Source: a bacterium (GTDB lineage: Bacteria; Desulfobacterota; Binatia; HRBIN30; CADEER01). Taken from it: a DNA stretch of 64,000 nucleotides. Both the position numbers and the translations under genes were made by a program. Under the pieces are notes generated by a model that saw only the letters and a program-made list of their open reading frames with translations, was not told where the DNA came from and ran no database searches. The stretch spans positions 114,330-178,329 of the forward strand of contig JAHBUY010000006.1 in assembly GCA_019637795.1 (NCBI GenBank). The letters run 5' to 3'. This document shows positions 1 to 64,000 of this stretch, one piece after another (the first letter of the stretch is position 1; every line of letters begins with the position of its first letter).

Positions 1-647
1 TCCTCGCCCTCGACCGCCGACAGCGAGGCGCCGATGCGGCCGATGGCCGAGTCGCGGCCGGTGGCGCGCACCAGCAGGCGCCCGCGGCCGCGGGTCACCA
101 GCGTCCCCGAATAGACGAACGGCGTGGCGTCGCCGCCCGGCGGCGCCATGGCGAACGCCGCCGGATCGGCGCGCTTGTCGACGCCCAGCGCCTCGCCGGT
201 GAGGAGCGACTCGTCGACCGCGAGGTGCTCGGCCTCGAGCAGGACGCCGTCGGCCGGCACGCGATCGCCCTCGGCGAGCAGGGCGACGTCGCCCACCACG
301 ACCTCCCGGCCGGCGATCCGCGTCGGTTCGCCGTCGCGCAGCACCAGCGCCCGCGGGCTCGACAACTGGCGCAACGCCGCCAGCGCGCGTTCGGCCCGCC
401 ACTCCTGGTAGAGTTCGATGGCGATGATCAGCAGGATGCCGACCCCGAGCACCACCGCCTCGCCGACCGAGCCGAGCGCGAGGTAGATCGCCCCCGCCGC
501 CAGCAGCAGCCCGACCATCGGCTCGCGCACCACCTCCAAGGCGAGGTGCAGCAGGCCGCGCGCCTCGTCGGCGGGCAACTGGTTCGGGCCGTCGGCGGCC
601 AGTCGCCGCGCCGCCTCCGCGGCGGTCAGTCCGCTCCCGTCGTCCAC
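1..647 (-). CDS. P-type cation-transporting ATPase, N-terminal part; the gene continues beyond the window start
   Basis: Minus-strand translation reads VDDGSGLTAAEAARRLAADGPNQL...LVLRDGEPTRIAGREVVVGDVALLAEGDRVPADGVLLE...ESLLTGE, which is a typical N-terminal/actuator region of P-type ATPases. GTG start at 645-647 sits just after an in-frame TAG, with GAGG upstream. The six-frame track lists no ORF here because it has no ATG. Confidence 0.6.
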   Translation of the reverse strand, partial: MDDGSGLTAAEAARRLAADGPNQLPADEARGLLHLALEVVREPMVGLLLAAGAIYLALGSVGEAVVLGVGILLIIAIELYQEWRAERALAALRQLSSPRALVLRDGEPTRIAGREVVVGDVALLAEGDRVPADGVLLEAEHLAVDESLLTGEALGVDKRADPAAFAMAPPGGDATPFVYSGTLVTRGRGRLLVRATGRDSAIGRIGASLSAVEGE

Positions 648-714
648 GCCGGACCTCTAGCGAACCCCGCGCCGCCGCCACAGAGGCCCCGCGGACGAAC
701 GACACCCGCGGACT

Positions 715-955
715 CGGCCGCGGGTAGTGTCCTAATCTGAGCCTTAGCCCTGATGTGACGAAGGACTTTCACCACGGAGGCACGGAGACACGGAGAGCAC
801 TGATCTCGAAGCCCGCTCAGCGTTCATCCCAAAGTTCATCAGAAATGGAGTGAGAAGAGGCCCCGCGCCTTCGCTATGGCACCGAGCCCTCCGTGTCTCC
901 GTGCCTCCGTGGTGAAGGGTTTTTGTCGTATCGAGATTAGGACAGTACCCGGCCG
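715..955. repeat. ~240 bp imperfect palindromic intergenic element (possible MITE or structured RNA)
   Basis: 24-nt perfect inverted repeat: CCACGGAGGCACGGAGACACGGAG (772-795) against CTCCGTGTCTCCGTGCCTCCGTGG (888-911). A second, outer inverted block is GGGTAGTGTCCTAATCT (723-739) against AGATTAGGACAGTACCC (934-950). The arms flank a ~75 bp lower-GC core. Confidence 0.5.
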
Positions 956-974
956 CGGCGCGGGCAGCGGCGGC

Positions 975-2801
975 TCAGCGGTCCAGCAGCTCGAGCTTCT
1001 CGCGCTCCCTGAACTCGTCGCGCAGCGCCGCGTAGTCGGCGGCGGTGAACGGTCTGAACGCGGTATCGCCGCGCTGCCGCCAATAGACCGGCTCGTTCGC
1101 CGGCAGGCGGCTCAGGTCGAAGTGCGTCTTCTTGTAGTTGCGCACCAGCACCTTCTGCGTCTGCGTGAACTCGAAGTCGCCGACCACGCGGACGAAGTCG
1201 GGGAACCACTTGCGGTCCATGCTGGCGCCGTTCACCTGCGCCTCGCACCAGTCGAAGAAGCCCTTGGGATCGAAGCGGGCGCCGTCGCGCAGCTTGATCG
1301 TCGCCATCACCAGCTCGTCCGACACCGAGCACGGCACGCCGTAGGCGACGGCGAGCTGCACGTCCGGGTGCTCGGAGAGGATGCGGCCGACCTGACCGGC
1401 GGAGAAGTTCTCGCCGTCCTTGCGGATCCAGTCGTCGGTGCGGCCGTCGAAGAAGAGGAAGCGGCGGCCGTCGACGACCAGGATGTGGCCGAGGTCGCCC
1501 GAGTGGTAGACGCCGTCGCGGAACTTCTCGCTGTTGGCCTTGGGATTGTCGAAGTAGCCCTGGAAGAGACCGGTGTCGGCGGCGACGCGGCAGATCTCGC
1601 CGACGCACTGCTCGTAATTCAGCAGCTTGCCGTCGGCGCCGAGCTCGGCCGGCGGGCACTCCGCGCCGTCCGGACCGAGGATCTTCACCGCGGCGTCCAG
1701 CACCTCGCCGACGCTGCCGCGCGGATCGCCCTTGCGGCGGAAGGTGCTGATCGCCGCCTCGGTCGAGCCGTAGAGCTCGAACATGTCCTCGAGCCCCATC
1801 CACTCCATGAACCGATCGATGTCCGGCGGCGCGGCGCCGTTGCCGACCGCGTAGCGGAAGTGGTTCTTCGGGTTGTCGGTGATCTCCGCCTTGATGCGCG
1901 CCTCGTCGCCGCCGTACTGCTTCTCGATCGCCGCCAGGACGTAGTGCACCGGCTCGCCGACGTAGTTCCAGAAGGTGACGCCGTAGCGGAGGACGTCGGG
2001 CACGAACTGGCTGGCGCTGAAGCGCTCGCGCAGCGCCATGCCGCCACCCACCCAGAAGGCCGGCATGAAGCCGACGAACATGGCGTTGGAGTGGAACAGC
2101 GGCATGCAGGCGTAGCCGATGTCGTCGGCGCCGAGCCCGAGGTTGGCGCTGACGCCGAAGCCGGTGGCGCACAGTTTGGTGTGGTTGTTGTTGATCCCCT
2201 TCGGCAGGCCGGTGGTGCCCGACGTGTAGATCACCATCAGGTTGGTGTCGCTGGTCACCGTCACCGGCGGCGCCTCGAGCGACCGCCCGGCGGGCGCGAC
2301 CTCGCGCTCGACGCAGGCGACGAGGTCGGCCGCGGGGTCGACGTCGCCGGCCCCGGTCTTGAGGATGAGCACGTTTTCCGGCGCGAGATGGGTGAGGTCG
2401 CGCCGGATGCGCTCGACCTCGGGCCAGAAGCGCTCGTCCACCACCAGCAGGCGGGCGCGCGACTGGTTCAGCACCCCGGTCAGCACCTCGCCGCGCAGCC
2501 CGGTGTTGACGCCGAACAGCGTCAGGCCGCCGAAGGCGCAGCCGCCGTACAGCGCCAGCAGCTCGAGGTGGTTCTCCAGCACCATCGCCACGTGGCCGGG
2601 CCGCCGCTCATCGATGGAGCCGAGGCGGCGCAGGAGGAAGTGCGCCATGCGCACCGACTCGTCGCGGAATTGCGCGTATGTCCAGCGCCGGTCGCCCTGC
2701 ATGAGCACCGTCTTCTTCGACGCCTCCGGGTGGACGGCGCGCGCCTCGATCTGCTCGCCAACGGTAAAGCCTGCCTCGAATGCCAGCGGTGGTGCTGCCA
2801 C
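975..2801 (-). CDS. AMP-dependent acyl-CoA synthetase/ligase (long-chain fatty acid-CoA ligase-like)
   Basis: YTSGTTGLPKG AMP-binding motif and overall ANL-superfamily layout; 608 aa ORF from the track. Confidence 0.85.
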   Translation of the reverse strand: MAAPPLAFEAGFTVGEQIEARAVHPEASKKTVLMQGDRRWTYAQFRDESVRMAHFLLRRLGSIDERRPGHVAMVLENHLELLALYGGCAFGGLTLFGVNTGLRGEVLTGVLNQSRARLLVVDERFWPEVERIRRDLTHLAPENVLILKTGAGDVDPAADLVACVEREVAPAGRSLEAPPVTVTSDTNLMVIYTSGTTGLPKGINNNHTKLCATGFGVSANLGLGADDIGYACMPLFHSNAMFVGFMPAFWVGGGMALRERFSASQFVPDVLRYGVTFWNYVGEPVHYVLAAIEKQYGGDEARIKAEITDNPKNHFRYAVGNGAAPPDIDRFMEWMGLEDMFELYGSTEAAISTFRRKGDPRGSVGEVLDAAVKILGPDGAECPPAELGADGKLLNYEQCVGEICRVAADTGLFQGYFDNPKANSEKFRDGVYHSGDLGHILVVDGRRFLFFDGRTDDWIRKDGENFSAGQVGRILSEHPDVQLAVAYGVPCSVSDELVMATIKLRDGARFDPKGFFDWCEAQVNGASMDRKWFPDFVRVVGDFEFTQTQKVLVRNYKKTHFDLSRLPANEPVYWRQRGDTAFRPFTAADYAALRDEFREREKLELLDR

Positions 2802-2927
2802 TGTGGGGTGCCTCCTCGACCTGTGTGGGGAATACGAGGGTCGGCTTAGCAGCGGCGGCGGCGCGTGTGAAGCGCGACGCGCCGGCGCGCTTGCCCGCCG
2901 CCAGGGCGCCGCCTATGAGTCCGCACC

Positions 2928-3599
2928 ATGCCCAGTCCGTGGATCGACGCCGAGTTTCACGCCGAGGTGACGCTCGCGCTCGGCTATCGCTACCGGCTGT
3001 CGCTGCCGGAGGGCGAGCCCGCGGCCGGCGGGCGCTGGCCGCTGCTGGTCTTCCTGCACGGCTCGGGCGAGCGCGGCGACGATCTCGACGTCGTGGCGCG
3101 CAACGGCCCGCCGAAGCTGATCGCCGAGGGCCGCCGCTTCCCCGCCATCGTCGCCAGCCCGCAGGCGCCCGAGCACGCGGCGTGGGACCCGCACGCCGTG
3201 CAGGCGCTGGTCGACGCGCTGCGCCGCCGCCATCCGGTCGACGACGATCGCGTCTATCTCACCGGTCTCAGCATGGGCGGCTACGCGGTGTGGGACACGC
3301 TCGCCGCCTACCCCGACACCTTCGCGGCCGCGGTGCCGATCTGCGGCGGCATCGGCGCCGCGATCGTCGCCGCCGAGCGCTTCGCGCACGTGCCGGTGTG
3401 GATCTTCCACGGCGCCGACGACCCGATCGTCCCGGTCGAGAACGCGCAGCGCATCCACGACGCGCTGCTGGCCGCCGGCGGCGCGCCGGCGATGACGATC
3501 TACCCAGGCGTCGGCCACGACTCCTGGGTGCGCGCCTACGACGATCCGGCCCTGTGGGCCTGGCTCTTCGCCCAGCGCCGCGCCGCCGCGCTCCGCTGA
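2928..3599 (+). CDS. alpha/beta-hydrolase, phospholipase/carboxylesterase family
   Basis: LVFLHGSGERGDD and the GLSMGG nucleophile elbow; a conserved His near the C-terminus. Confidence 0.8.
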   Translation: MPSPWIDAEFHAEVTLALGYRYRLSLPEGEPAAGGRWPLLVFLHGSGERGDDLDVVARNGPPKLIAEGRRFPAIVASPQAPEHAAWDPHAVQALVDALRRRHPVDDDRVYLTGLSMGGYAVWDTLAAYPDTFAAAVPICGGIGAAIVAAERFAHVPVWIFHGADDPIVPVENAQRIHDALLAAGGAPAMTIYPGVGHDSWVRAYDDPALWAWLFAQRRAAALR

Positions 3600-3631
3600 G
3601 GGCCTGCGGCCGCTCGCCGCGCGACGGGCGG

Positions 3632-6577
3632 CTACCCCGCCGCCCCGACGACGCACACCCCCGCGGCGCACTGGCCGTTCTGCTCGCCGACCCGGCAGTC
3701 GAGGCCCTCGGCGCCGGGTTCGCTGCGGCAGGTGCCGCCGCGGTCGCGGTAGTCGTAGGTGCACGGATTGCCGTCGTTGCAGGTGTTCGGCACGCATCCG
3801 GGCGAGCCCTGGATGCAGAAGGCCGACAGCGGCGTGTCGCGCCGGGCTTCGCGGTCGGCATCCGCGCCCTCGTTGAACGCGCCGGTGCCGGCGCCGACGA
3901 ACATCTGGCCGCCGACGATGGTGGCGCCGGCGGCGACGCCGCTCGGCACCGGGGCGGCGAGCACGGACTTGAGCAGCGAGCCGCCCTGGCGATCGAACAC
4001 GTTGATGTTGGGGCGCGGCGTGCCGCCGCACAGCGCCAGCCCGGGCACGCCCATGCACGGCGCGTACGACGTGTCGGCGCTCGAGTCCTGCCAGCGGACG
4101 CTGCCGTCGCTGAGGTTCAGCGCGTGCACCGACGGCTTCTGCGGCCGGCTGATGCTGAAGCCGAAGCCGGTGCTGAACACCGCGATGCCCTCGCCCACCG
4201 AGGCCGAGCCGATGATGCCGCCGATCGGCCCGCCGGGAACGACGTTGGTCGCCCAGTATGGCTCGACGACGCCGCTGATCTGGTTCACGCCGCCGCGGTC
4301 GAGCGCGTAGTAGGTGCCGTCCTTGCCGCCGACGCCGACCAGGTCGCGCACCGCGCCGCCGATCTCCGCCTCGAAGAGATTCGGCACGGCGCCGAAGTCG
4401 AGATCGTCGGGATCCACCTCGCGGGGCCGCCAGCTCCAGGCCAGGTCGCCGTCGAGGGTCAGCGCGATGATCGCCTCCTCGAGCGGCGGCGTCACCGGCG
4501 GCTGCGGCGTGTTGGGATCGTCGTCGACGTCGCAGTTGCTCGATACCGTGTAGAGCTGGCGCCGCCGCATGTCGACCGCCATCGACGACCAGATGTTGCC
4601 GCAGCCGATGCTGGTGCGGTCGAAGTCGCAGCCCGGCCGGCTCTCCAGGAATCCCTCCGGCAGGCCGAGCGCCTCGGCGCTGTGGAAGCCGTCGAAGCGG
4701 CGGATGTTGTCCTCGGCGAAGGGCCGGCAGGTGGCGGTGGTGACGACGTCGAACCACCAGGCGAGGCGGCCGTCGTCGGCGCGCAACGCGAAGATGGCGC
4801 CCTTGCCGGGAACGCCGTCATTGGTGTCCATGCCGAGCAGCACCAGGCCGTCGACCACCGCCGGCGTCGATTCGATCTGGTTGCGCTCCTCGCGCGTCGT
4901 GCAGGTGGTGCAGCCGGTGCCGGCGTCGAACTGCCAGAGCTCGGCGCCGGTGGTGGCGTCGAGGCAGTAGAGCGTCTCGCCGCCCGGGACGTAGACGCGC
5001 TGCTGGCCGTCGATCCAGGCCACCGTCGGCGAGCCGGCGTACGGATAGTAGGTGCCCGGCTGCGGCTTCATGAGATAGCGCCACGCCAGGCTGCCGTTCT
5101 CGGCGCGCAGCGCGTACACGTAGCGATCCCACGAGGGGACGATGACGATCTGCGTCCGGCCCTCGCCCGGCAGGTCCACCCAGGTGACCGCGGCCTGGGC
5201 GCTGATCATGCCGCCGGTCATGTAGCGCCACTTGTTGACCAACTGCGGCGCCGTGCCGGCATTGAGCGCCCGTTCGCGCGGATTGAAGTAGGTGCGGCGG
5301 ATGCTGCCGCCGAGGGTGAGCCACTCGTCGGCGCGCGACGGCAGCACGGCCAGGCCGTCGGGGAAGCTGATGCCGCGTCGCATCAGCTCCGGCTCGGACG
5401 GCCGGCCGGCGTCGTCGAAGGTGACGCGGCGCAGCGTGCCGGCGCCGGCGACGTCCTCGTTCTGCTCGTTCAGCCCGAGGTCGGCGTAGTAGAGCGTGCC
5501 CTGCGAGTCGAAGGCCATGCCGGCCGGGTTGCCCCAATCGCCCGGCGGCAGCACCTCGCGGAGGAAGGTGCCGTCGGCGGCGTGCTCGCGGATGCCGGCG
5601 TCCCGCCCGGCGAGGCCGACCACCTGCGAGACGAAGAAGTGGCCATCGCGACCGCGCGCCACGCCGAGGGATGCGACCGCGTCGCTGTAGGCGATGAACG
5701 GCGTCTTCACTGGCACCACCGTGTCGCACTCGTCGGCGTTGGCGGGGAACGGCGCCGCATAGCGCTGCACCCGACCCGGCGGCCCCGCCTCGGCGACGTA
5801 GAGGTTGCCGTCGTCGTCGCTGGTCATCAGACCGGGCGTCCGCAGGCCGCCGTCGAGCGTGCAACTGGTGGTGTAGTCCGGGGGGAAGAACACGACGAGA
5901 TGGCCGTCGGCGCCGCCCTGGGAGCCGATGGCGCTGCCGAACAGCCGCCCGTCGGCGTCGACCACGCAGCCGATCGGATCGGGGTTGGTGGTCTCGTTGT
6001 CGAACGCCGGAAGGGGAATCTTCTGCAGGAAGGTGCCGTCGGCCGAGAAGATCGCCCACCCCGGACGGACCGCCGGCTGGCCGGTGTCCTCGCCGCCGAC
6101 GTAGCTGCCGGCGCCGCCCGGCAGCAGGCAGATCTGGCCGTTGATGTTGGCGTGGGTGTTGGGGACGGTCGTCGTCACCGCCCCGCTCGCCAGATCGTAC
6201 TCGTCGAGCTGGTTGTTCTGCGGGCTGAACAGCACCTCGCCGGCGGGGCCGCCGCCGCAGCCGGACAGCGCCTTGGTGACTCCGCGCACCAGCTCGTTGA
6301 TCCCCACCACGCCGTCGCGATTGTTGTCGATGGCGTCGCAGACCCCGATGGCGTCGCCGCCGAGGGCGATGGTGACCGCCCGCACCAGCTCGTCGATCGT
6401 GACGCGCCGATCGTCGTTGCAGTCGCCGACGCACGCGCTGCCCGCGCGCGGCAGGAGGACGGGCGCGACCAGCGCGCAGATGGCAATCCAGCGACGGACC
6501 CTCGAACGCATTGCGACCCCCGTGGCGAAGCGTGTTGCGCTGGACGCACTCTGCCCGCTCGGGCGAAGAGTTGCCAA
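3632..6577 (-). CDS. large secreted multidomain protein: signal peptide, Cys-bracketed dockerin-like double repeat, PQQ-like beta-propeller repeats, C-terminal Myxococcus-type Cys-rich repeat
   Basis: N-terminus CVGDCNDDRRVTIDELVRAVTIALG...CDAIDNNRDGVVGINELVRGVTKALSGC. Repeated ...DG.LAW(R/W)(F/Y) PQQ/BamB-like blades. C-terminus CNDGNPCTYD...C. The true start may be the downstream ATG at 6511 (MRSRVRRWIAICALVAPVLLP signal peptide). Confidence 0.75.
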   Translation of the reverse strand: MATLRPSGQSASSATRFATGVAMRSRVRRWIAICALVAPVLLPRAGSACVGDCNDDRRVTIDELVRAVTIALGGDAIGVCDAIDNNRDGVVGINELVRGVTKALSGCGGGPAGEVLFSPQNNQLDEYDLASGAVTTTVPNTHANINGQICLLPGGAGSYVGGEDTGQPAVRPGWAIFSADGTFLQKIPLPAFDNETTNPDPIGCVVDADGRLFGSAIGSQGGADGHLVVFFPPDYTTSCTLDGGLRTPGLMTSDDDGNLYVAEAGPPGRVQRYAAPFPANADECDTVVPVKTPFIAYSDAVASLGVARGRDGHFFVSQVVGLAGRDAGIREHAADGTFLREVLPPGDWGNPAGMAFDSQGTLYYADLGLNEQNEDVAGAGTLRRVTFDDAGRPSEPELMRRGISFPDGLAVLPSRADEWLTLGGSIRRTYFNPRERALNAGTAPQLVNKWRYMTGGMISAQAAVTWVDLPGEGRTQIVIVPSWDRYVYALRAENGSLAWRYLMKPQPGTYYPYAGSPTVAWIDGQQRVYVPGGETLYCLDATTGAELWQFDAGTGCTTCTTREERNQIESTPAVVDGLVLLGMDTNDGVPGKGAIFALRADDGRLAWWFDVVTTATCRPFAEDNIRRFDGFHSAEALGLPEGFLESRPGCDFDRTSIGCGNIWSSMAVDMRRRQLYTVSSNCDVDDDPNTPQPPVTPPLEEAIIALTLDGDLAWSWRPREVDPDDLDFGAVPNLFEAEIGGAVRDLVGVGGKDGTYYALDRGGVNQISGVVEPYWATNVVPGGPIGGIIGSASVGEGIAVFSTGFGFSISRPQKPSVHALNLSDGSVRWQDSSADTSYAPCMGVPGLALCGGTPRPNINVFDRQGGSLLKSVLAAPVPSGVAAGATIVGGQMFVGAGTGAFNEGADADREARRDTPLSAFCIQGSPGCVPNTCNDGNPCTYDYRDRGGTCRSEPGAEGLDCRVGEQNGQCAAGVCVVGAAG

Positions 6578-6610
6578 CCCTGGCGCCCGCGCGGGCGACG
6601 CCAGGCGGGA

Positions 6611-8626
6611 CTAGTCGACCGGCACCGACTCCGCCTCCGCCAGCCAGAGCGCCGGCGAGGCGTCGGACGGCATGCGCCAGTCGCCGCGCGGCGAGAGGCT
6701 GCCGCCGGAGCCGACCTTGGGGCCGTCGGGCAGCGCCTCGCGCTTGAACTGGTTGGCGAAGAAGCGCTGCACGAAGACCAGCAGCCAGCGGCGGATGGTC
6801 GCCAGGTCGTAGCGCCCGTCGAAGGCATGCAGCGCCAGGCGCGCCAGGCGGCGCGGCCCGGCGCCGAAGCGGAGCACGTGGTAGAGGAAGAAGTCGTGCA
6901 GCTCGTAGGGACCGACGACGTCCTCCGACACCTGCACGATCTCGCCGTCGCGCGGCCGCAGCAGCTCGGGGCTGATCGGCGTCGCCAGCACGTCGCGCAG
7001 CACCGCCTGCACCGCGGCGTCGCCGGCGAAGATGACGTCGGCGGCCCAGGCGATCAGGTAGCTGATCAGCGACTTCGGCACGCCGGCGTTGACGCCGTAG
7101 TGCGACAGATGATCGCCGCCGTAGGTGCACCAGCCGAGCGCGATCTCCGAGAGATCGCCGGTGCCGAGATTGATGCCGCGCTGCTGCGAGGCGGTGGCGA
7201 ACAGGAGCAGCGTGCGCAGCCAGGCCTGCACGTTCTCGAACGTCAGGTCCTCCCGCTCCGGCGGATGGCCGATGGCGGCGTAGACCGCCTCGCCGATGCC
7301 GGTGATCGGGATCTCCTGGAAGCTGGCGTGCAGCGCCCGCGCCAGGCGCTCGGCGTTGCCGCGGGTGCGGGCGGTGGTGCCGAAGCCCGGCATGGTGATC
7401 GCCAGCAGCCGGCCGCGCTCCAGGTGGAGCAGATCGAGGGCGTGCGCGGCGACCAGCAGCGCGTGCGTCGAATCCTGGCCGCCCGAGACGCCGATGACGA
7501 TGCGGCGCGCCGCCGGCGGCAGCGCGTGCAGCCGGCGGGCGAGCGCGCTCGCCTGGATCAGGAAGACCTCGCGGCAGCGGACGTCGCGCTCCGCCGCGTC
7601 GGCGGGGACGAACGGCCGGGCGTCGACGCGGCGCTCGAAGCGCTCCCAGGTGGCGCGCGGGCGCGCGTCCGCCGCCGGCCCGCAGTCGACGATGCGCACG
7701 GCGCGCCCGTGATCGCGCGCGTTGGCGCCGAACGACGTCTGCCGCATGCGATCCTGGAGGAGCGCCTGCAGGTCGACGTCGACCTCGACGTGCGTGCCGC
7801 CGAGCATGAACCGGTGCGTCTCGGCGATCAGCCGCCCGCGCTCGGCCACCATGCCGTGGCCGTCCCACGCCAGGTCGGAGGTCGACTCGCCGAAGCCGGC
7901 GGCGGAGTACATTTGCACCGCGAGATTGCGGGCCGACGAGTTGCGCACCAGCTCCTGGCGATACTCCCACTTGCCGACGGTGATGTTCGAGGCCGAGAGA
8001 TTGGCGAGCACGGTGGCGCCGGCCAGCGCCGCCAGCGTGCTCGGCGGCACCGGCACCCAGAGATCCTCGCAGACGTCGGTGTGCAGCACGAACCCCGGCA
8101 GGTGGGGCAGTCGGATGAGCACGTCGGTGCCGAACGGCACGTCGCCGCCGAGCAGCGACAACTCGCGCACCGCCGTCTCGGCGGCGGGCCGGAACCAGCG
8201 CAGCTCGTAGAACTCGCGGTAGCTCGGCGGGTACGATTTCGGCGCCACCGCCAGGACGCGGCCGCGGTAGAGGGTGACGGCGCAGTTGAAGAGCAGCCCC
8301 TCGATCGCCAGCGGCGCGCCGACCGTGAACAGCAGGTTCCAGTCGGCGCTGGCGTGGGCCAGCTCCGCGAGGGCGGCACGCACCCCGGCGAGCAGCGACT
8401 CCTGGAAGAACAGGTCGCCGCAGGTATAGGCGCTGAGGCCGAGCTCGGGGCAGAGCGCGTAATGGGCGCCGGCGCGGTGCACCGTCTCGAGCTGCTCGAG
8501 GTGCGCGGCGGCGTTGAAGGCGGGGTCGGCGACCCGCACCGGCGGCACGCAGACGGCGACCCGGGCGAAGCCGTGGGTGCGCACGTCGAGAAAGTCGCGA
8601 TCGGGACTGCCGGGCGGCCGCGCCAT
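6611..8626 (-). CDS. nadE: glutamine-dependent NAD+ synthetase (N-terminal CN-hydrolase domain plus NAD synthase domain)
   Basis: GVSGGQDS PP-loop motif and a nitrilase-like N-terminal half; 671 aa. Confidence 0.9.
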   Translation of the reverse strand: MARPPGSPDRDFLDVRTHGFARVAVCVPPVRVADPAFNAAAHLEQLETVHRAGAHYALCPELGLSAYTCGDLFFQESLLAGVRAALAELAHASADWNLLFTVGAPLAIEGLLFNCAVTLYRGRVLAVAPKSYPPSYREFYELRWFRPAAETAVRELSLLGGDVPFGTDVLIRLPHLPGFVLHTDVCEDLWVPVPPSTLAALAGATVLANLSASNITVGKWEYRQELVRNSSARNLAVQMYSAAGFGESTSDLAWDGHGMVAERGRLIAETHRFMLGGTHVEVDVDLQALLQDRMRQTSFGANARDHGRAVRIVDCGPAADARPRATWERFERRVDARPFVPADAAERDVRCREVFLIQASALARRLHALPPAARRIVIGVSGGQDSTHALLVAAHALDLLHLERGRLLAITMPGFGTTARTRGNAERLARALHASFQEIPITGIGEAVYAAIGHPPEREDLTFENVQAWLRTLLLFATASQQRGINLGTGDLSEIALGWCTYGGDHLSHYGVNAGVPKSLISYLIAWAADVIFAGDAAVQAVLRDVLATPISPELLRPRDGEIVQVSEDVVGPYELHDFFLYHVLRFGAGPRRLARLALHAFDGRYDLATIRRWLLVFVQRFFANQFKREALPDGPKVGSGGSLSPRGDWRMPSDASPALWLAEAESVPVD

Positions 8627-8724
8627 CGCCGGGAGTCTACACGAATCGAAGGGAAATGCCCCTGCATCCCCTTCACAAAGGCCGGCAAAGCTAGTAGGCG
8701 CCTGGATTTCACCGTCTACGCCTC

Positions 8725-8955
8725 ATGGGATCCGTCATCGAATTCGGCATGCCCCGCCGACGGCGGCGCGCCGCGGCGCGCCCCGCCGCCGGCCCGAGCG
8801 TCGTCCACTGCGGGCACTGCGGCGAACCGCACCCCATCGTCCGCCTGCAGGGTGGCGAGCAGCGCTGCGTGACCGCCTTCTTCGACGGCAGCCACTGGTT
8901 CTGCCGCAACCGCGGCTGCCGGCGCGCCTGGCTGGAACGCAGCGGCGAGATCTGA
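8725..8955 (+). CDS. small hypothetical protein with a Cys4 zinc-ribbon-like pattern
   Basis: CGHCGEP...C...FCRNRGC in 76 aa; lies in the divergent intergenic region upstream of nadE. Weak support. Confidence 0.3.
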   Translation: MGSVIEFGMPRRRRRAAARPAAGPSVVHCGHCGEPHPIVRLQGGEQRCVTAFFDGSHWFCRNRGCRRAWLERSGEI

Positions 8956-9036
8956 GGCGCGACGCGCCGTGGCGCCTCGTCCGCGGCTCCCCCCGCGCGC
9001 ATTGCGGGCGCATCGCGCCTTCCGTATCTTCGTCGC

Positions 9037-9744
9037 ATGACGCGACTGCCGATGCTGCTGGCCCTGGTTGCCCTGAGCACGCCCGTCCTCGCCGACGACG
9101 CGCCGCCGCCGCGGACCATCGCGGTGACCGGCGAGGGGCGGGTGAGCGCCGCGCCGGACCTGGCGGTGGTGTCGTTCGGGGTCGAGACCACCGCCCCCAC
9201 CGCCGCCGCCGCGGTCGCCGACAACGCCAGGAAGAGCACGGCGCTGGTCGACGCGATCAAGCAGAAGATCGGCGCCCGCGACACGGTGGCGACGACGCAA
9301 TACTCGCTGTCGCCGGTGTACGAACAGCGCGACCGCGCCAGCCAGGCGCCGCCGAAGATCACCGGCTACATCGCGAGCAATCTGGTGCGGGTCGAGCTGC
9401 ACGATGTGAAGGCGGTCGGCGCGCTCATCGACGCCGCCACCAGCGCCGGCGCCAACCGCGCCAACGACCTCCAGTTCACGCTCGAGGAGCGCGCCGAGGC
9501 GCAGTCGCAGGCGCTGGCGCGCGCCGGCGCCGACGCCAAACGGCAGGCCGCGGCGGCCGCGGCGGCCCTCGGGGTCGCGCTCGGCCGCGTGCTCTCGGCG
9601 AGCACGGGCGGCGGCCCGATCATCATGCCGAAGACCTTCGCCCGCGCCGGCATGGTGGCGATGGCCGAGAGCGTGCCGCCGCCGGTCGAGGCCAGCGACG
9701 TCGACGTCACCGCCACCCTGCAGGTCACCTACGAGATCGAGTAG
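9037..9744 (+). CDS. SIMPL/DUF541 family periplasmic protein (YggE-like)
   Basis: Signal peptide, then ...AAPDLAVVSFGVET...KITGYIASNLVRVEL...VDVTATLQVTYEI, the typical SIMPL domain layout. Confidence 0.8.
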   Translation: MTRLPMLLALVALSTPVLADDAPPPRTIAVTGEGRVSAAPDLAVVSFGVETTAPTAAAAVADNARKSTALVDAIKQKIGARDTVATTQYSLSPVYEQRDRASQAPPKITGYIASNLVRVELHDVKAVGALIDAATSAGANRANDLQFTLEERAEAQSQALARAGADAKRQAAAAAAALGVALGRVLSASTGGGPIIMPKTFARAGMVAMAESVPPPVEASDVDVTATLQVTYEIE

Positions 9745-9772
9745 CGCCTTCGCGCCACGGGAGAGGACAGGA

Positions 9773-10483
9773 ATGGCTTCGAGGATCCAGCGCGCTGCGG
9801 CAGTCAGCGCCAGCATCGCCCTGCTCGGCGGCTGCGCCGCCTGGGAACAGCAGAGTCGCACCACCAAGGGCGCCGTCTACGGCACGGCCGCCGGCGCCGC
9901 GGCGGGCTCGGCGATCGGCGCCATCGCCGGCGGCGGCTCGGGCGCCTGGAAGGGGGCGGCGATCGGCGCCGCGGTCGGCGCCGTCGGCGGCGGCCTGATG
10001 GGCAACTACATGGACAAGCAGGCCGAGGAGATGCAGAGGGTCGTCGACCAGAACGACCGCCTGCGCAAGGAGCAGGAGACCATCTACCTGTCGCTCGGCA
10101 GCGACGTCCTCTTCGATTCCGGCAAGGCGACCCTGCAGCCCGGCGCCCGCAGCAAGCTGCGCGAGCTGGCCGGCATCCTCGACCGCTATCCGCGCACCAC
10201 CGTCGCCATCACCGGCAACACCGACAGCCGCGGTAGCGACGAGCTCAACGACCGCCTGTCGAAGGAGCGCGCCCAGGCGGTCGCCGACGAGCTGGTCGCC
10301 AACGGCGTCAACCCGGCGCGCATCGCCACCTTCGGCGCCGGCGCTTCCAATCCGGTCGCCTCCAACGCGACGCCGGAGGGCCGGCAGCAGAACCGCCGCG
10401 TCGACATCGTGGTGCGCCCCGACGAGAGCACGCAGGGCGGGCAGCCCGCCCCGGCGCCGAGCGGCGGCGCGGAGCCGAAGTAG
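9773..10483 (+). CDS. OmpA/MotB-domain lipoprotein with glycine-zipper N-terminal region
   Basis: LLGGC lipobox, a Gly/Ala zipper, and a C-terminal OmpA-like motif TGNTDSRGSDELNDRLSKERAQAV. Confidence 0.8.
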   Translation: MASRIQRAAAVSASIALLGGCAAWEQQSRTTKGAVYGTAAGAAAGSAIGAIAGGGSGAWKGAAIGAAVGAVGGGLMGNYMDKQAEEMQRVVDQNDRLRKEQETIYLSLGSDVLFDSGKATLQPGARSKLRELAGILDRYPRTTVAITGNTDSRGSDELNDRLSKERAQAVADELVANGVNPARIATFGAGASNPVASNATPEGRQQNRRVDIVVRPDESTQGGQPAPAPSGGAEPK

Positions 10484-10488
10484 CCGAC

Positions 10489-10533
10489 GGCCTCGTGCTG
10501 ACGGACGAGCCCGTCACCCGTCAGCACGAGGCC
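10489..10533. terminator. GC-rich hairpin between convergent genes (candidate bidirectional terminator)
   Basis: GGCCTCGTGCTGACGG (10489-10504), a 13-nt loop, then CCGTCAGCACGAGGCC (10518-10533). Perfect 16-bp stem, no U-tract. Confidence 0.45.
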
Positions 10534-10540
10534 CGATTGC

Positions 10541-13500
10541 TCAGTCGCACCGCAGGGTCGATCCCAACGCGGCACAGGCCGGCGCGGGCGCGCCGCCGGG
10601 ATTGAACGTCGCGCTGCCGCACTGGCCGGCGGCGCCCTGCGGCTGGCTGCCGAGGACCACCACCAGCTCGAGGTTCTCGCTGGCGACGCGGAAGTCGTTG
10701 CCCTTGCCGCGGACGGTGAACTGGAAGAGACCCGGCGTCCGGCTGCTGCGGTCCTTGAGCATGACCTTGCTGACGCCGCCGGCGAGCCCGCCGTCGCGAT
10801 CGGAGAACTTCCAGGCGGAGCCGCCGCGCGCCCACCCCGGGGTCGAGGCGCCCGGCGGCACGAAGCGGGTCAGCAGCGGCTGACCGGTGCCGCGGTCGCG
10901 CACCTGCAGGCTGAAGCCGTTGACCGATGGATCGATTGCCGGCAGCAGCGACGGTAGCCGCAGCTCGCCCTTGAGGAAGAGCTTCTCGTCGCCGGCGGGC
11001 AGCGCGTTGCGGGCGATCTTCAGCTTCACGTTCGCGAGCGCCACGCCGCCGCTGCAGACGAGCTGCGGGCCCACGGTCGGCGTCGGCGTGGCCGTCGGCG
11101 CCACGGTCGTGGGCGTGGCGGTCGGCGCCAGCGCGGTGGGCGTGCCGGTGGCGGTCGACGCCGGCGTGCTGGTGATGGTCGCGGTCGCCGTGCCGGTCGG
11201 CGTGCCGGTCGCCGTGCGGGTGAACGTCATCGTCGCCGTCGGCGGCACCGCGGTGGGCGTGAAGGTCGGCGTCGCCGTGCCCTCCGGCAGACTCAGCGGA
11301 TCGGCCGGATCGGAGCCGGCGTCGAGCTCGTCGCGGTCGAAGCGGTTGTCGAGGTCGCGGTCGATGCCGATGCGCTGCCCGGAGCCCGGCGGCACGCAGG
11401 TGTACACCTGCTCCTGGCCGGCGCTGCCGGCCAGCGCGCGCAGGGCCGTCTTGTCGATCAGTGGCTCGCTGACGCGGTCGCTGCGGAAGCTGTTGCCGCC
11501 GGCGTACACCCAGCCGCGCGCCTCGCCGCCGCTGACGCCCTTCACCACCAGATCGCAATCGCCGGCGTCGTCGCGGCCGATCAGGAGATCGATGCGGGCG
11601 ATGACGGTCGAATCGGCGACGCTGCTCGGGGTCACCGACACCTGCTGCCCGACCGCCGGCTTCAGGCCGGTGTCGAAGGCGAGGATGAACGCCTCCAGGT
11701 TGCGCCGCTTGGTGTTGGCGTTGCTCCCGAAGGTGAAGACGCCCGCCTGGAGGAAGTTGAACACGGTCGGCACGCTGCCGTCGTGCAGGAAGCCGAAGCC
11801 GCGCACCTGATTGCCGGCGCTGCCGAACATGCCGACCTTCTGGTAGGCGTTGCGCAGGTGGGCGATCTTGAACTCCTGCGGCTCGCCTTCGAACGACGAG
11901 AAGCCGTCGGTGCCGAACGGCAGCGCGTGACAGAGCGCGCAGGTGAGCACGCCGGCGTCGACGACCTGATCGGTGAAGAAGCTCGCGCCGGCGCTCTCCG
12001 CGACCGTCGCGACGTCGGTCAGCGCCCGCACCGGATTCGGCGGATAGCGGACGCTGAGGATGAAGTCGGTGAACTCCTGCATCTCGCTCGCCGTCAGCTC
12101 GCTGTCGCGGCCGAGCAGGCCCACGAAGGCGGGATTGAACTCCTTGAAGGCGAGATCCTCGTTGAGCGGATCGCCGCCGTTGGTGCCGCCGGTGCGATCG
12201 CCGCGCCAGTGCATCGGACCGGCGTCGGCCATGCCGCGCAGGCTCTGCGTCGTCATCGGCCCCTTCATGGGATGGAACGGCCCGCCGCTGCCGATGCGGA
12301 AGGGATTGGGATTGGCGACGATGGCGCCGAAGGGATCGCCGAGATCCCACGCCAGGCTGTCGAAATCGCCGAAGATGTGACAACTGGCGCAGGCGCTGTC
12401 GCCGTGCCCCGAGGTGTCGTGGGCGTCGTAGAGGAAGCGCCGGCCGAGCTTCGCGGCCGGCGGCGACGGGTCGAAGCGCAGCGGCACGACGGCGGTCTGG
12501 GCGCGCGCCGCGTTGCTCGCGTCGCTCACCACCGAGATCGTGTGATCGATGCGGTTCATGACGTAGAGGCGGTCGCGGGCGGCGTCGAGCACGACACCGC
12601 TCGGCCCGTTCCCCACCGCCACCTGCTGTTCGCTGACCGTGCCGGCCTCGAGCGCGTTGGTGTCGATGGCGGCGACCTTGCCCGACCCGAAGGCGGCGAC
12701 GAACAGGGTGAGGCCGTTGGGCGCGAACACCATGTCGGTCGGGAAGGCGAGGCTCTGGTCGCGCTCCGCCTGCGAGCCGGTGGCGACGGCGTAGTCGACG
12801 TGCGGGTTCAGGTGCCGCGCCGTCGGCGTGGTGCCGTTGATGATGGTGATGCGGCTCTCCGCGATGTGCCCCTGGACGCCGCCGGCGGCCAGCGGTTCGA
12901 AGCGGACGTGGTTCCGCGATTCGAGGTTGCTGACGTAGATCTTCCCGTTGTCGGGGCGCACCGCCATGTTGAAGAGAATCGTGCCGACGCCGACGACGGT
13001 GTTGTTGCTCGCCAGCAGCGCCGGCGGATTGGCGGTGGCGTTGATGATGAAGACGTCGCGGTCGGGGAGCGTGAACGGCACCCGCGCCGTCCAGTCGCGG
13101 CTGATCTCGTCCTCCCAGCGGCTGTTCGCGGGGTTGAACTTGACGATCAGGCCGGTGTCGGGCGGGTTCGCGGTCGCGCCCGGCGGCGGCGGCGGCAGGC
13201 CGCCGTTGTTGGTCACCACGCCCTCGCTGAGCGCGGTGGTGCGGTTGCCGGACTGGAAGGCGGCGGCGTAGACGCGGGTGCCGTCGGGCGACACCGCCAG
13301 CGCGCGCGGGGTGTCGCTGAGGCACTGGATGACGGACAGTGGCGTGCCACCGAGCGCCGCGCCGGGCGCGTTGGCGTCGAAGGCCCAGACCAGCGCCCGC
13401 GCCGTGCCGGCGGTGGTCAGGTTCGCCGGCACCGTGCCGGGCAGGTTCTGGCCGCGGCGCGCGGTGGTGACGAAGGCGCGGTTGAATCCCGCGCCGGCGA

Positions 13501-13903
13501 AGACGATGTCGCGCGGCTCGTCGCCGACCAGCAGGGTGCGGGTCACCCGGCTCCGGGTCACGTCGCCGGGATCGACCTCGACGATGCTGACGCTGTCCGA
13601 GAGATGGTTCACCACCCACGCCTCGACCCGGCCGCCGGCGTTCACCCGGCTCGCCACGGCGACCGGCTCCAGGCCCACCGCCACCTCGGCGGCGAGCGTC
13701 AGGCCACCCGCATCGACGTCGTAGATCTCCAGCCGGTTGTCGGGCGTGTTGACGGCGAACAGGCGGTTGCCGTCGGGCGACAGCGCCAGGGGCCGGACAT
13801 GCCCGCTCTCGAAGTTCACGAACGAGCCCTGTGCCAATGCCGGCCAGGGCGCCAGCAACACCATGGCGACGGCAAGACGTCCCCCGAACGACAACACGCG
13901 CAT
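10541..13903 (-). CDS. secreted YVTN-type beta-propeller fused to a di-heme cytochrome c peroxidase-like domain, a Thr/Pro-rich linker and a C-terminal domain
   Basis: Signal peptide MRVLSFGGRLAVAMVLLAPWPALAQG. Two CxxCH sites (ACASCH, CALCH) and a CCP-type F-x4-LRN motif (FKIAHLRN). The TP linker is ~69 aa. Confidence 0.8.
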   Translation of the reverse strand: MRVLSFGGRLAVAMVLLAPWPALAQGSFVNFESGHVRPLALSPDGNRLFAVNTPDNRLEIYDVDAGGLTLAAEVAVGLEPVAVASRVNAGGRVEAWVVNHLSDSVSIVEVDPGDVTRSRVTRTLLVGDEPRDIVFAGAGFNRAFVTTARRGQNLPGTVPANLTTAGTARALVWAFDANAPGAALGGTPLSVIQCLSDTPRALAVSPDGTRVYAAAFQSGNRTTALSEGVVTNNGGLPPPPPGATANPPDTGLIVKFNPANSRWEDEISRDWTARVPFTLPDRDVFIINATANPPALLASNNTVVGVGTILFNMAVRPDNGKIYVSNLESRNHVRFEPLAAGGVQGHIAESRITIINGTTPTARHLNPHVDYAVATGSQAERDQSLAFPTDMVFAPNGLTLFVAAFGSGKVAAIDTNALEAGTVSEQQVAVGNGPSGVVLDAARDRLYVMNRIDHTISVVSDASNAARAQTAVVPLRFDPSPPAAKLGRRFLYDAHDTSGHGDSACASCHIFGDFDSLAWDLGDPFGAIVANPNPFRIGSGGPFHPMKGPMTTQSLRGMADAGPMHWRGDRTGGTNGGDPLNEDLAFKEFNPAFVGLLGRDSELTASEMQEFTDFILSVRYPPNPVRALTDVATVAESAGASFFTDQVVDAGVLTCALCHALPFGTDGFSSFEGEPQEFKIAHLRNAYQKVGMFGSAGNQVRGFGFLHDGSVPTVFNFLQAGVFTFGSNANTKRRNLEAFILAFDTGLKPAVGQQVSVTPSSVADSTVIARIDLLIGRDDAGDCDLVVKGVSGGEARGWVYAGGNSFRSDRVSEPLIDKTALRALAGSAGQEQVYTCVPPGSGQRIGIDRDLDNRFDRDELDAGSDPADPLSLPEGTATPTFTPTAVPPTATMTFTRTATGTPTGTATATITSTPASTATGTPTALAPTATPTTVAPTATPTPTVGPQLVCSGGVALANVKLKIARNALPAGDEKLFLKGELRLPSLLPAIDPSVNGFSLQVRDRGTGQPLLTRFVPPGASTPGWARGGSAWKFSDRDGGLAGGVSKVMLKDRSSRTPGLFQFTVRGKGNDFRVASENLELVVVLGSQPQGAAGQCGSATFNPGGAPAPACAALGSTLRCD
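11072..11280. repeat. low-complexity Thr/Pro/Ala-rich linker-coding repeat inside the 10541..13903 CDS
   Basis: Translation TPTFTPTAVPPTATMTFTRTATGTPTGTATATITSTPASTATGTPTALAPTATPTTVAPTATPTPTV. Confidence 0.7.
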
Positions 13904-14018
13904 GCCCCGTACCCCCGACGACCGTGCCTATCCCGCAGCCTCGGCCGAGACAACCCAAATGTTGCCAAGCGGCCGCCGGCGCGATCCGGACGGTCGCCGC
14001 GGGCGGCGTCCGAGGGCC

Positions 14019-14810
14019 TCAGCCGGCCAGGCCGCCGGCGATCGCGTCGCGCGTCAGATCGCGCAGCGAATCGACCGCGGCGCCGGCGATCGCCGGCGGG
14101 GGGTCGATCGGCGCGCAGAAGAGGACCTCGATGACGTTCCCCGGCCGCAGCCGCCACCACGGGTGCCGGGCCAGCGCCGCGAAGCTGCCGCGGATCGCCG
14201 CCGGCAGCACCGGCAGGCGGTTGCCGACCGCGAAGTGGAACGCCCCCTTCTTGAACGGCTGCAACTCGCCGCTGCGGGTGCGCGTGCCCTCGACGAAGAA
14301 GACCACCTGGCCGCGGATGCGGCGCAGCGCCGCCTCGGCGACGCTGCGCATCGCCTCGGCGTGGTTGGCGCGGTCGACGATCACCTGCCCCGCCGGCCGC
14401 AGCAGCCAGCCGAAGATCGGCCAGCGCGTCAGCTCGCGCTTGGCGACGAAGCGATACGGCGGCGGCAGGGCGCGGATGAGCGCGAAGATGTCGAACAGGC
14501 TGGCGTGGTTGGCGCACACCACGTAGGTGCGCGACCAGTCGATCGGCACCGCCTCGCGCACCCGCAGGCGGATGCCGGTGAGGGCCAGCAGGACGGTGGT
14601 CCAGAGGTCCCTGGCCACCCAGCTCGCCAGCGCCGCGTTGGCCTCGAGCATGCGATCGAGGATGTCGGCGCGCCCGGCGCGGGCGCGCAGCAGCCCGTAC
14701 CAGTAGCGCGGGTAGATGGCGATCAGCAGCGCCGCGCCGACGACGCCGGTCCACAACGCGCAGAGCGCGATGCGCAGCGAATTCGAGGCGACGCGGATCG
14801 CGGAGCCCAT
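14019..14810 (-). CDS. plsC: 1-acyl-sn-glycerol-3-phosphate acyltransferase
   Basis: NHASLFD (HX4D) and FVEGTRTRSG (FPEGTR) motifs. Confidence 0.85.
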   Translation of the reverse strand: MGSAIRVASNSLRIALCALWTGVVGAALLIAIYPRYWYGLLRARAGRADILDRMLEANAALASWVARDLWTTVLLALTGIRLRVREAVPIDWSRTYVVCANHASLFDIFALIRALPPPYRFVAKRELTRWPIFGWLLRPAGQVIVDRANHAEAMRSVAEAALRRIRGQVVFFVEGTRTRSGELQPFKKGAFHFAVGNRLPVLPAAIRGSFAALARHPWWRLRPGNVIEVLFCAPIDPPPAIAGAAVDSLRDLTRDAIAGGLAG

Positions 14811-14981
14811 CGCCTCAGGCGTGCGTCCGTGTGAGCGCCCGATGGCCAGGCGCGGCTGGCGCCGCGGGCGCGCGGCGCCGAACCCGACGGCGCATCCGTG
14901 CGATACGCCGGAGGCTCGGCAACGCGGCGATCGCGGACGTCCGGGCGCGCCAGGGCATCATGGCCTCTCCCGCGCGGACGC

Positions 14982-16046
14982 CTAGGGGTGCAGGCCGACG
15001 CCGCGCAGCCCGCTGTCCTCGGGCAGGCCGAGCATGCAGTTCATGTTCTGGATCGCCGAGGAGGCGGCGCCCTTGCCCAGGTTGTCGAGCGCGCCGAAGG
15101 CGACCACCCGGCGCCGCCGCTCGTCGACGTCGACGCCGATCTGCACGAAGTTCGATCCCGCCACCGAGGCGACGCTCGGGTAGGGGAGATACTGCCAGCT
15201 CGCCTTCGGATCCTTGGCGAAGGCGAGGGTGCGCACGAACGGCTCGTCGCGGTAGAAGTCCTCGTACAACGCCAGCACCTCGTCGCGGCTGACGGCGCGG
15301 GTGAGGAAGCCGTGGCAGCCGGCGAGGATGCCGCGCGTGAAGGGACAGTAGTAGGGCGTGAAGTGCACGGTGACCGGCGCGCCGGCGACGCCGCTCAGCT
15401 CCTGCTCGATCTCGTAGGTGTGGCGGTGGTCGACGACGTTGTACGCGAAGACGCCGTTGCCGATCTCGCTGTGGTGGGTGGGCGTCACCGGCTCGGCGCC
15501 GGCGCCCGAGGTGCCGGAGAGGCCGTCGACGACCACCCGCTCGCGGTCGATCAGCCCCGCCCGCACCAGCGGCGCCAGGGTGAGGATCGCCGTGTAGGCG
15601 AAGCAGCCGGGGTTGGCGACCAGCCGGGCGCCGCGGATCGCCGGCCGGTGCAGCTCGGTGGCGCCGTAGGGCGCCTCGCCGACCAGCTCCCAGCAGGTGT
15701 GCTCCGCCTTGTAGACGCGCTCGAAGGTGGCGCGGTCCTTGAGCCGGAAGTCCGAGCCGATGTCGACCACCTTGGCGCCGCGCGCCAGCCAGTCGGGCGC
15801 CTTCTGCATCGACTCGCGCGCCGGCGTGCAGAGGAAGACGACGTCGGCATCGCCCGCTTCCTCTTCGCGCACGAAGCGCAGATCGGTGCCGACCAGGTTG
15901 CGGTGGATCGCCTGCAGCGACCGGTCGCCGCGCGAGGTGACGAAGGCGATGCGCGCCCGCGGATGGCCGAGCAGCAGGCGCAGCAGCTCGCCTCCCGAGT
16001 AGCCCGATCCACCGACGATGCCGACCGCGACCGATTGCGTGCTCAC
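14982..16046 (-). CDS. argC: N-acetyl-gamma-glutamyl-phosphate reductase
   Basis: N-terminal IVGGSGYSGGELLRLL, the catalytic Cys region ANPGCFAY, and a C-terminal FGALDNLGKGAASSAIQNMN. Confidence 0.9.
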   Translation of the reverse strand: MSTQSVAVGIVGGSGYSGGELLRLLLGHPRARIAFVTSRGDRSLQAIHRNLVGTDLRFVREEEAGDADVVFLCTPARESMQKAPDWLARGAKVVDIGSDFRLKDRATFERVYKAEHTCWELVGEAPYGATELHRPAIRGARLVANPGCFAYTAILTLAPLVRAGLIDRERVVVDGLSGTSGAGAEPVTPTHHSEIGNGVFAYNVVDHRHTYEIEQELSGVAGAPVTVHFTPYYCPFTRGILAGCHGFLTRAVSRDEVLALYEDFYRDEPFVRTLAFAKDPKASWQYLPYPSVASVAGSNFVQIGVDVDERRRRVVAFGALDNLGKGAASSAIQNMNCMLGLPEDSGLRGVGLHP

Positions 16047-16163
16047 GCCGTCTCCTTGTCCACGGCTCCCGCTTAGCGCGCATGCCCGCGCGGCGGAAGA
16101 GCCGGCGGCGCCGGCGTTTCCACGACCGCCCGCCCGGTCGCGCCCGCGCGCCGCCGGCGGCCG

Positions 16164-16997
16164 TTACGGCTGCAATCGCCGCTGGGCGGTGAAGAACCAC
16201 ACGCGCATGGCGGTGCGGGCGAGCAGGAACAGCTCGCCGAGCAGCAGGGTCGCGGTGAGGCCGATGGTCTCGTGCAGCGGCCACGCCAGGCTGCTCGCCT
16301 CCGACAGCGCCAGGATGCCGAGGGCGGTGAGCTGCAGCAGCAGCGCCAGGCGCAACGTCGCCTCGCCGTCGCGCAACACGAAGCGCAGCGCCCAGGCGTA
16401 GGCGCCGGACGCCGACGAACCGGCGACGGCGGCGCGCAGCCGCGCCTGATCGTGCACGGCGACCAGCACCAGCATGCCGAGCAGCCAGAGCGCCAGCGCC
16501 GCCGCCCCGATCGCCTCCCAGACATACGCGCCGGGATGCTCGCGGGTGCTGCGCAGCAGCCCCCAGGTCGGGCCGGCGACGGCGCCGCTCCACGACGCCG
16601 CCAGCAGCAGCGCCAGGCCGTAGAGGCGCGCCATCACCGGCGCCAGGGCGAGGCCGCGGGCCCACGGCTCGCCCTCGGCGTCGACGGCGGAGGCGACGAT
16701 CACGCCGTCGAGCCACCACCACAGCGCCACGTGCGCCACCCCCAGCACCGCCGCGACGACGCCGAGCATGCGCAGCCCTTCGCCGTGGTGGTACCAGAGA
16801 TCGACCAGCACGTCGGGGTCGAGGTGGTGCGCCAGCGTGCGCGTCGCCAGCGATCCCTCCAGCGCCGTCGCCAGCCAGGCCTGCGCCGCGAGCGCGAAGG
16901 CCAGGCCGAACGCGGCGCCGATCAGCCACAGCGCCAGCACCAGCGGCCACCGGCGCAGCATGGCGCGAAAGCCGCCGAGATAGGCGGACCAGGTCAC
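16164..16997 (-). CDS. hypothetical polytopic membrane protein
   Basis: Several hydrophobic segments; immediately downstream of the M1 peptidase gene on the same strand. Confidence 0.5.
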   Translation of the reverse strand: MTWSAYLGGFRAMLRRWPLVLALWLIGAAFGLAFALAAQAWLATALEGSLATRTLAHHLDPDVLVDLWYHHGEGLRMLGVVAAVLGVAHVALWWWLDGVIVASAVDAEGEPWARGLALAPVMARLYGLALLLAASWSGAVAGPTWGLLRSTREHPGAYVWEAIGAAALALWLLGMLVLVAVHDQARLRAAVAGSSASGAYAWALRFVLRDGEATLRLALLLQLTALGILALSEASSLAWPLHETIGLTATLLLGELFLLARTAMRVWFFTAQRRLQP

Positions 16998-17004
16998 CGG
17001 CGTC

Positions 17005-18963
17005 TCACAGGCCGCTCAGGGTCAGCAGCGCGCCCTGCAGCCACAGGCCCCAGCGACCGCCGAGCCGCCACGGGCCGCGGGTGCCCGGATCGCGCAGGCG
17101 CGAGTTGTTCAGGTGGTTGCGGTCGAGCGGCAGCTTGCCGTCGGGGTCGACCACCGCGTAGGTGGCCTGGCGGGTGCTGGTGACGTCGATGCGGTACCAG
17201 CGCCCCTGCCCGTCCCACGTCTCGCGCGTCTCGCCGCCGTCGTCGAAGACGACGCGGATGTCGACCGGCACGCGCAGCTCGCCGCGGCGCTCGATCACCA
17301 CCTCGCTGCGATAGCGCGGCGGCTCGGCGGACGGCACGCCGCCGGGCGACGCGGCCGGCAGCGGCGGCGGCACCTCGCGCACCTCGATGCGGGCGACGGC
17401 GTAGTCGAGCGTGCCGGTGTCGTGCAGGAGCTGTTCGAGGACGCCGTCGGCCGCGCCGCCGGTGGCGGCGCTGAAGGCGGCGCGGAAGTCGCGCTCGCCG
17501 GGATGCGCGAAGCGGTACTGCCGGGCGTAGGCGCCGAGCGCGGCGAGCACCCGATCCTGACCGCCCAGCAGCCCGCCGAGGGTGCGCAGCACCAGGTTGG
17601 TCTTGGCGTAGGTGACGCCGGCGTAGGCCTGGCGATCGAGCATGCGGTAGGACGGGGTGGCGATCGGATCCCACGAGCCCGCGGCGAGGTAGCTGGCGCG
17701 GGCCAGCGGCACGGCGTCGACCCGCAGATCGCCGATGTCGACGTAGCTGCCGGGACCGTAGGTCTCGTCCATGATCAGCCCCTCGACGTAGGCGTTGACG
17801 CCCTCGTCGAGCCAGGCCTCGTTGACCTCGTCGCTGGCGAGCATGCCGTACCAGTACTGGTGTCCGGTCTCGTGCACGGCGATCGCCTCGGGCAGGCGGA
17901 CGCCGCTCGGCATCCACCAGGTGGTGCCGACGGTGATCAGCATCGGGTACTCCATGCCCGCGGCGCCGAGCCCGCCGGGGCCGGGGTCGACCACCGTGAG
18001 CTGCGGGTACGGAAAGGCGCCGAACCATTCCTGCGAACGGGTGAGCGCGGCATCGACGGCGCCGAGGTAGCGCGGCGCCTGCGCCAGGTGGTGCGGCTGG
18101 ACGAGGAGGCGCACCGGCACGCCGGCGAGGCGCTCCTCGACGACGCGGAACCGCGGGTCGGCGGCCCAGGCGAAGTCGTGCACCCGCTCGGCGTGGACCT
18201 CCAGGGTGCGCGTGCCGTCGCCGTTGTCGCGATCGGCGGTGGTGACGCCGGTGGCGCCGACCACCGCCTCGGCGGGCACCGTCAGGGTCGCGTCGTAGGT
18301 CGCGAAGTCGGCGAAGAACTCGCTCGCCGCGTGGTACTGGTGGGCGTGCCAGTCGCCGTCGGCGGCGCGCACCGCGAGCTTCGGATACCACTGGGCGACG
18401 AAGAAGAACGGCGCCGCGTGCCCGCTGCGCATGAAGAGCCGCGGCAGCGTGGCGACGAAGTCGCTCTCGAGCTCGATGGTGGCGCCCGGCGGCACCGGCG
18501 CCGGCAGGGCGACGCGCGCCAGCGTGCGGTCGTCGGCGTTGCCATCGTCCGGCTGCACGTAGGTCAGGTGGCCGAGCACGTCGTTGCCGTCGACCCGCAG
18601 GGTGGCGACGTCGATCCGCCCCCAGCCGTCGGGATGGCGCCGCCACCAGCGCTCCGCCTCGGCGCCCAGCTCGCGCATCAGGGTGGTGCGGTTGCCGGCG
18701 AAGGCGTTCAGGTAGAGGTGCAGGTACAGCTCGCTCGCCGGCGTGCGGCTGGGGTTGCGCCAGCGGGCGCGCAGCGAACCGCTGACGGTGCGGGCCTCGG
18801 CGTCGAGGCGGGCCTCCAGGCGGTAGGCCAGCGGTGGCGGTGGCGCCGGCGGCGCGGCGCCGGTGGCGCGCGACGCCGCCAGGGCAGCGGCGAGCACGAC
18901 GGCGCGCGCGACCACCGGCCATTGCCGGGCGGTCGCGCGCGCGGAATCGGGAATCCGGGTCAC
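17005..18963 (-). CDS. M1-family zinc metallopeptidase (aminopeptidase N-like), secreted
   Basis: HETGHQYWYG (HExxH) followed by WLDEGVNAY (third zinc ligand Glu); N-terminal signal peptide. Confidence 0.85.
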   Translation of the reverse strand: MTRIPDSARATARQWPVVARAVVLAAALAASRATGAAPPAPPPPLAYRLEARLDAEARTVSGSLRARWRNPSRTPASELYLHLYLNAFAGNRTTLMRELGAEAERWWRRHPDGWGRIDVATLRVDGNDVLGHLTYVQPDDGNADDRTLARVALPAPVPPGATIELESDFVATLPRLFMRSGHAAPFFFVAQWYPKLAVRAADGDWHAHQYHAASEFFADFATYDATLTVPAEAVVGATGVTTADRDNGDGTRTLEVHAERVHDFAWAADPRFRVVEERLAGVPVRLLVQPHHLAQAPRYLGAVDAALTRSQEWFGAFPYPQLTVVDPGPGGLGAAGMEYPMLITVGTTWWMPSGVRLPEAIAVHETGHQYWYGMLASDEVNEAWLDEGVNAYVEGLIMDETYGPGSYVDIGDLRVDAVPLARASYLAAGSWDPIATPSYRMLDRQAYAGVTYAKTNLVLRTLGGLLGGQDRVLAALGAYARQYRFAHPGERDFRAAFSAATGGAADGVLEQLLHDTGTLDYAVARIEVREVPPPLPAASPGGVPSAEPPRYRSEVVIERRGELRVPVDIRVVFDDGGETRETWDGQGRWYRIDVTSTRQATYAVVDPDGKLPLDRNHLNNSRLRDPGTRGPWRLGGRWGLWLQGALLTLSGL

Positions 18964-18991
18964 CCGTCCGTCCGACGGACGGTCGGCACTC

Positions 18992-19483
18992 CTACTTCTT
19001 CTTCTCGTCCTTCGGCTTGCGGAACTGATCGTGGCAGCTCTTGCAGGTCGCGAACATCTTCTTGACCTTTCCCTTGAGGTCCTCGTCGTCCTCGGCGCCG
19101 GCCGCGGCGGAGACCTTCTGGGCCTGATCCTCGAGCTGCTTCGCCAGCTTCACGAACTCGTCCCAGTTCTCCCAGATCTTCGGCAGGGCGCGGGAATTGG
19201 GATCGGTACTGCCCTTCGGGAAGAGGTCCGGAATCCGGTGCGCGTCCATCGCGATGGTCGTGCCGGCGCGTTGAATGATCGAGGTGTCGAAGCCTTCGGA
19301 GCCGACGTTGAAGGCGTTGTTGATGTTCTCCGCCTGGTCGCCGATCTCTTCCATCAGCTCGTGCCGTTCGCGAATCGGCCCCGGCGGCAGCTTGTTGGTG
19401 ATGTCGTCCGCTCGCACCTCTGCCGACCACGTCGCCAGCATTCCGGTGGCCAGGAAGGCCACCACCCTCGCCGTCCTACGCAT
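18992..19483 (-). CDS. cytochrome c' (class II c-type cytochrome) precursor
   Basis: C-terminal CKSCH heme site in a helical ~140 aa mature protein with a signal peptide; GGAGGG RBS before the ATG at 19483. This is the C-terminal 163 aa of track ORF 18992..20305. Confidence 0.75.
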   Translation of the reverse strand: MRRTARVVAFLATGMLATWSAEVRADDITNKLPPGPIRERHELMEEIGDQAENINNAFNVGSEGFDTSIIQRAGTTIAMDAHRIPDLFPKGSTDPNSRALPKIWENWDEFVKLAKQLEDQAQKVSAAAGAEDDEDLKGKVKKMFATCKSCHDQFRKPKDEKKK

Positions 19484-19542
19484 CGATCCCTCCTTGTCGA
19501 CGGTTGCCCGAGCCGGCGGCGCGGGCGCCGGCCCCACCGGCC

Positions 19543-20464
19543 TCAGTCCCTCACCTGATGCCGCACCGGCGGCACGCTTTTCATGTATTTCGCGAGCGAG
19601 CGCAACTCGAATTCGGGCGCGTGCGAGTAGCCGGGACCGCCGCCGTAGCCGTCGACCACCTCGCCCATCATCCCCTGGACATTGTCGGCGTTGGGCAGCA
19701 TGCCGGTCTGCAGCACCTCGAGGAAGGCGCCCTCGCGCCACTTGCCGAGGCCGGTCTCGCTGTCGGAGGTGATGTTGGGCACCGGCTTGCCGTCCGGGCC
19801 GGCGTCGGTGCCCGCCAGGTACATGCCGTCGACGAAGGCGCCGAAGCGGGTGCGCGGCGTGTGGCAGTCGCCGCAGATCGACACGTGCTCGGCCAGGTAG
19901 CGGCCGCGCGCTGTGGGATCGGTCGGCGTCTCGGCCGGCGGCGTGATGCGCGGCGCGAACAGCCAGCGCCAGGCGCGATAGGCGAGGCGCGGCAGCGGCA
20001 GCGACACCTCGGCGTCGCGGTTCTGCCGCCGCACCGGCGGCAGCGTCCGCAGATAGGCGACCAGCGCCCGCGCGTCGGCGTCGGACATCCCGGCGTACTG
20101 GTAGTACGGCATCACCGGCGCCTCGACGCCCTTGCCGCGCGCATAGCCCTCGCGGATGGCGGCGATGATCTCCTCGTCCGTCCAGTCGCCGATCCCGGTC
20201 TCGCGGTCCGGGGTGATGTTGGTGCCGTAGAACGTGCCGAACGGCGTCGCGATCTCGCGCCCGCCGCCACCGACCGTGCCGTCGGCCACGTTGTGACAGC
20301 CGCACCCGGCGGCCAGCGCGAAGACGGCCTTGCCGCGCTCGACATCGCCGTCGGCGAGCGCCGGCAGCGCCAGCAGCAGCAGCGCGACGTTGCCCAGCAC
20401 GGCGCGAACGCGCGCGGACCCCACCGCGTCGCGGAGCGCGCCGTGTCGCGGTGGTGGCGATGGG

Positions 20465-20472
<8 letters not shown>
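19543..20472 (-). CDS. di-heme c-type cytochrome
   Basis: Two CxxCH sites (CGCH, CGDCH). N-terminal hydrophobic segment after an Arg-rich n-region; the exact start is uncertain because the track ORF start overlaps the ychF stop by 8 nt. Confidence 0.7.
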
Positions 20473-21508
<1,036 letters not shown>

Positions 21509-21521
21509 CGCCGACGGAGGG

Positions 21522-21971
21522 TCAGTACACCCACTCGCCCTTGGTGTAGCGGAAGATCTCGGTCACCTCGGTCGCCTCGACGATGGTCGGCTTGGCGGCC
21601 AGCGCGGCATCCTGGGAGGAACCGGCCGACTCGTAGAGGTATTCCTTGTAGACGATCGTCGCGACCGGCGTCCCGTTCGAGGAGCGCTCCTTGAGGGTGC
21701 AGTCGTAGTCGGCGCTGTAGCCGACGTATTGGCCCTTCACGTTGCCGCCGCTGTTCTGCCATTTGACGCCGCGCTTGTTGTCGCGTTCGCGGGTCTCGAG
21801 GAACCCCATCCATTTCTTGCAGAACGCCTTGAGATCGTCGGCGATCTTCTCGTCGGACTCGGTCGGCGCACCCGACGCCGGCTTGGCGGCCGCCTTCTTC
21901 GCCCCGGCCGCGTGCGCGGCCGGCACGGCGACGACCAGCACCGCCGCAATCCCCAACACGACTCTCCGCAT
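21522..21971 (-). CDS. small secreted hypothetical protein
   Basis: GGAGG RBS plus ATG at 21971; signal peptide MRRVVLGIAAVLVVAVPAAHA; lower GC than its surroundings. C-terminal 149 aa of track ORF 21522..23249. Confidence 0.55.
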   Translation of the reverse strand: MRRVVLGIAAVLVVAVPAAHAAGAKKAAAKPASGAPTESDEKIADDLKAFCKKWMGFLETRERDNKRGVKWQNSGGNVKGQYVGYSADYDCTLKERSSNGTPVATIVYKEYLYESAGSSQDAALAAKPTIVEATEVTEIFRYTKGEWVY

Positions 21972-22072
21972 GTGAATCCTCCCGGCGCCGCCCGCCGCCG
22001 GGTGTGCGGCGCAGCGAAACAGCCGCGTCCTACAACGAATCCGCGAAGCGGTAAAGCAAGGTGGGCCGGCGT

Positions 22073-22903
22073 TCAGTGGTCGTTCGCGCTCCCCGAAGCC
22101 CCGCCGTGGGCGGGATGGCCGGGCGGGACGACGAACGGTCGGCTGGCGCGCGACGGCATGATGCCGTGGCGCTGGCGCAGCTCGACCATGCCGACGTTGT
22201 GGCCGGTGTAGTGCGGCGGCTGGCGCAGCATCCAGAGGATGCCCTCGGCCGGCACGGCGGTCGGCTCCCAGTCGCCGTGGTCGAGGTCCGGCAGGTTGGC
22301 GACGAACCCCTCCGAGGCGACGGGCACGTCGATGCGGAAGGTGTTGACCGCGACGCCGAAGGGCCGCAGTTGCTCGGCGCAGTCGACGCTCATGCGCTCC
22401 ATCGCCGCCTTCGACATGCCATAGGCCATCAGACCGGAGACCGGGAAGAGCGCCGCCGCCGAGGAGACGTTGATGATCGCGCCCTCGCGCCGCGCCCGCA
22501 TGCCGTCGGCGACGAGCTGCGTCGCCTGCAGCGCCGCCCGCAGGTTCACCGCCATGATGAGGTCCCAGCGCTTCATCGGCAGCGCCAGATCGCCGGGGAA
22601 GGTGACAGCGGCGTTGTTCACCAGGATGTCGATGCGGCCGAAGCGCGCCAGCGTCGCCGCCACCATGCGCTCCACCTGCTCGGGGTCGGCGAGGTTGGTC
22701 GGCACCGCCAGCCCGCGCCGGCCGGTCGCCGCGACGGCGCGCACCGTCTCGTCGATCGTCCCCGGCAGCGGCAGCGGCGCGCCGTCGGTGGCGCGCGCGG
22801 CGCAGGCGACATCGGCGCCGGCCGCGGCCAACGCGACCGCCACCGCCCGCCCGACGCCGCGGCTGGCTCCGGTCACCAACGCCACTTTTCCTGCGATCTC
22901 CAT
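22073..22903 (-). CDS. short-chain dehydrogenase/reductase (SDR)
   Basis: Starts MEIAGKVALVTGASRGVGRA (TGxxxGxG); YGMSKAA catalytic YxxxK. Trimmed from track ORF 22073..23284. Confidence 0.8.
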   Translation of the reverse strand: MEIAGKVALVTGASRGVGRAVAVALAAAGADVACAARATDGAPLPLPGTIDETVRAVAATGRRGLAVPTNLADPEQVERMVAATLARFGRIDILVNNAAVTFPGDLALPMKRWDLIMAVNLRAALQATQLVADGMRARREGAIINVSSAAALFPVSGLMAYGMSKAAMERMSVDCAEQLRPFGVAVNTFRIDVPVASEGFVANLPDLDHGDWEPTAVPAEGILWMLRQPPHYTGHNVGMVELRQRHGIMPSRASRPFVVPPGHPAHGGASGSANDH

Positions 22904-23031
22904 TGCGCCCCCGATCGGCTGCCGGCCGCGGCCGGCAGCGGCGCCCTGCTGTCGCACCTGGCGCCGGCGCCGCGCAAGCGCGCGGCGAGCGCGCCCGGTC
23001 GACCGGCGAAGGAAGCGGGACGGCGGAATCG

Positions 23032-23448
23032 TCAGGCGGCGGCGGGACGGCGCGGCAGGGGCGTCGCCCGCCGCGGCACGTCGCCGGCGAGGACGCGCCG
23101 CACCAGCGACGGCAGGCGATCGAGCGCCTCCTTGGCGATGACGCCGGCGATGCCCATCCGGTCGCCGATCTCGTCGACCTCCCGCCAGCGGCTCGAGAGC
23201 ACGACCACCGGCGTGCGCGGCAGCGCGTCGTGCACGGCCGCGACGACATCGGGGAGACTCAGCATCGGAGAGAGTCCGTCGCACAGCACCAGATCCCAGG
23301 CGGACCGCGCCAGCGCTTCGCCGAGCTGCCGCGGCGTCTCGACGCGCACCGGATGCGGGTCGAGGCCGGCGCGCCGCAGCATGCGCATCGCGAGGAACGC
23401 GTCGTCGTCGTTGCGATCGATGATCAGCACGTCGAGCCTGTCCGCCAT
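23032..23448 (-). CDS. single-domain response regulator (CheY-like receiver)
   Basis: DVLIIDRNDDD acidic pocket ...LVLCDGLSP phospho-acceptor Asp ... K. 138 aa from the ATG at 23448; trimmed from track ORF 23032..24471. Confidence 0.7.
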   Translation of the reverse strand: MADRLDVLIIDRNDDDAFLAMRMLRRAGLDPHPVRVETPRQLGEALARSAWDLVLCDGLSPMLSLPDVVAAVHDALPRTPVVVLSSRWREVDEIGDRMGIAGVIAKEALDRLPSLVRRVLAGDVPRRATPLPRRPAAA

Positions 23449-23640
23449 GGCATGCCCTCTGCCGTAGCGTGCACCCACGGCGGCGTCGCCGTCCATTGGG
23501 AACATCCCGCGGTGCGCTAAGGGTTTTTCCCTAGGCAGTACGCATGCGTCGCGGCTCCGAGCGGGCGTCCCGAGGGTCGTTTGCCTCACCTCGCGGGGTT
23601 GGGCAGTGTCGGGTGATCCGACCAGACCGGAGGTTCCGCC

Positions 23641-24384
23641 GTGATGTCGCCCGCCCGTCCCGCGCTGCTCGCGCTCGTATCCCTGTGGCTGCTCGCCGCG
23701 CCGGCCGCGGCGCGAATCGGCGGCATCGTCGGCTTCTCGGACATCGGCTGCACCGACTGCCACGACGCCCAGGGCGCGCCGACCCCGGGCATCGCCATCA
23801 TCGGTCCCACGGCCGTCGAACCGGGGGCGCACGTGCCCTACCAGCTCGTGGTGACCAGCATGGGCCCGTCGCAGCTCGGCGCCGGCTTCAACTTCGCCGC
23901 CTCGGCCGGCGACGTGGCGGTCGGCGACGACCCGGGCGTGCGGCGGGCCGAGAATCGCGAGCAGGGTCGCTTCGAGCTCACCCATACCGGCCCACGCGAG
24001 AACGACGGCAACGGCCAGGCGACGTGGTCGTTCATCTGGATTGCTCCCGATACACCCGGCGACTACGCCCTGTTCGCCGCCGGCAACAGCGTCAACCTGA
24101 ACAACGAGTCGACCGGCGACGCCTCCAACATCACCGTCCTCATGGTGCGGGTCGGCGCCGACCAGCCGACGCCGACGCCGACCGTCACCCCCCTCCCCGC
24201 CGCCTGCGCCGGCGACTGCAACGGCGACGGGACCGTCGCCATCAACGAGCTGATCAGCGGCGTCAACATCGCCCTCGGCTCGGCCGCGGTCGGCACCTGC
24301 GCGGCGGTCGACGCCAACGGCGACGGCAGCGTCGCCATCAACGAGCTCATCGCCGCCGTCAGCAAGGCCCTGAGCGGCTGCTGA
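23641..24384 (+). CDS. secreted protein with an N-terminal CxxCH motif and a C-terminal Cys-bracketed dockerin-like double repeat
   Basis: Signal peptide; GCTDCHD; C-terminal CAGDCNGDGTVAINELISGVNIALG...CAAVDANGDGSVAINELIAAVSKALSGC, about 60% identical to the N-terminal module of the 3632..6577 protein. Confidence 0.7.
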   Translation: MMSPARPALLALVSLWLLAAPAAARIGGIVGFSDIGCTDCHDAQGAPTPGIAIIGPTAVEPGAHVPYQLVVTSMGPSQLGAGFNFAASAGDVAVGDDPGVRRAENREQGRFELTHTGPRENDGNGQATWSFIWIAPDTPGDYALFAAGNSVNLNNESTGDASNITVLMVRVGADQPTPTPTVTPLPAACAGDCNGDGTVAINELISGVNIALGSAAVGTCAAVDANGDGSVAINELIAAVSKALSGC

Positions 24385-24510
24385 GCGGCGCCGCCACGCC
24401 GGCCGCGCCGCCCCGGGCCGGCGCAGGCGCCCGCCCCGCGCGCCTGCCCCTCGGTGTTCATTCGCGGCCATTTGTGTTCTGTGTGGGCGAATTTTTCCCA
24501 GGAGGGGTCC

Positions 24511-25272
24511 ATGAAGGTTGCAGGATCAGTGGCATTGGTGACCGGCGGCGCGTCCGGCCTCGGGCTGGCGACGGTGAAAGAGCTGCTCGCCGGCGGCGGC
24601 AAGGTGATGATCGTCGATCGACCGCAGTCGGACGGCGCGACGGTCGCGCGGGAGATCGGCGCCGCGTTCTCGCCCGCCGACGTGACCAGCGAGGGCGAGG
24701 TCCAGGCGGCGGTCGACGAGACCCTCAACCACTTCGGCGCCATCCACGTGAACGTCAACTGCGCCGGCACCGGGGCGGCGATGAAGACCACCGGCAAGGC
24801 AGGGCCGATGCCGCTCGAGATCTTCGCCAAGGTGATCGAGATCAACCTCATCGGCACGTTCAACGTGCTGCGCCTGTGCGCCACCGCGATGATGAAGAAC
24901 ACGCCGAACGAAGACGGCGAACGCGGCGTGATCATCAACACCGCCTCGGTCGCCGCCTACGACGGCCAGATCGGCCAGGCGGCCTACTCGGCATCGAAGG
25001 CCGGCGTCGTCGGCATGACCCTGCCGATCGCCCGCGACCTCGCCTCGATCGGCGTCCGCATCTGCACCATCGCGCCGGGCACGTTCGACACGCCGATGCT
25101 GGCGATGCTGCCCGATCCGGCGCGCAACGCGCTGGCGGCGCAGATCCCCTTCCCGTCGCGCCTCGGCAAGCCGCCGGAATTCGCCGCCCTCGCCCGTCAC
25201 ATCGTCGAGAACGCGATGCTGAACGGCGAGTCGATCCGCCTCGACGGCGCGCTGCGGATGCCGCCGAAGTAG
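24511..25272 (+). CDS. SDR, 3-hydroxyacyl-CoA dehydrogenase type II-like
   Basis: GGAGGGG RBS plus ATG at 24511; [11 protein letters not shown]; YSASKAG YxxxK. Confidence 0.8.
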
Positions 25273-25322
25273 TGGCCGACGCGCGGGAGGGCCGGCGCGC
25301 CGGCCCTCCCGCGCAGCCGCGC

Positions 25323-25835
25323 ATGGCCCGTCCCACCGCCGACGACGCCCCGCACGGCGGCCTGACGCCGCCGCGGGCGTTCGCGCTCCGCTTCTTCCTC
25401 TTCCTGGCGGCGGCGAGCGTGCTCTCGTGGGCGGTGACCCTGCCGGAGCGGCTCGGGCCGGCGCAGCGCGGGCTGGCGACCGCCGCCGCCTGGCTGGCCG
25501 GGCTCACCGGCGGCCGCGCGTCCGTCAACGCCGACGAGATCTCGGTCGGCGCGCTGCTGGTGCACATCAACTTCGAGTGCACCGGCGTGTACGTGCTGCT
25601 GATCCTCTTCGTCTTCCTGCTCGCCTATCCGGCCAGATGGCGCCAACGCCTGCTCGGCGCCGCCATCGGCCTGGTCGCGCTGCAGATCCTCAACGTCCTG
25701 CGCATCGCCTTCCTGGTGCGCGTCGCCGAGCTGCGGCCGGGGCTCTTCGACTCCATGCACGAGTACGTCTGGCAGGGCCTCTTCCTGGTGCTCACCGTCG
25801 CCTATGCGATGACCTGGGTCGAGCATTCGCAATGA
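25323..25835 (+). CDS. short exosortase/archaeosortase-family-like membrane protein (catalytic core only)
   Basis: FECTG (compare the exosortase ECSG Cys motif), NVLRIAF Arg 41 residues after the Cys, and a later HEYVWQG His. 170 aa, so it lacks the usual N-terminal TM bundle. C-terminal segment of track ORF 23544..25835. Confidence 0.5.
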   Translation: MARPTADDAPHGGLTPPRAFALRFFLFLAAASVLSWAVTLPERLGPAQRGLATAAAWLAGLTGGRASVNADEISVGALLVHINFECTGVYVLLILFVFLLAYPARWRQRLLGAAIGLVALQILNVLRIAFLVRVAELRPGLFDSMHEYVWQGLFLVLTVAYAMTWVEHSQ

Positions 25836-26365
25836 TCGGCCGCGCCGGCTTCGTCGCCCGCTTCCTGCTGGTCTTCGCCGTGCTGGTCGCGCTCGGCTGG
25901 CTCACGGCGGCGCCGCGCGCCTACGCGACGGCGCTGCGCGTCGCCGCCGCGCTCGCCTGTCCGCTGCTCAACGGCTGGACGCTCGAGGACCGCACCGTCA
26001 GCGGCGGCCGGCAGGAGATCCATTTCCGCCGCGGCAACGACCAACTCCGACTCGCGCTCGGCCTCGACCAACTGGCGCTCGGCCTGCTGCCGCTGTTGGC
26101 GCTGCTCGGCGCCACGCCCGGTCTCGGCGTCCGCCGCGTCGCCACCAGCGCCGCCATCGGCGGCGCGGCGCTGTTCGCCCTCGACCTGCTGATCCTCGTC
26201 TCCTACCCGTGGCTGGTCGGCGCCCCCAGCGCCCTCACCGACATCCTCGGCACCTTCCTCGGCCTGCTCACCTTCGTCGGCGGGCCCGTCATCCTCTGGT
26301 TCGTCCTCACCTACGGCCACCTGCGCGACGTCTGGAAGCTCGACCGGCGTCGCGTTGCCCGGTGA
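25832..26365 (+). CDS. hypothetical membrane protein translationally coupled to the exosortase-like gene
   Basis: ATG at 25832 overlaps the upstream TGA (ATGA); about 4 hydrophobic helices. Trimmed from track ORF 25427..26365. Confidence 0.5.
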   Translation: MIGRAGFVARFLLVFAVLVALGWLTAAPRAYATALRVAAALACPLLNGWTLEDRTVSGGRQEIHFRRGNDQLRLALGLDQLALGLLPLLALLGATPGLGVRRVATSAAIGGAALFALDLLILVSYPWLVGAPSALTDILGTFLGLLTFVGGPVILWFVLTYGHLRDVWKLDRRRVAR

Positions 26366-26388
26366 GCCCGACGCGCTACGATCGCGCC

Positions 26389-26766
26389 ATGGATCCCACC
26401 GAGCGCTCCGCGCTGCTCGACGCCGTCGACCGCTACAACCGCGGCGACTACCTCGTCGCCCAGGAGGCGCTCGAGTCGCTCTTCAACCGCCTGCCCGGCG
26501 ACGATCAACCGCTGGTGCGCGCGCTGATGACGATGGCGACCGCCATGCACCTGCACTTCCGCCGCGGCGGCGGCCGCGGCGTCCTCAACCTGCTGCGCCA
26601 GGCGATGGTGACCCTCGACGAGATCGGCCCCGAGCGCGAGGGCGTCGCCACCGGCGAGCTCTTCGAAGCCGCGCAGGCCTACCTGCAGGAGCTCGAGGGC
26701 CGGCGGAAGCCGGGCGCCGGCTTCTTCGACCGCTGGCTGGCACCGAAGATCCGCTATCGCTACTAG
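26389..26766 (+). CDS. DUF309-family protein
   Basis: RYNRGDYLVAQEALESLF...MHLHFRRGGGRGVLNLLRQA matches the DUF309 pattern. Confidence 0.6.
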   Translation: MDPTERSALLDAVDRYNRGDYLVAQEALESLFNRLPGDDQPLVRALMTMATAMHLHFRRGGGRGVLNLLRQAMVTLDEIGPEREGVATGELFEAAQAYLQELEGRRKPGAGFFDRWLAPKIRYRY

Positions 26767-26799
26767 GAAGCCGTCGTTCCCCTGCACGCGAAGGAACAG

Positions 26800-29700
26800 G
26801 TGATGCCGGACGCCGCCCGCTATCGAACCCTGGACGCGAACGAGGCGGTGGCCGACGTCGCCTACCGGCTGAGCGAAGTGGCGGCGATCTACCCCATCAC
26901 CCCGGCCTCGGTGATGGGCGAGCACGTCGACGCCTGGGCGGCGGACGGGCGGCCGAACCTGTGGGGCGGCGTCCCCGAGGTGGTCGAGATGCAGTCCGAG
27001 GCCGGCGTCGCCGGCGCGGTGCACGGGGCGCTGCAGGCCGGCGCCCTGGCGACCACCTTCACCGCCTCGCAGGGCCTGCTGCTCATGCTCCCCGATCTCT
27101 TCCGGATCGCCGGCGAGCTGACGCCGTTCTGCATGCACGTCGCGGCGCGGGCGCTGGCGACGCACGCGCTGTCGATCTTCGGCGACCACTCCGACGTCAT
27201 GGCCGCGCGCAGCACCGGCATGGCGCTGCTCTGCTCCGGCTCGGCGCAGGAGGCGCAGGACCTGGCGGCGATCGGGCACGCGGTCACCCTGCCGGCGCGG
27301 CTGCCGGTGCTGCACTTCTTCGACGGCTTCCGCACCTCGCACGAGATCACCAAGGTCGCGCCGTTGAGCGACGACGATCTGCGCGCGCTGCTCGACGAGG
27401 ACGCGATCCAGGCCCACCGCGCCCGGGCGCTCGATCCCGACCGCCCGGTGATCCGCGGCACGGCGCAGAACGCGGACGCCTTCTTCCAATCGCGCGAGGC
27501 GAGCGAGCCCTTCTACGCCGCGTTCCCGGCCGCGCTCGAGCGGATGATGCACCGCTTCGCCGCCCGCACCGGCCGCGCCTACCGGCTCTTCGACTACGCC
27601 GGTCATCCCGACGCCGAGGCGGTCATCGTCATGATGGGCTCCGGCGCCGAGTGCGCGCACGAGACCGTCGAGCACCTGCAGCGGCGCGGCGAGCGCGTCG
27701 GCGTCGTCAAGGTGCGGCTCTTCCGCCCCTTCTCGGCCGCGCACCTGCTGCGCGCGCTGCCGGCCTCGGCGCGCGTCGTCACCGTGCTCGATCGCACCAA
27801 GGAGCCGGGCTCCTCGGGCGAGCCCCTGCTGCAGGAGGTGACCTCGGCGCTGGTGGAGGCGGCGGCCGACGGCCGACGCCCCGCCCTGCCCCGCCTGCTC
27901 GGCGGCCGCTACGGCCTGGCGTCGAAGGAGCTCACGCCGGCGATGCTGCAGGCGGTGTTCGACAACATGCGCGCCGCGGCGCCGCGGCCCCGCTTCACGA
28001 TCGGCATCCGCGACGACGTCTCGGGCTCGTCGCTGCCGTTCGACGCCGGCCTCGACATCGAGCCCGACGACGTCTCGCGGGCGCTGTTCTTCGGCCTCGG
28101 CTCGGACGGCACGGTGTCGGCGAACAAGGCGAGCATCAAGATCATCGGCGAGGAGACGCCGCTCTTCGCCCAGGGCCACTTCGAGTACGACTCGCGCAAG
28201 TCGGGCGCGACCACCGTGTCGCACCTGCGCTTCGGGCCGCGGCCGATCCGCTCGACCTACCGCATCCAGCGCGCCCACTTCGTCGCCATCCACGACCCCG
28301 AGTTCCTCGAGCGCCGCGACGTGCTGGCCGCGGCACTGCCCGGCGCCACCGTGCTGCTGAACAGCTCGGCGGCGCGCGCGGCGGTGTGGGACTCGCTGCC
28401 GCGCGAGGCCCAGGAGCAGTTGATCGCGAAGGGCTGCCGGCTGTTCGTCATCGACGGCTACGGCGTCGCCGAGCGCGCCGGCCTCGGCCGGCGGGTCAAC
28501 ACCGTGATGCAGATCTGCTTCTTCGCCCTCGCCGGGGTGCTGCCGATCGACGCGGCGAAGGCGCACGTCCGCCGCGCCATCGAGGACACCTGGGGGCGGC
28601 GCGGCCCCGAGGTCGTGCGCCGCAACCTGGCGGCGCTCGACGCCGCGCTGGCGGCGCTGACCGAAGTGGAGCTGCCCGCGGCGCCGTCGCACGCCCGCCG
28701 CCGCCCGCCCGCGGTCCCGCCGCACGCCCCCGACTTCGTGCAGCGGGTGACCCGCCTGCTGATCGAGGGCCGCGGCGACGAGCTGCCGGTGAGCGCCTTC
28801 CCGCCCGACGGCACCTGGCCGACCGGCACCAGTCAGTTCGAGAAGCGCACCCTGGCGCTCGACATCCCGATCTGGCAGCCGGGCCTCTGCGTGCAGTGCA
28901 ACTTCTGCTCGATGATCTGTCCGCACGCCGCCATCCAGACGCTGGTCTTCGACGAGGCCCAGCTCGCCGGCGCGCCGCCGGGCTTCCGTTCGCTGCCGGA
29001 GACGTTCGAGCCGGCGCTCGCCGGCCGGCGCTTCACGGTCCAGGTCGCGCCCGAGGACTGCACCGGCTGCGGCCTCTGCGTCGAGGTGTGCCCGGCCAAG
29101 GACAAGCGGCAGCCGCGCCGCAAGGCGCTGGTGCCGGGATCGCTCGCCGAACACCGCGACGAGGAGCGGGCCGCGTTCGCCTTCTTCCGCACCCTGCGCT
29201 CGGCGCCGCTCGACGATCTGCCGGTGACCCGCCGCACCGCCGCCTACCGCCCGCCCCTGTTCGAGTTCTCCGGCGCCTGCGCCGGCTGCGGCGAGACGCC
29301 GTACATCCGGCTGCTGACCCAGCTCTTCGGCGACCACCTGCTGATCGCCAACGCCACCGGCTGCTCGTCGATCTACGGCGGCAACCTGCCGACGACGCCC
29401 TACACGACCAACCGCGACGGCCGCGGCCCGGCGTGGGCGAGCTCGCTCTTCGAGGACAACGCCGAATTCGGCTTCGGCATGCGCCTGGCGCTCGACGTGC
29501 GCGCCGAGCGGGCGCGCCGGCTGGTGCAGGCGCTGGCGCCGCGGCTGCCGGCGGCGCTGGTCGCCGATCTGCTCGCCGCCGGCGCCGGCGACGCCTGGCT
29601 GGCCGCGCAGCGGGCGCGCGTCGCCGAGCTCGGCGCCCTCCTCGAACGCGACGGCTCGGCCGAGGCGCGCGCCCTCGCCGAGCTCGCCGCGGCGCTGGTG

Positions 29701-30375
29701 CCGCGCAGCGTCTGGATCGTCGGCGGCGACGGCTGGGCGTACGACATCGGCTACGGCGGGCTCGACCACGTCCTCGCCTCGCACCGCAACGTCAACGTCC
29801 TCGTCCTCGACACCGAGGTCTACTCGAATACCGGCGGCCAGCAGTCGAAGGCCACGCCGCTCGGCGCCGCGGCCAAGTTCGCGATCGCCGGCAAGGCGAC
29901 GCGCAAGAAGGACCTCGGCCTGCTGGCGATGAGCTACGGCCACGTCTACGTCGCCTCGATCGCCATGCAGACCCACAGCGCGCAGGCGATCCAGGCATTC
30001 CTCGAGGCGGAGCAGCACCCCGGACCGTCGCTGCTCATCGCCCACAGCCCGTGCATCGCGCACGGCTACGACCTCGCCCACTCGCCGACGCAGCAGAAGC
30101 TCGCCATCCAGAGCGGCGCCTGGCCGCTGTATCGCTTCGACCCGCGGCGGGCGGCGCGCGGCGAGGCGCCGCTGGCGCTCGACTCCGCCCCGACCCGGGT
30201 CGACATCGGGACCTACATGGCCAACGAGCCGCGCTTCCGCATGGTCGAGCTGCGCTCGCCGGAGCGCTACGCCGCCCTCCTGGAAGCCGCGCGCCAGGCG
30301 GTGGCGGAGCGGCGCGCCCTCTACGAACAGCTCGCGCGGATCCACGTGCCGCCGCCGGAGACGCACGATGGCTGA
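26800..30375 (+). CDS. nifJ: pyruvate:ferredoxin (flavodoxin) oxidoreductase, homodimeric NifJ/PorA type
   Basis: 1191 aa. Two 4Fe-4S ferredoxin motifs (CVQCNFCSMICP, CTGCGLCVEVCP), the TPP-binding region GGDGWAYDIGYGG, and N-terminal IYPITPAS. Confidence 0.9.
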   Translation: MMPDAARYRTLDANEAVADVAYRLSEVAAIYPITPASVMGEHVDAWAADGRPNLWGGVPEVVEMQSEAGVAGAVHGALQAGALATTFTASQGLLLMLPDLFRIAGELTPFCMHVAARALATHALSIFGDHSDVMAARSTGMALLCSGSAQEAQDLAAIGHAVTLPARLPVLHFFDGFRTSHEITKVAPLSDDDLRALLDEDAIQAHRARALDPDRPVIRGTAQNADAFFQSREASEPFYAAFPAALERMMHRFAARTGRAYRLFDYAGHPDAEAVIVMMGSGAECAHETVEHLQRRGERVGVVKVRLFRPFSAAHLLRALPASARVVTVLDRTKEPGSSGEPLLQEVTSALVEAAADGRRPALPRLLGGRYGLASKELTPAMLQAVFDNMRAAAPRPRFTIGIRDDVSGSSLPFDAGLDIEPDDVSRALFFGLGSDGTVSANKASIKIIGEETPLFAQGHFEYDSRKSGATTVSHLRFGPRPIRSTYRIQRAHFVAIHDPEFLERRDVLAAALPGATVLLNSSAARAAVWDSLPREAQEQLIAKGCRLFVIDGYGVAERAGLGRRVNTVMQICFFALAGVLPIDAAKAHVRRAIEDTWGRRGPEVVRRNLAALDAALAALTEVELPAAPSHARRRPPAVPPHAPDFVQRVTRLLIEGRGDELPVSAFPPDGTWPTGTSQFEKRTLALDIPIWQPGLCVQCNFCSMICPHAAIQTLVFDEAQLAGAPPGFRSLPETFEPALAGRRFTVQVAPEDCTGCGLCVEVCPAKDKRQPRRKALVPGSLAEHRDEERAAFAFFRTLRSAPLDDLPVTRRTAAYRPPLFEFSGACAGCGETPYIRLLTQLFGDHLLIANATGCSSIYGGNLPTTPYTTNRDGRGPAWASSLFEDNAEFGFGMRLALDVRAERARRLVQALAPRLPAALVADLLAAGAGDAWLAAQRARVAELGALLERDGSAEARALAELAAALVPRSVWIVGGDGWAYDIGYGGLDHVLASHRNVNVLVLDTEVYSNTGGQQSKATPLGAAAKFAIAGKATRKKDLGLLAMSYGHVYVASIAMQTHSAQAIQAFLEAEQHPGPSLLIAHSPCIAHGYDLAHSPTQQKLAIQSGAWPLYRFDPRRAARGEAPLALDSAPTRVDIGTYMANEPRFRMVELRSPERYAALLEAARQAVAERRALYEQLARIHVPPPETHDG

Positions 30376-31393
30376 TCTCGCCACCCCCTGGCTCGGGCTG
30401 TCCCTCCGCAGCCCGCTGGTCGTCGCCGCCTGCCCGCTGTCGCGCGATCCGACCGCCATCGCCGCCGCCGTCGACGCCGGCGCCGGCGCCGTGGTCATGC
30501 ATTCGCTCTTCGAGGAGCAGCTCATCGACGAGCAGATGGGGGCGCACCGGTTCGTCGATACGCGGCTCGACCTCGACGCCGAGGCGCGCAGCGTGCTGCC
30601 CACCGCGAGCATCGTCTCGATGGACGTCGAGCCCTACCTCGGCGAGCTCGAGCGCCTGCGCCGCGCCGTCGACGTGCCGGTGATCGCGTCGCTGAACGGC
30701 ACCACCCCCGGGGGCTGGACGGCCTACGCCAGCCGCCTCGAGGCCGCCGGCGCCAGCGCCCTCGAGCTCAATCTCTACGACGTCGCGACCTCGCCCGACG
30801 AAACCGGCGCCGCCGTCGAACAGCGGCAACTCGAGGTGGTGACCGCGGTGGTCGCGACGGTGACCATCCCGGTGACCGTCAAGCTCAGCGTCTTCTACGC
30901 CTCGCTGCCCTCGTTCGTGCGCCGCCTCGAGACGGCGGGCGTGCGCGGCGTCGCCCTCTTCAACCGCTACTATCAACCCGACGTCGACCTCGACGAGCTG
31001 GACGTCGACCGCACCCTCGCCCTCTCCACGCCGGCCGAGCTGCCGCTGCGCCTGCACGCCCTGGCGCTGGTGTCGGCGACCGCGTCGCCGCGGCTGTCGC
31101 TCGCCTGCACCGGCGGCGTCCATTCCGGCCGCGACGCCGCCAAGGCGGTGCTCTGCGGCGCCCACGTCGTGCAGCTCGCCTCCGCCCTGCTGGCCCACGG
31201 CCCGCGGCACGTGGCGCTGATTCGGGACGAGCTCGCCGCCTGGCTCGACGAGAAGGGCTATCGCTCGACCGCCGAGGCGCGGGCCGTCCTCAATCTCAGC
31301 TCGGCCCCCGACCCGCACGCCTGGGAGCGGCTCAACTATGCGCGCATGCTCGAGGGCTACCGCAGCGGCGACAGTTGGCGCCGCCTGCCCTGA
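30368..31393 (+). CDS. dihydroorotate dehydrogenase-like flavoprotein (family 1 fold)
   Basis: DHOD-like TIM-barrel motifs; start overlaps the nifJ stop by 8 nt. Confidence 0.75.
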   Translation: MADLATPWLGLSLRSPLVVAACPLSRDPTAIAAAVDAGAGAVVMHSLFEEQLIDEQMGAHRFVDTRLDLDAEARSVLPTASIVSMDVEPYLGELERLRRAVDVPVIASLNGTTPGGWTAYASRLEAAGASALELNLYDVATSPDETGAAVEQRQLEVVTAVVATVTIPVTVKLSVFYASLPSFVRRLETAGVRGVALFNRYYQPDVDLDELDVDRTLALSTPAELPLRLHALALVSATASPRLSLACTGGVHSGRDAAKAVLCGAHVVQLASALLAHGPRHVALIRDELAAWLDEKGYRSTAEARAVLNLSSAPDPHAWERLNYARMLEGYRSGDSWRRLP

Positions 31394-31442
31394 GTCTCGC
31401 CACCACCCCGCGCCGCCGGCGCCCCGCGTCCCCTGCCGACCG

Positions 31443-32339
31443 ATGCGACTGACCGAGAACACGATCCATCCCCCGGGCCTCGCCACCCGGCCGACCGCCA
31501 CGACCGGCGCCCTGATCGCCGCGGCGGTGATCGCCATGCTGGCGGCGATCTTCCTTCTCGACCGCTCGACGGGCGACGCGCCGGTCCAGCACCTCTACTA
31601 TCTCCCGATCGCGCTGGCGGCGTTCGTCTTCGGACGGCGCGGCGGCGTCGCCGCCGCGCTGGCGGCGATCGCGCTCTATCACTTCGCCAACGGCTTCCTC
31701 TACGACCCGCGGCGCGGCGAAGCCGACATCCTGCAGGTGGCGCTGTTCATCGCCGTCGGCGTGGTGGTGGCGAAGCTGCGCGACGACGCCGAGCGCCTGC
31801 GCTACCTGGCCAGCACCGACGATCTCACCGGACTGCACAACCTCCGCTCCTTCGAGGCGCGGCTGGCGCAGGGGCTGCGCCGCGCCCATCAGCGCCGCGC
31901 GCCGCTGTCGCTGCTGGTGCTCGATCTCGATCGCCTCAAGTCGATCAACGACCGCCACGGCCATCTCGCCGGCGCCGAGGCGGTGCGCACCGTCGGCGCG
32001 ATCCTCGCCGCCACCCTGCCGGCGGACGCCGTCGCCTGCCGCTACGGCGGCGACGAATTCGTCGTCGCGCTGCCGGATTGTCCACTCGCCCGCGCCGAGG
32101 CCATCGCGCGCGAGCTGGTCGACGCCGTCCACGCCCTCGCGCCGCGGCTCGCCGGGCACGCGCTCCCCGTCGGCACGCTGTCGATCAGCGTCGGGGTCGC
32201 CTGCCACGCGACGCCTGGCGAGCCGGCCGTCGCGTTGTCCTCCCCCGAAGCCAACGCCGGCGAGGCCCTCTTCCGCGCCGCCGACGACGCGCTCTACCGG
32301 GCCAAGGCCGCCGGCCGCAATCGCATCTGCGCCGCCTGA
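31443..32339 (+). CDS. membrane-anchored GGDEF diguanylate cyclase
   Basis: RYGGDEF active site, an upstream DDLTGLHNLR, and hydrophobic N-terminal segments. Confidence 0.8.
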   Translation: MRLTENTIHPPGLATRPTATTGALIAAAVIAMLAAIFLLDRSTGDAPVQHLYYLPIALAAFVFGRRGGVAAALAAIALYHFANGFLYDPRRGEADILQVALFIAVGVVVAKLRDDAERLRYLASTDDLTGLHNLRSFEARLAQGLRRAHQRRAPLSLLVLDLDRLKSINDRHGHLAGAEAVRTVGAILAATLPADAVACRYGGDEFVVALPDCPLARAEAIARELVDAVHALAPRLAGHALPVGTLSISVGVACHATPGEPAVALSSPEANAGEALFRAADDALYRAKAAGRNRICAA

Positions 32340-32449
32340 CCCGTGTCGCCGCCCCCTCCGTGGGGGCTGCACTCCCGCGCGACACCTGCCGCGATGGGCT
32401 CCGCCCCGGGGTACCACGCTGAACGCGCCCCATTGCGGTGGACACAAAG

Positions 32450-32716
32450 ATGACCAACAATGAGATCATGATCCGGGTCAACATTGCCGAAGTGAAAGCG
32501 AATCTCTCTGCTTACATCGAGCGCGTCGAGGCGGGGGAGACGATCGTATTGTGCCGACGGAACGTCCCTGTCGCCGAGATTCGCCCGGTGCCGAAGCCGC
32601 CGGAGAAACCGCGGCCGGTCGGCATCGATCGCGGCATGGTCGTGCCCTCCAGCTTCTTCGAGCCGCTTCCGGACGCGCTGCTGGATGCGTTCGAAGGACG
32701 CGAGGGATCGAAGTGA
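32450..32716 (+). CDS. type II antitoxin, Phd/YefM-like
   Basis: MTNNEIMIRVNIAEVKANLSAYIERVEAGETIVL; GGTGGA RBS 8 nt upstream. Alternative starts are GTG 32438 and ATG 32468. Markedly lower GC than the flanks. Confidence 0.65.
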   Translation: MTNNEIMIRVNIAEVKANLSAYIERVEAGETIVLCRRNVPVAEIRPVPKPPEKPRPVGIDRGMVVPSSFFEPLPDALLDAFEGREGSK

Positions 32717-33099
32717 AGCTCCTCCTCGACACGTGCACCTTCCTGTGGCTCGCCGCCGATGACCCCCAACTGTCGGCGACGGCGCGCGACGCCTGCCGTG
32801 ACCCGGCCAACGACGTCTATCTCAGCGCGCTGTCGGCGTGGGAGATCGCGATCAAACATCGCCTCGGCCGCCTGCCCCTGCCGGAGCCGCCGCCGCGCTA
32901 CGTCGCCAGCCGGCGATCCTGGCTCGGCCTCGAGCCTCTCGACTTCGACGCGGCCGCGGCCACTCACGACGCGCTGCTGCCGCCCCTCCACCGGGATCCG
33001 TTCGACCGCGGGCTGGTCTCGCAGGCCATCCTGCTCGGCCTCCGCATCGTCACGCCGGACCCGACGATCGCCCGCTACCCGGCGCCCATCCTCTGGTAG
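32713..33099 (+). CDS. vapC: PIN-domain toxin VapC
   Basis: VKLLLDTCTFLW...DVYLSALSAWEIAIK...DPFDRGLVSQA; GTG start overlaps the antitoxin TGA (GTGA). Confidence 0.75.
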   Translation: MKLLLDTCTFLWLAADDPQLSATARDACRDPANDVYLSALSAWEIAIKHRLGRLPLPEPPPRYVASRRSWLGLEPLDFDAAAATHDALLPPLHRDPFDRGLVSQAILLGLRIVTPDPTIARYPAPILW

Positions 33100-33225
33100 G
33101 GCGGGCCATGACGGCGGGCGCTGGCGCGCCGCGCGCGCAGCGCCGCACATCCCTCCCGCGGCGGGCGGCCCCGTCATCCGGCGCCGCCCATCAGTCACGG
33201 CGGATGAACGACCGCCGGCCTCGAT

Positions 33226-34599
33226 TCACGGCGCCGCCGGGGCGCAGGGCGCGGGGTGGCCGGAGGAAGCGCAGCGGGCGAGCGGCTGGTCGAAGCGGTC
33301 GTGAAAGGTTCCCGTCCAACCCTCGTCGCCGAGCTCCAGGTACAGGTAGCCATGGTCGTGCACCGTGGTCGCGGCGGCGATGGTCGGTCCGTCGCTGCCG
33401 ACGCGCAGGTTCTCCACCTGCGTCGGCACCTGCGTGGGATCGTCCAGCTCGCCGCCGCCGGTGCCGACCACGAGCACCGGCGGGTGGCTCGTGTCGGCGA
33501 AGGCCAGCGACTGAAAGAGGTGTTCGTGGCCGGCGAGCACCAGCGAGACCGCCGCCGGCAGCCGATTCGCGGATGCCTGTTGCAGGGTGTGGTTCAGCAC
33601 CACCTGGCTGCCGGCGACGTCGCGCAGCACGCTCCACGGCGACTTGTGGCTGACCAACCAGGTCCGCGTCGCCCGCCCGGCGGCGGCGAGCTGCGCCAGG
33701 CGCGCGAACTGGTCGCGGTAGGTGGCGATCTGGTCGCCGATCGAAAACTCGCCGCAGGCGTTGGCGCTGTCGATCACCAGCAGGCGCAGCGCCGCGCCGA
33801 GGTCGAGCGCGTACGGCGCGGTGAACGTCGGCTGCTCGACCGGGTTGGCGGCGCAGGCGCCCGGCGGCGAGCGGGGATCGAGGTAGCGGAACCAGCCCTT
33901 GCCGGCGCGGCTGCACAGCTCGTGGTTGCCGCGCACCATCACCCACGGCGCGGCGGCGAGCAGCGGCGCGGCCGGGGTGAAGAAGTCGTCCCGCCAGGTC
34001 GTCCAGGCGTCGCCACAATCGGGGAAGGCGCAGGTGTCCGGGTTGTACGTGCAGCAGGCGTCGTAGGCGACGCAGTTGGTGCCGCGGTAGTTGTAGTCGC
34101 CGACGTGGATCACCAGGTCCGGCTGCCGCGCCGCCGCCAGGCGGGCGATGTCGGCGAACGGCCAGTCGCGGACGCAGTCCTGGGCATCGCCGCCGAGGCA
34201 GCCGCTGTCGCCGAGCACGACGAGACGCCGCGGGTTGGGCGCCGGCAGGCGCAGCGCCGCCGGCCAGCCGGCGACGCGCGCCCAGCGCGCCGCGGCCGGC
34301 GGCTGCCATTCGCAGGTCAGATTCGGAAACGCCGGCGGCGCCGGCAACGCGCGCACCCGCATCGGCACGCCGCGCGGCGTCGGCCGCTGCTCCGGCGCGG
34401 CGACCACGGCGGCGCGCGGACAGGTGGCGGCGGTGGTGACGGCGCGCACCGCGGCCCCGTCCGGCGTCAACTCCACCCAGGCGGCGACCACGGTGGCGAG
34501 CGCGGCACCGCCGCTCTGGGCGGCGAGCGGCGCGGGCGCGGCAAGCAGCACCAACCACGCCGCGACGCTGGCGAGCCGGTGCGCGCGAGCGGCCGTCAC
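33226..34599 (-). CDS. secreted calcineurin-like metallophosphoesterase
   Basis: Signal peptide; GDSGC, GDYNY and GNHE metal-ligand motifs; GTG start overlaps the ABC gene stop (GTGA). Confidence 0.75.
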   Translation of the reverse strand: MTAARAHRLASVAAWLVLLAAPAPLAAQSGGAALATVVAAWVELTPDGAAVRAVTTAATCPRAAVVAAPEQRPTPRGVPMRVRALPAPPAFPNLTCEWQPPAAARWARVAGWPAALRLPAPNPRRLVVLGDSGCLGGDAQDCVRDWPFADIARLAAARQPDLVIHVGDYNYRGTNCVAYDACCTYNPDTCAFPDCGDAWTTWRDDFFTPAAPLLAAAPWVMVRGNHELCSRAGKGWFRYLDPRSPPGACAANPVEQPTFTAPYALDLGAALRLLVIDSANACGEFSIGDQIATYRDQFARLAQLAAAGRATRTWLVSHKSPWSVLRDVAGSQVVLNHTLQQASANRLPAAVSLVLAGHEHLFQSLAFADTSHPPVLVVGTGGGELDDPTQVPTQVENLRVGSDGPTIAAATTVHDHGYLYLELGDEGWTGTFHDRFDQPLARCASSGHPAPCAPAAP

Positions 34600-36587
34600 T
34601 CGCCCTCCTCCTCGGTCGCCGCCGCGGCATCCTCGTCGGAATCCTGGTCGGCGTCGCCGTCGACCGCCCCGGGCGCCGCCGCGTCGCCCCTCCCCACCGC
34701 GCCCGTCGCCAGGTCGCTGGCCGCGAGCTGCGCGAACCAGCCGCCGCTCGCCAGCAGCACCGCCGGCGTCCCGTCCTCCACGACGCGTCCGGCGTCGAGG
34801 ACGATGACGTGGTCGGCGTCCCTCACCATCGAGTAGCGGTGCGAGATGACCAGCGTCGTGCGCCCGCGGCGCAGGCGCGCCAGGCCGTCCTTGATCTCCA
34901 GCTCGGTCGCGTAGTCGAGGTTCGCCGTCGCCTCGTCGAGCACCAGAATCCGCGGCTCGGAGACGAAGGCGCGGGCGATCTGCAGGCGCTGCCGTTCGCC
35001 GGCCGAGAGGCCGACGCCGCCCTCGCCCACCTCGGTGTCCAGGCCCGCCGGCAGGCGGTCGAGCGTCCGCTGCAAACCAGCCGCCGCGGCCGCCGCGGCC
35101 ACCGCGGCCGCGCTGGCCGCGGGCCGCTTGTAGCGGATGTTGTCCGCCAGCGTGCCGCGGAACACCGCGCCATCGGTGGACACGACGCTGATCGCCTGCC
35201 GCAGCGCCGCGGGATCGGTGCTGGACAGCGGCACGCCGTCGATCCGGATCTCGCCGCCGTTCAGCTCGTAGAGCCGCAGCAGGAGATCGACCAGCGTCGT
35301 CTTGCCGGCGCCCGACGGACCGACCAGCGCCGTCAGCTCGCCGGGCGCGGCGGTGAAGCTCACGCCGCGCAGCACCTCGCGGTCGGCCGTGTATCCGAAG
35401 CGCACGTCGCGGAGCTCGATTCGGCCCGGGCCTGGCGCCAGCGTCGCCCCGACCGGCTCGGTGTCGGTGCGGGCGAGCAGGCCGATCGCCCGGGCGAGCG
35501 ACAGCGTGTGCTCCTGCAGGGTCTTGGCCAGCGAGGTCAGCGAGTCGATCGGGTCGTACAGGCGATCGAGATAGGTGACGAACATCACCACGTCGCCCGG
35601 CGTCAGTTGCCGTTCGAACACCCGCCAGCCGCCGTACGCCAGGACCATCGCCTGCCCGAGGCGCTGCAGGACCACCTGGACGAAGAGGTAGCGGTTCGCC
35701 AGCCGGTTGCGCTCCAGGTAGGTCTCGTAGGCGTCGCGCGCCACGCCCGAGAGTCGGTCGACCTCGCGCTCCTCGGCGCCGCTCAGCTTGACGGTCTTGA
35801 TGGCGCTCACGGCGTCGCGGATCCGCGCCGCGACCTCCTCCCAGAGGCGGTAGTACGCCGGCAGGTTGCTCTCCAATCGCCTGGCGGAGCGCAGCGCGAC
35901 GACGACGTACGCCGGCAGCGTCGCCAGCGCCACCAGGGTGAGCGACGGGCTCTGGGTGAACATGATCGCGAAGGTGCCGATGGTGCGGAACGCCTCGGGC
36001 AGGATCTCCTTCGCGAACGACGTCACCAGCGGCGCCACCTGGTCGGACTGATCGATCTGCTGCGCCACCGCGCCGCTGGCGCGACTGCCGAAAAAGCTCA
36101 GGCGCAGGCGCAGGACGTGGCGAAACGTCGAGCGGATGAAGTCCTCCTCGATGCGGTTGGCCGCCGTCTCGGCGACGTTGTCGGCCAGCACCTCGAACAG
36201 TTGCGCCGCCAGGGCGGTGAGGAAGAGCAGGATCACCGCCCAGAGCAGGGTCTGGAACATCTCCTCGGCGGTACGCGGCGCGACGTAGCCGGGGCGATGC
36301 GCCACGCGCTTCGCGTGCCCGTGCGCGGCGACCGGCAGCGGCGCCGCGCCGGCGGCGATGTCCTCGACGCCGTCCTCCTTCTCCGCCCGGTGCACGAACA
36401 CGCCGGCGACGTCGTTCACCGCGACGCGATAGATCAGCGGCTCCACCAGCTCGGCGGCGGTGCTGAGCGCCGCGAACAGCCCGACCAGCGCCAGGCGCCC
36501 CCGGTACGGTCGGGCCAACCGCCCGATCGCGCGCCCGGTGGCGAACCATCGCCGCGCCGCCCCGCCGTCTGGCATCTCCTCGGCCAC
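34596..36587 (-). CDS. ABC exporter, fused permease plus ATPase (MsbA-like)
   Basis: N-terminal 6-TM domain; Walker A GPSGAGKTT, signature LSAGERQRL, Walker B ILVLDEATANLD; GAGGAG RBS. Confidence 0.85.
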   Translation of the reverse strand: MAEEMPDGGAARRWFATGRAIGRLARPYRGRLALVGLFAALSTAAELVEPLIYRVAVNDVAGVFVHRAEKEDGVEDIAAGAAPLPVAAHGHAKRVAHRPGYVAPRTAEEMFQTLLWAVILLFLTALAAQLFEVLADNVAETAANRIEEDFIRSTFRHVLRLRLSFFGSRASGAVAQQIDQSDQVAPLVTSFAKEILPEAFRTIGTFAIMFTQSPSLTLVALATLPAYVVVALRSARRLESNLPAYYRLWEEVAARIRDAVSAIKTVKLSGAEEREVDRLSGVARDAYETYLERNRLANRYLFVQVVLQRLGQAMVLAYGGWRVFERQLTPGDVVMFVTYLDRLYDPIDSLTSLAKTLQEHTLSLARAIGLLARTDTEPVGATLAPGPGRIELRDVRFGYTADREVLRGVSFTAAPGELTALVGPSGAGKTTLVDLLLRLYELNGGEIRIDGVPLSSTDPAALRQAISVVSTDGAVFRGTLADNIRYKRPAASAAAVAAAAAAAGLQRTLDRLPAGLDTEVGEGGVGLSAGERQRLQIARAFVSEPRILVLDEATANLDYATELEIKDGLARLRRGRTTLVISHRYSMVRDADHVIVLDAGRVVEDGTPAVLLASGGWFAQLAASDLATGAVGRGDAAAPGAVDGDADQDSDEDAAAATEEEGE

Positions 36588-36603
36588 GGGTCGTGCCCGG
36601 CGG

Positions 36604-38190
36604 CTAGCTCCCCCGGCTCCGCCGTTCGGCCTCGAGGCGGCCGCTGCTGGCCGGAGAGTGGTCGACGAAGCGCATCGCCGCCGCGATGGCGCGGTGCCCG
36701 GCGCGCTCGGCGATCAGGCGGTGCATCGCCTGGGCGACGACGCGATAGGCGGGATGCCCTTGCGGCGTCGAGCGCAGCTCGATCAGGTGCATCGCCTCGC
36801 GGGCGTTGCACTCGAGATAGAAGCGGACCCGGTGCGCCATCGGCAGGACATAGGCGGCGACATCGGGCAGCCCGGCGGCGGCGATCGCCGCGTGCAGCTC
36901 CGCCGCCTCCGCCATCAGCGCCCGCCACGCCGGGGCGGCGCCGATCGCCTCGACGATCTCCGGCAGCACGTAGCCGAGCGCCGGCGTCAGGCGCTGCCAC
37001 TCGAGCGTGCACAGGCGATGGCGCTGCAGGTCGCGGAAGGCGCCGTAGTCGGCGACGACGTCGAAGCGGTAGACGGCGCGCTCGAAGGCCCGCCCCGGTT
37101 TGTGGCGCCGGTTCCGGCGCTCGCCGACGTAGGCGCGCAGCAGCGCGGCGCGCTGCGCCTCGCTCAGGCTGCGCGCCGCCGCCAGGAGCTGCGCATCGGG
37201 CAGCGACGTCGCGGCATAGAGCGCCGCCGCCACCACCTTCACCTCGCCGTCGGGATCGAAATCGGTCAGCGTCACCATCTCCGCCGGCGCCGCCGCCGTC
37301 TCGCCCAGCAGCTCGCTGGCGAGCGCCGCGGTGGCCTCGCGGGTGTCACGCAGGTAGGCCGTCCACGCCCCGCCGCGATCCGGACGGTCGACGCGGCTGA
37401 GGAACGCCGGGATCACCTGCTCGAGCTCGCGCCGGATCGCCTCGGCGCAGGCCCGCGCCTCGGCGAGCGGATGGGCGCGCAGGTGGAGCAGCAGCGACTC
37501 GTACCCCTGGCCGCTGCCGAAGATGCCGACGTTGGAGCGGGTGGCCGCCGGCAGCAGGCCGCGCAGCGCGTCGAGCGCCTGGGCGCGCACGGTGGCGGCG
37601 TGCGCCGCGGCGCCGACGCCCTCGGGCCGCGGCAGGCGCTGCTCGCAGAGCGCGATCGCCGCCGGCAGCGCGCCGGCATAGGTCTCGAAGCAGCGGTCGA
37701 GCAGCGCCACGTAGCGGTCGCGCAGCGGCGAGCCGGCGAGCTCGTCCGGCACGACGTAGCGCCAGCGGCCGTCGGCGCGCTGGGTGTAGGGGATGTAGCG
37801 CGTCGACTGCTCGAGGTAGGCCATCAGGCGGCCCCATTCGAGCGCCTTGGTGAGCAGATTCGAGGCGCCCTCGACGGCGAGATGGGCGCCGCCGAGCTGC
37901 GCCACCGAGTCGTCGCCGTACTCGGCGAGCACGCGCTGGAAGAGCTGCTCGGAGCGTCGCACGCCGACCGCCGACTCGCCGAGGCCGCCGCCGGCGCGGT
38001 CGAGGAACTCGTCGAGGAAGAGGCGGCGCAGCGACTTCGGCGAACGCGAGTAGCGGGCGAACAGGGCCGCCTTCACCACCTCGGGCAGATTGCGCAGCGC
38101 GAACACCGGGCCGTCGAGGGTGGTGAAGTACGGCTCCAGCGCCCGTCGCTCGTCGGCGCTGAAACACTCGACGGCCGTCTCCTCAGGCAT
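36604..38190 (-). CDS. tandem ThyX-fold (flavin-dependent thymidylate synthase-like) protein, putative
   Basis: N-half has GRLMAYLEQSTRY (compare ThyX RHRIASYNELSGRY) but has lost the RHR triad. C-half has RHRLCT (compare RHRIAS) but has lost the SxRY. 528 aa, about twice the canonical ThyX length. Confidence 0.45.
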   Translation of the reverse strand: MPEETAVECFSADERRALEPYFTTLDGPVFALRNLPEVVKAALFARYSRSPKSLRRLFLDEFLDRAGGGLGESAVGVRRSEQLFQRVLAEYGDDSVAQLGGAHLAVEGASNLLTKALEWGRLMAYLEQSTRYIPYTQRADGRWRYVVPDELAGSPLRDRYVALLDRCFETYAGALPAAIALCEQRLPRPEGVGAAAHAATVRAQALDALRGLLPAATRSNVGIFGSGQGYESLLLHLRAHPLAEARACAEAIRRELEQVIPAFLSRVDRPDRGGAWTAYLRDTREATAALASELLGETAAAPAEMVTLTDFDPDGEVKVVAAALYAATSLPDAQLLAAARSLSEAQRAALLRAYVGERRNRRHKPGRAFERAVYRFDVVADYGAFRDLQRHRLCTLEWQRLTPALGYVLPEIVEAIGAAPAWRALMAEAAELHAAIAAAGLPDVAAYVLPMAHRVRFYLECNAREAMHLIELRSTPQGHPAYRVVAQAMHRLIAERAGHRAIAAAMRFVDHSPASSGRLEAERRSRGS

Positions 38191-39451
38191 CGGGGTCGAG
38201 CAGGTGGAAGACCAGGCCGGTCTGCAGCTTGGGAAAGAAGTACGTCGACTTCTGCGGCATCACCTGGCCGGCCAGGCAGGCGTCCGCCACCTCGCTCATC
38301 CGCGGCCGGCGCAGCAGGAAGGCGGCGCTGACGCCGTCGCGCTCCACCGCCTGCAGCGCCTGACGGTCGTCGTGCGTGTAGAGCAGCTCGCCGTCCTGGC
38401 CGGCGCGCCCGCAGTCGATCCCCAGCACGTGCCCGAGCAGGAAGCCGTCGAGCACCGTCACGTCGAGGTGGCGGATGATCGGCTGGATGGCGGGCAGCGC
38501 GCGGTCGACGGCGGCGAGATCCCTGAGGCGCAGCACGCCCGTCCTGGTCGGCGTGCGCACGCCGATGCACCCCGGCTCGCGCGCCGCCGCCAGGCGGGCG
38601 AGCACGGTCGCGGCGTCGGCCGCCTCGAAGGTGAAGTGCGCCGCCGCCCGCTCCAGCGCCGCCTCGCCGAAGGCGCCGCGCCACAGGCGGTGGGTCGGCA
38701 GCACCACCAGGCCCGGATCGTCCATCGAGCAGAGGTACATCAGCATGAAGTTGTGCGGCGCGTCCGGGGCGGTGTCGCCGGCGGCGTGGCGCTGGTCGCG
38801 ATAGGTGAGCGCGGTTTCGTAGCGATGGTGGCCGTCGGCGATGAACAGCTTGCTGTCGCGCAGCGCCGCGATGATCTGGTCGATGGCGGCGGCGTCGCGC
38901 ACGCGCCAGACGCGATGCCGCTGGCCGCCCTCCTCGACGTCGATCCAGGGCGCGGTCGACGACGCCAGCGCCCGGGCCGGCGCGGCGGCGGCGGCGCGAT
39001 TCGGATAGACGCCGAAGATCGGGCTCAGGTTGGCCCGGCAGGCCTGCATCAGCTTCAGGCGGTCCGCCTTGGCGCTGGCGAAGGTGCGCTCGTGCGGCAG
39101 GATGTTGCCGTTGCTGAACGGTTGCAGCCGCACCGCGGCGAGCAGGCCGCTGCGCTGGTGCCGGCTGCCGTCGGCGAGCGCGAAGTCCTGCACGTACCAG
39201 TAGAGCGCCGGCTCGCGGTCCTGCACCAGCACGCCGCGGGCGCGCCAGTCCTCGAGCGCCGCCGCCGATGCGGCATAGCGATCGGGCGCGGTGTTGAGGA
39301 TCAGCCGCACCACGTTGAGCGGGCTACGGGCGTACAGTCGCTCGAGCTCGGCGGCGTCGATCACGTCGTAGGGCGGCGCGATCACGTCGGCCAGCGGCCC
39401 GGCGACGTTGGCATCGTAGTGCAGGGCGCGAAACGGTCGGAATTCGATCAT
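38183..39451 (-). CDS. DUF1015-family protein
   Basis: MIEFRPFRALHYD...IAPPYDVI N-terminus and an internal IADGHHRYETA; stop overlaps the downstream gene start by 8 nt. Trimmed from track ORF 38183..39745. Confidence 0.6.
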   Translation of the reverse strand: MIEFRPFRALHYDANVAGPLADVIAPPYDVIDAAELERLYARSPLNVVRLILNTAPDRYAASAAALEDWRARGVLVQDREPALYWYVQDFALADGSRHQRSGLLAAVRLQPFSNGNILPHERTFASAKADRLKLMQACRANLSPIFGVYPNRAAAAAPARALASSTAPWIDVEEGGQRHRVWRVRDAAAIDQIIAALRDSKLFIADGHHRYETALTYRDQRHAAGDTAPDAPHNFMLMYLCSMDDPGLVVLPTHRLWRGAFGEAALERAAAHFTFEAADAATVLARLAAAREPGCIGVRTPTRTGVLRLRDLAAVDRALPAIQPIIRHLDVTVLDGFLLGHVLGIDCGRAGQDGELLYTHDDRQALQAVERDGVSAAFLLRRPRMSEVADACLAGQVMPQKSTYFFPKLQTGLVFHLLDPDA

Positions 39452-39542
39452 TGGAACACCTTCGTTCACCGCCGAGACGCCGAGCCGCAGAGCGCTTCCC
39501 GTTCCATGGCGAGCGGCTCCGCGCCTCGGCGGTGGAATGTCT

Positions 39543-40043
39543 TCAGAGTTTGGCCTGCAGCTTGGCGTCCTTCTCCGCCACTTTCGCCGCCATGTCCTGC
39601 TTGAACCGATCCAGCTTGGCCGCCAGCTCGGCGTCGCCGACGGCGAGGATCTGGGCCGCCAGGATGCCGGCGTTCTCGGCGCCGCCGACGGCGACGGTGG
39701 CCACCGGCATGCCGCTCGGCATCTGCACCGTCGAGAGCAGCGCATCGAGGCCGCGCAGGCTGGTGGCGTCGAGCGGCACGCCGATCACCGGCCGCGTCGT
39801 GTGCGCGGCGACGACGCCGGCGAGGTGCGCGGCGGCCCCGGCGCCGGCGATGAACACCGCGATGCCGCGCCGCGGCGCGTCGCTGACGTATTCGGTCACC
39901 CGGGCCGGCGTCCGGTGCGCCGACATGACGTGCACCTCGCAGCCGATGCCGAACGCCCGCAGGCGGTCGACGGCGCCCTTCATCACCTCCCAGTCGCTGT
40001 CGCTGCCCATCAACACCGCCACGCGTGCCGCTGCTGTCGTCAT
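39543..40043 (-). CDS. purE: N5-carboxyaminoimidazole ribonucleotide mutase
   Basis: VAVLMGSDSDWEVMKGA...VFIAGAGAAAHLAGVVAAHTTRPVIGVP. Confidence 0.85.
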   Translation of the reverse strand: MTTAAARVAVLMGSDSDWEVMKGAVDRLRAFGIGCEVHVMSAHRTPARVTEYVSDAPRRGIAVFIAGAGAAAHLAGVVAAHTTRPVIGVPLDATSLRGLDALLSTVQMPSGMPVATVAVGGAENAGILAAQILAVGDAELAAKLDRFKQDMAAKVAEKDAKLQAKL

Positions 40044-41317
40044 CGTTCCCGCTCCATGGCGCGATGGCCGATGTCGCGCCGGCAATGCATTCCGTCCCAC
40101 GTGATCTGATCGACGGCGCGATAGGCCGCCGCCGCCGCCGCGGTGACGTCGCGCCCCAGCGCCGTGACGCCGAGGACGCGGCCGCCGTTGGTCACCACCT
40201 CGCCATCGCGCCGCGCCGTGCCGGCGTGGAACACCATGCCGTCGCGCCAGTCGCGCAGCGCCTCGAGCCCGCGGATCGGCTTGCCGCGTTCGTAGTTGCC
40301 CGGATAGCCGCCGGCGGCGAGCACGACGCAGACCGCCGGCCGCGGATCCCAGTCCAGCGTCGTGCCGGCGAGCGCCCCGCGCGCGACGGCGTCCATCACC
40401 GCCGCCAGGTCGCCGGCGAAGCGCATGAGCAGCGCCTGGCACTCGGGGTCGCCGAAGCGGCAGTTGAACTCCAGCACCTTGGGCCCCTCGGCGGTGATCA
40501 TCAGGCCGGCGTAGAGCACGCCGGTATACACGATCTTGCGCTCGGCGAGCGCCCGCACCACCGGTTCCATGATCTCGCGCATGATGCGGTCGTGCAGCGC
40601 CGGCGTCAGCACCGGCGCCGGCGAGTAGGCGCCCATGCCGCCGGTGTTCGGGCCGGCGTCGCCGTCGAAGGCGCGCTTGTGGTCCTGCGACGACGCCAGC
40701 GGCAGCACCGTGGCGCCGTCGGTGAGGGCCATGAAGGACACCTCCTCGCCCGCCAGGAGCTCCTCGATGACCAGGCGGTCGCCAGCCGCGCCGAAGGTGC
40801 GCCAGCGCATGATCTCGTCGATCGCCTTCTCGGCCTCGGCGGCCGTCTCGCAGAGCAGCACGCCCTTGCCCGCCGCCAGGCCGTCCGCCTTGACGACGAT
40901 CGGCGCCCCGACCTCGTGCACGTAGCGCACCGCCTCGTCGGGATCGGTGAAGCTGGAGAAGAAGCCGGTCGGCACCTTGGCGCGCCGCATCAGCTCCTTG
41001 GCGAACGTCTTGCTGCCCTCGAGCTGCGCCGCCGCCCGCGTCGGCCCGAACCCGCGCACGCCGGCGTCGCGCAGCGCGTCGATGACGCCCAGGGTCAGCG
41101 GCAGCTCGGGCCCGGGGACGACGAGGTCGACCTGGTGCTCGCGCGCGAAGGCGACGATGCCCGGCAGATCGGTGACATCGATCGCCACCGGCTCGGCCAG
41201 CTCGTCGATGCCGGCATTGCCCGGCGCGCACCAGATGCGGTCCACCAACGGCGACTGCCGCAGCTTCCACACCAGCGCGTGCTCGCGCCCGCCGCCGCCG
41301 AGAACCAGAATCTTCAT
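40040..41317 (-). CDS. purD: phosphoribosylamine--glycine ligase
   Basis: [15 protein letters not shown]...ATP-grasp...[10 protein letters not shown]; 4-nt overlap with the purE start. Confidence 0.9.
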
Positions 41318-41393
41318 ACCATCCCTGCACACGGAGAAACGGACAGCGGCGCCGGCTCCCTCCGCTGCCTCGCTGCGCCGCGCGACATCCCGT

Positions 41394-42944
<1,551 letters not shown>

Positions 42945-43079
42945 GCTCGCCTCCTCATCCCCACGGGTGCTGCGAAACGCTGGTGGTGTGGTGGTGCTTC
43001 GATCGAAGATGTTGTGGTCGGACGCCTACCAAAGGCCCCCCATGTTGTAAAGAAACCGTCCGGCGACTACTCATCGCCC

Positions 43080-43280
43080 ATGCGCGTCACGGTGAACGGC
43101 GACGCGCGCGAGCTGGCCGACGGCGCCACCGTCGAGCAGTTGGTGCGCGAGCTGGGCCTCGGCGCGCGCCGCATCGCGGTCGAGATCAACCTCGACGTCG
43201 TGCCGCGCGCCGAGCTGGCGCAGCGCCGGCTGCGCGACGGCGACGTGGTCGAGATCGTGCAATTCATCGGTGGAGGGTGA
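43080..43280 (+). CDS. thiS: sulfur-carrier protein ThiS
   Basis: 66 aa ending GG ([10 protein letters not shown]); directly upstream of thiG. Confidence 0.7.
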
Positions 43281-43285
43281 GCCCC

Positions 43286-44080
43286 ATGACGGCGGCAGCG
43301 GACCTGTTCGAGCTGGGCGGCAAGACGTACCGCTCGCGCCTCATCGTCGGCACCGGGAAGTATCGGGACTTCGCCCAGACGCGCGCCGCGATCGACGCCG
43401 CCGGCGCCGAGATCGTCACCGTCGCCGTGCGGCGCGTGAACATCACCGATCCCACGCAGGAGAACCTGCTCGACGCGCTCGACCTCTCGCGCATCACCAT
43501 CCTGCCCAACACCGCCGGCTGCTACACCGCCGCCGACGCCATCCGCACCGCCCGCCTGGCGCGCGAGGCGGGGGTCGGCTCGCTCGTGAAGGTCGAGGTG
43601 ATCGGCGACGAGCGCACCCTCTTCCCCGACGTGCCGGCGACCATCGAGGCGGCGCGCGTGCTGGTGCAGGAGGGCTTCACGGTGCTGCCCTACATCACCG
43701 ACGATCCGGTCGCCTGCAGACGCCTCGAGGAGATCGGCTGCGCCGCGGTGATGCCGCTGGCGGCGCCGATCGGCTCCGGGCTCGGCATCCGCAATCCGTA
43801 CAACCTGCGCATCATCCTCGAGCAGAGCCGGGTGCCGGTGATCGTCGACGCCGGCGTCGGCACGGCGTCGGACGTCGCCCTGGCGATGGAGCTCGGCTGC
43901 CATGCCGTGCTCCTCAACACCGCCATCGCCGGCGCGCAGGACCCGATCCTGATGGCGGAGGCGATGCGCCTCGGCGTCGAGGCCGGGCGCAAGGCCTTCC
44001 TCGCCGGGCGCATCCCGCGCAAGCTGTACGCGACGGCGTCGAGCCCAGTGGACGGACTGATCCACGAAGAACGCCCATGA
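43286..44080 (+). CDS. thiG: thiazole synthase
   Basis: [15 protein letters not shown]...VKVEVIGDE...TVLPY...[15 protein letters not shown]; GGAGGG RBS. Confidence 0.9.
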
Positions 44081-44162
44081 GCGCGGCGCGAGGCGGCGGC
44101 GGCGCGGCGACGCCGCCCCGTCGGGCGGCGTCGTGCACCTCGACGTTCCGCGCGCTCCCGCG

Positions 44163-44807
44163 ATGAGCGATCCGCGCCGCTGGGGCCTGTATCTGGTCAC
44201 CGATCGGATGCAGACCCGTGGCCGCCCGCTGCTCGACGTGGTGACGGCGGCGCTGCGCGGCTGCGTCGGGGCGGTGCAGGTGCGCGAGCGCGACCTCGCG
44301 ACGCGGCCGCTGCTGGCGCTCGCCACCGCGCTGCGCGGCGCGACCCGCGCCGCCGGCGCGGCGCTGCTGATCAACGATCGCGTCGACGTCGCGCTCGCCT
44401 GCGACGCCGACGGCGTCCACCTGCCCGGGCACTCGTTCGCCGTCGCCGAGGCGCGGGCGCTGCTCGGGCCGCGGCGGCTGATCGGCGTCTCGACCCATCA
44501 TCCCGACGAGATCGCCGCGGCGGCCGCCGCCGGCGCCGACTTCGCGGTGTTCGGCCCGATCTTCGCCACGCCGTCGAAGGCGGCCTTCGGGCCGCCGCTC
44601 GGGCTCGCCGCGCTCGCCGCCGCCCGCGGCGCCGCGCCCGCCCTGCCCCTGCTCGCCATCGGCGGGGTCGACGCCACCAACGCGGCCGCGGTCCGCGCCG
44701 CCGGCGCCGACGGCATCGCCGTCATCCGCGCACTGCTTGCCGCCGACGATCCGGCGGCCGCCGCCGCGGCATTGCGCGCGGCTGCCGATCCACGGCCGGC
44801 TCGCTGA
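44163..44807 (+). CDS. thiE: thiamine-phosphate synthase
   Basis: LYLVTD...GADGVHLP...GVSTHHPDE...IGGV; the start could instead be the ATG at 44133. Confidence 0.8.
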   Translation: MSDPRRWGLYLVTDRMQTRGRPLLDVVTAALRGCVGAVQVRERDLATRPLLALATALRGATRAAGAALLINDRVDVALACDADGVHLPGHSFAVAEARALLGPRRLIGVSTHHPDEIAAAAAAGADFAVFGPIFATPSKAAFGPPLGLAALAAARGAAPALPLLAIGGVDATNAAAVRAAGADGIAVIRALLAADDPAAAAAALRAAADPRPAR

Positions 44808-44836
44808 CGCGCGCGCCGCCGACGGCAGGCGCCTGA

Positions 44837-47158
44837 TCAGCGCGCCCCGCTGCCGCGGCGGAGAATCGCGACTTTGAGCAGGTCGAGCAGCACCAGATAG
44901 ACCAGGACCGTCGCCAAGAGGGCAGCGACGACTTCCAGCGGCAGGGGCGCCATGAGCACGCCGCGGATCGCCAGAAGGCTGACGATGACGATGTCGGCCA
45001 CCGAGCTGATCACCATCCACCGGCTCGGACGCGACTGCCACAGGTGACCGCGCTCGCGGATGAGATAGACGGTGCCCTGACCGGTGAAGACCAGCGTCAG
45101 GAAGACCAGCGTGTGCAGGTGCGGCAGCGAGAGATGCAGCGCGTCGCGGCCGACGAAGAACACCGCCAGCGAGAGGAGCAGAATGAAGCTGGCGAGGATC
45201 AGCCCGTTCTCCATCAGGGGGCGGATGCGCCAGCGATCCGGGCGGCGCGAGAACGACACGTGATCGGTGGCGATCGACATCGTCACGAAGTCGTTGGTGA
45301 AGAGGAGCAGCAGCACGAGCAGCGGGGTGATGATGAAGGTCCCGGTCGCGATCACGCCGAGAGTCAGGAAGAAGGCGATCTCGACCGTCTTGATGATCTT
45401 GTTCAGGGTGTACGTCAGCATGCGCTGATAGATGCGACGGCTGGTCTCGATCGCCGCCAGCATGTCCGTGAGGCCGGGGGTGGTGAGCACGAGGCTGGCC
45501 GACGCCTTGGCGACGTCCGTGGCGTTGGCCACCGCGATGCCCACCTCGGACTGCGTCAGGGCTGGCGCGTCGTTGACGCCGTCTCCGGTCATGCCGACGA
45601 TGTGGCCGGCCTCCTGCAGGGCGCGCACCAGATTGAACTTGTCCTCCGGGAGGACTTCGGCGAAGACGCCGTAGGCCGTCGCGCCGGCGCCGCCGCGGCG
45701 CAGATCCTGCGCCGAGCACGCGGGTCCGTCGATGCCCACCTGGGCGGCGACCGTTCGCGCCGTGGCCAGGCTGTCACCGGTGACGAGCAGGACGCGCACG
45801 CCCATGTCGGCGAGCCCCGCGATCAGCGCGCGGGAATCGCCGCGGGGGGGATCGTGCAGCGCCACCAGGCCAACCAACTGGAGCCGGTCCCGCGATCCCG
45901 TCGCGACGGCCAGCACACGGTAGCCCTCGGCCCCCAAGCGCTGCACGTCGCCCTCCACGTCCGGCGGGTCGGCGAGTCGCGCCAGGACCGCCCGCGGCGC
46001 GCCCTTGAGGGTATGCACCGCGTGGCCGTCCGACTCGATGACCGTCTCGGCGATCTTGGTCGCGGGGTCGAAGGGAACGACGGCTTGCCGGCGCCCCATC
46101 GCCGTGGCGACGCCGCGTTCCCGGGCCTGCGAGAGGATGGCGAGATCGATCGGGTCCTGCGTCGCCTCGTCGCTCGCCTGGGCCGCGAAACGGAGCACAT
46201 CCAGCTCGCTGAACGGCGCCCGCGGCCGGACGGCCGCGACGCGCAGGCGGTTCTCGGTGATGGTGCCGGTCTTGTCGCTGCAGAGCACGTCCATCGCCGC
46301 CGCCTCCTCGATCGCCGAGAGGCGGGTCACCAGCACCCCGCGCCGCGCCAGCTCCACCCCGCCGAGCGCGGTCGCCAGCGTGAAGGTGGCGGGCAGCGCC
46401 ACCGGAACCGAGGCGACGAGCAGGATCAGGGCGAACGGCAGCGTCTCCGAATACGGCAGTCCGGCGAAGACCGCATACCCGAGCAGGGCGGCGATGAGCA
46501 CCACGTCCATGGCGACGAGATACGTCACGATGCTGACGATGAGGCTCTGGAGATGACTGGCCGTTCTGGCCGACTGCACCAGCTCCGCGGTGCGGCCGAA
46601 GAACGTGCGCTGGCCGGTGGCGGTCACCTCGCCGCTCGCCTCGCCGCGTTTGACCTGCGCGCCGGCATAGGCGGTCGCGCCGCCCCGCAGATCGACCGGC
46701 AGCGACTCGCCGGTCAGCGCCGACTGGTCGACCAACACCTGCCCGTCGACCAACCCGACGTCGGCGGGAACGATGTCGCCCATCCGCAGGTGGACGACGT
46801 CGCCTGGCACGATCGTCTCGGCCGGCACCAACGACCACTGACCGTCGCGCAGCGCCCGCACCTGCACGACCAGACGCTGCCGCAGCAGCGCCACCGCGCT
46901 GCGGGCGCGGCGTTCCTGAATGCCGCTCATCACGGCGTTGAACACCAGGAGGACGGCGACGATCGCCGCTTCCAGGCGCCTGCCGAGGGCGAGCTCGAGC
47001 GCGACGGTCGCTTCGAGCATCCAGGGCACGGGCCCCCAGAGCTTCGCCGCCAGTGAGAGCAGTAGATGGCGCCGCTGCTCGGGGACCGCGTTCGGCCCCA
47101 CCGCGGCGAGCCGACGAGCCGCCTCGTCGCTGGTGAGCCCGCGCGGCTCCGCTACCAC
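44837..47158 (-). CDS. P-type ATPase, type III (plasma-membrane H+/Mg2+-ATPase-like)
   Basis: CSDKTGTITENR phosphorylation site, TGES actuator, MTGDGVNDAPAL hinge; 773 aa. Confidence 0.85.
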   Translation of the reverse strand: MVAEPRGLTSDEAARRLAAVGPNAVPEQRRHLLLSLAAKLWGPVPWMLEATVALELALGRRLEAAIVAVLLVFNAVMSGIQERRARSAVALLRQRLVVQVRALRDGQWSLVPAETIVPGDVVHLRMGDIVPADVGLVDGQVLVDQSALTGESLPVDLRGGATAYAGAQVKRGEASGEVTATGQRTFFGRTAELVQSARTASHLQSLIVSIVTYLVAMDVVLIAALLGYAVFAGLPYSETLPFALILLVASVPVALPATFTLATALGGVELARRGVLVTRLSAIEEAAAMDVLCSDKTGTITENRLRVAAVRPRAPFSELDVLRFAAQASDEATQDPIDLAILSQARERGVATAMGRRQAVVPFDPATKIAETVIESDGHAVHTLKGAPRAVLARLADPPDVEGDVQRLGAEGYRVLAVATGSRDRLQLVGLVALHDPPRGDSRALIAGLADMGVRVLLVTGDSLATARTVAAQVGIDGPACSAQDLRRGGAGATAYGVFAEVLPEDKFNLVRALQEAGHIVGMTGDGVNDAPALTQSEVGIAVANATDVAKASASLVLTTPGLTDMLAAIETSRRIYQRMLTYTLNKIIKTVEIAFFLTLGVIATGTFIITPLLVLLLLFTNDFVTMSIATDHVSFSRRPDRWRIRPLMENGLILASFILLLSLAVFFVGRDALHLSLPHLHTLVFLTLVFTGQGTVYLIRERGHLWQSRPSRWMVISSVADIVIVSLLAIRGVLMAPLPLEVVAALLATVLVYLVLLDLLKVAILRRGSGAR

Positions 47159-47194
47159 GTCACGGCTCCGCGACGCCGCGCCGGCCGCCGGCGT

Positions 47195-47635
47195 TCACGG
47201 CTCGGCGGTCGGGGGCGGCGGCGCCGCACCGGGAGTGAGCCGCCGGTGCGGCCGGCTGGCGAGCGCCGCCGCGCACGCGGGCGAAAGCTGATCCGCGTGC
47301 CCCAGCAGGCACTGGCCGATGCGGCCCTGCCCCGCCGCCACGTCCTTGCAGAGCCTGGCGATGTCGGCCTCACAGTCGCGCCGCAGCGCGCCACCCATCG
47401 ACCGGCCGCCAGCGGCCGGCCCGCCGCCGCGCCCCATGCTGCTGATCGCGTCCTGGCAGGCCGGGGACAGCTCGGAGCCGTGCTGGCGCAGGCACTGCAT
47501 CATCCTCCCGCCGCCCGGCCGGGCGCTGGCGCAGAAGCGCTGCAGGTCCGCGTCGCAGGCCGCCGGCGGACCCTGGGCAGCGGCGGCGGACATCCACCAC
47601 AACGTCGTCACCACGATTGCGCCAGCGAGTCGCAT
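47195..47635 (-). CDS. secreted protein with two FGFR-type Cys-rich repeats
   Basis: Two copies of C-x2-D[LI]-x-R[FL]C-x7-G-R[MI]-x-QCL-x2-H-x3-LSPAC; signal peptide MRLAGAIVVTTLWWMSAAAAQG. Confidence 0.6.
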   Translation of the reverse strand: MRLAGAIVVTTLWWMSAAAAQGPPAACDADLQRFCASARPGGGRMMQCLRQHGSELSPACQDAISSMGRGGGPAAGGRSMGGALRRDCEADIARLCKDVAAGQGRIGQCLLGHADQLSPACAAALASRPHRRLTPGAAPPPPTAEP

Positions 47636-47847
47636 GACCCCTCCGCTTCGACGATGATCCACTCATTCCATAGCCCGCCGCGGCGACAGCTCAAGTGCTG
47701 AGGCGCGGCAGGCGAAGGATTCCGTCCCCGACGGGCGAGGCGGATCCTCGAGCGGCGAGACGCCCGGCCCACCGTGGCGGCGGAGCCAGGCGCGGCGTAT
47801 CGAAGCACTCGTCGCGACGTGGCCGACCCGGTTCGACGCGGGCGGCC

Positions 47848-48504
47848 CTACGGCTCGATGATGTGCTCGCGGATGGCGTAGCGCACCAGCTCGCTCAGCG
47901 AGCGCAGATTGAGCTTGCGCATGATGTTGTAGCGATGGGTCTCGCAGGTATTGACGCTGATCCCCAGTGCCGCGGCGATCTCCTTGTTCGTGCGGCCCTC
48001 CGCGAGGAGGAGCACGATCTCTCGCTCGCGCGCGGTCAAGCGGTCCCGCCGCGTGTTGCCGCTGCCGGCGTGGTCCGGGTTCAGGAACCCGTCCAGGACG
48101 AGGGAGGTGGCCGTCGCCGTCAGGTACGGCTGATGTCGGCTCAGGTTCGCGACCGCGTTGCCGAGGACCTCCGCGGCGTCCGTCTTCAGGACGAAGCCGC
48201 GCGCCCCCGCCGCCAGGGCTTCGCGCGCCAGTGCCTCCGAGTCGTGCATGGTGAGGATCAGGACCTCGGTGGCGGGCAGCATCCTGCGGATGAGTCGGGC
48301 CGCGTCCAACCCATTGAGCTCCGGCATCGCGATGTCGAGCACGACGACGTCCGGTCGCAGCGCCTTCGCTTTCGCGACCGCCTCGCGGCCGGTAGCGGCC
48401 TCGCCGCAGATGGTGCAGCTCGGCTGCGCCTCGAGCACCCGTCGCAGCCCCTCACGGACCACCCCGTGATCGTCGGCGATCAGAATCCGCGTCGTGCGCG
48501 TCAT
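47848..48504 (-). CDS. NarL/FixJ-family response regulator (receiver plus LuxR-type HTH)
   Basis: ILIADDHGVVREGL...VVLDIAMPELNG... and a C-terminal EREIVLLLAEGRTNKEIAAALGISVNTCETHR. Confidence 0.85.
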   Translation of the reverse strand: MTRTTRILIADDHGVVREGLRRVLEAQPSCTICGEAATGREAVAKAKALRPDVVVLDIAMPELNGLDAARLIRRMLPATEVLILTMHDSEALAREALAAGARGFVLKTDAAEVLGNAVANLSRHQPYLTATATSLVLDGFLNPDHAGSGNTRRDRLTAREREIVLLLAEGRTNKEIAAALGISVNTCETHRYNIMRKLNLRSLSELVRYAIREHIIEP

Positions 48505-50243
48505 GCGCGCTCATCGCCGGCGGACGGCAGGACGGCGGTGATCCGCGTCCCGCGTTCGCTCGACGCAATCTCCAGTCGGCCGCCCAGGTGACGCAGGCGC
48601 TCGCGCATGCCGGCGATGCCGACGCCGACGCGGCCCTGCGCGGCGGGAGGCGCGTCGGAGGGCGCGCCCAAGCCGCGGCCCGCATCGCGAACCTCCAGTC
48701 GGACCTCCGCGGCCGTGCGCAGCAGGCGGATCGACACCGTCGGGCTGCCGGAGTGGCGGTGCGCGTTGCTCAGGGCCTCCTGCAGGACCCGGAACAGGGT
48801 GAGCTCGCTCGCGCGACTCGAGCGCCCGAGGTCGGATGCGATCTCCAGATCGGCGCGGAGGCCGCTCCGGCGCGCGAATCCGTCGACGTATTCGCGCACG
48901 GCACCCGCCAGACCGAGCTCGTCGAGCAGTGGCGGATGGAGCAGGTAGGTGACCGTGCGCAGCTCGTTGGAACACTGCTCGGCGAGCGCCCAACAGTCGG
49001 CGAGGATGTCCGGCGCGTCGCCGCCGAGCGCGGCGATGGGCGTCCCCAGGCGCTTCAATTTGAGCAGAAGCGCGGCGAGATTCTGCGCCGTCGTGTCGTG
49101 CAACTCGCGCGCGATTCGGCGCCGCTCCTCGTCTTGCGAGCGAAGCAACTGCGCGGAGAGGTGGCGCAGCGAGGCCTCCGCCCGCTTGAGCGCCGTCGTG
49201 TTGATTCCCAGTCCGATACAGGTGCCGTCGGACAGCCAGACATTCGCCCATGTCGTCTCGATCGGCTCCCCGTTCTTGGTGTGCGTGTGGAAGTCCTCCC
49301 ACTCGCCGCTGCCGGCCATGGCAAAGGCCATCACCTCCCGGCGCACGTCGGGATCGGGGTACATCTCGCGAAGGATGTCGCGGCTGGTCGCTTCCTCCAA
49401 CGACCACCCGAGCACGCGCTGCCACTCGCGGTTGACCCACCGCGTGCGGCCGCGATCGTCGATGAAGGCGATCATGACCGGAATGTGGTCGACGATGGTT
49501 TGCAGGATCTCGGCCTGACCCCGCTCGCGACCGGGCACAGGACGCGGCGCGGGCGGGCTCGCGGCCGCCGCCGTGCCCCCCGCGGCCCACCCGGCCCACG
49601 CGAACAGGGGCTGCGGCAGCAGTGACCGACGGCCGAGCCACCAGGCGGCCGAGAGCAGCGCGGCGGACGCGGCCACCGCGATCAGCAGGCGACGCCGAGC
49701 CCGGTCCACCTCCGCAAACACAAGGCGCCTCGGCATGCCGACCGTGGTCACGACGTCCTTCCGCCCCGCCGCGTTCGCGGCGGCCGCAAAGGCATAGACC
49801 GCAGGCGCCGGTCTCGAGCCGCCCTCGATGAGCCCATGGTCGCGGGTCCGCACCGCCTGCAACAGCGCCGCATCCGGCACCACGTCTCCCACCCGCCAAT
49901 CCGGGGAGACGGGATCCCGCGCGACGATGATGCCGCCGGCGTCGGTGACGGTCAGGGTGGACCCGGGAATCCTGTTTCGCGCACGATGCAGGAAGCGCGC
50001 CTGCCCACCCACGGGGGCGGGACCGCCGGCCTCCGGCGGCACAGACATGCCTTGGCGCAGCTCCTCCTCGCCTCCGGCGATCGCGCGCGCGAGCTGCATC
50101 AGGCGTTGCTCGCGCACCCGAACCTCGCGCTGCCGATCGGCCCCCGCCGCCCAGACGATGAGAGCCCCAGCCGCAACGACCACCGGCAGGACCCGAGCCA
50201 GCAAACGTGCCCGCGATGGGAAGCGCGACGACCAGACCAGCAT
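48501..50243 (-). CDS. sensor histidine kinase (PAS plus HisKA_3 plus HATPase), partner of the NarL-type regulator
   Basis: ELHDTTAQNLAAL H-box; a C-terminal HATPase_c domain; 4-nt overlap with the RR start; N-terminal TM segments. Confidence 0.8.
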   Translation of the reverse strand: MLVWSSRFPSRARLLARVLPVVVAAGALIVWAAGADRQREVRVREQRLMQLARAIAGGEEELRQGMSVPPEAGGPAPVGGQARFLHRARNRIPGSTLTVTDAGGIIVARDPVSPDWRVGDVVPDAALLQAVRTRDHGLIEGGSRPAPAVYAFAAAANAAGRKDVVTTVGMPRRLVFAEVDRARRRLLIAVAASAALLSAAWWLGRRSLLPQPLFAWAGWAAGGTAAAASPPAPRPVPGRERGQAEILQTIVDHIPVMIAFIDDRGRTRWVNREWQRVLGWSLEEATSRDILREMYPDPDVRREVMAFAMAGSGEWEDFHTHTKNGEPIETTWANVWLSDGTCIGLGINTTALKRAEASLRHLSAQLLRSQDEERRRIARELHDTTAQNLAALLLKLKRLGTPIAALGGDAPDILADCWALAEQCSNELRTVTYLLHPPLLDELGLAGAVREYVDGFARRSGLRADLEIASDLGRSSRASELTLFRVLQEALSNAHRHSGSPTVSIRLLRTAAEVRLEVRDAGRGLGAPSDAPPAAQGRVGVGIAGMRERLRHLGGRLEIASSERGTRITAVLPSAGDERA

Positions 50244-50624
50244 ATCGAAGACTCGTTTTGTATCAGGTAGTTGACCGGGATCTACCCACCCCTGCGGCAG
50301 CGGGCAATATGCGGTTCGCTCACGCCTCCCCAGGCAGCTCGTGCCCCGATTGGAAGCCGCGCGGCATCGCCGCTCGCTGCCCGATTGATCCCGTCCCGAC
50401 GGCCGATCGGCCCCTTCACCTAGGTACTCGTGGGGATCGATTATACGGCACTTTCCCTAGCGCCGGATTCGTCATGAGCGTGCGATGTAGCGCAGCAGGC
50501 TCTTTCGAAATGGGCGCAGAAATGGCAGCCATCGAACCCGACCAGATGGGCACGTGTCGCGTCACCTCGACGCCCCCTCTTCGCGCGCACCGTGCGAACG
50601 GGTTGGTGGCGTAGAGCACGCGCG

Positions 50625-53201
50625 ATGAACGCGCCCTCTCGGCAGGAACCGTCCGTCCCTTCCCTGCTGAGCGTCCCGCCGACCGAAGGTCCGCTGGTTC
50701 CCACGACCCGATTCGTCCATGCCGCTGCCGCGCTCGGCATGGTCGCCAGTGCCGCGCTGCTGGCCGAGTGGCTGTTGCGGAACCCGAATGGTCCTGGGCC
50801 GGCGGGCCTGACGAATCCGGCGGCGGATACCGCCCTGGCCGTGGGCGTCGCCGGCCTGTCGCTGTGGCTTCTGTGCCGCGACCCGCCCGCGCTCGTCGGC
50901 CGGATCGCCGCGGGGATGGTCGCGATCCTGGGGATGGTGACCCTGGCCAGATATCTGATCGCGCACGACATCGCGCTCGACTGGCTGCTCCACCGCGCAT
51001 GGCTCGTCGCGCCCGATACGATCGACGACCGGATGGCCCTGGAGACGGCGTTGGCTTCCGCGCTACTGGGGCTCGGCCTGTTGCTGCTCGACCGGCCACG
51101 GGGCGGTGTGTTCGGACAGATCGCTTCGGTGTTCGCGCTCCTCGTGGCGCTGCTCGGCGTCGTCAGCGGCATCCTGCACGCCGAAACGCTGCGACGCCTC
51201 GGGCAATCGCCGGCGGTCACCCTGACCGCCGCCGCGACCGTCTTCCTGATGGCCGCCGGAGCGCTCGCCGCTCGGCCGTACGGCCCCGTCATCGCCCCCC
51301 TGCTGCGGGACAACGCCGCGGGAAGTCTGGCGCGCCGGCTGCTCGTCTCCGCGGTGACGGTGCCGATCCTGCTGGGCTGGATCCACATGGCGGCGGAGCG
51401 GGCGGGCGTCTTCGGCGCCGAGTACGGGCTCGCCCTGCTCGTCACCTCCAGTGTGGTCACGTTCGTGGCGCTGATCCGGTGGACGACCGCACTGGCGCAG
51501 GGGTCGGAAGCGCAGCGCTCGCGAGCGGAAGCGGCGTTGCGCGAGAGCGAGAGTCGTTTCCGCGGCATGTTCGAGCAGGCGGCCATCGGGTTCGCGCTGA
51601 AGGGGCTGGATGGACGGTGGCTGCGGGTGAACCCGAAGCTCTGCAAGATCCTGGGCTATTCTCGTGAGGAGCTGCTGGCCCGGAGGTTTCGGGATCACGC
51701 CCATCCCGACGACATCCACACCGACCTGGACCTCGTCGGCCCGGTCCTCTCCGGCGCGATGCGGACGTACGCGCTGGAGCGCCGTCTGATGCGCAAGGAC
51801 GGGCGCACGGTGTGGGTGAGACTGACGGTTTCGGCGGCGCGGGACGACGCCGACGCGCCCCGCTACCTCATCGTCGCGATCGAGGACATCAGCGAGCGCA
51901 GGCACGCGGCCGAGCAGTTGCGCCAGCACGCGCTCCGTCTGGAGACGCTCTGCGCCATCGACCGGGCGATCCTCGAGCAAGCGGCGCCGGACGAGGTGGC
52001 GCGGGCACAGGTCGTCCACATCGCCGCGCTGGTGCCCTGCGACCTGGCGCAGATCATTCTGTGCGATGCGCACACCGGGCGGCGCCTGACCCATGCGACG
52101 GGATCCGACGCCGTCGACGTCTCCGAGCTCACCGCCGAGGAGGTGTCATCGATCGAGGCCTTGGCGCCGCACCCCGCCCTGGCGGTCGAGGACCTGAACG
52201 ACCGCGCTGACCATCCGCCGTTCCTGCAGCACCTCCGGCGCGCCGGCATGCGCAGCGCCTCGGTCGACCGGCTGGGCGCGGGCGAGCACCTCCTCGGCAT
52301 CATGACGGTCTGCGCCGCGGCGCCGGCGGCATTCACGGCGGAACATCGAACGGTGCTGCGCGAGGTCGCGAACCAACTGTCCATCGCGATCGAGCAGGCC
52401 CATCTCCGAACCGAGCTGCAGCAGCACGCCGCGGACCTGGAACAGCGGGTGGCGGAACGCACGGCGCAGTTGCAGGCCGTCAACCAGGAGCTGGAATCGT
52501 TCAGCTACTCCGTGTCGCACGACCTGCGCGCCCCTTTGCGCCGCATCGACGGCTTCAGCCAGGCGCTGCTGGAGGACGCGCCGGCGGCGCTGGACGAGCC
52601 GATGCGCCACTATCTCGAGCGGATCCGGTCCGGCACCAAAGAGATGACGGAACTGATCGAGGCCCTCCTCGGCCTGGCGCAGGTGACCCGCAGCGAGATG
52701 CGCCGGGAGCCCGTCGACCTGGGTGCGGTGGCGCGGGACGTCATCGAAGAGCTTCGACGCGCCCACCCCGATCGCCAGGTCGACGTCGTCTGCACGCCGT
52801 CGCTCCTCGTGCAGGGCGATGCGCGGCTGCTGCGCGTGCTGTTGAGCAATCTGATTGGCAATGCCTGGAAGTACACCGGCAGGCGCGAGCGCGCGCACAT
52901 CGAGCTCGGCGTCCTCGAACGCCAGGGGACGCGCGTCATCTTCGTTCGCGACGACGGCGCCGGGTTCGACATGCAGGACGCCGGCAAGCTCTTCGGAGCA
53001 TTCCAACGCCTGCACAGCGCGGCCGAGTTCGACGGCACGGGCATCGGCCTCGCCACCGCGCAGCGCATCGTGCGCCGCCACGGTGGAACCATCTGGGCCG
53101 AAGGGGCGCCGGAACAGGGCGCCACCGTGTACTTCACGCTCGACGACGAGCTCGGCCGCCCGCGGGCGCCGCGTTCGGCCGGTCGCGCTCGCATGCGATG
53201 A
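50625..53201 (+). CDS. multi-sensor histidine kinase (membrane, PAS, GAF, HisKA, HATPase)
   Basis: SHDLRAPLRRI H-box, GTGIGLATAQRIV G2-box, and polytopic N-terminal plus PAS/GAF regions. Confidence 0.8.
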   Translation: MNAPSRQEPSVPSLLSVPPTEGPLVPTTRFVHAAAALGMVASAALLAEWLLRNPNGPGPAGLTNPAADTALAVGVAGLSLWLLCRDPPALVGRIAAGMVAILGMVTLARYLIAHDIALDWLLHRAWLVAPDTIDDRMALETALASALLGLGLLLLDRPRGGVFGQIASVFALLVALLGVVSGILHAETLRRLGQSPAVTLTAAATVFLMAAGALAARPYGPVIAPLLRDNAAGSLARRLLVSAVTVPILLGWIHMAAERAGVFGAEYGLALLVTSSVVTFVALIRWTTALAQGSEAQRSRAEAALRESESRFRGMFEQAAIGFALKGLDGRWLRVNPKLCKILGYSREELLARRFRDHAHPDDIHTDLDLVGPVLSGAMRTYALERRLMRKDGRTVWVRLTVSAARDDADAPRYLIVAIEDISERRHAAEQLRQHALRLETLCAIDRAILEQAAPDEVARAQVVHIAALVPCDLAQIILCDAHTGRRLTHATGSDAVDVSELTAEEVSSIEALAPHPALAVEDLNDRADHPPFLQHLRRAGMRSASVDRLGAGEHLLGIMTVCAAAPAAFTAEHRTVLREVANQLSIAIEQAHLRTELQQHAADLEQRVAERTAQLQAVNQELESFSYSVSHDLRAPLRRIDGFSQALLEDAPAALDEPMRHYLERIRSGTKEMTELIEALLGLAQVTRSEMRREPVDLGAVARDVIEELRRAHPDRQVDVVCTPSLLVQGDARLLRVLLSNLIGNAWKYTGRRERAHIELGVLERQGTRVIFVRDDGAGFDMQDAGKLFGAFQRLHSAAEFDGTGIGLATAQRIVRRHGGTIWAEGAPEQGATVYFTLDDELGRPRAPRSAGRARMR

Positions 53202-53323
53202 CACGGCGGCACCGCGAGCCCCGGATCACGGAGCAGCCGCGGGCCGGCGCCGGCGCGCGCCGTGCCTCGCCGACCACGGCGCTCGTCCGCGCCCGGGAAG
53301 CCGGCGACGCGGTCGACGGTCGG

Positions 53324-54367
53324 TCAGTTCGCTGGTGACTCGAGCGCGCCGGCGGCGAGCAGGGCGCGGGCGACCAGCGCGTGGCCGGCCGGCGTCCAAT
53401 GCTCGTCGCCGGGGAACAGCACCGGCTCGCGCGCTCCCGACAGCACCGGCGTCAGGTCGACCCAGGCGGCTCCTCCGTCCAGCGCCGCCCGCTCCGCCAC
53501 GGCGTGCGCCGCCCGCACGACCGGCGGCAGCGCGCCCGGCGCCGTCAGCTCGAGGCGGTGCGGCGCGTAGAGGATGACGAGGCGGGCGCCGTGGCCGTGG
53601 ACCGCGTCGGCGATGGCGGCGAGCAGGCGCGCGGTCAGCTCGGCGCCCGGGATCTGCCGGTCGTCGAGGGGCGCGGCGCCCTGCGCCGTCGGGCGCAGCG
53701 GCGCCGCCGGGGCGTTGCCGCCGCCGAGGGCGCGGGCGGTGAAGTCGAGCAACAGAAAGGCGCGGCTGTGGTCCTTCAGCCACTGGTGCAGCGGGCCGGT
53801 GAGCGGCCGCAGCGGGGTCGCCGGCGGCAGCAGGCGATCGCCATCGAGGCGGAAGAGCGGGCGGCGGCCGCTCTTGCCCTCGACGTTGTCGGCGAGGTCG
53901 TTGAAGAAGAACTGCAGCACGACCACGTCGTAACGCCGCGCCGCCAGCTCCTGCCGCAGCAGCAGATACTCCTGGCCGGTGCCGAAGCCGTTGACGCCGC
54001 GGTTGGCGATCGCCGCCCGCGGCAGGGCCCGCTGCAGGTGGTCGGTGTAGACGGCGCCCTGCGGCACGCCCCACCCCCAGGTGAACGAGTCGCCGAGCAC
54101 CAGCACGCGCCGCGCCGGATCGGCGGGCGGGGGCGGGTCCGGCAGGCGCCAGCCGGCGGCGTCGTGCGCGATCTCGACGTCGAACTGGGGCCGCCGGAAG
54201 CGCAGGCGGACGTCGGGACGCCCGCGCCAGCCGAGCTGCGGATCGGAGGCGTGGAAACTGTAGAGGGGATTGGCGACCTCGGGCACGCCGCCCTGCAGGC
54301 GCAGCGCCAGCTCGACCGCGGCCAGGGCCACCGCCGTGCCGACGAGGACCAGCGCGAGGCGCCGCAT
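53324..54367 (-). CDS. SGNH/GDSL-family hydrolase, secreted or anchored
   Basis: LVLGDSFTWGWG (GDS block I) and a DxxH-like C-terminal block GDEHWTPAGH. Confidence 0.75.
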   Translation of the reverse strand: MRRLALVLVGTAVALAAVELALRLQGGVPEVANPLYSFHASDPQLGWRGRPDVRLRFRRPQFDVEIAHDAAGWRLPDPPPPADPARRVLVLGDSFTWGWGVPQGAVYTDHLQRALPRAAIANRGVNGFGTGQEYLLLRQELAARRYDVVVLQFFFNDLADNVEGKSGRRPLFRLDGDRLLPPATPLRPLTGPLHQWLKDHSRAFLLLDFTARALGGGNAPAAPLRPTAQGAAPLDDRQIPGAELTARLLAAIADAVHGHGARLVILYAPHRLELTAPGALPPVVRAAHAVAERAALDGGAAWVDLTPVLSGAREPVLFPGDEHWTPAGHALVARALLAAGALESPAN

Positions 54368-54443
54368 CCGTCCCTCCGCCGGCGGGCTCAGCGCGACGCC
54401 GCGGCGTCCCGCCGCGGCGCGTCCGCGCGTCGGCGCCGCGCGC

Positions 54444-55469
54444 TCATCCGCCCCGGGTGTGCATCTCGAGGTGTGGATCGCGCTGCAGCTCGGCGGCGGG
54501 GACCAGCGCGGCGCGGTCGCGCTCGGCGAGCCGGCGCTCGGCGCCGCGGTCGTCGCGCCGGCCCCAGACGGCGGCGATGCGCGCGATGAGGTCCTGCCGC
54601 GAGGCGCCGCCGCGCAGCGCGGCGCGCAGATCGGTGCCGATGCGGGCGTAGAGGCAGAGGTACCACATCCCGTCGGCGGTGAGCCGCGCCCGGTCGCAGG
54701 TGCGGCAGAACGGCGTCGTCGTCGAGGCGATGACGCCGAACACGGTGCCGTCCGGCAGGCGATAGCGATCCGCCGGCGCCGAGCTCTCCTCGCGCAGCGG
54801 CTCGATCGCCCCGTAGCGGCGCGCCAGGTCGGCGAGGATGGCGGCGCGCGACAGGACCTTGTCCGGCGACCAGTGGGTCGCGCCGCCGACGTCCATGTAC
54901 TCGATGAAGCGCACCTCGGCGGCGAACGGACGGGCGAGCTCGATCAGGTCGGCGAGCTCGTCGTCGTTGACGCCGCGCATGGCGACGGTGTCGATCTTGA
55001 GCGGCCGGAAGCCGGCGGCGGCGGCGGCGCGGATCCCCTCCAGCACCTGCGGCAGGCTGTCGCGTCGGGTGAGGGCGCGGAAGCGGTCCGCGCGCAGGGT
55101 GTCGAGACTGACGGTGATGCGGTGCAGTCCCGCGGCGCGCAGCGCCGTCGCCTGTTCGGCGAGCAGGATGCCGTTGGTGGTCAGCGCCAGGTCGCGCACC
55201 GCCGGCTTGTCGGCCAGCAGGCGGACCAGGGTCGCCAGGTCGTGGCGCAGCAGGGGCTCGCCGCCGGTGAGGCGGACGCGGTCGACGCCGCAGGCGGTGA
55301 AGCAGTCGACCAGGGTCGCGATCTCCTCGAAGTCGAGGATGTCGGCGCGCGGCAGCCAGCCGTAGTGCTCCTCCGGCATGCAGTAGGCGCAGCGCAGGTT
55401 GCAGCGGTCGGTGACCGAGACGCGCAGGCTGCGCAGCGGCCGGCCGAAGCTGTCGGCGACGGAGGGCAT
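54444..55469 (-). CDS. moaA: GTP 3',8-cyclase (molybdenum cofactor biosynthesis, radical SAM)
   Basis: CNLRCAYCM radical-SAM cluster motif, GGEPLLR, and C-terminal Cys-x2-Cys-x13-Cys (CRTCDR...C); ATG at 55469 with a GGAGGG RBS. Trimmed from track ORF 54444..55640. Confidence 0.85.
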
Positions 55470-55548
55470 GCCGGGGGAGTATGCCGGGTCGCCAGGCGGG
55501 GCGGAAGCGGGTCGCGCCGGGCTGGCTCGTCGGGGCGCGACGCGTGCT

Positions 55549-56553
55549 ATGCATCGCCCCGTGATCACCATCGCCTCCGTCCGCAGCGAGGTCCTGCGCG
55601 GCAACGCCATGGGCGACCCGGCCGAGCGCCGCGTCCCCATCTACCTGCCGCCCGACTACGCGACGGGCGACGCCCGCTACCCGGTGGTCTACTTCCTCGC
55701 CGGCTTCGCCGGCGGCGGCACCTACCTGCTGTCGGAGTCGCTGTGGGGCGAGACGCTGCCGCAGCGCATCGACCGCCTGGTGCGCGACGGCGCGGTGCGG
55801 CCGATGATCGTCGTCCTCGCCGACTGCCTCACCCGGCTCGGCGGCAGCCAGTACATCAACTCCGCCGCCACCGGCCGCTACGAGGATCACCTGATCCACG
55901 AGCTGGTGCCGTTCGTCGACGCGACCTTTCGCACCGTCGCGGCGCGCGAACGGCGCGCCGTGATGGGCAAGAGCTCGGGCGGCTACGGCGCCACCGTGCT
56001 GGCGATGCGGCACCCGGACACGTTCGCCGCCGCCGTCGACCACTCCGGGGACAAGTACTTCGAGCTCTGCTACAAGGCCGACATCCCCGCGGCGGTGGCG
56101 GCGCTCGCGCGCTACGAGCATTCGCCGGCGCGCTTCCTGGCCGGCTTCCCGCAGCCGCCCAACGAACGCGGCCGCCACTGGTTCACGCTGGTGAACATGC
56201 TGGCGATGGCCGCGTGCTACGCGCCGAACCCGGACAGCGAGATCGGCTTCGACCTGCCGTTCGATCCGCGCACCGGCGCGCTGCGCGACGACGTCTGGGC
56301 GCGCTGGCTCGCGCACGACCCGATCACCCTCGCCGCCGCCCACGCCGACGCGCTGCGCCGGCTGCGGCTCTACTACCTCGACTGCGGCCGCTGGGACGAA
56401 CACCACCTCCAGCTCGGCAACCGCATCTACAGCGATCGCCTCGCCGCGCTCGGCGTGCCGCACGTCTACGAGGAGTTCGACGGCGGCCACCTGAACGTCG
56501 CCCACCGCTACGAGGGCTCGCTGCAGCGGCTGAGCGCGCTGTTCGAGACGTGA
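55549..56553 (+). CDS. putative esterase (enterochelin-esterase-like alpha/beta hydrolase)
   Basis: [15 protein letters not shown]...[13 protein letters not shown] nucleophile elbow. Confidence 0.7.
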
Positions 56554-56600
56554 TCCGCGGCTTGTCTTCGCGAACCGGCGCCTGCTAACCGGCGGGCGTC

Positions 56601-57935
56601 ATGGGCGTGCAGGCGCCGAGCCAGCCGCGGCCGGCGGGCGACATCCCCGCCCTGGCCACCATCCCGTGGCTGGGCCAGCCGTGGGCATTTCTCTCCCACC
56701 CCGGCGAGTACCTGCTGCGCGGCTATCGCCAGCACGGACCGGTGTTCCGCACCCGCCTCTTCGGCATGAACCTGGTCGCGCTGCTCGGCCCCGAGGCCAA
56801 CCGCCAACTGCTGGCGACGCACCGCGAGCACTTCTCGCACGCGCTCGGCTACGCCATGGTGCGCAAGGTGCTCGGCGACGGCCTGCTCTTCCAGGACGGC
56901 GCGGTGCACGCGCGCAACCGGACGCTGATGATGCCGGCCTTCCACCAGCGCGCCGTCCAGACCTACTTCGAGACCATGCACGCCACCGCGGCGGCGCACC
57001 TCGAGCGCTGGACGCGCAGCGGACCGGCGTCGATGTACGAACGCTTCCGCCAGCTCACCTTCGAGATCATGGCCCGCCTGGTGCTCGGCCTCGAGGGCGA
57101 TCTGCGCCTCGCCGAGCTCGGGGCGCTCAACGACCGGCTCGCCAAGGGCTCGGCCGCTTTCCTGCGCGTCGGCTGGCGCTGGACCACCTACGGCCGCGGC
57201 CTGCGCGCCCGCGACGCGCTGCGCGCCTATCTCCGCGAGGTCATCGCCGCCCGCCGCGTCGCCCCGGGCAGCGACGCGCTCGGCCTGCTCATGGCGGCGC
57301 GCGACGACGCCGGGGCGGCGCTCGGCGACGAGGAGCTCCTCGACCAGGCGGTCATCCTGATGTTCGCCGGCCACGAGACCACCACCTCGCTGCTGACCTC
57401 GTTCCTGATGAGCCTGCGCGACCACCCGCACGTCGCCGCCGGGCTGATCGAGGAACAACGCCGCGTCGTCGGCGACGGCCCCTTGCGGGTCGACCACCTG
57501 CGCGACCTGACGCGCCTCGATGCGGTCTTCAAGGAGGTCGAACGCCTGCGGCCGCCGATCAGCCTCGGCCAGCGCGGCGTCGTGCGCGACGTCGAGGTCG
57601 CCGGCTATCGCCTGCCGCCGGGCACGATGGTCATCTACTCGTCGTACGTGACCCACCGCCTGCCGCAGGTGTACCGCGATCCGGAGCGCTTCGATCCCGA
57701 CCGCTTCCTGCCGCCGCGCGAGGAGCACAAGGCGACGCCCTACGCGCTGATCGGCTTCGGCGGCGGCCCGCGCCTGTGCATCGGCCTCGCCTTCGCGCAA
57801 CTGGAGGCGAAGATCGTCGCCTCGCTGCTGCTCCGCCGCTGCCGCTGGCAGCTCGCCCCCGGCCCGACGCCGCTGCGCTGGGTGCCCACCCTGCACCCGC
57901 TCGACGGCCTGCCGGGCGCCGTCGCCGCCGCGTGA
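56601..57935 (+). CDS. cytochrome P450
   Basis: FGGGPRLCIG heme-thiolate loop, EVERLRPP (ExxR), and AGHETT on the I-helix. Confidence 0.85.
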   Translation: MGVQAPSQPRPAGDIPALATIPWLGQPWAFLSHPGEYLLRGYRQHGPVFRTRLFGMNLVALLGPEANRQLLATHREHFSHALGYAMVRKVLGDGLLFQDGAVHARNRTLMMPAFHQRAVQTYFETMHATAAAHLERWTRSGPASMYERFRQLTFEIMARLVLGLEGDLRLAELGALNDRLAKGSAAFLRVGWRWTTYGRGLRARDALRAYLREVIAARRVAPGSDALGLLMAARDDAGAALGDEELLDQAVILMFAGHETTTSLLTSFLMSLRDHPHVAAGLIEEQRRVVGDGPLRVDHLRDLTRLDAVFKEVERLRPPISLGQRGVVRDVEVAGYRLPPGTMVIYSSYVTHRLPQVYRDPERFDPDRFLPPREEHKATPYALIGFGGGPRLCIGLAFAQLEAKIVASLLLRRCRWQLAPGPTPLRWVPTLHPLDGLPGAVAAA

Positions 57936-57971
57936 CCCGATCGACCGCCCGGAGCGCGCCCGCGGAGCGGA

Positions 57972-58709
57972 TCAGTAGCGCGAGCGCAGCCGCAACGGCG
58001 GCGCGCTCACCCGGCGCAGGCGCAGGTTGAGCATCTCCACCATCACCGAGAAGCCCATGGCGAAGTAGACGTAGCCGCGCGGGATGTGGAAGTGCAGGCC
58101 GTCGGCGACCAGCGCCACCCCGATCAGCAGCAGGAAGCTCAGGGCCAGCATCTTCACCGTCGGGTGGCGCTCGACGAAGACGCTGAGCGGCCCCGAGAAC
58201 GCCATCATCAGGAACACCGCCAGGATCACCGCCGTGACCATGACGGGAATCGCATCCACCATGCCGACGGCGGTGATCACCGAGTCGATCGAGAAGACGA
58301 CGTCGAGGGCGACGATCTGCGCGATGACGGCCGCGAACGTCGGTCCCGCCGCGCCCGCCGTCGCCCCCTCGCCGTGCCCCTCCAGCTTGTCGTGGATCTC
58401 GTGGGTGCTCTTGGCGAGCAGGAACAGGCCGCCGAGGAGCAGGATGAGATCGCGCCCGGAGACGGCGCGCTCCCACACCGTGAACAGCGGCGCGCCGAGG
58501 CGCGCCAGCCAGGCGAGCGACAGCAGCAGCAGGATGCGGGTGACCATCGCCAGGGCGAGGCCGACCAGGCGAGCCCGCCCCTGCTGCGCCGGCGGCAGCT
58601 TGCCGGCCAGGATCGAGATGAACACGATGTTGTCGATGCCGAGCACCAGCTCGAGCGCGGTCAGCGTCAGGAGCGCGATCCAGAGCTCCGGATTGCCCAC
58701 CCAGTCCAT
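57972..58709 (-). CDS. TerC-family integral membrane protein
   Basis: LELVLGIDNIVFISIL and a second ...DSVITAVGM... repeat; start taken at MDWVGNPELW. Confidence 0.75.
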   Translation of the reverse strand: MDWVGNPELWIALLTLTALELVLGIDNIVFISILAGKLPPAQQGRARLVGLALAMVTRILLLLSLAWLARLGAPLFTVWERAVSGRDLILLLGGLFLLAKSTHEIHDKLEGHGEGATAGAAGPTFAAVIAQIVALDVVFSIDSVITAVGMVDAIPVMVTAVILAVFLMMAFSGPLSVFVERHPTVKMLALSFLLLIGVALVADGLHFHIPRGYVYFAMGFSVMVEMLNLRLRRVSAPPLRLRSRY

Positions 58710-58812
58710 CCCGGCCTTCTGGCGACTCGGTTCCGCGAGCGCAAGCGAGCGTCCGTTTCGACGAACGGACGATGGCATTGCGCGTCGGACGGCCCGTCGG
58801 CATGGCCGACTC

Positions 58813-59304
58813 ATGACCGCGCCCCCACCCGTGTACCGGCTGCGCGAGGCGACCGTGGCCGACGCCGCGGTCGTCGCCCATCACCGCGTGGCGATGTTCC
58901 GCGACATGAACGCGCTCGGCGCCGCCGACGGCGCGATGCTCGAAACCGCGAGCCGCCGGCACCTCGCCGCCGCGCTCGCCGACGGCAGCTACCGCGGCTG
59001 GGTGCTCGAGGACGCCGACGGCGTCGTCGCCGGCGGCGGCCTCATGCTGCGATCGCTGCTGCCCCGCCCGGGCTATCTCGAAGGCGGGATGGAGGGGTAC
59101 GTGCTCAACGTGTACACCGAGCCGACGCACCGCCGCCGCGGGCTGGCACGGCGGCTCATGGCGGCGATCCTCGCCTGGTGCGACGCGGCGCGGGTGTCGC
59201 GCGTCAGCCTGCACGCCTCCGACGACGGCCGGGCTCTCTACGCCGCGCTCGGCTTCGCCCCGACCAACGAGATGCGGCGCGACACGGCGCCCGACGCGGC
59301 ATAG
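58813..59304 (+). CDS. GNAT-family N-acetyltransferase
   Basis: VYTEPTHRRRGLARRLMAAI (acetyl-CoA binding motif A); 163 aa. Confidence 0.75.
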   Translation: MTAPPPVYRLREATVADAAVVAHHRVAMFRDMNALGAADGAMLETASRRHLAAALADGSYRGWVLEDADGVVAGGGLMLRSLLPRPGYLEGGMEGYVLNVYTEPTHRRRGLARRLMAAILAWCDAARVSRVSLHASDDGRALYAALGFAPTNEMRRDTAPDAA

Positions 59305-59355
59305 ACGACCGGCGCGCCGCGGATCGCCTGGCGACGGCGGCGCGCGGCCCTGCCG

Positions 59356-60561
59356 TCACTGCCCATAGCGAGGGGCGGCGTCGAGGTAGGCGCGTTCCTC
59401 GGACGTCGAGTGGCGGCCCAACGCCGCGTTGCGGTGCGGGAAGCGGCCGAAACGGGCGATGACCGCGCGGTGCTCGCGCGCGTACCTGAGAAACTCGGCG
59501 GCATGGCCCCGCCAGTCGGGATGGCAGCGCTCGGCGAGCGCCGTGAAGGCGGCGACGGCGCGGTCCTGCACCGCGAGGTCCTCGGCATGGTGCAGCGGCA
59601 TGTAGAAGAAGGCGCGTTCGGCATCGCCGAGCTCGGCGTCAATCCCCGCGTCGAGGCCGGCGAGCGCCAGTGCCAGCGCGTGCCGGTCGGAGGCGAACGC
59701 CTCGCCGCGGCCGCGGTGCAGGTGGCGCGAGAACTGGTCCAGGAGCAGGATCAGGGCCAGGCGACCGCGCGCCGTCGCCGCCCAGCCGTCGCGCTGCCGG
59801 CGCACCGCCGCGGCGTGGTCGGCGGCGAAGCCCGCCGCGACCTCGGCGTCGAACCCGGGGTCGGCGGCGAACCAGCGCGCCGCCCGGGCGAGACGGGTCG
59901 CCGGATCGGCGTCCGGCGCGCCGAACCAGAACGCCAGCACGGCCTCGGCGCGCTGCGGATCGGCGGCATCGCCGGCGGCATGGGCGATCGCCTGCTCGAG
60001 GCGATCGTTGCCCCAGAACACCTCCTCGCCGACCGTCAGCGTCGGGGCGCCGAAGATGCCGCGCGCCCGCGCCTCGTCGGTCTGCAGGCGCAGCCGCTGC
60101 TTGGCGTCATCGGCCGCGCCGCGCGCCAGCCAGACGTCGGCGTCGACGCCGACCTCGCGCAGCACCGCCGCCACCACCGCCGCCTCGCCGATGGCGCGAT
60201 CGAACGCGAAGTTCGCGCGGTAGATGCCGCGCACGAAGGCGCCGATCCACGGCAGATCGGCCGCGGCGCAGGCGATGCGGGCGGCGAGCAGGCTGCCGCG
60301 CGGAAAGGCGCTCGGCTGGCGCAGCGGCAGCCCCTCGGCGGCGCAGAGGCGCGCCAGGTCGCGCCACATGTATCGGCCTTTGACCGGGTAGATGTTGAAG
60401 GGCGAATCGTTCCATCCCTGGGCGGCGAAGATCGGCCCGAGCAGGAAGGCGCGCCAGCGCAGCGGCACGCCAGCGGCGCGGGCCAGCGCCTCGACCCGCA
60501 TTGCCGCCGGGTAGGAATAGGTGCTGGCGAATTCGAACCAGAAGTCGACCGGCGCCGCCAT
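59356..60561 (-). CDS. fusion of a DsbA-like 2-hydroxychromene-2-carboxylate isomerase domain and a DUF924 domain
   Basis: N-terminal VDFWFEFASTYSY...IFGAPTLTVGEEVFWGNDRL (HCCA-isomerase/DsbA-like); C-terminal ...LLLDQFSRHLHRG...FFYMPLHHAEDL (DUF924-like). Confidence 0.6.
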   Translation of the reverse strand: MAAPVDFWFEFASTYSYPAAMRVEALARAAGVPLRWRAFLLGPIFAAQGWNDSPFNIYPVKGRYMWRDLARLCAAEGLPLRQPSAFPRGSLLAARIACAAADLPWIGAFVRGIYRANFAFDRAIGEAAVVAAVLREVGVDADVWLARGAADDAKQRLRLQTDEARARGIFGAPTLTVGEEVFWGNDRLEQAIAHAAGDAADPQRAEAVLAFWFGAPDADPATRLARAARWFAADPGFDAEVAAGFAADHAAAVRRQRDGWAATARGRLALILLLDQFSRHLHRGRGEAFASDRHALALALAGLDAGIDAELGDAERAFFYMPLHHAEDLAVQDRAVAAFTALAERCHPDWRGHAAEFLRYAREHRAVIARFGRFPHRNAALGRHSTSEERAYLDAAPRYGQ

Positions 60562-60571
60562 GAGGCCTCCG

Positions 60572-62470
60572 TCAGCCCCCGCGCGGGGCGGACGCGCCGA
60601 TGTCGCGCCGCGCCGGCGCGGCCGCGACGCCATCGGAAATGGCGCGCGCCGCCGTCTCGCCCGCCGCCGGCAGGGCGAAGCGGAAGGTCATGCCGCCCTC
60701 GGCGTTGGCGGACGCCCACAGCCGCCCGTGGTGCGATTCGATGATGGTGCGGCTGATCGACAGTCCCACGCCGATGCCGTTGGGCTTGGTGGAGACGAAG
60801 GGCTCGAACATCGCCTCGGCCACGCCGGCGGCGACGCCGGGGCCGGTGTCGCGCACCGCGACCTCCGCCATGCCGCTTCCCGTCGGCCGCGTGGTGAGCT
60901 GCAGGATCCGCCGCGGCGGGCCGCCGCTCATCGCCTCGACCGCGTTGCGCAGCAGGTTGAGCACCACCTGTTCCACCTGGATCGGATCCCCGACCACCGC
61001 CGGCAGCGCCACGGCGAAGAGCTCCTCGATCTCGACGCCGGCCTGCCGCGCCTCCGGCTCGATGATCCGCGCCGCCTCCTCGACCAGCGCGTTGAGATCG
61101 ATCGTCTCCTGGCGCGGCGCCTCCTTGCGCACCAGTTGGCGCAGCCGGCGGATGACCTCGCCGGCCCGCAGCGCCTCGGTGGCGATGCTGTCGAGCGCCG
61201 GCATCACCTCGGGCACGCTGCCCGGATCGCCGCGCAGCCGGCGGGCGCAGCCGCGGGCGTAGTTGACGATCGCCGCCAGCGGCTGGTTGATCTCGTGCGC
61301 CAGGCCGGCGGCCATCTCGCCCAGCGTCGACAGCCGCTGCACGTGCGTCAGCTCCGCCTGCCGCTGCCGCGCCGCCTCTTCCGAACGCCGCTGCTCGGTC
61401 ACCTCGCTGCTGAACACCGCGAGGCCGGCGACCTCGCCGTCGATGACGATCGGGTTGAAGGCGTTGACGAAGATGCGCCGGCCGTGCGGCCCATCGATGA
61501 CCTGCTCGTCGGTGAAGCGCTCGCCCACCAGGCCGCGGGCGTAGAGCGGCGCCCAGTAGGCGGCGAGATGCTGGCGCACCGCCGCCGGGTAGTCGTCCGG
61601 GTTCGTCAGCTCGCTGCCGGTCGCGACGGCGTAGCGGTGCCGCACCGCCGCATTGCGGATCAGCAGCCGGCCGGCGCGGTCGATCGCCCAGATCGCGTCC
61701 TCGGCGTTCTCGATCAGCGCCGACGCGGCGGCCTGCGACTGCCGCAGCTCGGCGGCATAGCGGCCGCGCTCCTCGATCTCGGCCTGCAGCTCGCCGTTCA
61801 GCCGTTCGAGTTGCGCCGTGCGCTCGCGCACCCGCGCTTCGAGCCGCTCGTTGAGCTGGCGCACCTCGGCAGCGGCGCGGCGCTGCGCGTCCCGCCGTTG
61901 GGCGAGCGCGGTGCGGCTGCGCTCGAGCTCGGCGGCGACGTGGACCGACAGGCCCATGCCGATCAACAGGCCGACGGTCGGGTAGCCCAGCAGGCCGTGC
62001 AGCCCGCCGGCGCCGAAATGGTGCGCCAGCGCGGTGGAGAGGATGCCGAGGCCGACGACGAGGCGCTGCGGCCACGCCCCCCACGGCAGCAGGGTCGCCG
62101 TCGCCAGGCTGACCGCCATCGACATGATGCCCGTGGTCTCCGCGTCGCGGGCCAGGATCGCCGAGGTCGTGCTCAGCAGGTACATGGCGGTGACGCAACC
62201 CAGCCCGACGGCGACCAGGCGCCGCCGGCTCGAGGGCCGGCGCTGGCGCAGCAGCGCGACCGAGAGGCCGAGCACCGCCAGCGCCGCCAGCTTGATCCCC
62301 CAGTAGACGGGCAGCTCGGCGGCGGGCAGGAGCAGCAGGTCGAAGAGCGCGAAGAGCAGGATCGGCAGGACGCACAACGCGATGCCGATGCGCACCCGGC
62401 GCTCCAGGTCGCCATCGGCGTCGGCGGCGTCGGCGCGATCCAGCGGCGGCGGACGGTCGACCGGGGCCAT
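60572..62470 (-). CDS. membrane sensor histidine kinase (PAS, HisKA, HATPase)
   Basis: LAHEINQPL H-box, HATPase block GIGVGLSISRTIIESHHGRLW, N-terminal TM segments, and a coiled-coil. Confidence 0.8.
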   Translation of the reverse strand: MAPVDRPPPLDRADAADADGDLERRVRIGIALCVLPILLFALFDLLLLPAAELPVYWGIKLAALAVLGLSVALLRQRRPSSRRRLVAVGLGCVTAMYLLSTTSAILARDAETTGIMSMAVSLATATLLPWGAWPQRLVVGLGILSTALAHHFGAGGLHGLLGYPTVGLLIGMGLSVHVAAELERSRTALAQRRDAQRRAAAEVRQLNERLEARVRERTAQLERLNGELQAEIEERGRYAAELRQSQAAASALIENAEDAIWAIDRAGRLLIRNAAVRHRYAVATGSELTNPDDYPAAVRQHLAAYWAPLYARGLVGERFTDEQVIDGPHGRRIFVNAFNPIVIDGEVAGLAVFSSEVTEQRRSEEAARQRQAELTHVQRLSTLGEMAAGLAHEINQPLAAIVNYARGCARRLRGDPGSVPEVMPALDSIATEALRAGEVIRRLRQLVRKEAPRQETIDLNALVEEAARIIEPEARQAGVEIEELFAVALPAVVGDPIQVEQVVLNLLRNAVEAMSGGPPRRILQLTTRPTGSGMAEVAVRDTGPGVAAGVAEAMFEPFVSTKPNGIGVGLSISRTIIESHHGRLWASANAEGGMTFRFALPAAGETAARAISDGVAAAPARRDIGASAPRGG

Positions 62471-62517
62471 GCGACGACGACCCTAGCGCACCGCCGCGGA
62501 GCTTGGCGATGCTCGTC

Positions 62518-62958
62518 TCACGTGGCCGCGCCGGCGGCGGGATCCGGGTAGAGGATCATCTGGGTGCAGCGGAAGAGCGCCAGCGGTCGCTCCCGCCCGT
62601 CGGCGCGGACGACCGCGTCCCACACCTGGGTCGTCCGCCCGCGGTGAACCGGCGTCGCCTCGCCGAGGATGGTCGCGCCGACGCCGACGGTGCCGAGGAA
62701 GTTGGTCTTCAGCTCGACGGTGGTGAAGCTGCGCGCGCCGGCCGGCATGTTCTCCCCCGTGCCGTAGGCGCACAGCGTGTCGGCGAGCGCGATCACCACC
62801 GGCGCCCAGAGGAAGCCGGTGCCGGCGATCAGCGGCGGGGTGATCGGAATGCGGCCGGTGACGCGCTCCGCCGTGCAGGTGAGGATCTCCAGGCCGAGCA
62901 ACCCCGGCAGGCGATCACGCCCGAAGTCGTTCAGCCGCCGCGCCCGTTCGTCCGTCAT
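62518..62958 (-). CDS. hotdog-fold thioesterase (PaaI/YbgC-like)
   Basis: LLGLEILTCTAERVTGRIPIT...FTTVELKTNFLG...VHRGRTTQVWDAVV; 146 aa from the ATG at 62958. Trimmed from track ORF 62518..63675. Confidence 0.75.
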   Translation of the reverse strand: MTDERARRLNDFGRDRLPGLLGLEILTCTAERVTGRIPITPPLIAGTGFLWAPVVIALADTLCAYGTGENMPAGARSFTTVELKTNFLGTVGVGATILGEATPVHRGRTTQVWDAVVRADGRERPLALFRCTQMILYPDPAAGAAT

Positions 62959-62999
62959 CGCCGCGCTCCTTCCGCCGTCGCCAGGCCCGCCGCCGCATC

Positions 63000-63908
63000 T
63001 CACACCCGCCGGCGCGCGGCCAGCGCCAGGCCGATCAGGCCCGGGGCGAGGAACAGCGCCACGATCGCCGGCGCGGCCACGAGCCAGTACCACAACCGGC
63101 CGTCGAGCCCGCAGGCCGCGGCGGCGGGGCCGCACGGGGCCGCGTTCAGCCATGGCGCGCCAACGGCGTTCCACAGCAGGTGCTGGCCGATCGCCAGCAG
63201 GAGTCCGAGCAGCGGCGCGACGATCGCCGGCGCGTCCGGCCCGCGCGGCGCCCACCCGAAGCCGGCGCCGGCGGTGGCGGTGAACGTCGGATGCAGCAGG
63301 CCGCCGAGCGCGGCGCGCAGGTAGACGCTCTCGGCGAGGCCGCCGGCGCCGCCGGCGAGCGCGGCGAGCGCGAAGTAGTAGAGGTTCTCGGCCATGGTGA
63401 AGCCGATGCCGATCAGGGCGCCGACGACGATGCCGTCGCGCACGTCGCGCAGCGCGCCGCGCCACCCCAGCGCCAGCGCCGCCAGCGCCGCCGCCTTGGC
63501 GATCTCCTCGATGGCCGGCGCGGCCAGCGCGCCGGCGAGCCAGGTCGCCGTCGCCGCGCCGGCCAGTTCGCCGAGCCCGGCGCGCGCCGCCCGGTTGAGC
63601 AGCAGCGCCACCGCCGGCGCCGCGACCGCGCCCCACAGGAAGGCGCCGAGCAGCAGGCGCCGCCGGCGCTGCCACCGGCGGTCGAGGCGCAGCACGACGG
63701 CCGCCGCGATCGCCGCCGGCGCCAGGGAGAGCGCCAGCAGCGGCCAGGGCACGTCGCGCATCAGCCGGGCGAACCCGAGCAGGAGCAGCGCGGCGATCAG
63801 CGCGCTGGCGATCGAGCGGAGACGCGCGGCGGACACGCCGGGTGTCTGCCCGGGCGACGGCGCCGGTTCAAGACGCGCGGCCGGCGCGACGCCGACGGAC
63901 GCGGACAC
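63000..63908 (-). CDS. PrsW-family intramembrane metalloprotease
   Basis: EEIAK, FTMAENLYY (FxxxEN) and HLLWN (HxxxN) motifs within a polytopic membrane protein. Confidence 0.7.
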   Translation of the reverse strand: MSASVGVAPAARLEPAPSPGQTPGVSAARLRSIASALIAALLLLGFARLMRDVPWPLLALSLAPAAIAAAVVLRLDRRWQRRRRLLLGAFLWGAVAAPAVALLLNRAARAGLGELAGAATATWLAGALAAPAIEEIAKAAALAALALGWRGALRDVRDGIVVGALIGIGFTMAENLYYFALAALAGGAGGLAESVYLRAALGGLLHPTFTATAGAGFGWAPRGPDAPAIVAPLLGLLLAIGQHLLWNAVGAPWLNAAPCGPAAAACGLDGRLWYWLVAAPAIVALFLAPGLIGLALAARRRV

Positions 63909-64000
63909 GGCACCAGCCCCCGCGCAGCCGTCGATCGCGGCGGCGGGGCGGATTCCGCGTTGACCAATCGACTGGGCGGTTGATATCCCTCGGCCGTGCT

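Follow-up and report, generated by a model that had tools for sequence, protein, structure and literature searches.

The 231-bp nested imperfect palindrome at positions 721-951 of the window, the whole 64,000-nt stretch of DNA analysed here, is probably a gene-less ('solo') form of an intercistronic hairpin family that spans many phyla and whose larger members carry a small GxxExxY gene in the loop. The arms of this family are inverted arrays of 7-9-nt tandem repeats, and the arm in the window consists of TTCAC and three CACGGAGN octamers. The class of tandem-octamer hairpins with arms of the GxxExxY-cassette type is delineated in this analysis, and no description of these hairpins, nor of repeats flanking GxxExxY genes, was found in the literature. 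The locus has the following features.

3-647, minus strand: N-terminal part of a P-type cation ATPase, the downstream gene, with a GTG start at 647 preceded by GAGG and an in-frame TAG four codons upstream
715-723: left copy of a 9-bp direct repeat, CGGCCGCGG, a candidate target-site duplication whose final 3 nt fall within the outer inverted repeat
721-738: left arm of the outer inverted repeat, CGGGTAGTGTCCTAATCT, where the GC content falls sharply
739-767: left sub-arm, diverged from the right sub-arm and with about 12 nt extra; 752-767 is partly complementary to 917-932
768-795: left family-type arm, TTCAC + CACGGAGG CACGGAGA CACGGAG, 28 nt, perfect partner of 889-916
796-888: core or loop of unique sequence, 93 nt, 58% GC, without a convincing ORF
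889-916: right family-type arm, CTCCGTG TCTCCGTG CCTCCGTG GTGAA, perfect partner of 768-795
917-933: right sub-arm, GGGTTTTTGTCGTATCG, 42-49% GC
934-951: right arm of the outer inverted repeat, AGATTAGGACAGTACCCG, with one mismatch against the left arm
950-958: right-hand counterpart, CGGCCGCGG, of the candidate 9-bp target-site duplication at 715-723
975-2801, minus strand: acyl-CoA synthetase (AMP-binding domain), the upstream gene, whose stop is separated from the outer repeat by 23 nt (952-974) and from the 28-bp stem by 58 nt

The first-pass annotation had placed an imperfect palindrome between these two genes, and it is indeed there, with a measured span of 721-951. The left arm of its 24-nt perfect repeat was correctly located (772-795, CCACGGAGGCACGGAGACACGGAG), but the right arm lies at 889-912 rather than 888-911, and the complementarity runs on to a perfect stem of 28 bp (768-795 / 889-916, TTCACCACGGAGGCACGGAGACACGGAG), each arm being TTCAC plus a tandem array of three 8-nt units. 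The whole inner repeat (752-798 / 886-932) covers 47 nt at 83% complementarity. A second, outer inverted block had also been reported and is present as 18 nt with one mismatch (721-738 / 934-951); the inner termini read TTCAC ... GTGAA and the outer ones GGGTAG ... AGTACCC. The core is low in GC, as described (58% against a window median of 73.2%), but measures 93 nt rather than about 75 bp.

The palindrome exceeds chance expectation. CACGGAGNCACGGAG occurs four times in the 64-kb window against 0.09 expected, and the outer 17-mer has two matches against 0.00 expected. Both strands fold to about -135 kcal/mol (z about -10.5), with none of 200 shuffles folding as well, and a search for a second comparable hairpin across the 64 kb found none. 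No other 231-nt stretch of the window is as low in GC as 721-951, which ranks first of 6377 (57.1%; window median 73.2%). The minimum begins exactly at 721, and the outer arms have a GC content of 49-53% against 76-83% in the flanks. The whole palindrome, including its non-repetitive outer arms and core, is compositionally foreign. Six-frame translations of the core are riddled with stops, and coding sequence was rejected for the arms' 8-nt period, which is not a multiple of three. Since neither the window nor the core contains a GxxExxY gene or remnant in six-frame translation, the element is classed as the gene-less form; the single GxxExxY HMM match is weak (E 1.6) and lies about 1.8 kb off, in an ORF antisense to the synthetase. 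A CRISPR array was rejected, there being a single repeat pair and no spacers, and so was an integron attC site, as the core sites RYYYAAC ... GTTRRRY are not at the termini and the neighbours are housekeeping genes with conserved synteny.

The identities first given to the flanking genes hold: the ORF at 975-2801 (minus strand) has an AMP-binding domain, and the ORF ending at 647 (minus strand) is 81% identical to the P-type ATPase of a relative, an assignment to which the Pfam domains of the orthologue in L122 also contribute. Of the relatives in which the two genes are paired, L122 is the closest (synthetase 89%, ATPase 81% identical). There the synthetase stop and ATPase start overlap as TGATG, with zero spacer, and the ATPase N-terminus is 15 residues longer than that in the window. 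Here 23 nt separate the element from the preceding synthetase stop and 67 nt from the ATPase start that follows, and 327 nt now part the two genes. From this comparison we infer that low-GC foreign DNA was inserted between two genes that overlap in the relative; the polarity of the event, insertion against deletion, is read from one relative at 89% protein identity, with a spacer alignment too poor to give exact boundaries. Relatives at 85-91% identity have different downstream genes, and an identical synthetase was found solely on a Logan contig of 2.7 kb, which breaks off 3 nt short of the stem.

An insertion of this kind might be a classical MITE, that is, a deletion derivative of an insertion sequence that ended in the outer 18-bp terminal repeat, made a 9-bp target-site duplication and was moved in trans by the transposase of that insertion sequence, with the CACGGAG arrays as subterminal binding sites. 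The empty junction in L122 and the position of the one-mismatch outer repeat at the exact compositional boundary fit this account, as does the small, non-coding and low-GC nature of the element, which at 231 bp (below about 600 bp), with 18-nt terminal inverted repeats and no ORF in the core, has the dimensions of a MITE. The 9-bp direct repeat CGGCCGCGG in the flanks also weakly favours it, at P of about 0.02 here for a repeat of such length between 30-nt segments 241 nt apart, though it sits in 80% GC DNA and overlaps the inverted repeat by 3 nt. However, the outer repeat, the sub-arms and the core have no match in 1.37 Mb of related loci, nor in plasmids or phages, so that the repetition found concerns the stem and not the unit as a whole. 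A search of JGI metagenomes for the outer-repeat part GTCCTAATCT together with the stem gave two matches, which is chance level, L128 being a half-site only. Multiple copies, which the first-pass annotation had suggested looking for, did not appear: the whole element had no BLAST match in plasmids and phages and is present once in 64 kb, and the stem alone, against plasmids, gave only weak BLAST matches. Neither an insertion sequence with these ends nor a transposase recurrent near CACGGAG hairpins was found. Conservation in other genomes ends 5 nt outside the octamers, at TTCAC, and the family therefore lacks this outer repeat; the GxxExxY cassettes, as candidate autonomous partners, share the inner arms and not the outer repeat. 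A classical MITE is thus an unlikely reading, and the earlier label of MITE-like is partly supported: by the small, palindromic, non-coding character of the element, its foreign GC, the missing spacer in the relative and inner arms like those of a gene-carrying type, but not by the single copy in 64 kb, the unmatched outer repeat and core or the weak candidate duplication.

What recurs in other genomes is the stem. A scan with CACGGAGNCACGGAGNCACGGAG recovered at least 120 loci on one-genome-per-species contigs and 44 IMG/VR contigs, and the matches listed include hairpins with these arms, 28-30 nt long, around unrelated loops from Planctomycetota, Acidobacteriota, the Verrucomicrobiota group, Chloroflexota, Nitrospirota, Myxococcota and Binatia-like MAGs. 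The match to the window is limited to the stem and reaches 100% over 30 nt in a member of the Blastocatellia (L008) and one of the Phycisphaerales (L034). An inverted partner lies within 2.5 kb (at most 6 mismatches of 28) for 62 of the 144 arm occurrences. The 45 paired hairpins have loops of 6-527 nt that are unrelated between genomes, implying that the family is not a simple copy-and-paste of one consensus element and excluding a conserved loop RNA; the core in the window resembles none of the 44 other loops. Copies within one genome, L099, are also alike beyond the arms. Where the context of paired hairpins is resolved, 13 lie between same-strand genes, two between convergent and none between divergent genes, at a median of 15 nt past the stop codon, and for all arms together the same-strand, convergent and divergent counts are 56, 17 and 10. 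Hairpins directly after stop codons occur in three Binatia-like MAGs related to the source (L040, L108 and L085). The window conforms to the family both in its arms, with TTCAC or a close variant and at least three tandem 8-9-nt purine-rich units C[AG]C[AGC][AG]AG-N, and in its position, a short spacer past a stop codon with both neighbours on the minus strand.

The same data bear on whether the hairpin could have grown in place, by replication slippage of octamers and hairpin-templated correction, with no mobility, and been kept by selection for an intercistronic RNA hairpin that serves termination, stability or processing. Tandem-repeat arms are able to pair out of register, as in L108, the loops are unrelated between genomes, and the units vary by lineage at one orthologous junction, described below, while the hairpin architecture stays; the median of 15 nt past stop codons and the lack of divergent gene pairs in the paired set are equally what such selection would leave. 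Independent growth is disfavoured, however, because arms of 28-30 nt are identical in different phyla, and strong selection is disfavoured because one hairpin at the orthologous junction is decaying (L196, z -1.0). Moreover, all 231 bp are foreign in composition, outer arms and core included, and L122 has no spacer from which a hairpin could have grown. Growth in place is therefore quite improbable.

A regulatory element of local origin, either a terminator or attenuator of the synthetase or a structured 5' leader of the ATPase, is suggested by the location on the transcribed strand, 23 nt past one gene and 67 nt ahead of the other, and by the extremely stable fold. The first-pass annotation had called the palindrome far longer than an intrinsic terminator, which agrees with the result that no U-tract terminator on either strand and no sigma-70-like promoter was called within 550-1100; past the stem the transcribed strand reads GGUGAAAGUCCUUCG, which is no U tract. 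The alternative in that annotation, a long-stem regulatory RNA in the ATPase leader, is not supported. The ATPase of L122 lacks a leader, its start overlapping the synthetase stop, the same stem adjoins unrelated genes in many phyla, mostly close behind stop codons, and a permissive Rfam search over 500-1200 gave at best 16.4 bits against a threshold of 70 (E 0.33), in the range of generic long-hairpin noise. A locally evolved regulator of either kind is very improbable.

Equally remote is a REP/REPIN-type origin, in which an inverted pair of GTAG-tagged repetitive extragenic palindromes would have been spread by a RAYT, an IS200-like, REP-associated tyrosine transposase. The element starts with GTAG (724-727) right behind the candidate duplication, its doublet-hairpin layout and position 3' of a gene are like those of REP doublets (PMC3733652), and an ORF with an HUH motif lies 1.4 kb from a CACGGAG arm in L004. 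REP, BIME and REPIN sequences resemble the window element as extragenic palindromic repeats, mostly at the 3' ends of genes and occurring as singletons and inverted doublets, and roles in mRNA stabilisation and termination have been proposed for REP elements (PMC3733652). In contrast, the arms in the window are direct arrays of octamers, whereas REP units are short self-complementary palindromes that bear GTAG or CGTC at one end (PMC3733652), the right terminus reads GTAC and not GTAG, and there is one copy in the window. REP families are species-specific, whereas the CACGGAG arm is found across phyla. No RAYT association was found: no protein family occurs at more than seven of the 120 listed hairpin loci, none of these families is a tyrosine transposase, and the repeats flanking the HUH-like ORF of L004 are unrelated.

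The one recurrent neighbour of the hairpins is of another kind. All-against-all BLASTP of 3935 ORFs from the 120 listed loci returned nothing beyond three GxxExxY genes, which lie in the loops of L033, L103 and L099. GxxExxY proteins belong to the PD-(D/E)XK superfamily (PF13366/TIGR04256); a search returned 7975 homologues at E <1e-20 among 8000 candidates scored. PF13366 is listed among families of unknown function, and 'multiple transfers' of it between divisions are noted (PMC3424549). No PDB entry matched in a sequence search, and the AlphaFold model, built on a shallow alignment, has a mean pLDDT of 44. The arms accompany the gene beyond the loci at which they were first found. Independently sampled GxxExxY genes are bracketed by the same arm type clearly in 10 of 12 cases and weakly in one; among seven plasmid-borne genes the arms are clear in five, weak in one and absent in one, and on IMG/VR contigs five of five GxxExxY genes are flanked by inverted arms of tandem repeats. 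Inverted-repeat scores are 14-26 for most cassette genes, compared with a 95th percentile of 10 among 609 control genes. Only three of about 190 sites with CACGGAG arms carry the gene, about 98% being gene-less. The relation of the gene-less to the gene-carrying form resembles, by analogy, that of a MITE to its gene-carrying parent. A phage vector was considered and rejected: GxxExxY is absent from deposited phage genomes, and none of the 44 arm-bearing IMG/VR contigs has the gene next to the arm.

An orthologous junction in Acidobacteria provides some insight into turnover. In L137 the cassette reads TGA|TTCAC...GTGAA|TGA and stands exactly between the stop of a carboxyltransferase and the start of an HMG-CoA lyase, and L033 likewise has a cassette at this junction. 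At the same junction L200 has a solo hairpin whose loop holds collinear traces of a GxxExxY 5' end (E 0.03), L198 has a hairpin of a different octamer (z -5.4) and L196 the decayed hairpin. Cassette, solo hairpins and decayed hairpin therefore stand in for one another at one site, although concerted evolution in situ could, as an alternative to replacement, account for the differing octamers. Target-site duplications are not consistent among GxxExxY cassettes.

The closest known counterparts at the RNA level are the intervening sequences of 23S rRNA (Coxiella, Leptospira, Salmonella and others), which share with the window family a terminal-repeat stem of about 28 bp, a loop that is empty or holds one small ORF, low GC, and a sporadic distribution that suggests horizontal transfer. 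In Coxiella the terminal repeats of the intervening sequence pair into a 28-bp stem that RNase III cleaves, the loop contains an ORF and the GC content is below that of the genome; such sequences are described as selfish elements of unknown origin (PMC4990558). They differ in lying in a helix of 23S rRNA (9, 25 or 45) rather than between two protein-coding genes, in carrying S23p rather than GxxExxY as the passenger, and in lacking arms of tandem octamers; cleavage by RNase III is proven for them and inferred for the window element. In five of five plasmid examples, genes of the same ORF family (four-helix bundle / S23p) that lie outside rRNA have tandem heptamers in inverted orientation on their two sides, an arrangement like that around GxxExxY genes. 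On plasmids of Calothrix and Anabaena, the inverted arrays around four-helix-bundle genes are like the STRRs (short tandemly repeated repetitive sequences), 7-nt tandem repeat arrays reportedly found by Mazel et al. in 1990 in the intergenic DNA of heterocystous cyanobacteria. STRRs have been described as tandem arrays and not as hairpin arms or gene brackets, and neither their units nor their host phylum match the window. MITEs, including the Correia/NEMIS elements of Neisseria, are like the window family small, non-coding and intergenic, with terminal inverted repeats and a gene-carrying form that has the same arms. The gene-carrying form of the window family differs in encoding a PD-(D/E)XK-family protein and not a known transposase. 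Correia elements are said, in work of De Gregorio et al. from 2002-2003, to be co-transcribed with their neighbours and to form hairpins cut by RNase III. By these analogies the window element resembles a MITE as DNA and an rRNA intervening sequence as RNA.

For the solo hairpin preferred here, a plausible sequence of events can be outlined. The element would have arrived as DNA by insertion, either as a copied hairpin or as a cassette minus its gene, with a GxxExxY nuclease acting in trans as the candidate mobility factor. The insertion would have moved the ATPase start to the new GTG 67 nt downstream. Since both neighbours are on the minus strand, the element is expected to be transcribed together with them and to fold into a long hairpin, whose perfect 28-bp helix would be, by analogy with 23S rRNA intervening sequences, the type of double-stranded RNA that serves as a substrate for RNase III. 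Such a cut would part the two cistrons, and the upstream message would end in a stem that protects it at the 3' side.

A broader and more tentative proposal, which we regard as possible though less than even in likelihood, is that many phyla harbour a previously undescribed set of selfish intercistronic cassettes that are the mRNA counterpart of rRNA intervening sequences. In these, a hairpin would hold in its loop a small gene for either a GxxExxY PD-(D/E)XK nuclease or an Avd/S23p-like four-helix-bundle protein, and its arms, tandem repeats of 7-9 nt arrayed in inverted orientation, would serve as recognition sites for the passenger protein. The cassettes would insert into operons exactly at stop/start junctions, spread horizontally and lose their genes to become solo hairpins, like the one in the window, that act as RNase III processing sites between cistrons.

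For the organism, the local effect is that a gene pair whose translation is coupled in a relative is now split by 327 nt, with a very stable hairpin in between, and the ATPase, with its new start codon, is probably expressed independently. For the family, the stem is a marker of hairpins that are near-identical base for base across distant phyla and tied to the uncharacterised and very abundant GxxExxY genes. If the link to GxxExxY is true, it would provide the first functional context for that gene family and would explain why soil and aquatic MAGs contain many assembly breaks and many spurious small 'hypothetical proteins'. How rRNA intervening sequences arose and move, a question called unresolved since 1990 (PMC4990558), would also gain a tractable model.

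The palindrome that the first-pass annotation noticed between the acyl-CoA synthetase and P-type ATPase genes is present where it was reported. The left copy of its inner repeat CCACGGAGGCACGGAGACACGGAG is at 772-795 as described, and the complement lies at 889-912, one base away from the position first assigned. The element and its neighbors are arranged as follows.

721-738 / 934-951: outer repeat, 18 nt, one mismatch
752-798 / 886-932: inner repeat including mismatches, 47 nt, 83%
768-795 / 889-916: inner perfect stem, 28 bp, perfect pairing
93 nt: core of the element
975-2801, minus strand: acyl-CoA synthetase, AMP-binding; upstream neighbor
GTG start at 647, minus strand: P-type ATPase; downstream neighbor, with an in-frame stop four codons upstream of the start

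Three 8-nt units in tandem make up each inner arm. Both motifs far exceed chance, the inner one with 4 matches in the window against 0.09 expected and the outer one with 2 against 0.00. The predicted folding energy is about -135 kcal/mol on either strand, with a z of about -10.5, and no second hairpin comparable to it is found elsewhere in the 64 kb. A perfect 34-nt palindrome at 25281-25314, GCGCGGGAGGGCCGGCGCGCCGGCCCTCCCGCGC, is possibly a terminator or a binding site.

The element (721-951) has 57.1% GC against a median of 73.2%, the lowest of 6377 stretches of 231 nt (rank 1), and the GC minimum for this length begins exactly at 721. The outer arms have 49-53% GC versus 76-83% in the flanks; the GC drop takes them in, and therefore the whole nested palindrome, beyond the inner stem alone, behaves as one inserted unit. 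The spacer between the two genes is 327 nt, made up of 23 nt, the element and 73 nt, the last six of which add a brief stretch of pairing to the right flank. The names of the closest homologous proteins suggest a Candidatus Binatia-like organism. The only relative found with the same gene pair (locus L122; synthetase 89% and ATPase 81% identical) has the two genes overlapping as TGATG and an ATPase N-terminus 15 residues longer; in other relatives the pair was not found and the downstream genes differ. The element appears to be foreign DNA inserted at a junction that is closed in L122, and the polarity, insertion here versus deletion there, rests on one sequence comparison together with composition. 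A 9-bp direct repeat, CGGCCGCGG, at both element edges is only a candidate target-site duplication, because it shares bases with the inverted repeat and, given the window's high GC, has a P of about 0.02. A 657-aa plus-strand ORF (876-2849) starts inside the core and runs antisense to the synthetase in 73% GC DNA. It is an antisense shadow of the synthetase and was rejected as a gene, its codon-position GC being unlike that of a gene, against a GC3 of 0.96 for the minus-strand ORF; it would render the right arm as '...PCLRASVV...', a peptide often seen among the spurious small proteins of genomes like this one. The only other assembly found with an identical synthetase is a short-read Logan contig (L121, SRR31678705), which ends at its position 2690, corresponding to about 920 in the window. 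This contig stops 3 nt short of the stem's TTCAC; short-read assembly is probably interrupted by hairpins of this type.

The stem is a member of a hairpin family spread across phyla. An exact scan for CACGGAGNCACGGAGNCACGGAG, with one genome per species, gave at least 120 loci; among the matches listed these fall in Planctomycetota, Acidobacteriota, Lentisphaerae / Kiritimatiellia / Opitutaceae, Chloroflexota, Nitrospirota, Myxococcota, Geobacteraceae, Gemmatimonadota and others, including MAGs in which the window synthetase's closest homologues are also encoded, and IMG/VR holds 44 further contigs with the arm. Similarity between the window and the listed loci is confined to the stem, which is 100% identical over 30 nt in one Blastocatellia and one Phycisphaerales locus, and beyond the octamers conservation stops after TTCAC. 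An inverted partner is present for 62 of 144 listed arm occurrences. Loop lengths of the 45 paired hairpins among them cluster at 17-33 and 65-136 nt, and these loops are unrelated between genomes, none resembling the window's core. Paired hairpins in the listed matches lie between same-strand genes in 13 cases, convergent genes in 2 and divergent genes in 0, at a median of 15 nt after the stop codon; a looser count of all listed arms gives 56, 17 and 10, respectively. In Binatia-like MAGs the hairpins directly follow stop codons, and their folding z ranges from -7.7 to -11.2. Several copies on one Polyangiaceae contig are alike also inside the arms, which is what copying of entire hairpins within a genome would produce. 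The CACGGAG unit is near-identical across phyla, and other lineages have other units. A HIT-family gene in a Chloroflexi MAG (L090, 1990-2560) has a complete hairpin of GAGTGCTG octamers on each side, the same architecture built from another unit, and the same MAG also has CACGGAG hairpins (L080). Behind partnerless CACGGAG arms there are often further arrays built of other short tandem units (loci L002, L022, L023, L026, L034, L113), namely ATCGGGAC, CGCCAAG, GGGTTCAG, AATCCGTG and GAGGAGT, and in some intergenic regions different 7-8-nt repeat arrays form a mosaic.

Three of the listed loci have loops of about 380-530 nt, each occupied by a single GxxExxY-family gene (TIGR04256, E 1e-44; PF13366 PDDEXK_3). 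PF13366 is catalogued among the PD-(D/E)XK families as function unknown, transferred several times between divisions (PMC3424549). In locus L137 the cassette lies exactly between a carboxyltransferase stop and an HMG-CoA lyase start, reading ...ACATGA, TTCACCACGGAGACACCGAGGCACGGAG, the gene, CTCCGTGCCTCTGTGTCTCCGTGGTGAA and TGAATTG; the lyase may start at the GTG that ends the right arm (GTGAA). As called, GxxExxY proteins (L137, 1498-1550, and further examples) are 136-137 aa long; the called start is an ATG overlapping the TGA of the gene upstream (ATGA), and the left arm would then be translated (MIHHGDTE.RS...). So that the arms would not bias the sample, further GxxExxY genes were drawn by protein similarity, 7 on plasmids or chromids and 5 on IMG/VR contigs. 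The former lie between same-strand housekeeping genes, e.g., fabD and fabG; inverted TTCAC-type arrays of 8-9-nt units clearly flank five of them (Bacteroides, Gemmatirosa, Bernardetia, Sphingomonas, Treponema), while one is bracketed weakly and one not; the latter are bracketed in 5/5. Under one scoring rule most cassette genes score 14-26 versus a 95th percentile of 10 in 609 control genes, the few high-scoring controls being neighbors of family hairpins. The S23p family, four-helix-bundle ORFs of 23S rRNA intervening sequences, has the same architecture with other units in 5/5 plasmid examples. Relatives of L137 with HMG-CoA lyase 89-93% identical differ in what occupies this junction. In L200 it is a hairpin of AATCCGTG units that lacks the gene (z -3.1) but has, in its loop, collinear remains of the GxxExxY 5' end (best E 0.03); in L196 it is a decayed form of that hairpin (z -1.0), and in L198 a strong hairpin from a different octamer, TTGAGTGA (z -5.4). 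The series fits a path from cassette through gene loss to solo hairpin and decay, with occasional replacement, and this turnover shows that selection does not always maintain these hairpins.

In the fetched loci, plasmids and phages there is no match to the outer repeat of 18 nt, to the diverged sub-arms or to the core of 93 nt, nor is there one to the outer repeat plus stem in metagenomes, where the scan gave as many matches as chance predicts. One metagenome contig from an AT-rich organism (L128, LSQX01123734.1, 9650-9725) has TATGTGTCCTAATCTG and, 22 nt later, TTCACCACGGAGAACACAGAGAAGCACAGAG, slightly better than the search pattern demanded, with no inverted partner. Complementary outer flanks are significant in 6 of 40 listed family hairpins, the window's included, and locus L103 has double arms. 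Because nested palindromes around family hairpins occur elsewhere, the element may be either a family hairpin nested within an older one or a long-armed variant particular to its lineage. Its left terminus is GTAG, a REP tag (PMC3733652); a REP/REPIN assignment was rejected, as the right terminus is GTAC and no RAYT association with CACGGAG hairpins was found among the matches listed. An ORF in a Pirellulales MAG (L004, 4833-5435, minus strand), with an HUH-like HVHVV motif and a flanking 30-nt inverted repeat ending CTAC, looks from its sequence like a tyrosine transposase of the IS200/RAYT type; the nearby CACGGAG arm is 1.4 kb away, and the ORF is absent from the other listed loci.

At the DNA level the element acts in the manner of an intergenic palindrome of the MITE or REP type. 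The MITE-like reading held only in part, given an outer repeat and core without a second match and the P of the 9-bp repeat. Integron attC sites and every Rfam family were rejected by their defining tests, as was an intrinsic terminator. Neither a canonical terminator nor a sigma-70-like promoter was detected in or near the element. Its foreign composition, its place at a junction closed in a relative, its membership of the hairpin family and the tie of that family to GxxExxY cassettes are shown. The element would have entered as DNA, either as a cassette minus its gene or as a hairpin mobilized in trans, and would be transcribed together with both neighbor genes. By analogy it may resemble an intervening sequence or Correia element at the RNA level. 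The terminal repeats of the Coxiella intervening sequence form a stem that, like the window's, is 28 bp; it is cut by RNase III, with an ORF in the loop and GC below that of the genome (PMC4990558). The window's helix is a putative RNase III substrate; a cut there would separate the two cistrons, and the synthetase message would be left with a stem at its 3' end. No published account of these hairpins or of bracketed GxxExxY cassettes was found in a literature excluding most subscription journals. The window element, of moderate interest as a single element, exposes a widespread and apparently uncharacterized cassette family.

Follow-up and report, generated by a model that had tools for sequence, protein, structure and literature searches.

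The gene described in this study encodes a real exported multidomain c-type cytochrome, which belongs to a very large, stand-alone family that has no name and whose nearest solved relatives are two hydrazine synthase (HZS) subunits, beta and gamma. It lies in the window, the whole 64-kb stretch of DNA that was analyzed, and its product is made up of a signal peptide, a YVTN-type propeller, a di-heme domain of the CCP/MauG type, an alpha/beta domain, an acidic TSP3-like motif, a Thr/Pro linker and a Cys-stabilized beta-sandwich (Table 1). This identity and architecture are put forward with high confidence, and the account as a whole, in which the architecture and the proposed working are taken together, has roughly an even chance of being the correct explanation. 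The 1120-aa product matches the NCBI entry 'hypothetical protein KF840_20460 [bacterium]' from end to end at 100% identity. An alternative ORF of 1145 aa (10521–13958), which lies in a different frame, was rejected as a high-GC artefact.

A preliminary description of this DNA had claimed a secreted protein of four parts (propeller, di-heme module, Thr/Pro linker and Cys-containing C-terminal domain), and this is borne out by domain matches, the signal peptide and the AF2 model. The list of domains was correct for the parts that it named but incomplete, having missed the alpha/beta domain (aa 745–843) and the TSP3-like motif (aa 844–873), and to call a protein of 1120 aa 'giant' overstates its size.

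Table 1. Features of the propeller/di-heme gene and the adjoining hairpin (positions are those of the window).
Feature	Position	Strand	Basis
Gene, complete; 1120 codons plus stop	10541..13903	-	ORF list
Sec-type signal peptide, aa 1–24 (MRVLSFGGRLAVAMVLLAPWPALA, then QG)	13832..13903	-	Sequence features
YVTN/lactonase-type beta-propeller, aa 28–475	12479..13822	-	Pfam, TIGRFAM, profile, Foldseek
Di-heme cytochrome c domain, CCP/MauG superfamily, HZS-gamma-like, aa 482–740	11684..12460	-	
Heme-binding motif 1, CASCH, aa 505–509	12377..12391	-	Motif scan and alignments
Trp566 in MHWRGD, presumed inter-heme Trp	12206..12208	-	Motif position, conservation
Heme-binding motif 2, CALCH, aa 655–659	11927..11941	-	Motif scan and alignments
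FKIAHLRN, aa 678–685; LHDG at aa 706–709	11849..11872 (FKIAHLRN)	-	
Conserved alpha/beta domain, aa 745–843, with Cys783/Cys836 pair	11375..11671	-	
TSP3-like acidic motif RIGIDRDLDNRFDRDELDAGSDPADPLSLP, aa 844–873, end of the conserved core	11285..11374	-	Alignment
Disordered Thr/Pro/Ala-rich linker, aa 874–946	11066..11284	-	Composition, pLDDT
C-terminal four-Cys beta-sandwich, aa 947–1120 (174 aa)	10544..11065	-	AF2
Perfect 16-bp stem with 13-nt loop, between the convergent OmpA-like and propeller/di-heme genes	10489..10533	.	

Export, propeller and C-terminal modules

In the signal peptide, a basic n-region and a hydrophobic core can be recognized together with the residues A-L-A, and cleavage would be expected after residue 24. 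A signal-like leader is present in all homologues checked and ends directly before a conserved F-x-x-F-E-S-G, and Cys pairs outside the heme motifs are likewise conserved in the family. The AF2 model of the 1120-aa protein has a mean pLDDT of 85.6 and a pTM of 0.77, with values below 50 in the signal peptide region (aa 1–25). The model is heme-free.

The propeller exceeds the cut-offs of both Pfam Lactonase PF10282 (35.1 bits against 21.7) and the TIGR02276 YVTN repeats (49.8 bits against 27.85). A profile search matched it to 1l0q (4e-18) and to the HZS-beta chain 5c2v_B (7e-6), the latter also being its best Foldseek match in the PDB (E 5e-18, TM 0.74). Seven or eight sheets can be counted in the AF2 model, the fold being of the seven-blade YVTN type, and the propeller is conserved to the same degree as the heme domain, at ~50% identity across phyla. 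The fold is shared with YncE and the lactonases, which, unlike the protein described here, have no heme domain; the NCBIfam YncE equivalog scored 18.4 bits against a cut-off of 400 and aligned over aa 388–459 only.

Beyond the alpha/beta domain, the acidic, DRDxD-containing motif at the end of the core probably binds Ca; its residues R844, D848, R849, D850, D852 and D856 are conserved at a level of at least 97%. The TSP3_bac model matches 14 of 39 relatives and is sub-threshold here (13.5 bits), and myxobacterial homologues end 8 residues past DPADP. The Thr/Pro linker, like the C-terminal domain, is a lineage-specific addition to this conserved core of ~870 aa. The linker had been recognized previously, but is 73 aa long (T30, A13, P13) rather than ~69 aa; its pLDDT is 26–37, remaining below 50 over aa 878–943, and its DNA consists of imperfect repeats of 12, 24 and 27 nt. 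The C-terminal domain does contain Cys as claimed, four in number (Cys950, Cys1095, Cys1110 and Cys1119), and spans 174 aa instead of 176; it is all-beta and confidently modeled (pLDDT 92–97). No Pfam family matched this module, and database searches with it returned only 2 short fragment-like proteins with the single sequence and 9 with a 7-sequence profile. The beta-sandwich is confined to a subset of Binatia-type homologues, the others having different modules or none, and the C-terminal additions found elsewhere in the family include dockerin, TSP3, FlgD-Ig, Calx-beta and HYDIN-Ig modules and hydrophobic-plus-Arg tails.

The di-heme domain and its nearest relatives

The CCP/MauG-type module had been proposed from two CxxCH sites, an inter-heme Trp and an F-x4-LRN motif, all of which are present (CxxCH at 505 and 655, Trp566, and FKIAHLRN). 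The two CxxCH motifs stand ~150 residues apart, as is characteristic of the superfamily, and the domain has the CCP/MauG fold. The reading had been made to depend on conservation of the CxxCH sites in orthologues and on a CCP-family match in aa 490–760. Conservation is complete, with C505, C508, H509 and the second CxxCH invariant in three alignments (120, 83 and 39 relatives). The family match was obtained narrowly, PF03150 (CCP_MauG) scoring 17.5 bits with the whole protein and 21.2 bits with the domain alone, below the gathering cut-off of 25.6 bits, in an alignment restricted to the first 28 residues of the domain (aa 483–510). The same model matches 20 of the 39 relatives at E ≤ 0.01 (best 2.6e-9), and no Pfam model spans the 350-aa predicted catalytic core of the family. 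Foldseek matches of the di-heme domain are marginal (E 1.7e-3 at best), and the loops surrounding the hemes were modeled with low confidence (pLDDT 54–75).

Across 83 diverse genomes, both CxxCH motifs, W519, K547, H565, W566, K679, Y687 and R701 are invariant (83/83 for both His565 and Trp566). In the FKIAHLRN region, K679 and Y687 were found in 83/83, N685 in 82/83 and R684 in 80/83, and in LHDG, D708 is present in 81 and H707 in 72 of the 83; the counterparts of this HDG in the alignment are YFHDG in HZS-gamma and YMHDG in MbnH. The sixth ligand of heme 2 lies ~14 residues after HDG and is Met in CCPs or Tyr in MauG and BthA. Residues 710–735 (SVPTVFNFLQAGVFTFGSNANTKRRN), which we take by position, rather than by a structural alignment, to be the stretch of these Met and Tyr ligands, contain no Met, Tyr or His, and Y687, K679 and K689 are invariant alternatives as a possible sixth ligand. 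The inter-heme Trp motif of CCPs is FWDGR. Trp566 is presumed to be the counterpart of CCP Trp94 and MauG Trp93, from its motif position and from the comparison of Hagglund et al. (2025; PMC12758564).

The arrangement, in which a YVTN propeller comes first and a CCP-like di-heme domain second, is identical in order to Kuenenia's HZS subunits beta and gamma (PDB 5c2v), which are the best solved match for each half of the protein by sequence profile and by fold. The profile match to HZS-gamma (5.4e-5) includes the common stretch C-A-S-C-H...W-D-L-G-D, and the HDG motif is common to both. Identity is, however, only ~17%, and the NCBIfam equivalog cut-offs were missed more than tenfold (hydrazine_beta 42.5 against 560 bits, hydrazine_BC 31.6 against 1250, hydrazine_gamma 12.3 against 625). 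There is no Cys between the CxxCH motifs (aa 509 to 655), so that a third covalent heme bond of the gamma-Cys165 type is impossible; Trp566 occupies the position of HZS-gamma His144, as Trp does in CCPs; and an HZS alpha-like gene is neither nearby nor recurrent in 85 loci. Identification as a hydrazine synthase was rejected on these three grounds. The family further differs in adding the alpha/beta domain and the TSP3-like motif, in the length of its conserved core (~870 aa, whereas Scalindua HZS-BC has 690 aa; PMC12758564 supplement), and in its hosts, which are mostly aerobic soil bacteria. Fusion of HZS beta and gamma as HZS-BC in Scalindua, and fused beta-gamma-like propeller/di-heme proteins outside anammox bacteria with Trp in place of gamma-His144, have been described (Hagglund et al., 2025; PMC12758564), and the protein described here resembles the latter in this Trp. 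The family is not obviously present in the hit tables of that study, in which the sole Binatia beta-gamma match, 659 aa in length, is another protein.

Compared with the di-heme CCPs (PF03150; P. aeruginosa CCP 1eb7, Shewanella BccP 3o5c and E. coli YhjA 9qdt), the protein scores under the Pfam threshold, lacks the Met that is canonical as the distal ligand of heme 2, and carries a propeller and further domains in fusion. It differs from MauG, MbnH and BthA, which are without a propeller fusion, in having no adjoining substrate gene, and from MauG additionally in having no Tyr in the stretch equivalent to MauG Tyr294. In the comparison with RoxA-type enzymes proposed earlier, RoxA, an extracellular di-heme rubber oxygenase (4b2n) without a propeller, is the weakest superfamily match (RoxA-like_Cyt-c 12.5 bits against a cut-off of 26.7) and not the closest fold.

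Proposed function and alternatives

The protein is most likely a redox enzyme of the periplasm or the cell surface, with heme 1 as the site where a small oxidant is used. After Sec export, cytochrome c maturation would attach heme to C505/C508, with His509 as proximal ligand, and to C655/C658, with His659 as proximal ligand. Heme 1 would lie in the N-terminal cytochrome lobe, adjoining the propeller, and be the reactive site for the oxidant, most probably H2O2, whilst heme 2 would be its redox partner, coupled via the invariant Trp566. As the presumed position of the CCP Met ligand after HDG is empty, oxidation of a substrate at the propeller/heme interface in the manner of MauG, BthA or MbnH would be favored over cytochrome-c-fed scavenging of peroxide, and this oxidizing mechanism is offered tentatively, with rather less than an even chance. 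The variable C-terminal modules may tether the enzyme to the envelope, a matrix or a polymer. The preliminary suggestions of a propeller that feeds substrate to the di-heme center, and of a role in oxidative tailoring or detoxification, are both plausible.

It is unlikely that the protein is an ordinary peroxide-scavenging CCP, in which electrons from cytochrome c or cupredoxin enter via heme 2, H2O2 is reduced at heme 1 and the propeller serves for docking or stability. Such an enzyme would fit poorly with a PF03150 score under the gathering threshold, a canonical ligand position without Met and an HDG that is not strictly conserved (His707 72/83). Conservation of the propeller on a par with the heme domain, at ~50% identity across phyla, is also hard to reconcile with a passive appendage, and multiple paralogues per genome and surface-anchoring modules are unusual for a detoxifying enzyme. 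MauG and MbnH are encoded beside their substrates, in the mau and mbn operons, whereas no neighbour is conserved in this family; protein modification of the MauG/MbnH type, in which a high-valent state of the di-heme unit would oxidize residues by hole hopping, whether in a separate protein or in the protein's own propeller (for instance to make a cofactor from Trp or to build a metal site), is accordingly considered improbable. Slimmer still is the chance of HZS-gamma-like N-oxide chemistry (for instance NO to hydroxylamine, or hydroxylamine or hydrazine turnover) that operates without alpha for detoxification or scavenging in aerobes. HZS-beta and HZS-gamma as best solved matches of both halves, in profile and fold, do argue for it, as does a propeller-di-heme order like that of the fused Scalindua beta-gamma protein (weak NCBIfam hydrazine_BC match; PMC12758564), but the equivalog scores far under the NCBIfam cut-offs, the impossibility of the gamma-Cys165 bond with no inter-motif Cys, the Trp at the His144 position and an alpha-like gene that is neither nearby nor recurrent all point the other way.

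The least probable of these alternatives is that the protein has no catalytic role and acts at the surface as an electron shuttle or as an adhesin, its hemes being there only for electron transfer or structure. Adhesin-like C-terminal modules across the family and a Thr/Pro linker typical of surface proteins are in its favor, but catalytic di-heme enzymes are the ones whose fold it has, and many polar and charged residues near both heme motifs, K547, T552, Q553, R556, H565, R567, D569, K679, Y687 and R701 among them, are invariant across phyla, which exceeds the needs of a simple electron carrier. A bolder reading, that the family is a widespread but unrecognized class of exported enzymes of soil bacteria combining an HZS-gamma/MauG-like di-heme domain with its own propeller in chemistry new to the superfamily (turnover of NO or hydroxylamine by non-anammox bacteria, or oxidative maturation in cis of a propeller cofactor or metal site, which would make the enzyme self-processing), is unlikely. 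If it were true in either version, no free-living model of hydrazine synthase evolution would be nearer than this family.

Family and genomic context

Database searches with the full protein gave >7,800 matches, and a search with the central domain alone gave 3,094 clusters (50% identity), of which 822 had E ≤ 1e-30. The family, with its thousands of clusters and ~50% identity across phyla, counts no fewer than 600 loci among species-representative genomes of Binatia, Myxococcota, Acidobacteriota and Gammaproteobacteria, with several paralogues per genome; none was found besides the gene itself in the 64-kb window. Its members are publicly named 'hypothetical', 'YncE family', 'beta-propeller fold lactonase family' or 'cytochrome c domain-containing', of which 'YncE family' and 'lactonase' are mislabels that describe no more than the N-terminal 40% of its length. 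A literature search for a characterized member found none, the sole relevant paper being PMC12758564.

The protein in the window is an ordinary member and brings no new evidence on function; the interest lies in the family, which can serve as outgroup in tracing how hydrazine synthase arose. CCP/MauG di-heme enzymes have repeatedly given unexpected chemistry (MauG, MbnH, BthA, RoxA and HZS-gamma), and with cultivable hosts such as Myxococcus, Corallococcus and Sorangium, this makes the propeller-fused branch an accessible target.

The neighbours of the gene are NAD synthase, a SIMPL protein (172 bits), an OmpA/glycine-zipper protein (81 bits), an acyltransferase and ArgC. The SIMPL and OmpA-like genes do adjoin it, as first described, but this adjacency is incidental. 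No neighbour recurred in 85 loci when flanking ORFs were compared all-against-all, the only recurring items being this gene and the ORFs antisense to it; the next clusters are generic families (ABC-F, enoyl-CoA hydratase, histidine kinases and NRPS) whose positions vary. An operon link with SIMPL and OmpA was rejected because of the convergent gene arrangement and because four close homologues, even one at 82% identity, have other neighbourhoods. With no conserved neighbour, the genomic context gives no hint of the oxidant, electron partner or substrate.

The strong 16-bp hairpin noted previously is real, with perfect arms (10489–10504 and 10518–10533) inside a 57-bp intergenic gap and a folding energy of about -40 kcal/mol (-40.1/-42.5 kcal/mol, z -6.8/-5.7). 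It was rejected as a canonical intrinsic terminator, no U-tract or T-run having been found after it, and as a repeated REP-like element, there being no further copy in the window at ≤2 mismatches beyond chance. We infer that it may act as a bidirectional terminator.

Gene, reading frame and domain anatomy

The 1120-aa minus-strand ORF of the ORF list (see the table) encodes a protein identical over its full length to the NCBI entry 'hypothetical protein KF840_20460 [bacterium]'. The GC content of the window is 72%, and two other long ORFs, one of 1145 aa in a different frame and one of 783 aa on the opposite strand, were rejected as artefacts of this composition. The frame was accepted on the basis of thousands of homologues, propeller models scoring above threshold and a confident AlphaFold2 model (mean pLDDT 85.6, pTM 0.77). 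Similar shadow ORFs are numerous across the whole window, including a 2030-aa ORF that overlaps the real NAD synthase gene on the opposite strand and was also rejected as a high-GC artefact.

Features of the propeller/di-heme gene, its protein and its surroundings (part boundaries within the protein drawn from the AlphaFold2 model and conservation analysis)
Feature	Position	Strand	Remarks
Propeller/di-heme gene	window 10541–13903	−	1120 aa
Signal peptide	aa 1–24		ends A-L-A before QG
Propeller	aa 28–475		
Di-heme domain	aa 482–740		
Alpha/beta domain	aa 745–843		very confident in the model; Cys783/Cys836 pair mostly conserved (70 of 83 relatives)
Acidic motif	aa 844–873		DRDxDxxxDRDExDxGxDPADP, like bacterial TSP3 calcium-binding repeats
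Thr/Pro/Ala linker	aa 874–946		73 aa (T30, A13, P13)
C-terminal beta-sandwich	aa 947–1120		well folded, all-beta, four cysteines
Hairpin	window 10489–10533		perfect 16-nt arms, 13-nt loop; lies between two convergent genes 57 bp apart
NAD synthase gene	window 6611–8626	−	
Shadow ORF	window 2780–8872	+	2030 aa, Arg/Ala/Gly-rich; antisense to the NAD synthase gene

The gene recognised in the preliminary description is confirmed by this ORF, by the identical deposited protein and by the motifs, all of which lie where they had been placed: CASCH begins at aa 505 and CALCH at aa 655, MHWRGD contains Trp566, and FKIAHLRN spans 678–685. The Thr/Pro linker is likewise present, disordered in the model and encoded by imperfect 12/24/27-nt repeats, as is the Cys-containing C-terminal domain. 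The original list of parts had omitted the alpha/beta domain and the acidic motif. On the latter the TSP3 model remains below threshold in the target, and it matches 14 of 39 relatives.

Relationship to hydrazine synthase and CCP/MauG proteins

The best PDB match of the whole-protein model is the beta subunit of the anammox enzyme hydrazine synthase (HZS-beta; E 5e-18, TM 0.74 on the target), which ranks above an archaeal YVTN S-layer propeller and generic WD40 proteins in the fold search and is also reached by sequence profile at 7e-6. When a 120-homologue profile was compared with PDB sequences, the di-heme domain matched HZS-gamma (5c2v_C, 5.4e-5) over three collinear segments, namely heme motif 1 with a shared WDLGD, the inter-lobe helix with the second CxxCH, and HDG; next were MbnH (0.17) and the Nitrosomonas CCP (0.31). 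Both halves are therefore closest, in the same order, to hydrazine synthase's beta and gamma subunits, and NCBIfam gave weak partial matches to hydrazine_beta, to the beta-gamma fusion and to gamma.

The Pfam threshold does not place the di-heme domain in the CCP/MauG superfamily. The CCP_MauG model (PF03150) scored 17.5 bits on the whole protein and 21.2 on the domain alone vs. a cut-off of 25.6, with an alignment of only 28 residues that reaches as far as the first CxxCH, so that by Pfam the region came close to having no CCP-family match, the outcome that the preliminary description had named as speaking against its assignment. In the superfamily comparison, however, the listed figures were 11.4 for HZS-gamma, 10.1 for MbnH, 10.0 for YhjA, 9.9 for BccP, 9.2 for MauG, 8.8 for BthA and 7.9 for RoxA, and Foldseek returned the same order with marginal E-values. 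PF03150 was also found at E ≤ 0.01 in 20 of the 39 diverse relatives sampled (best 2.6e-9). Taken with the profile match to HZS-gamma, this places the di-heme module in the CCP/MauG superfamily as a divergent member; the earlier assignment was right, by profile, fold and relatives but not by Pfam cut-off.

Identity as a hydrazine synthase was rejected on four grounds: the NCBIfam scores fall short of their equivalog cut-offs by more than tenfold, Trp stands in place of the HZS-gamma His, an alpha-subunit gene is absent from the flanks examined at the target and in relatives, and the target, unlike HZS-gamma, has no Cys between its two heme motifs, so that the gamma-Cys165 heme cross-link cannot form. 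According to a 2025 paper (PMC12758564), beta-gamma-like fusions occur commonly beyond the anammox bacteria and carry Trp at the position of HZS-gamma His144, as does the target. The target's family is not obviously among the hit lists of that study, in which the sole beta-gamma hit from Binatia is a different 659-aa protein with 30% identity to the Scalindua fusion HZS-BC. The description that fits the target best is that of a stand-alone, HZS-beta-gamma-like variant within the CCP/MauG superfamily. The public names 'YncE' and 'lactonase' describe the propeller fold only, since the NCBIfam YncE equivalog scores 18.4 vs. 400 bits.

A large family with variable C-termini

The family is very large, uncharacterised and mis-annotated, and the target is one ordinary member of it. 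Database matches to the target exceed 7,800 proteins, the central domain alone yields 3,094 clusters at 50% identity (822 at E ≤ 1e-30), and the scan of species-representative genomes gave at least 600 matches, those listed having 47–65% identity over aa 1–873 only. Hosts among the matches listed are Binatia, many Myxococcota, Acidobacteriota, Thermoanaerobaculia and several Gammaproteobacteria, with Sorangium, Corallococcus, Myxococcus, Archangium, Polyangium and Hyalangium as cultured Myxococcota. Biochemical study of the family is worthwhile and cultivable hosts exist for it, whilst the window itself adds no functional evidence.

The propeller/di-heme architecture is exported, and every homologue inspected carries a signal peptide that stops just ahead of a conserved F-x-x-F-E-S-G. 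Strong purifying selection acts on the heme-binding sites and many surrounding polar residues: in 83 diverse sequences both CxxCH motifs, on whose conservation in orthologues the preliminary description had staked its reading, are invariant, together with Y492, W519, K547, T552, R556, H565, W566, R567, D569, K679, Y687 and R701. Less strict are His707 of HDG (72/83), His682 (71/83) and Met692 (76/83).

Several genomes hold two or more copies, and such paralogues, some on one contig, suggest lineage-specific expansion, above all in Binatia. The related loci L001 and L002 lie about 50 kb apart on one 2.64-Mb contig; further pairs are L006/L016, L007/L031, L056/L076 and L064/L083.

The sequence after DPADP differs widely between members. 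Nothing follows it in myxobacteria and acidobacteria, and other types are the linker with four-Cys sandwich of the target, a second kind of sandwich, TSP3, dockerin-like (CDxDGxVTxxE) or Cys-rich repeats, FlgD-Ig, Calx-beta or HYDIN-Ig modules, and hydrophobic tails followed by Arg runs, which are PEP-CTERM-like or membrane-anchor-like. Such mix-and-match C-termini are typical of envelope-anchored or extracellular enzymes. Divergent endings were seen at the related loci L013, L079, L043, L049, L050 and others. The database proteins P0270 (160 aa, 15.7-kb contig) and P0312 (284 aa, 19.7-kb contig) consist almost only of the target-type sandwich, and may be either modules in their own right or products of gene calling that broke at the repetitive linker.

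Possible chemistry and genomic setting

A periplasmic maturation system would attach the hemes, whose proximal ligands would be His509 and His659. By analogy with all characterised superfamily members, heme 1 would be the reactive site, to which heme 2 may be coupled via Trp566; the predicted models are heme-free, with modest confidence in the loops around the hemes. The Met ligand of CCPs and the Tyr ligand of MauG lie about 14 residues after HDG, and inspection of the presumably corresponding stretch in the target found no Met, Tyr or His. On this basis heme 2 would be of low potential and the reaction an oxidising one, perhaps an H2O2-driven oxidation, like those of MauG, BthA or MbnH, of something bound at the propeller. 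The C-terminal modules probably serve as tethers.

Rivals to such an oxidation are a plain peroxide-scavenging CCP, for which a Met would presumably be present in that stretch, and nitrogen-oxide chemistry like that of HZS-gamma, the closest match of the di-heme domain, whose His144 and Cys165 have no counterpart here. A protein-modifying or self-modifying enzyme and a non-catalytic surface cytochrome are further readings. Genomic context is silent on substrate or redox partner, since the target gene stands alone.

The surrounding genes (NAD synthase, SIMPL, OmpA-like, acyltransferase, ArgC, membrane protein, M1 peptidase) are housekeeping. The neighbouring SIMPL and OmpA/glycine-zipper genes had been noted correctly, but an all-against-all comparison of flanking ORFs at 85 loci found no recurrent partner gene, and the neighbourhood differs even at an 82%-identical homologue. 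The earlier interpretation holds in part: the proposed architecture and superfamily stand and the functional link to neighbours does not. The Binatia orthologues L003 and L004 share a SecA-ArgJ-Rce1-like block upstream and a GatCAB block downstream; as the window copy is sited elsewhere, the target may be a paralogue rather than a syntenic orthologue of these.

The strong hairpin beside the gene is real (−40.1/−42.5 kcal/mol, z −6.8/−5.7). Neither strand shows a U-tract, and with no further copy in the window the hairpin is not a repeated element; it may be a bidirectional U-tract-less terminator, a type often met in high-GC genomes.

Follow-up and report, generated by a model that had tools for sequence, protein, structure and literature searches.

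Two overlapping genes in the window, by which we mean the whole 64-kb stretch of DNA analysed here, are likely to form a divergent member of the XrtH-type protein-sorting module: the first (ORF1) encodes a small exosortase-like enzyme and the second (ORF2) a small membrane protein, its partner. Exosortases are enzymes of the membrane by which exported proteins are trimmed and anchored. The closest known system consists of the exosortase XrtH (TIGR04177), its associated membrane protein NF041730 and cargo proteins of the IPTL-CTERM type (TIGR04174 / PF18203). Coordinates of the pair, of its surroundings and of the features cited from related loci are collected in Table 1.

Table 1. Features of the window and of related loci
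Feature	Position	Strand	Remarks
Mini exosortase, XrtH-like (ORF1)	25323..25835	+	ATG start, TGA stop at 25833-25835, 170 aa
Partner membrane protein (ORF2)	25832..26365	+	ATG start, TGA stop, 177 aa, without catalytic triad
G+C-rich perfect 32-nt palindrome (16+16), CGCGGGAGGGCCGGCG/CGCCGGCCCTCCCGCG	25282..25313	.	between SDR_B stop (25272) and exosortase start
DUF309 gene	26389-26766	+	27.5 bits, gathering score 27
Neighbours of the pair			two adh_short SDRs, secreted CTDCH protein with EF-hand/dockerin-like C-terminus, DUF309, then PFOR
CTDCH paralogue, window	23641-24384	+	similar in L005, L006, L019
CTDCH paralogues, L001	5635-6366, 6373-7221, 3449-4528 (-)
Multi-pass membrane protein, window	63000-63908	-	C-terminal tail resembles a sorting signal
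Three-gene cassette, L023	1172-3355
SDR genes, L019	3015-3768, 8616-9379		CAVQHW010000002.1
Exosortase C-terminus, then gene for P0283, L021	1-775		HLJ_forest_Scaff3247833

A short exosortase-family enzyme

The preliminary description of this DNA had read an exosortase catalytic core into ORF1 from an FECTG motif, an arginine 41 residues after its cysteine and a downstream histidine, and searches against exosortase models agreed with it, since the protein scores 54.2 bits on NCBIfam TIGR04178, above the family signature cutoff of 23, and 26.6 bits on Pfam PF09721, above the gathering score of 25.7. As the PF09721 match covers profile positions 103-246 of 254 only, ORF1 is without the N-terminal helices of long exosortases, a shortening that had been noticed at the outset. 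The motif reads F84-E85-C86-T87-G88, R127 stands exactly at C86+41, and H146 lies within MHEYVWQG. Residues E85, C86, T87, G88, N124, R127 and H146 are invariant among 24 close homologues, so that the proposed Cys/Arg/His triad holds among orthologues; in a broader set of 64 partner-adjacent, XrtH-like relatives of ORF1, drawn from three collections, C86, N124, R127, H146, W150 and Q151 are each found in 64 of 64 sequences. Judged by these profile matches and residue patterns, ORF1 is a real exosortase-family enzyme of the short type, with Cys86, Arg127 and His146 as candidate catalytic residues.

The AF2 model of ORF1 (pLDDT 86.9) shows two N-terminal helices (residues 16-39 and 46-61), three short strands (67-69, 72-75 and 78-81), a short Cys-bearing helix (84-87) and three long helices (89-101, 106-137 and 139-169). 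From this model and the positive-inside rule we infer four membrane spans and a small three-stranded sheet, with both termini inside and with Cys86, Arg127 and His146 near the outer face, at the outer ends of the last three membrane helices.

ArtA of Haloferax volcanii belongs to the same superfamily, and the 41-residue spacing between C86 and R127 equals the quoted spacing of its C173 and R214. It differs in being a long enzyme, with an NCBIfam model of 271 positions of which ORF1 matches only 138-197 (15.9 bits), and in its sorting signal, PGF-CTERM; we know of no private partner protein for ArtA. As listed in PMC7157517, the study of Abdul Halim et al. (2018, Mol Microbiol 108:276) found the conserved residues of ArtA to be essential for activity.

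A co-conserved two-gene module

The TGA of ORF1 and the ATG of ORF2 overlap in the tetranucleotide ATGA (25832-25835), the arrangement originally described, and we propose that the partner gene is translationally coupled to the exosortase gene. A protein identical to ORF1 is present in NCBI (P0121, 'archaeosortase/exosortase family protein', on a 406-kb contig). The G+C content of the window is 73%, and relatives of the pair come mostly from MAGs labelled Candidatus Binatia or 'Deltaproteobacteria bacterium', which gives no support to the initial guess of a Myxococcota-like genome.

Among 18 Binatia loci from species-representative genomes, all 16 that have upstream DNA carry the exosortase gene directly 5' of the partner gene, and the pair is kept adjacent in every checkable locus down to a partner identity of about 40%; the other neighbours of these pairs vary and include SDRs, YchF, secreted CxxCH/dockerin-like paralogues and DUF309 on either strand. 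Moreover, an overlapping mini-exosortase gene also precedes distant relatives of the partner (loci L020 and L022-L025), whose neighbourhoods differ again: L025 has sigma/anti-sigma genes along with a GyrA-like gene, and L024 has a gene that is AsmA-like. Since adjacency persists amid unrelated neighbourhoods, the pair is a two-gene module and not a case of local synteny, and the idea of a dedicated, co-conserved partner is upheld in the Binatia as well as in the distant loci.

A metagenome scan seeded with the L023 enzyme yielded 39 XrtH-like loci. A partner homologue lies directly downstream of the enzyme in 30 of them (broad partner HMM, E 1e-39 to 6e-10), and 28 of those downstream proteins are also found by the Binatia-only partner HMM at E<=0.01 (best 5e-11). 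The remaining nine loci have no downstream partner match; in most of them the contig is short and breaks off not far beyond the enzyme gene.

Relation to XrtH and its associated protein

Subfamily models rank XrtH (TIGR04177) first for ORF1, at 72.8 bits and thus below its curated cutoff of 86, followed by ArtB, XrtX, XrtY and XrtM, with XrtF in eighth place. XrtH is the top model also for five Binatia relatives (55-76 bits), and three partner-adjacent relatives lie at or above the 86-bit cutoff (L023, 88.0; L051, 87.1; L066, 117.1). The likeness to the XrtH system extends to its architecture, with a short four-helix exosortase of about 160-190 residues bearing the Cys/Arg/His triad and, directly 3' of its gene and usually overlapping it, the gene for a membrane protein of about 175-215 residues.

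The analogue put forward earlier was XrtF of Bacteroidetes, which the TIGRFAMs/NCBIfam descriptions give as a short exosortase encoded beside a private XrtF-associated protein. The window resembles it in that a short exosortase gene adjoins the gene for a private small membrane protein; however, ORF1 scores only 27.6 bits on XrtF (TIGR04128), whose cutoff is 90, and no NCBIfam or Pfam model matches the partner, so that XrtF had to be given up in favour of XrtH.

The partner had been called a membrane protein of unknown family, and this stands insofar as the window protein matches no Pfam or NCBIfam model even at E<=10, while 23 Binatia homologues give only non-significant matches (E>=0.3) to the XrtO, TFIIB and PspC models. 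Clustered at 90%, the family counts 184 homologues, whose source MAGs bear mainly the labels Binatia or Deltaproteobacteria; they are 'hypothetical protein' in every naming source save for one mislabelled 'di/tricarboxylate transporter'. It is small, as a profile search of 1.84 billion cluster representatives returned just 50 clusters at E<=1e-3 (about 50 at 50% clustering). Its best-conserved residues are P87, L91, A94, P152 and W156, together with a polar residue at position 118 (Asp in Binatia, His or Gln elsewhere), and no conserved Cys was found in the partner superfamily.

NF041730 (cutoff 35 bits) gives no match at E<=10 to the window partner or to 24 Binatia homologues, and three distant relatives match it weakly (10.6-20.9 bits, best E 2.4e-4), all below the cutoff. 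The two ends are joined through intermediate sequences. Locus L066 combines an unambiguous XrtH (117.1 bits) with a true NF041730 member (40 bits) encoded downstream of it; an HMM of 29 intermediate partners, from which Binatia sequences were excluded, matches both this L066 member (E 3e-12) and the window partner (E 2.8e-11), and hhalign of the Binatia-only partner alignment against the intermediates gives a probability of 98% (E 1.6e-13, 165 columns). This profile chain identifies NF041730, the 'exosortase H-associated membrane protein', as a remote homologue of the window partner, and the two window genes are a divergent branch of the catalogued XrtH / XrtH-associated pair. Because both proteins fall outside the curated cutoffs, they are not filed as strict members of TIGR04177 and NF041730; the window pair differs further in having no adjacent cargo gene and in belonging to a clade confined to high-G+C MAGs, mostly Binatia. 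Nor is such a pair unusual, as had been supposed, given that a short exosortase with a partner is already catalogued and curated as the XrtH type.

One small contig (L021, 775 bp) carries an exosortase C-terminus followed by the gene for P0283, a protein that resembles the partner over its first 118 residues (54-57% identity with P0274 and P0280) and closes with nearly the same exosortase C-terminus; this gene is probably an assembly chimera or a product of duplication and recombination.

Origin of the partner

The AF2 model of the partner (pLDDT 87.5) consists of helices 4-25, 27-47, 78-82, 85-94, 100-130 and 134-168 and strands 50-56, 60-67 and 70-73; its elements, among them three short strands and a short helix ahead of helix 3, follow one another in the order seen in the enzyme model and have similar lengths. 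Once the partner alignment had been broadened, hhalign against the enzyme family gave a probability of 84% (E 7e-6, score 41.0), compared with scores of 17.8 +/- 2.5 (maximum 26) for 100 block-shuffled controls and of 13-14 for reversed ones; when the enzyme family was broadened as well, the probability was 75% (E 2.5e-5, 143 collinear columns, score 38.4), the shuffled controls reaching 19.4 +/- 3.8 (maximum 32). The profile match places the partner's ATPGLGVRR on the enzyme's AYPARWRQR and D118 on N124, and the positions of C86, R127 and H146 are taken in the partner by A82, I121 and I138. Weak matches of the partner family to the XrtY, XrtX, pacearchaeosortase and XrtO models were accompanied by comparably weak ones to unrelated models (TFIIB, PspC, P-type ATPase, ABZJ_00895).

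On the strength of the profile match and of the order of elements in the models, the partner is a probable, though not an established, catalytically dead paralogue of the enzyme. The paralogy is graded as probable only because the intermediate partner clade alone gives 6.6% against the Binatia enzyme and because block shuffling breaks the order of helices and loops, which makes the controls a test of composition and leaves them blind to shared topology; a four-helix topology common to both proteins could thus inflate the signal. The same two points, together with a non-significant direct BLASTP between the two proteins (E 0.086) and an hhalign value of 3.7% when Binatia sequences alone are compared, can be read as signs that the partner is a dedicated accessory protein unrelated in origin to the enzyme and resembling it by convergence, the XrtH-type reading being otherwise kept. 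We consider this unlikely, since the broader alignments are full-length, collinear and well above the shuffled and reversed controls, the order of secondary-structure elements is identical, and the polar residue of the partner falls at the column of the invariant N124 of the enzyme. In a literature search for XrtH terms we did not find the paralogy of the associated protein with its enzyme stated, nor an experimental study of the XrtH-type arrangement of enzyme and partner, and this paralogy is possibly the one potentially new point of the present analysis.

Cargo and sorting signals

None of the ORFs in the 64-kb window ends in an IPTL-like motif followed by a hydrophobic helix and a basic cluster, or in another tripartite tail, in agreement with the earlier remark that no cargo gene lies nearby. 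One multi-pass membrane protein towards the end of the window has a tail (...WYWLVAAPAIVALFLAPGLIGLALAARRRV) that mimics a sorting signal, but this tail is part of its last membrane helix; the protein also contains an EEIAK stretch.

A cargo gene does stand directly upstream of the enzyme in 37-38 of the 39 metagenome loci, its product ending in ...SGTIDAPTLSEWG followed by a TM helix and RRR, and tails of this type are true IPTL-CTERM (37.2 bits on IPTL_CTERM, cutoff 20.5). Similarly, L023 has a CARDB/DUF11 protein ending in ...DAPTLSEWGMIAAWGSFALAFWWAARRRR, then the exosortase that passes the XrtH cutoff (88.0 bits), then the partner relative P0290. Such cassettes of cargo, enzyme and partner are a dedicated XrtH system with a single cargo.

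Three-gene cassettes made up of a CARDB/DUF11 IPTL-CTERM surface protein, an XrtH-like enzyme and a partner are seen in L023 and in L028-L065. The signal ...SGTIDAPTLSEWG... is almost invariant over the 37-38 metagenome loci, many of which come from the sample series Ga01804xx and Ga02724xx.

Within the Binatia, weakly IPTL-like candidate tails occur 2-6 kb from the pair in three of the 18 loci. In L009 the candidate is an HYR-domain protein with the tail ...APVLDFGALIALAVVLAGFGFWSARRRAG, at 19.8 bits against the 20.5 cutoff and scored as a fragment; in L016 and L019 it is a small Cys-rich protein with the tail ...VPAMSAAGVSAFLVALLGIGFWSFRRRIS, at 12.3 bits. All are degenerate (VPAMSAAG..., APVLDFG...) and below the cutoff, unlike the tails of the XrtH system, and as cargo signals they are suggestive only. 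Cargo of this Binatia clade is probably encoded away from the pair, at other places in the genome, and its IPTL-like tail is probably degenerate.

Neighbouring genes and transcription unit

The neighbours named in the preliminary description (two SDRs, a secreted CxxCH/dockerin-like protein and DUF309) were confirmed, and PFOR was found beyond DUF309. The intergenic RNA between SDR_B and the exosortase gene, which includes the palindrome, is predicted to fold with -45.6 kcal/mol and a 15-bp stem. Five of the eight related loci examined (L002, L005, L006, L010, L012) have a strong hairpin of unrelated sequence in the corresponding gap; in six of nine relatives examined, SDR_B is set off from the pair by a strong hairpin. 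A consensus scan detected no sigma-70-like promoter and no plus-strand terminator with a T-run; the palindrome has no T-run and for this reason was not reported by the scan. The transcription unit of the pair probably has its 5' boundary at this palindrome, and SDR_B is unlikely to share a transcript with the pair because of the strong hairpin between them. At the other end, DUF309 starts 23 nt after the partner gene and may be co-transcribed with the pair in the window lineage.

DUF309 adjoins the pair in most Binatia loci even where it is inverted (on the opposite strand downstream in L007, L011, L013 and L014), and it is absent from pairs outside the Binatia clade. Many Binatia loci also have, near the pair, two or three paralogous secreted proteins with an N-terminal CxxCH (CTDCH) and a C-terminal, Cys-flanked EF-hand/dockerin-like double repeat, which match no Pfam family above threshold.

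Two taxonomic labels among the relatives call for caution. L019 is labelled Actinomycetota, a label that is doubtful because its gene order is that of the Binatia loci; the alignment of each of its two SDR genes is broken into two abutting pieces that lie in different frames, a pattern suggestive of indel errors or pseudogenes. The same doubt applies to the Propionibacteriaceae label of P0001, a partial sequence whose 151 residues all agree with the window partner.

Of the 18 Binatia loci, 9 have SDR_B upstream of the pair; it is missing from L007, L008, L011, L013, L014 and L015 among the Binatia and also from the more distant L023-L025 and L028-L066, the SDR neighbours being specific to the Binatia lineage. 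This distribution bears on the earlier suggestion of a lipid or glycan target in place of a protein C-terminus, on which reading the pair would be an XrtF-like orphan working together with the flanking SDRs. A window free of cargo genes, the upstream SDR_B in half of the Binatia loci and an exosortase acceptor that is not known all leave room for it, but we find it very hard to sustain: the score on the XrtF model is far below the cutoff and the partner matches no model, SDR_B is missing from so many loci and set apart from the pair by the hairpin, and the presence of an IPTL-CTERM protein as dedicated cargo directly upstream in the relatives argues against a lipid or glycan target. Less credible still is a role for the partner as a substrate instead of a subunit of the enzyme, in the manner of the 'midcut-by-XrtH' proteins: NCBIfam does hold a family with an internal XrtH-type signal (NF033207, cutoff 45 bits) and the invariant P44..G48-W49 stretch of the partner (CPLLNGW) is loosely like IPTLxxWG, but neither the partner nor its relatives match NF033207 or IPTL_CTERM, and PLLNGW is followed by strands and charged residues where a membrane helix and a basic cluster would be expected.

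Discussion

Taking the two genes as an XrtH-type sorting module, and by analogy with ArtA and the exosortases, the enzyme would recognise exported proteins with a three-part C-terminal signal (IPTLxxWG-like motif, membrane helix, Arg cluster), would cut at the motif through a Cys acyl-enzyme intermediate, and would pass the mature protein to an acceptor. The partner would be a non-catalytic four-helix subunit, most likely a duplicate of the enzyme that lost Cys, Arg and His, and would probably pair with the enzyme in the membrane, where it may serve as a scaffold or as a gate for the substrate helix and replace the extra N-terminal helices of long exosortases. A wider and more tentative proposal, on which we remain divided with a slight leaning towards doubt, is that short XrtH-type exosortases are obligate heterodimers with a tandem-duplicated 'pseudo-exosortase' that gives the helices of long exosortases in trans, and that in the Binatia clade, moreover, the sorting motif has drifted into a new, degenerate form and the cargo is dispersed.

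The module is not a new kind of system, and beyond its value for naming and as a minimal system the finding is an ordinary one. The partner family of the Binatia can be named exosortase H-associated-like membrane protein. We found no exosortase structure in the PDB, and with no solved structure and no known acceptor of the reaction, so small a module is of relevance to the family as a whole: a 170-aa enzyme with a 177-aa inactive look-alike would offer a convenient minimal system for the structure and biochemistry of exosortases, for which the cassettes of cargo, enzyme and partner supply a ready-made substrate.
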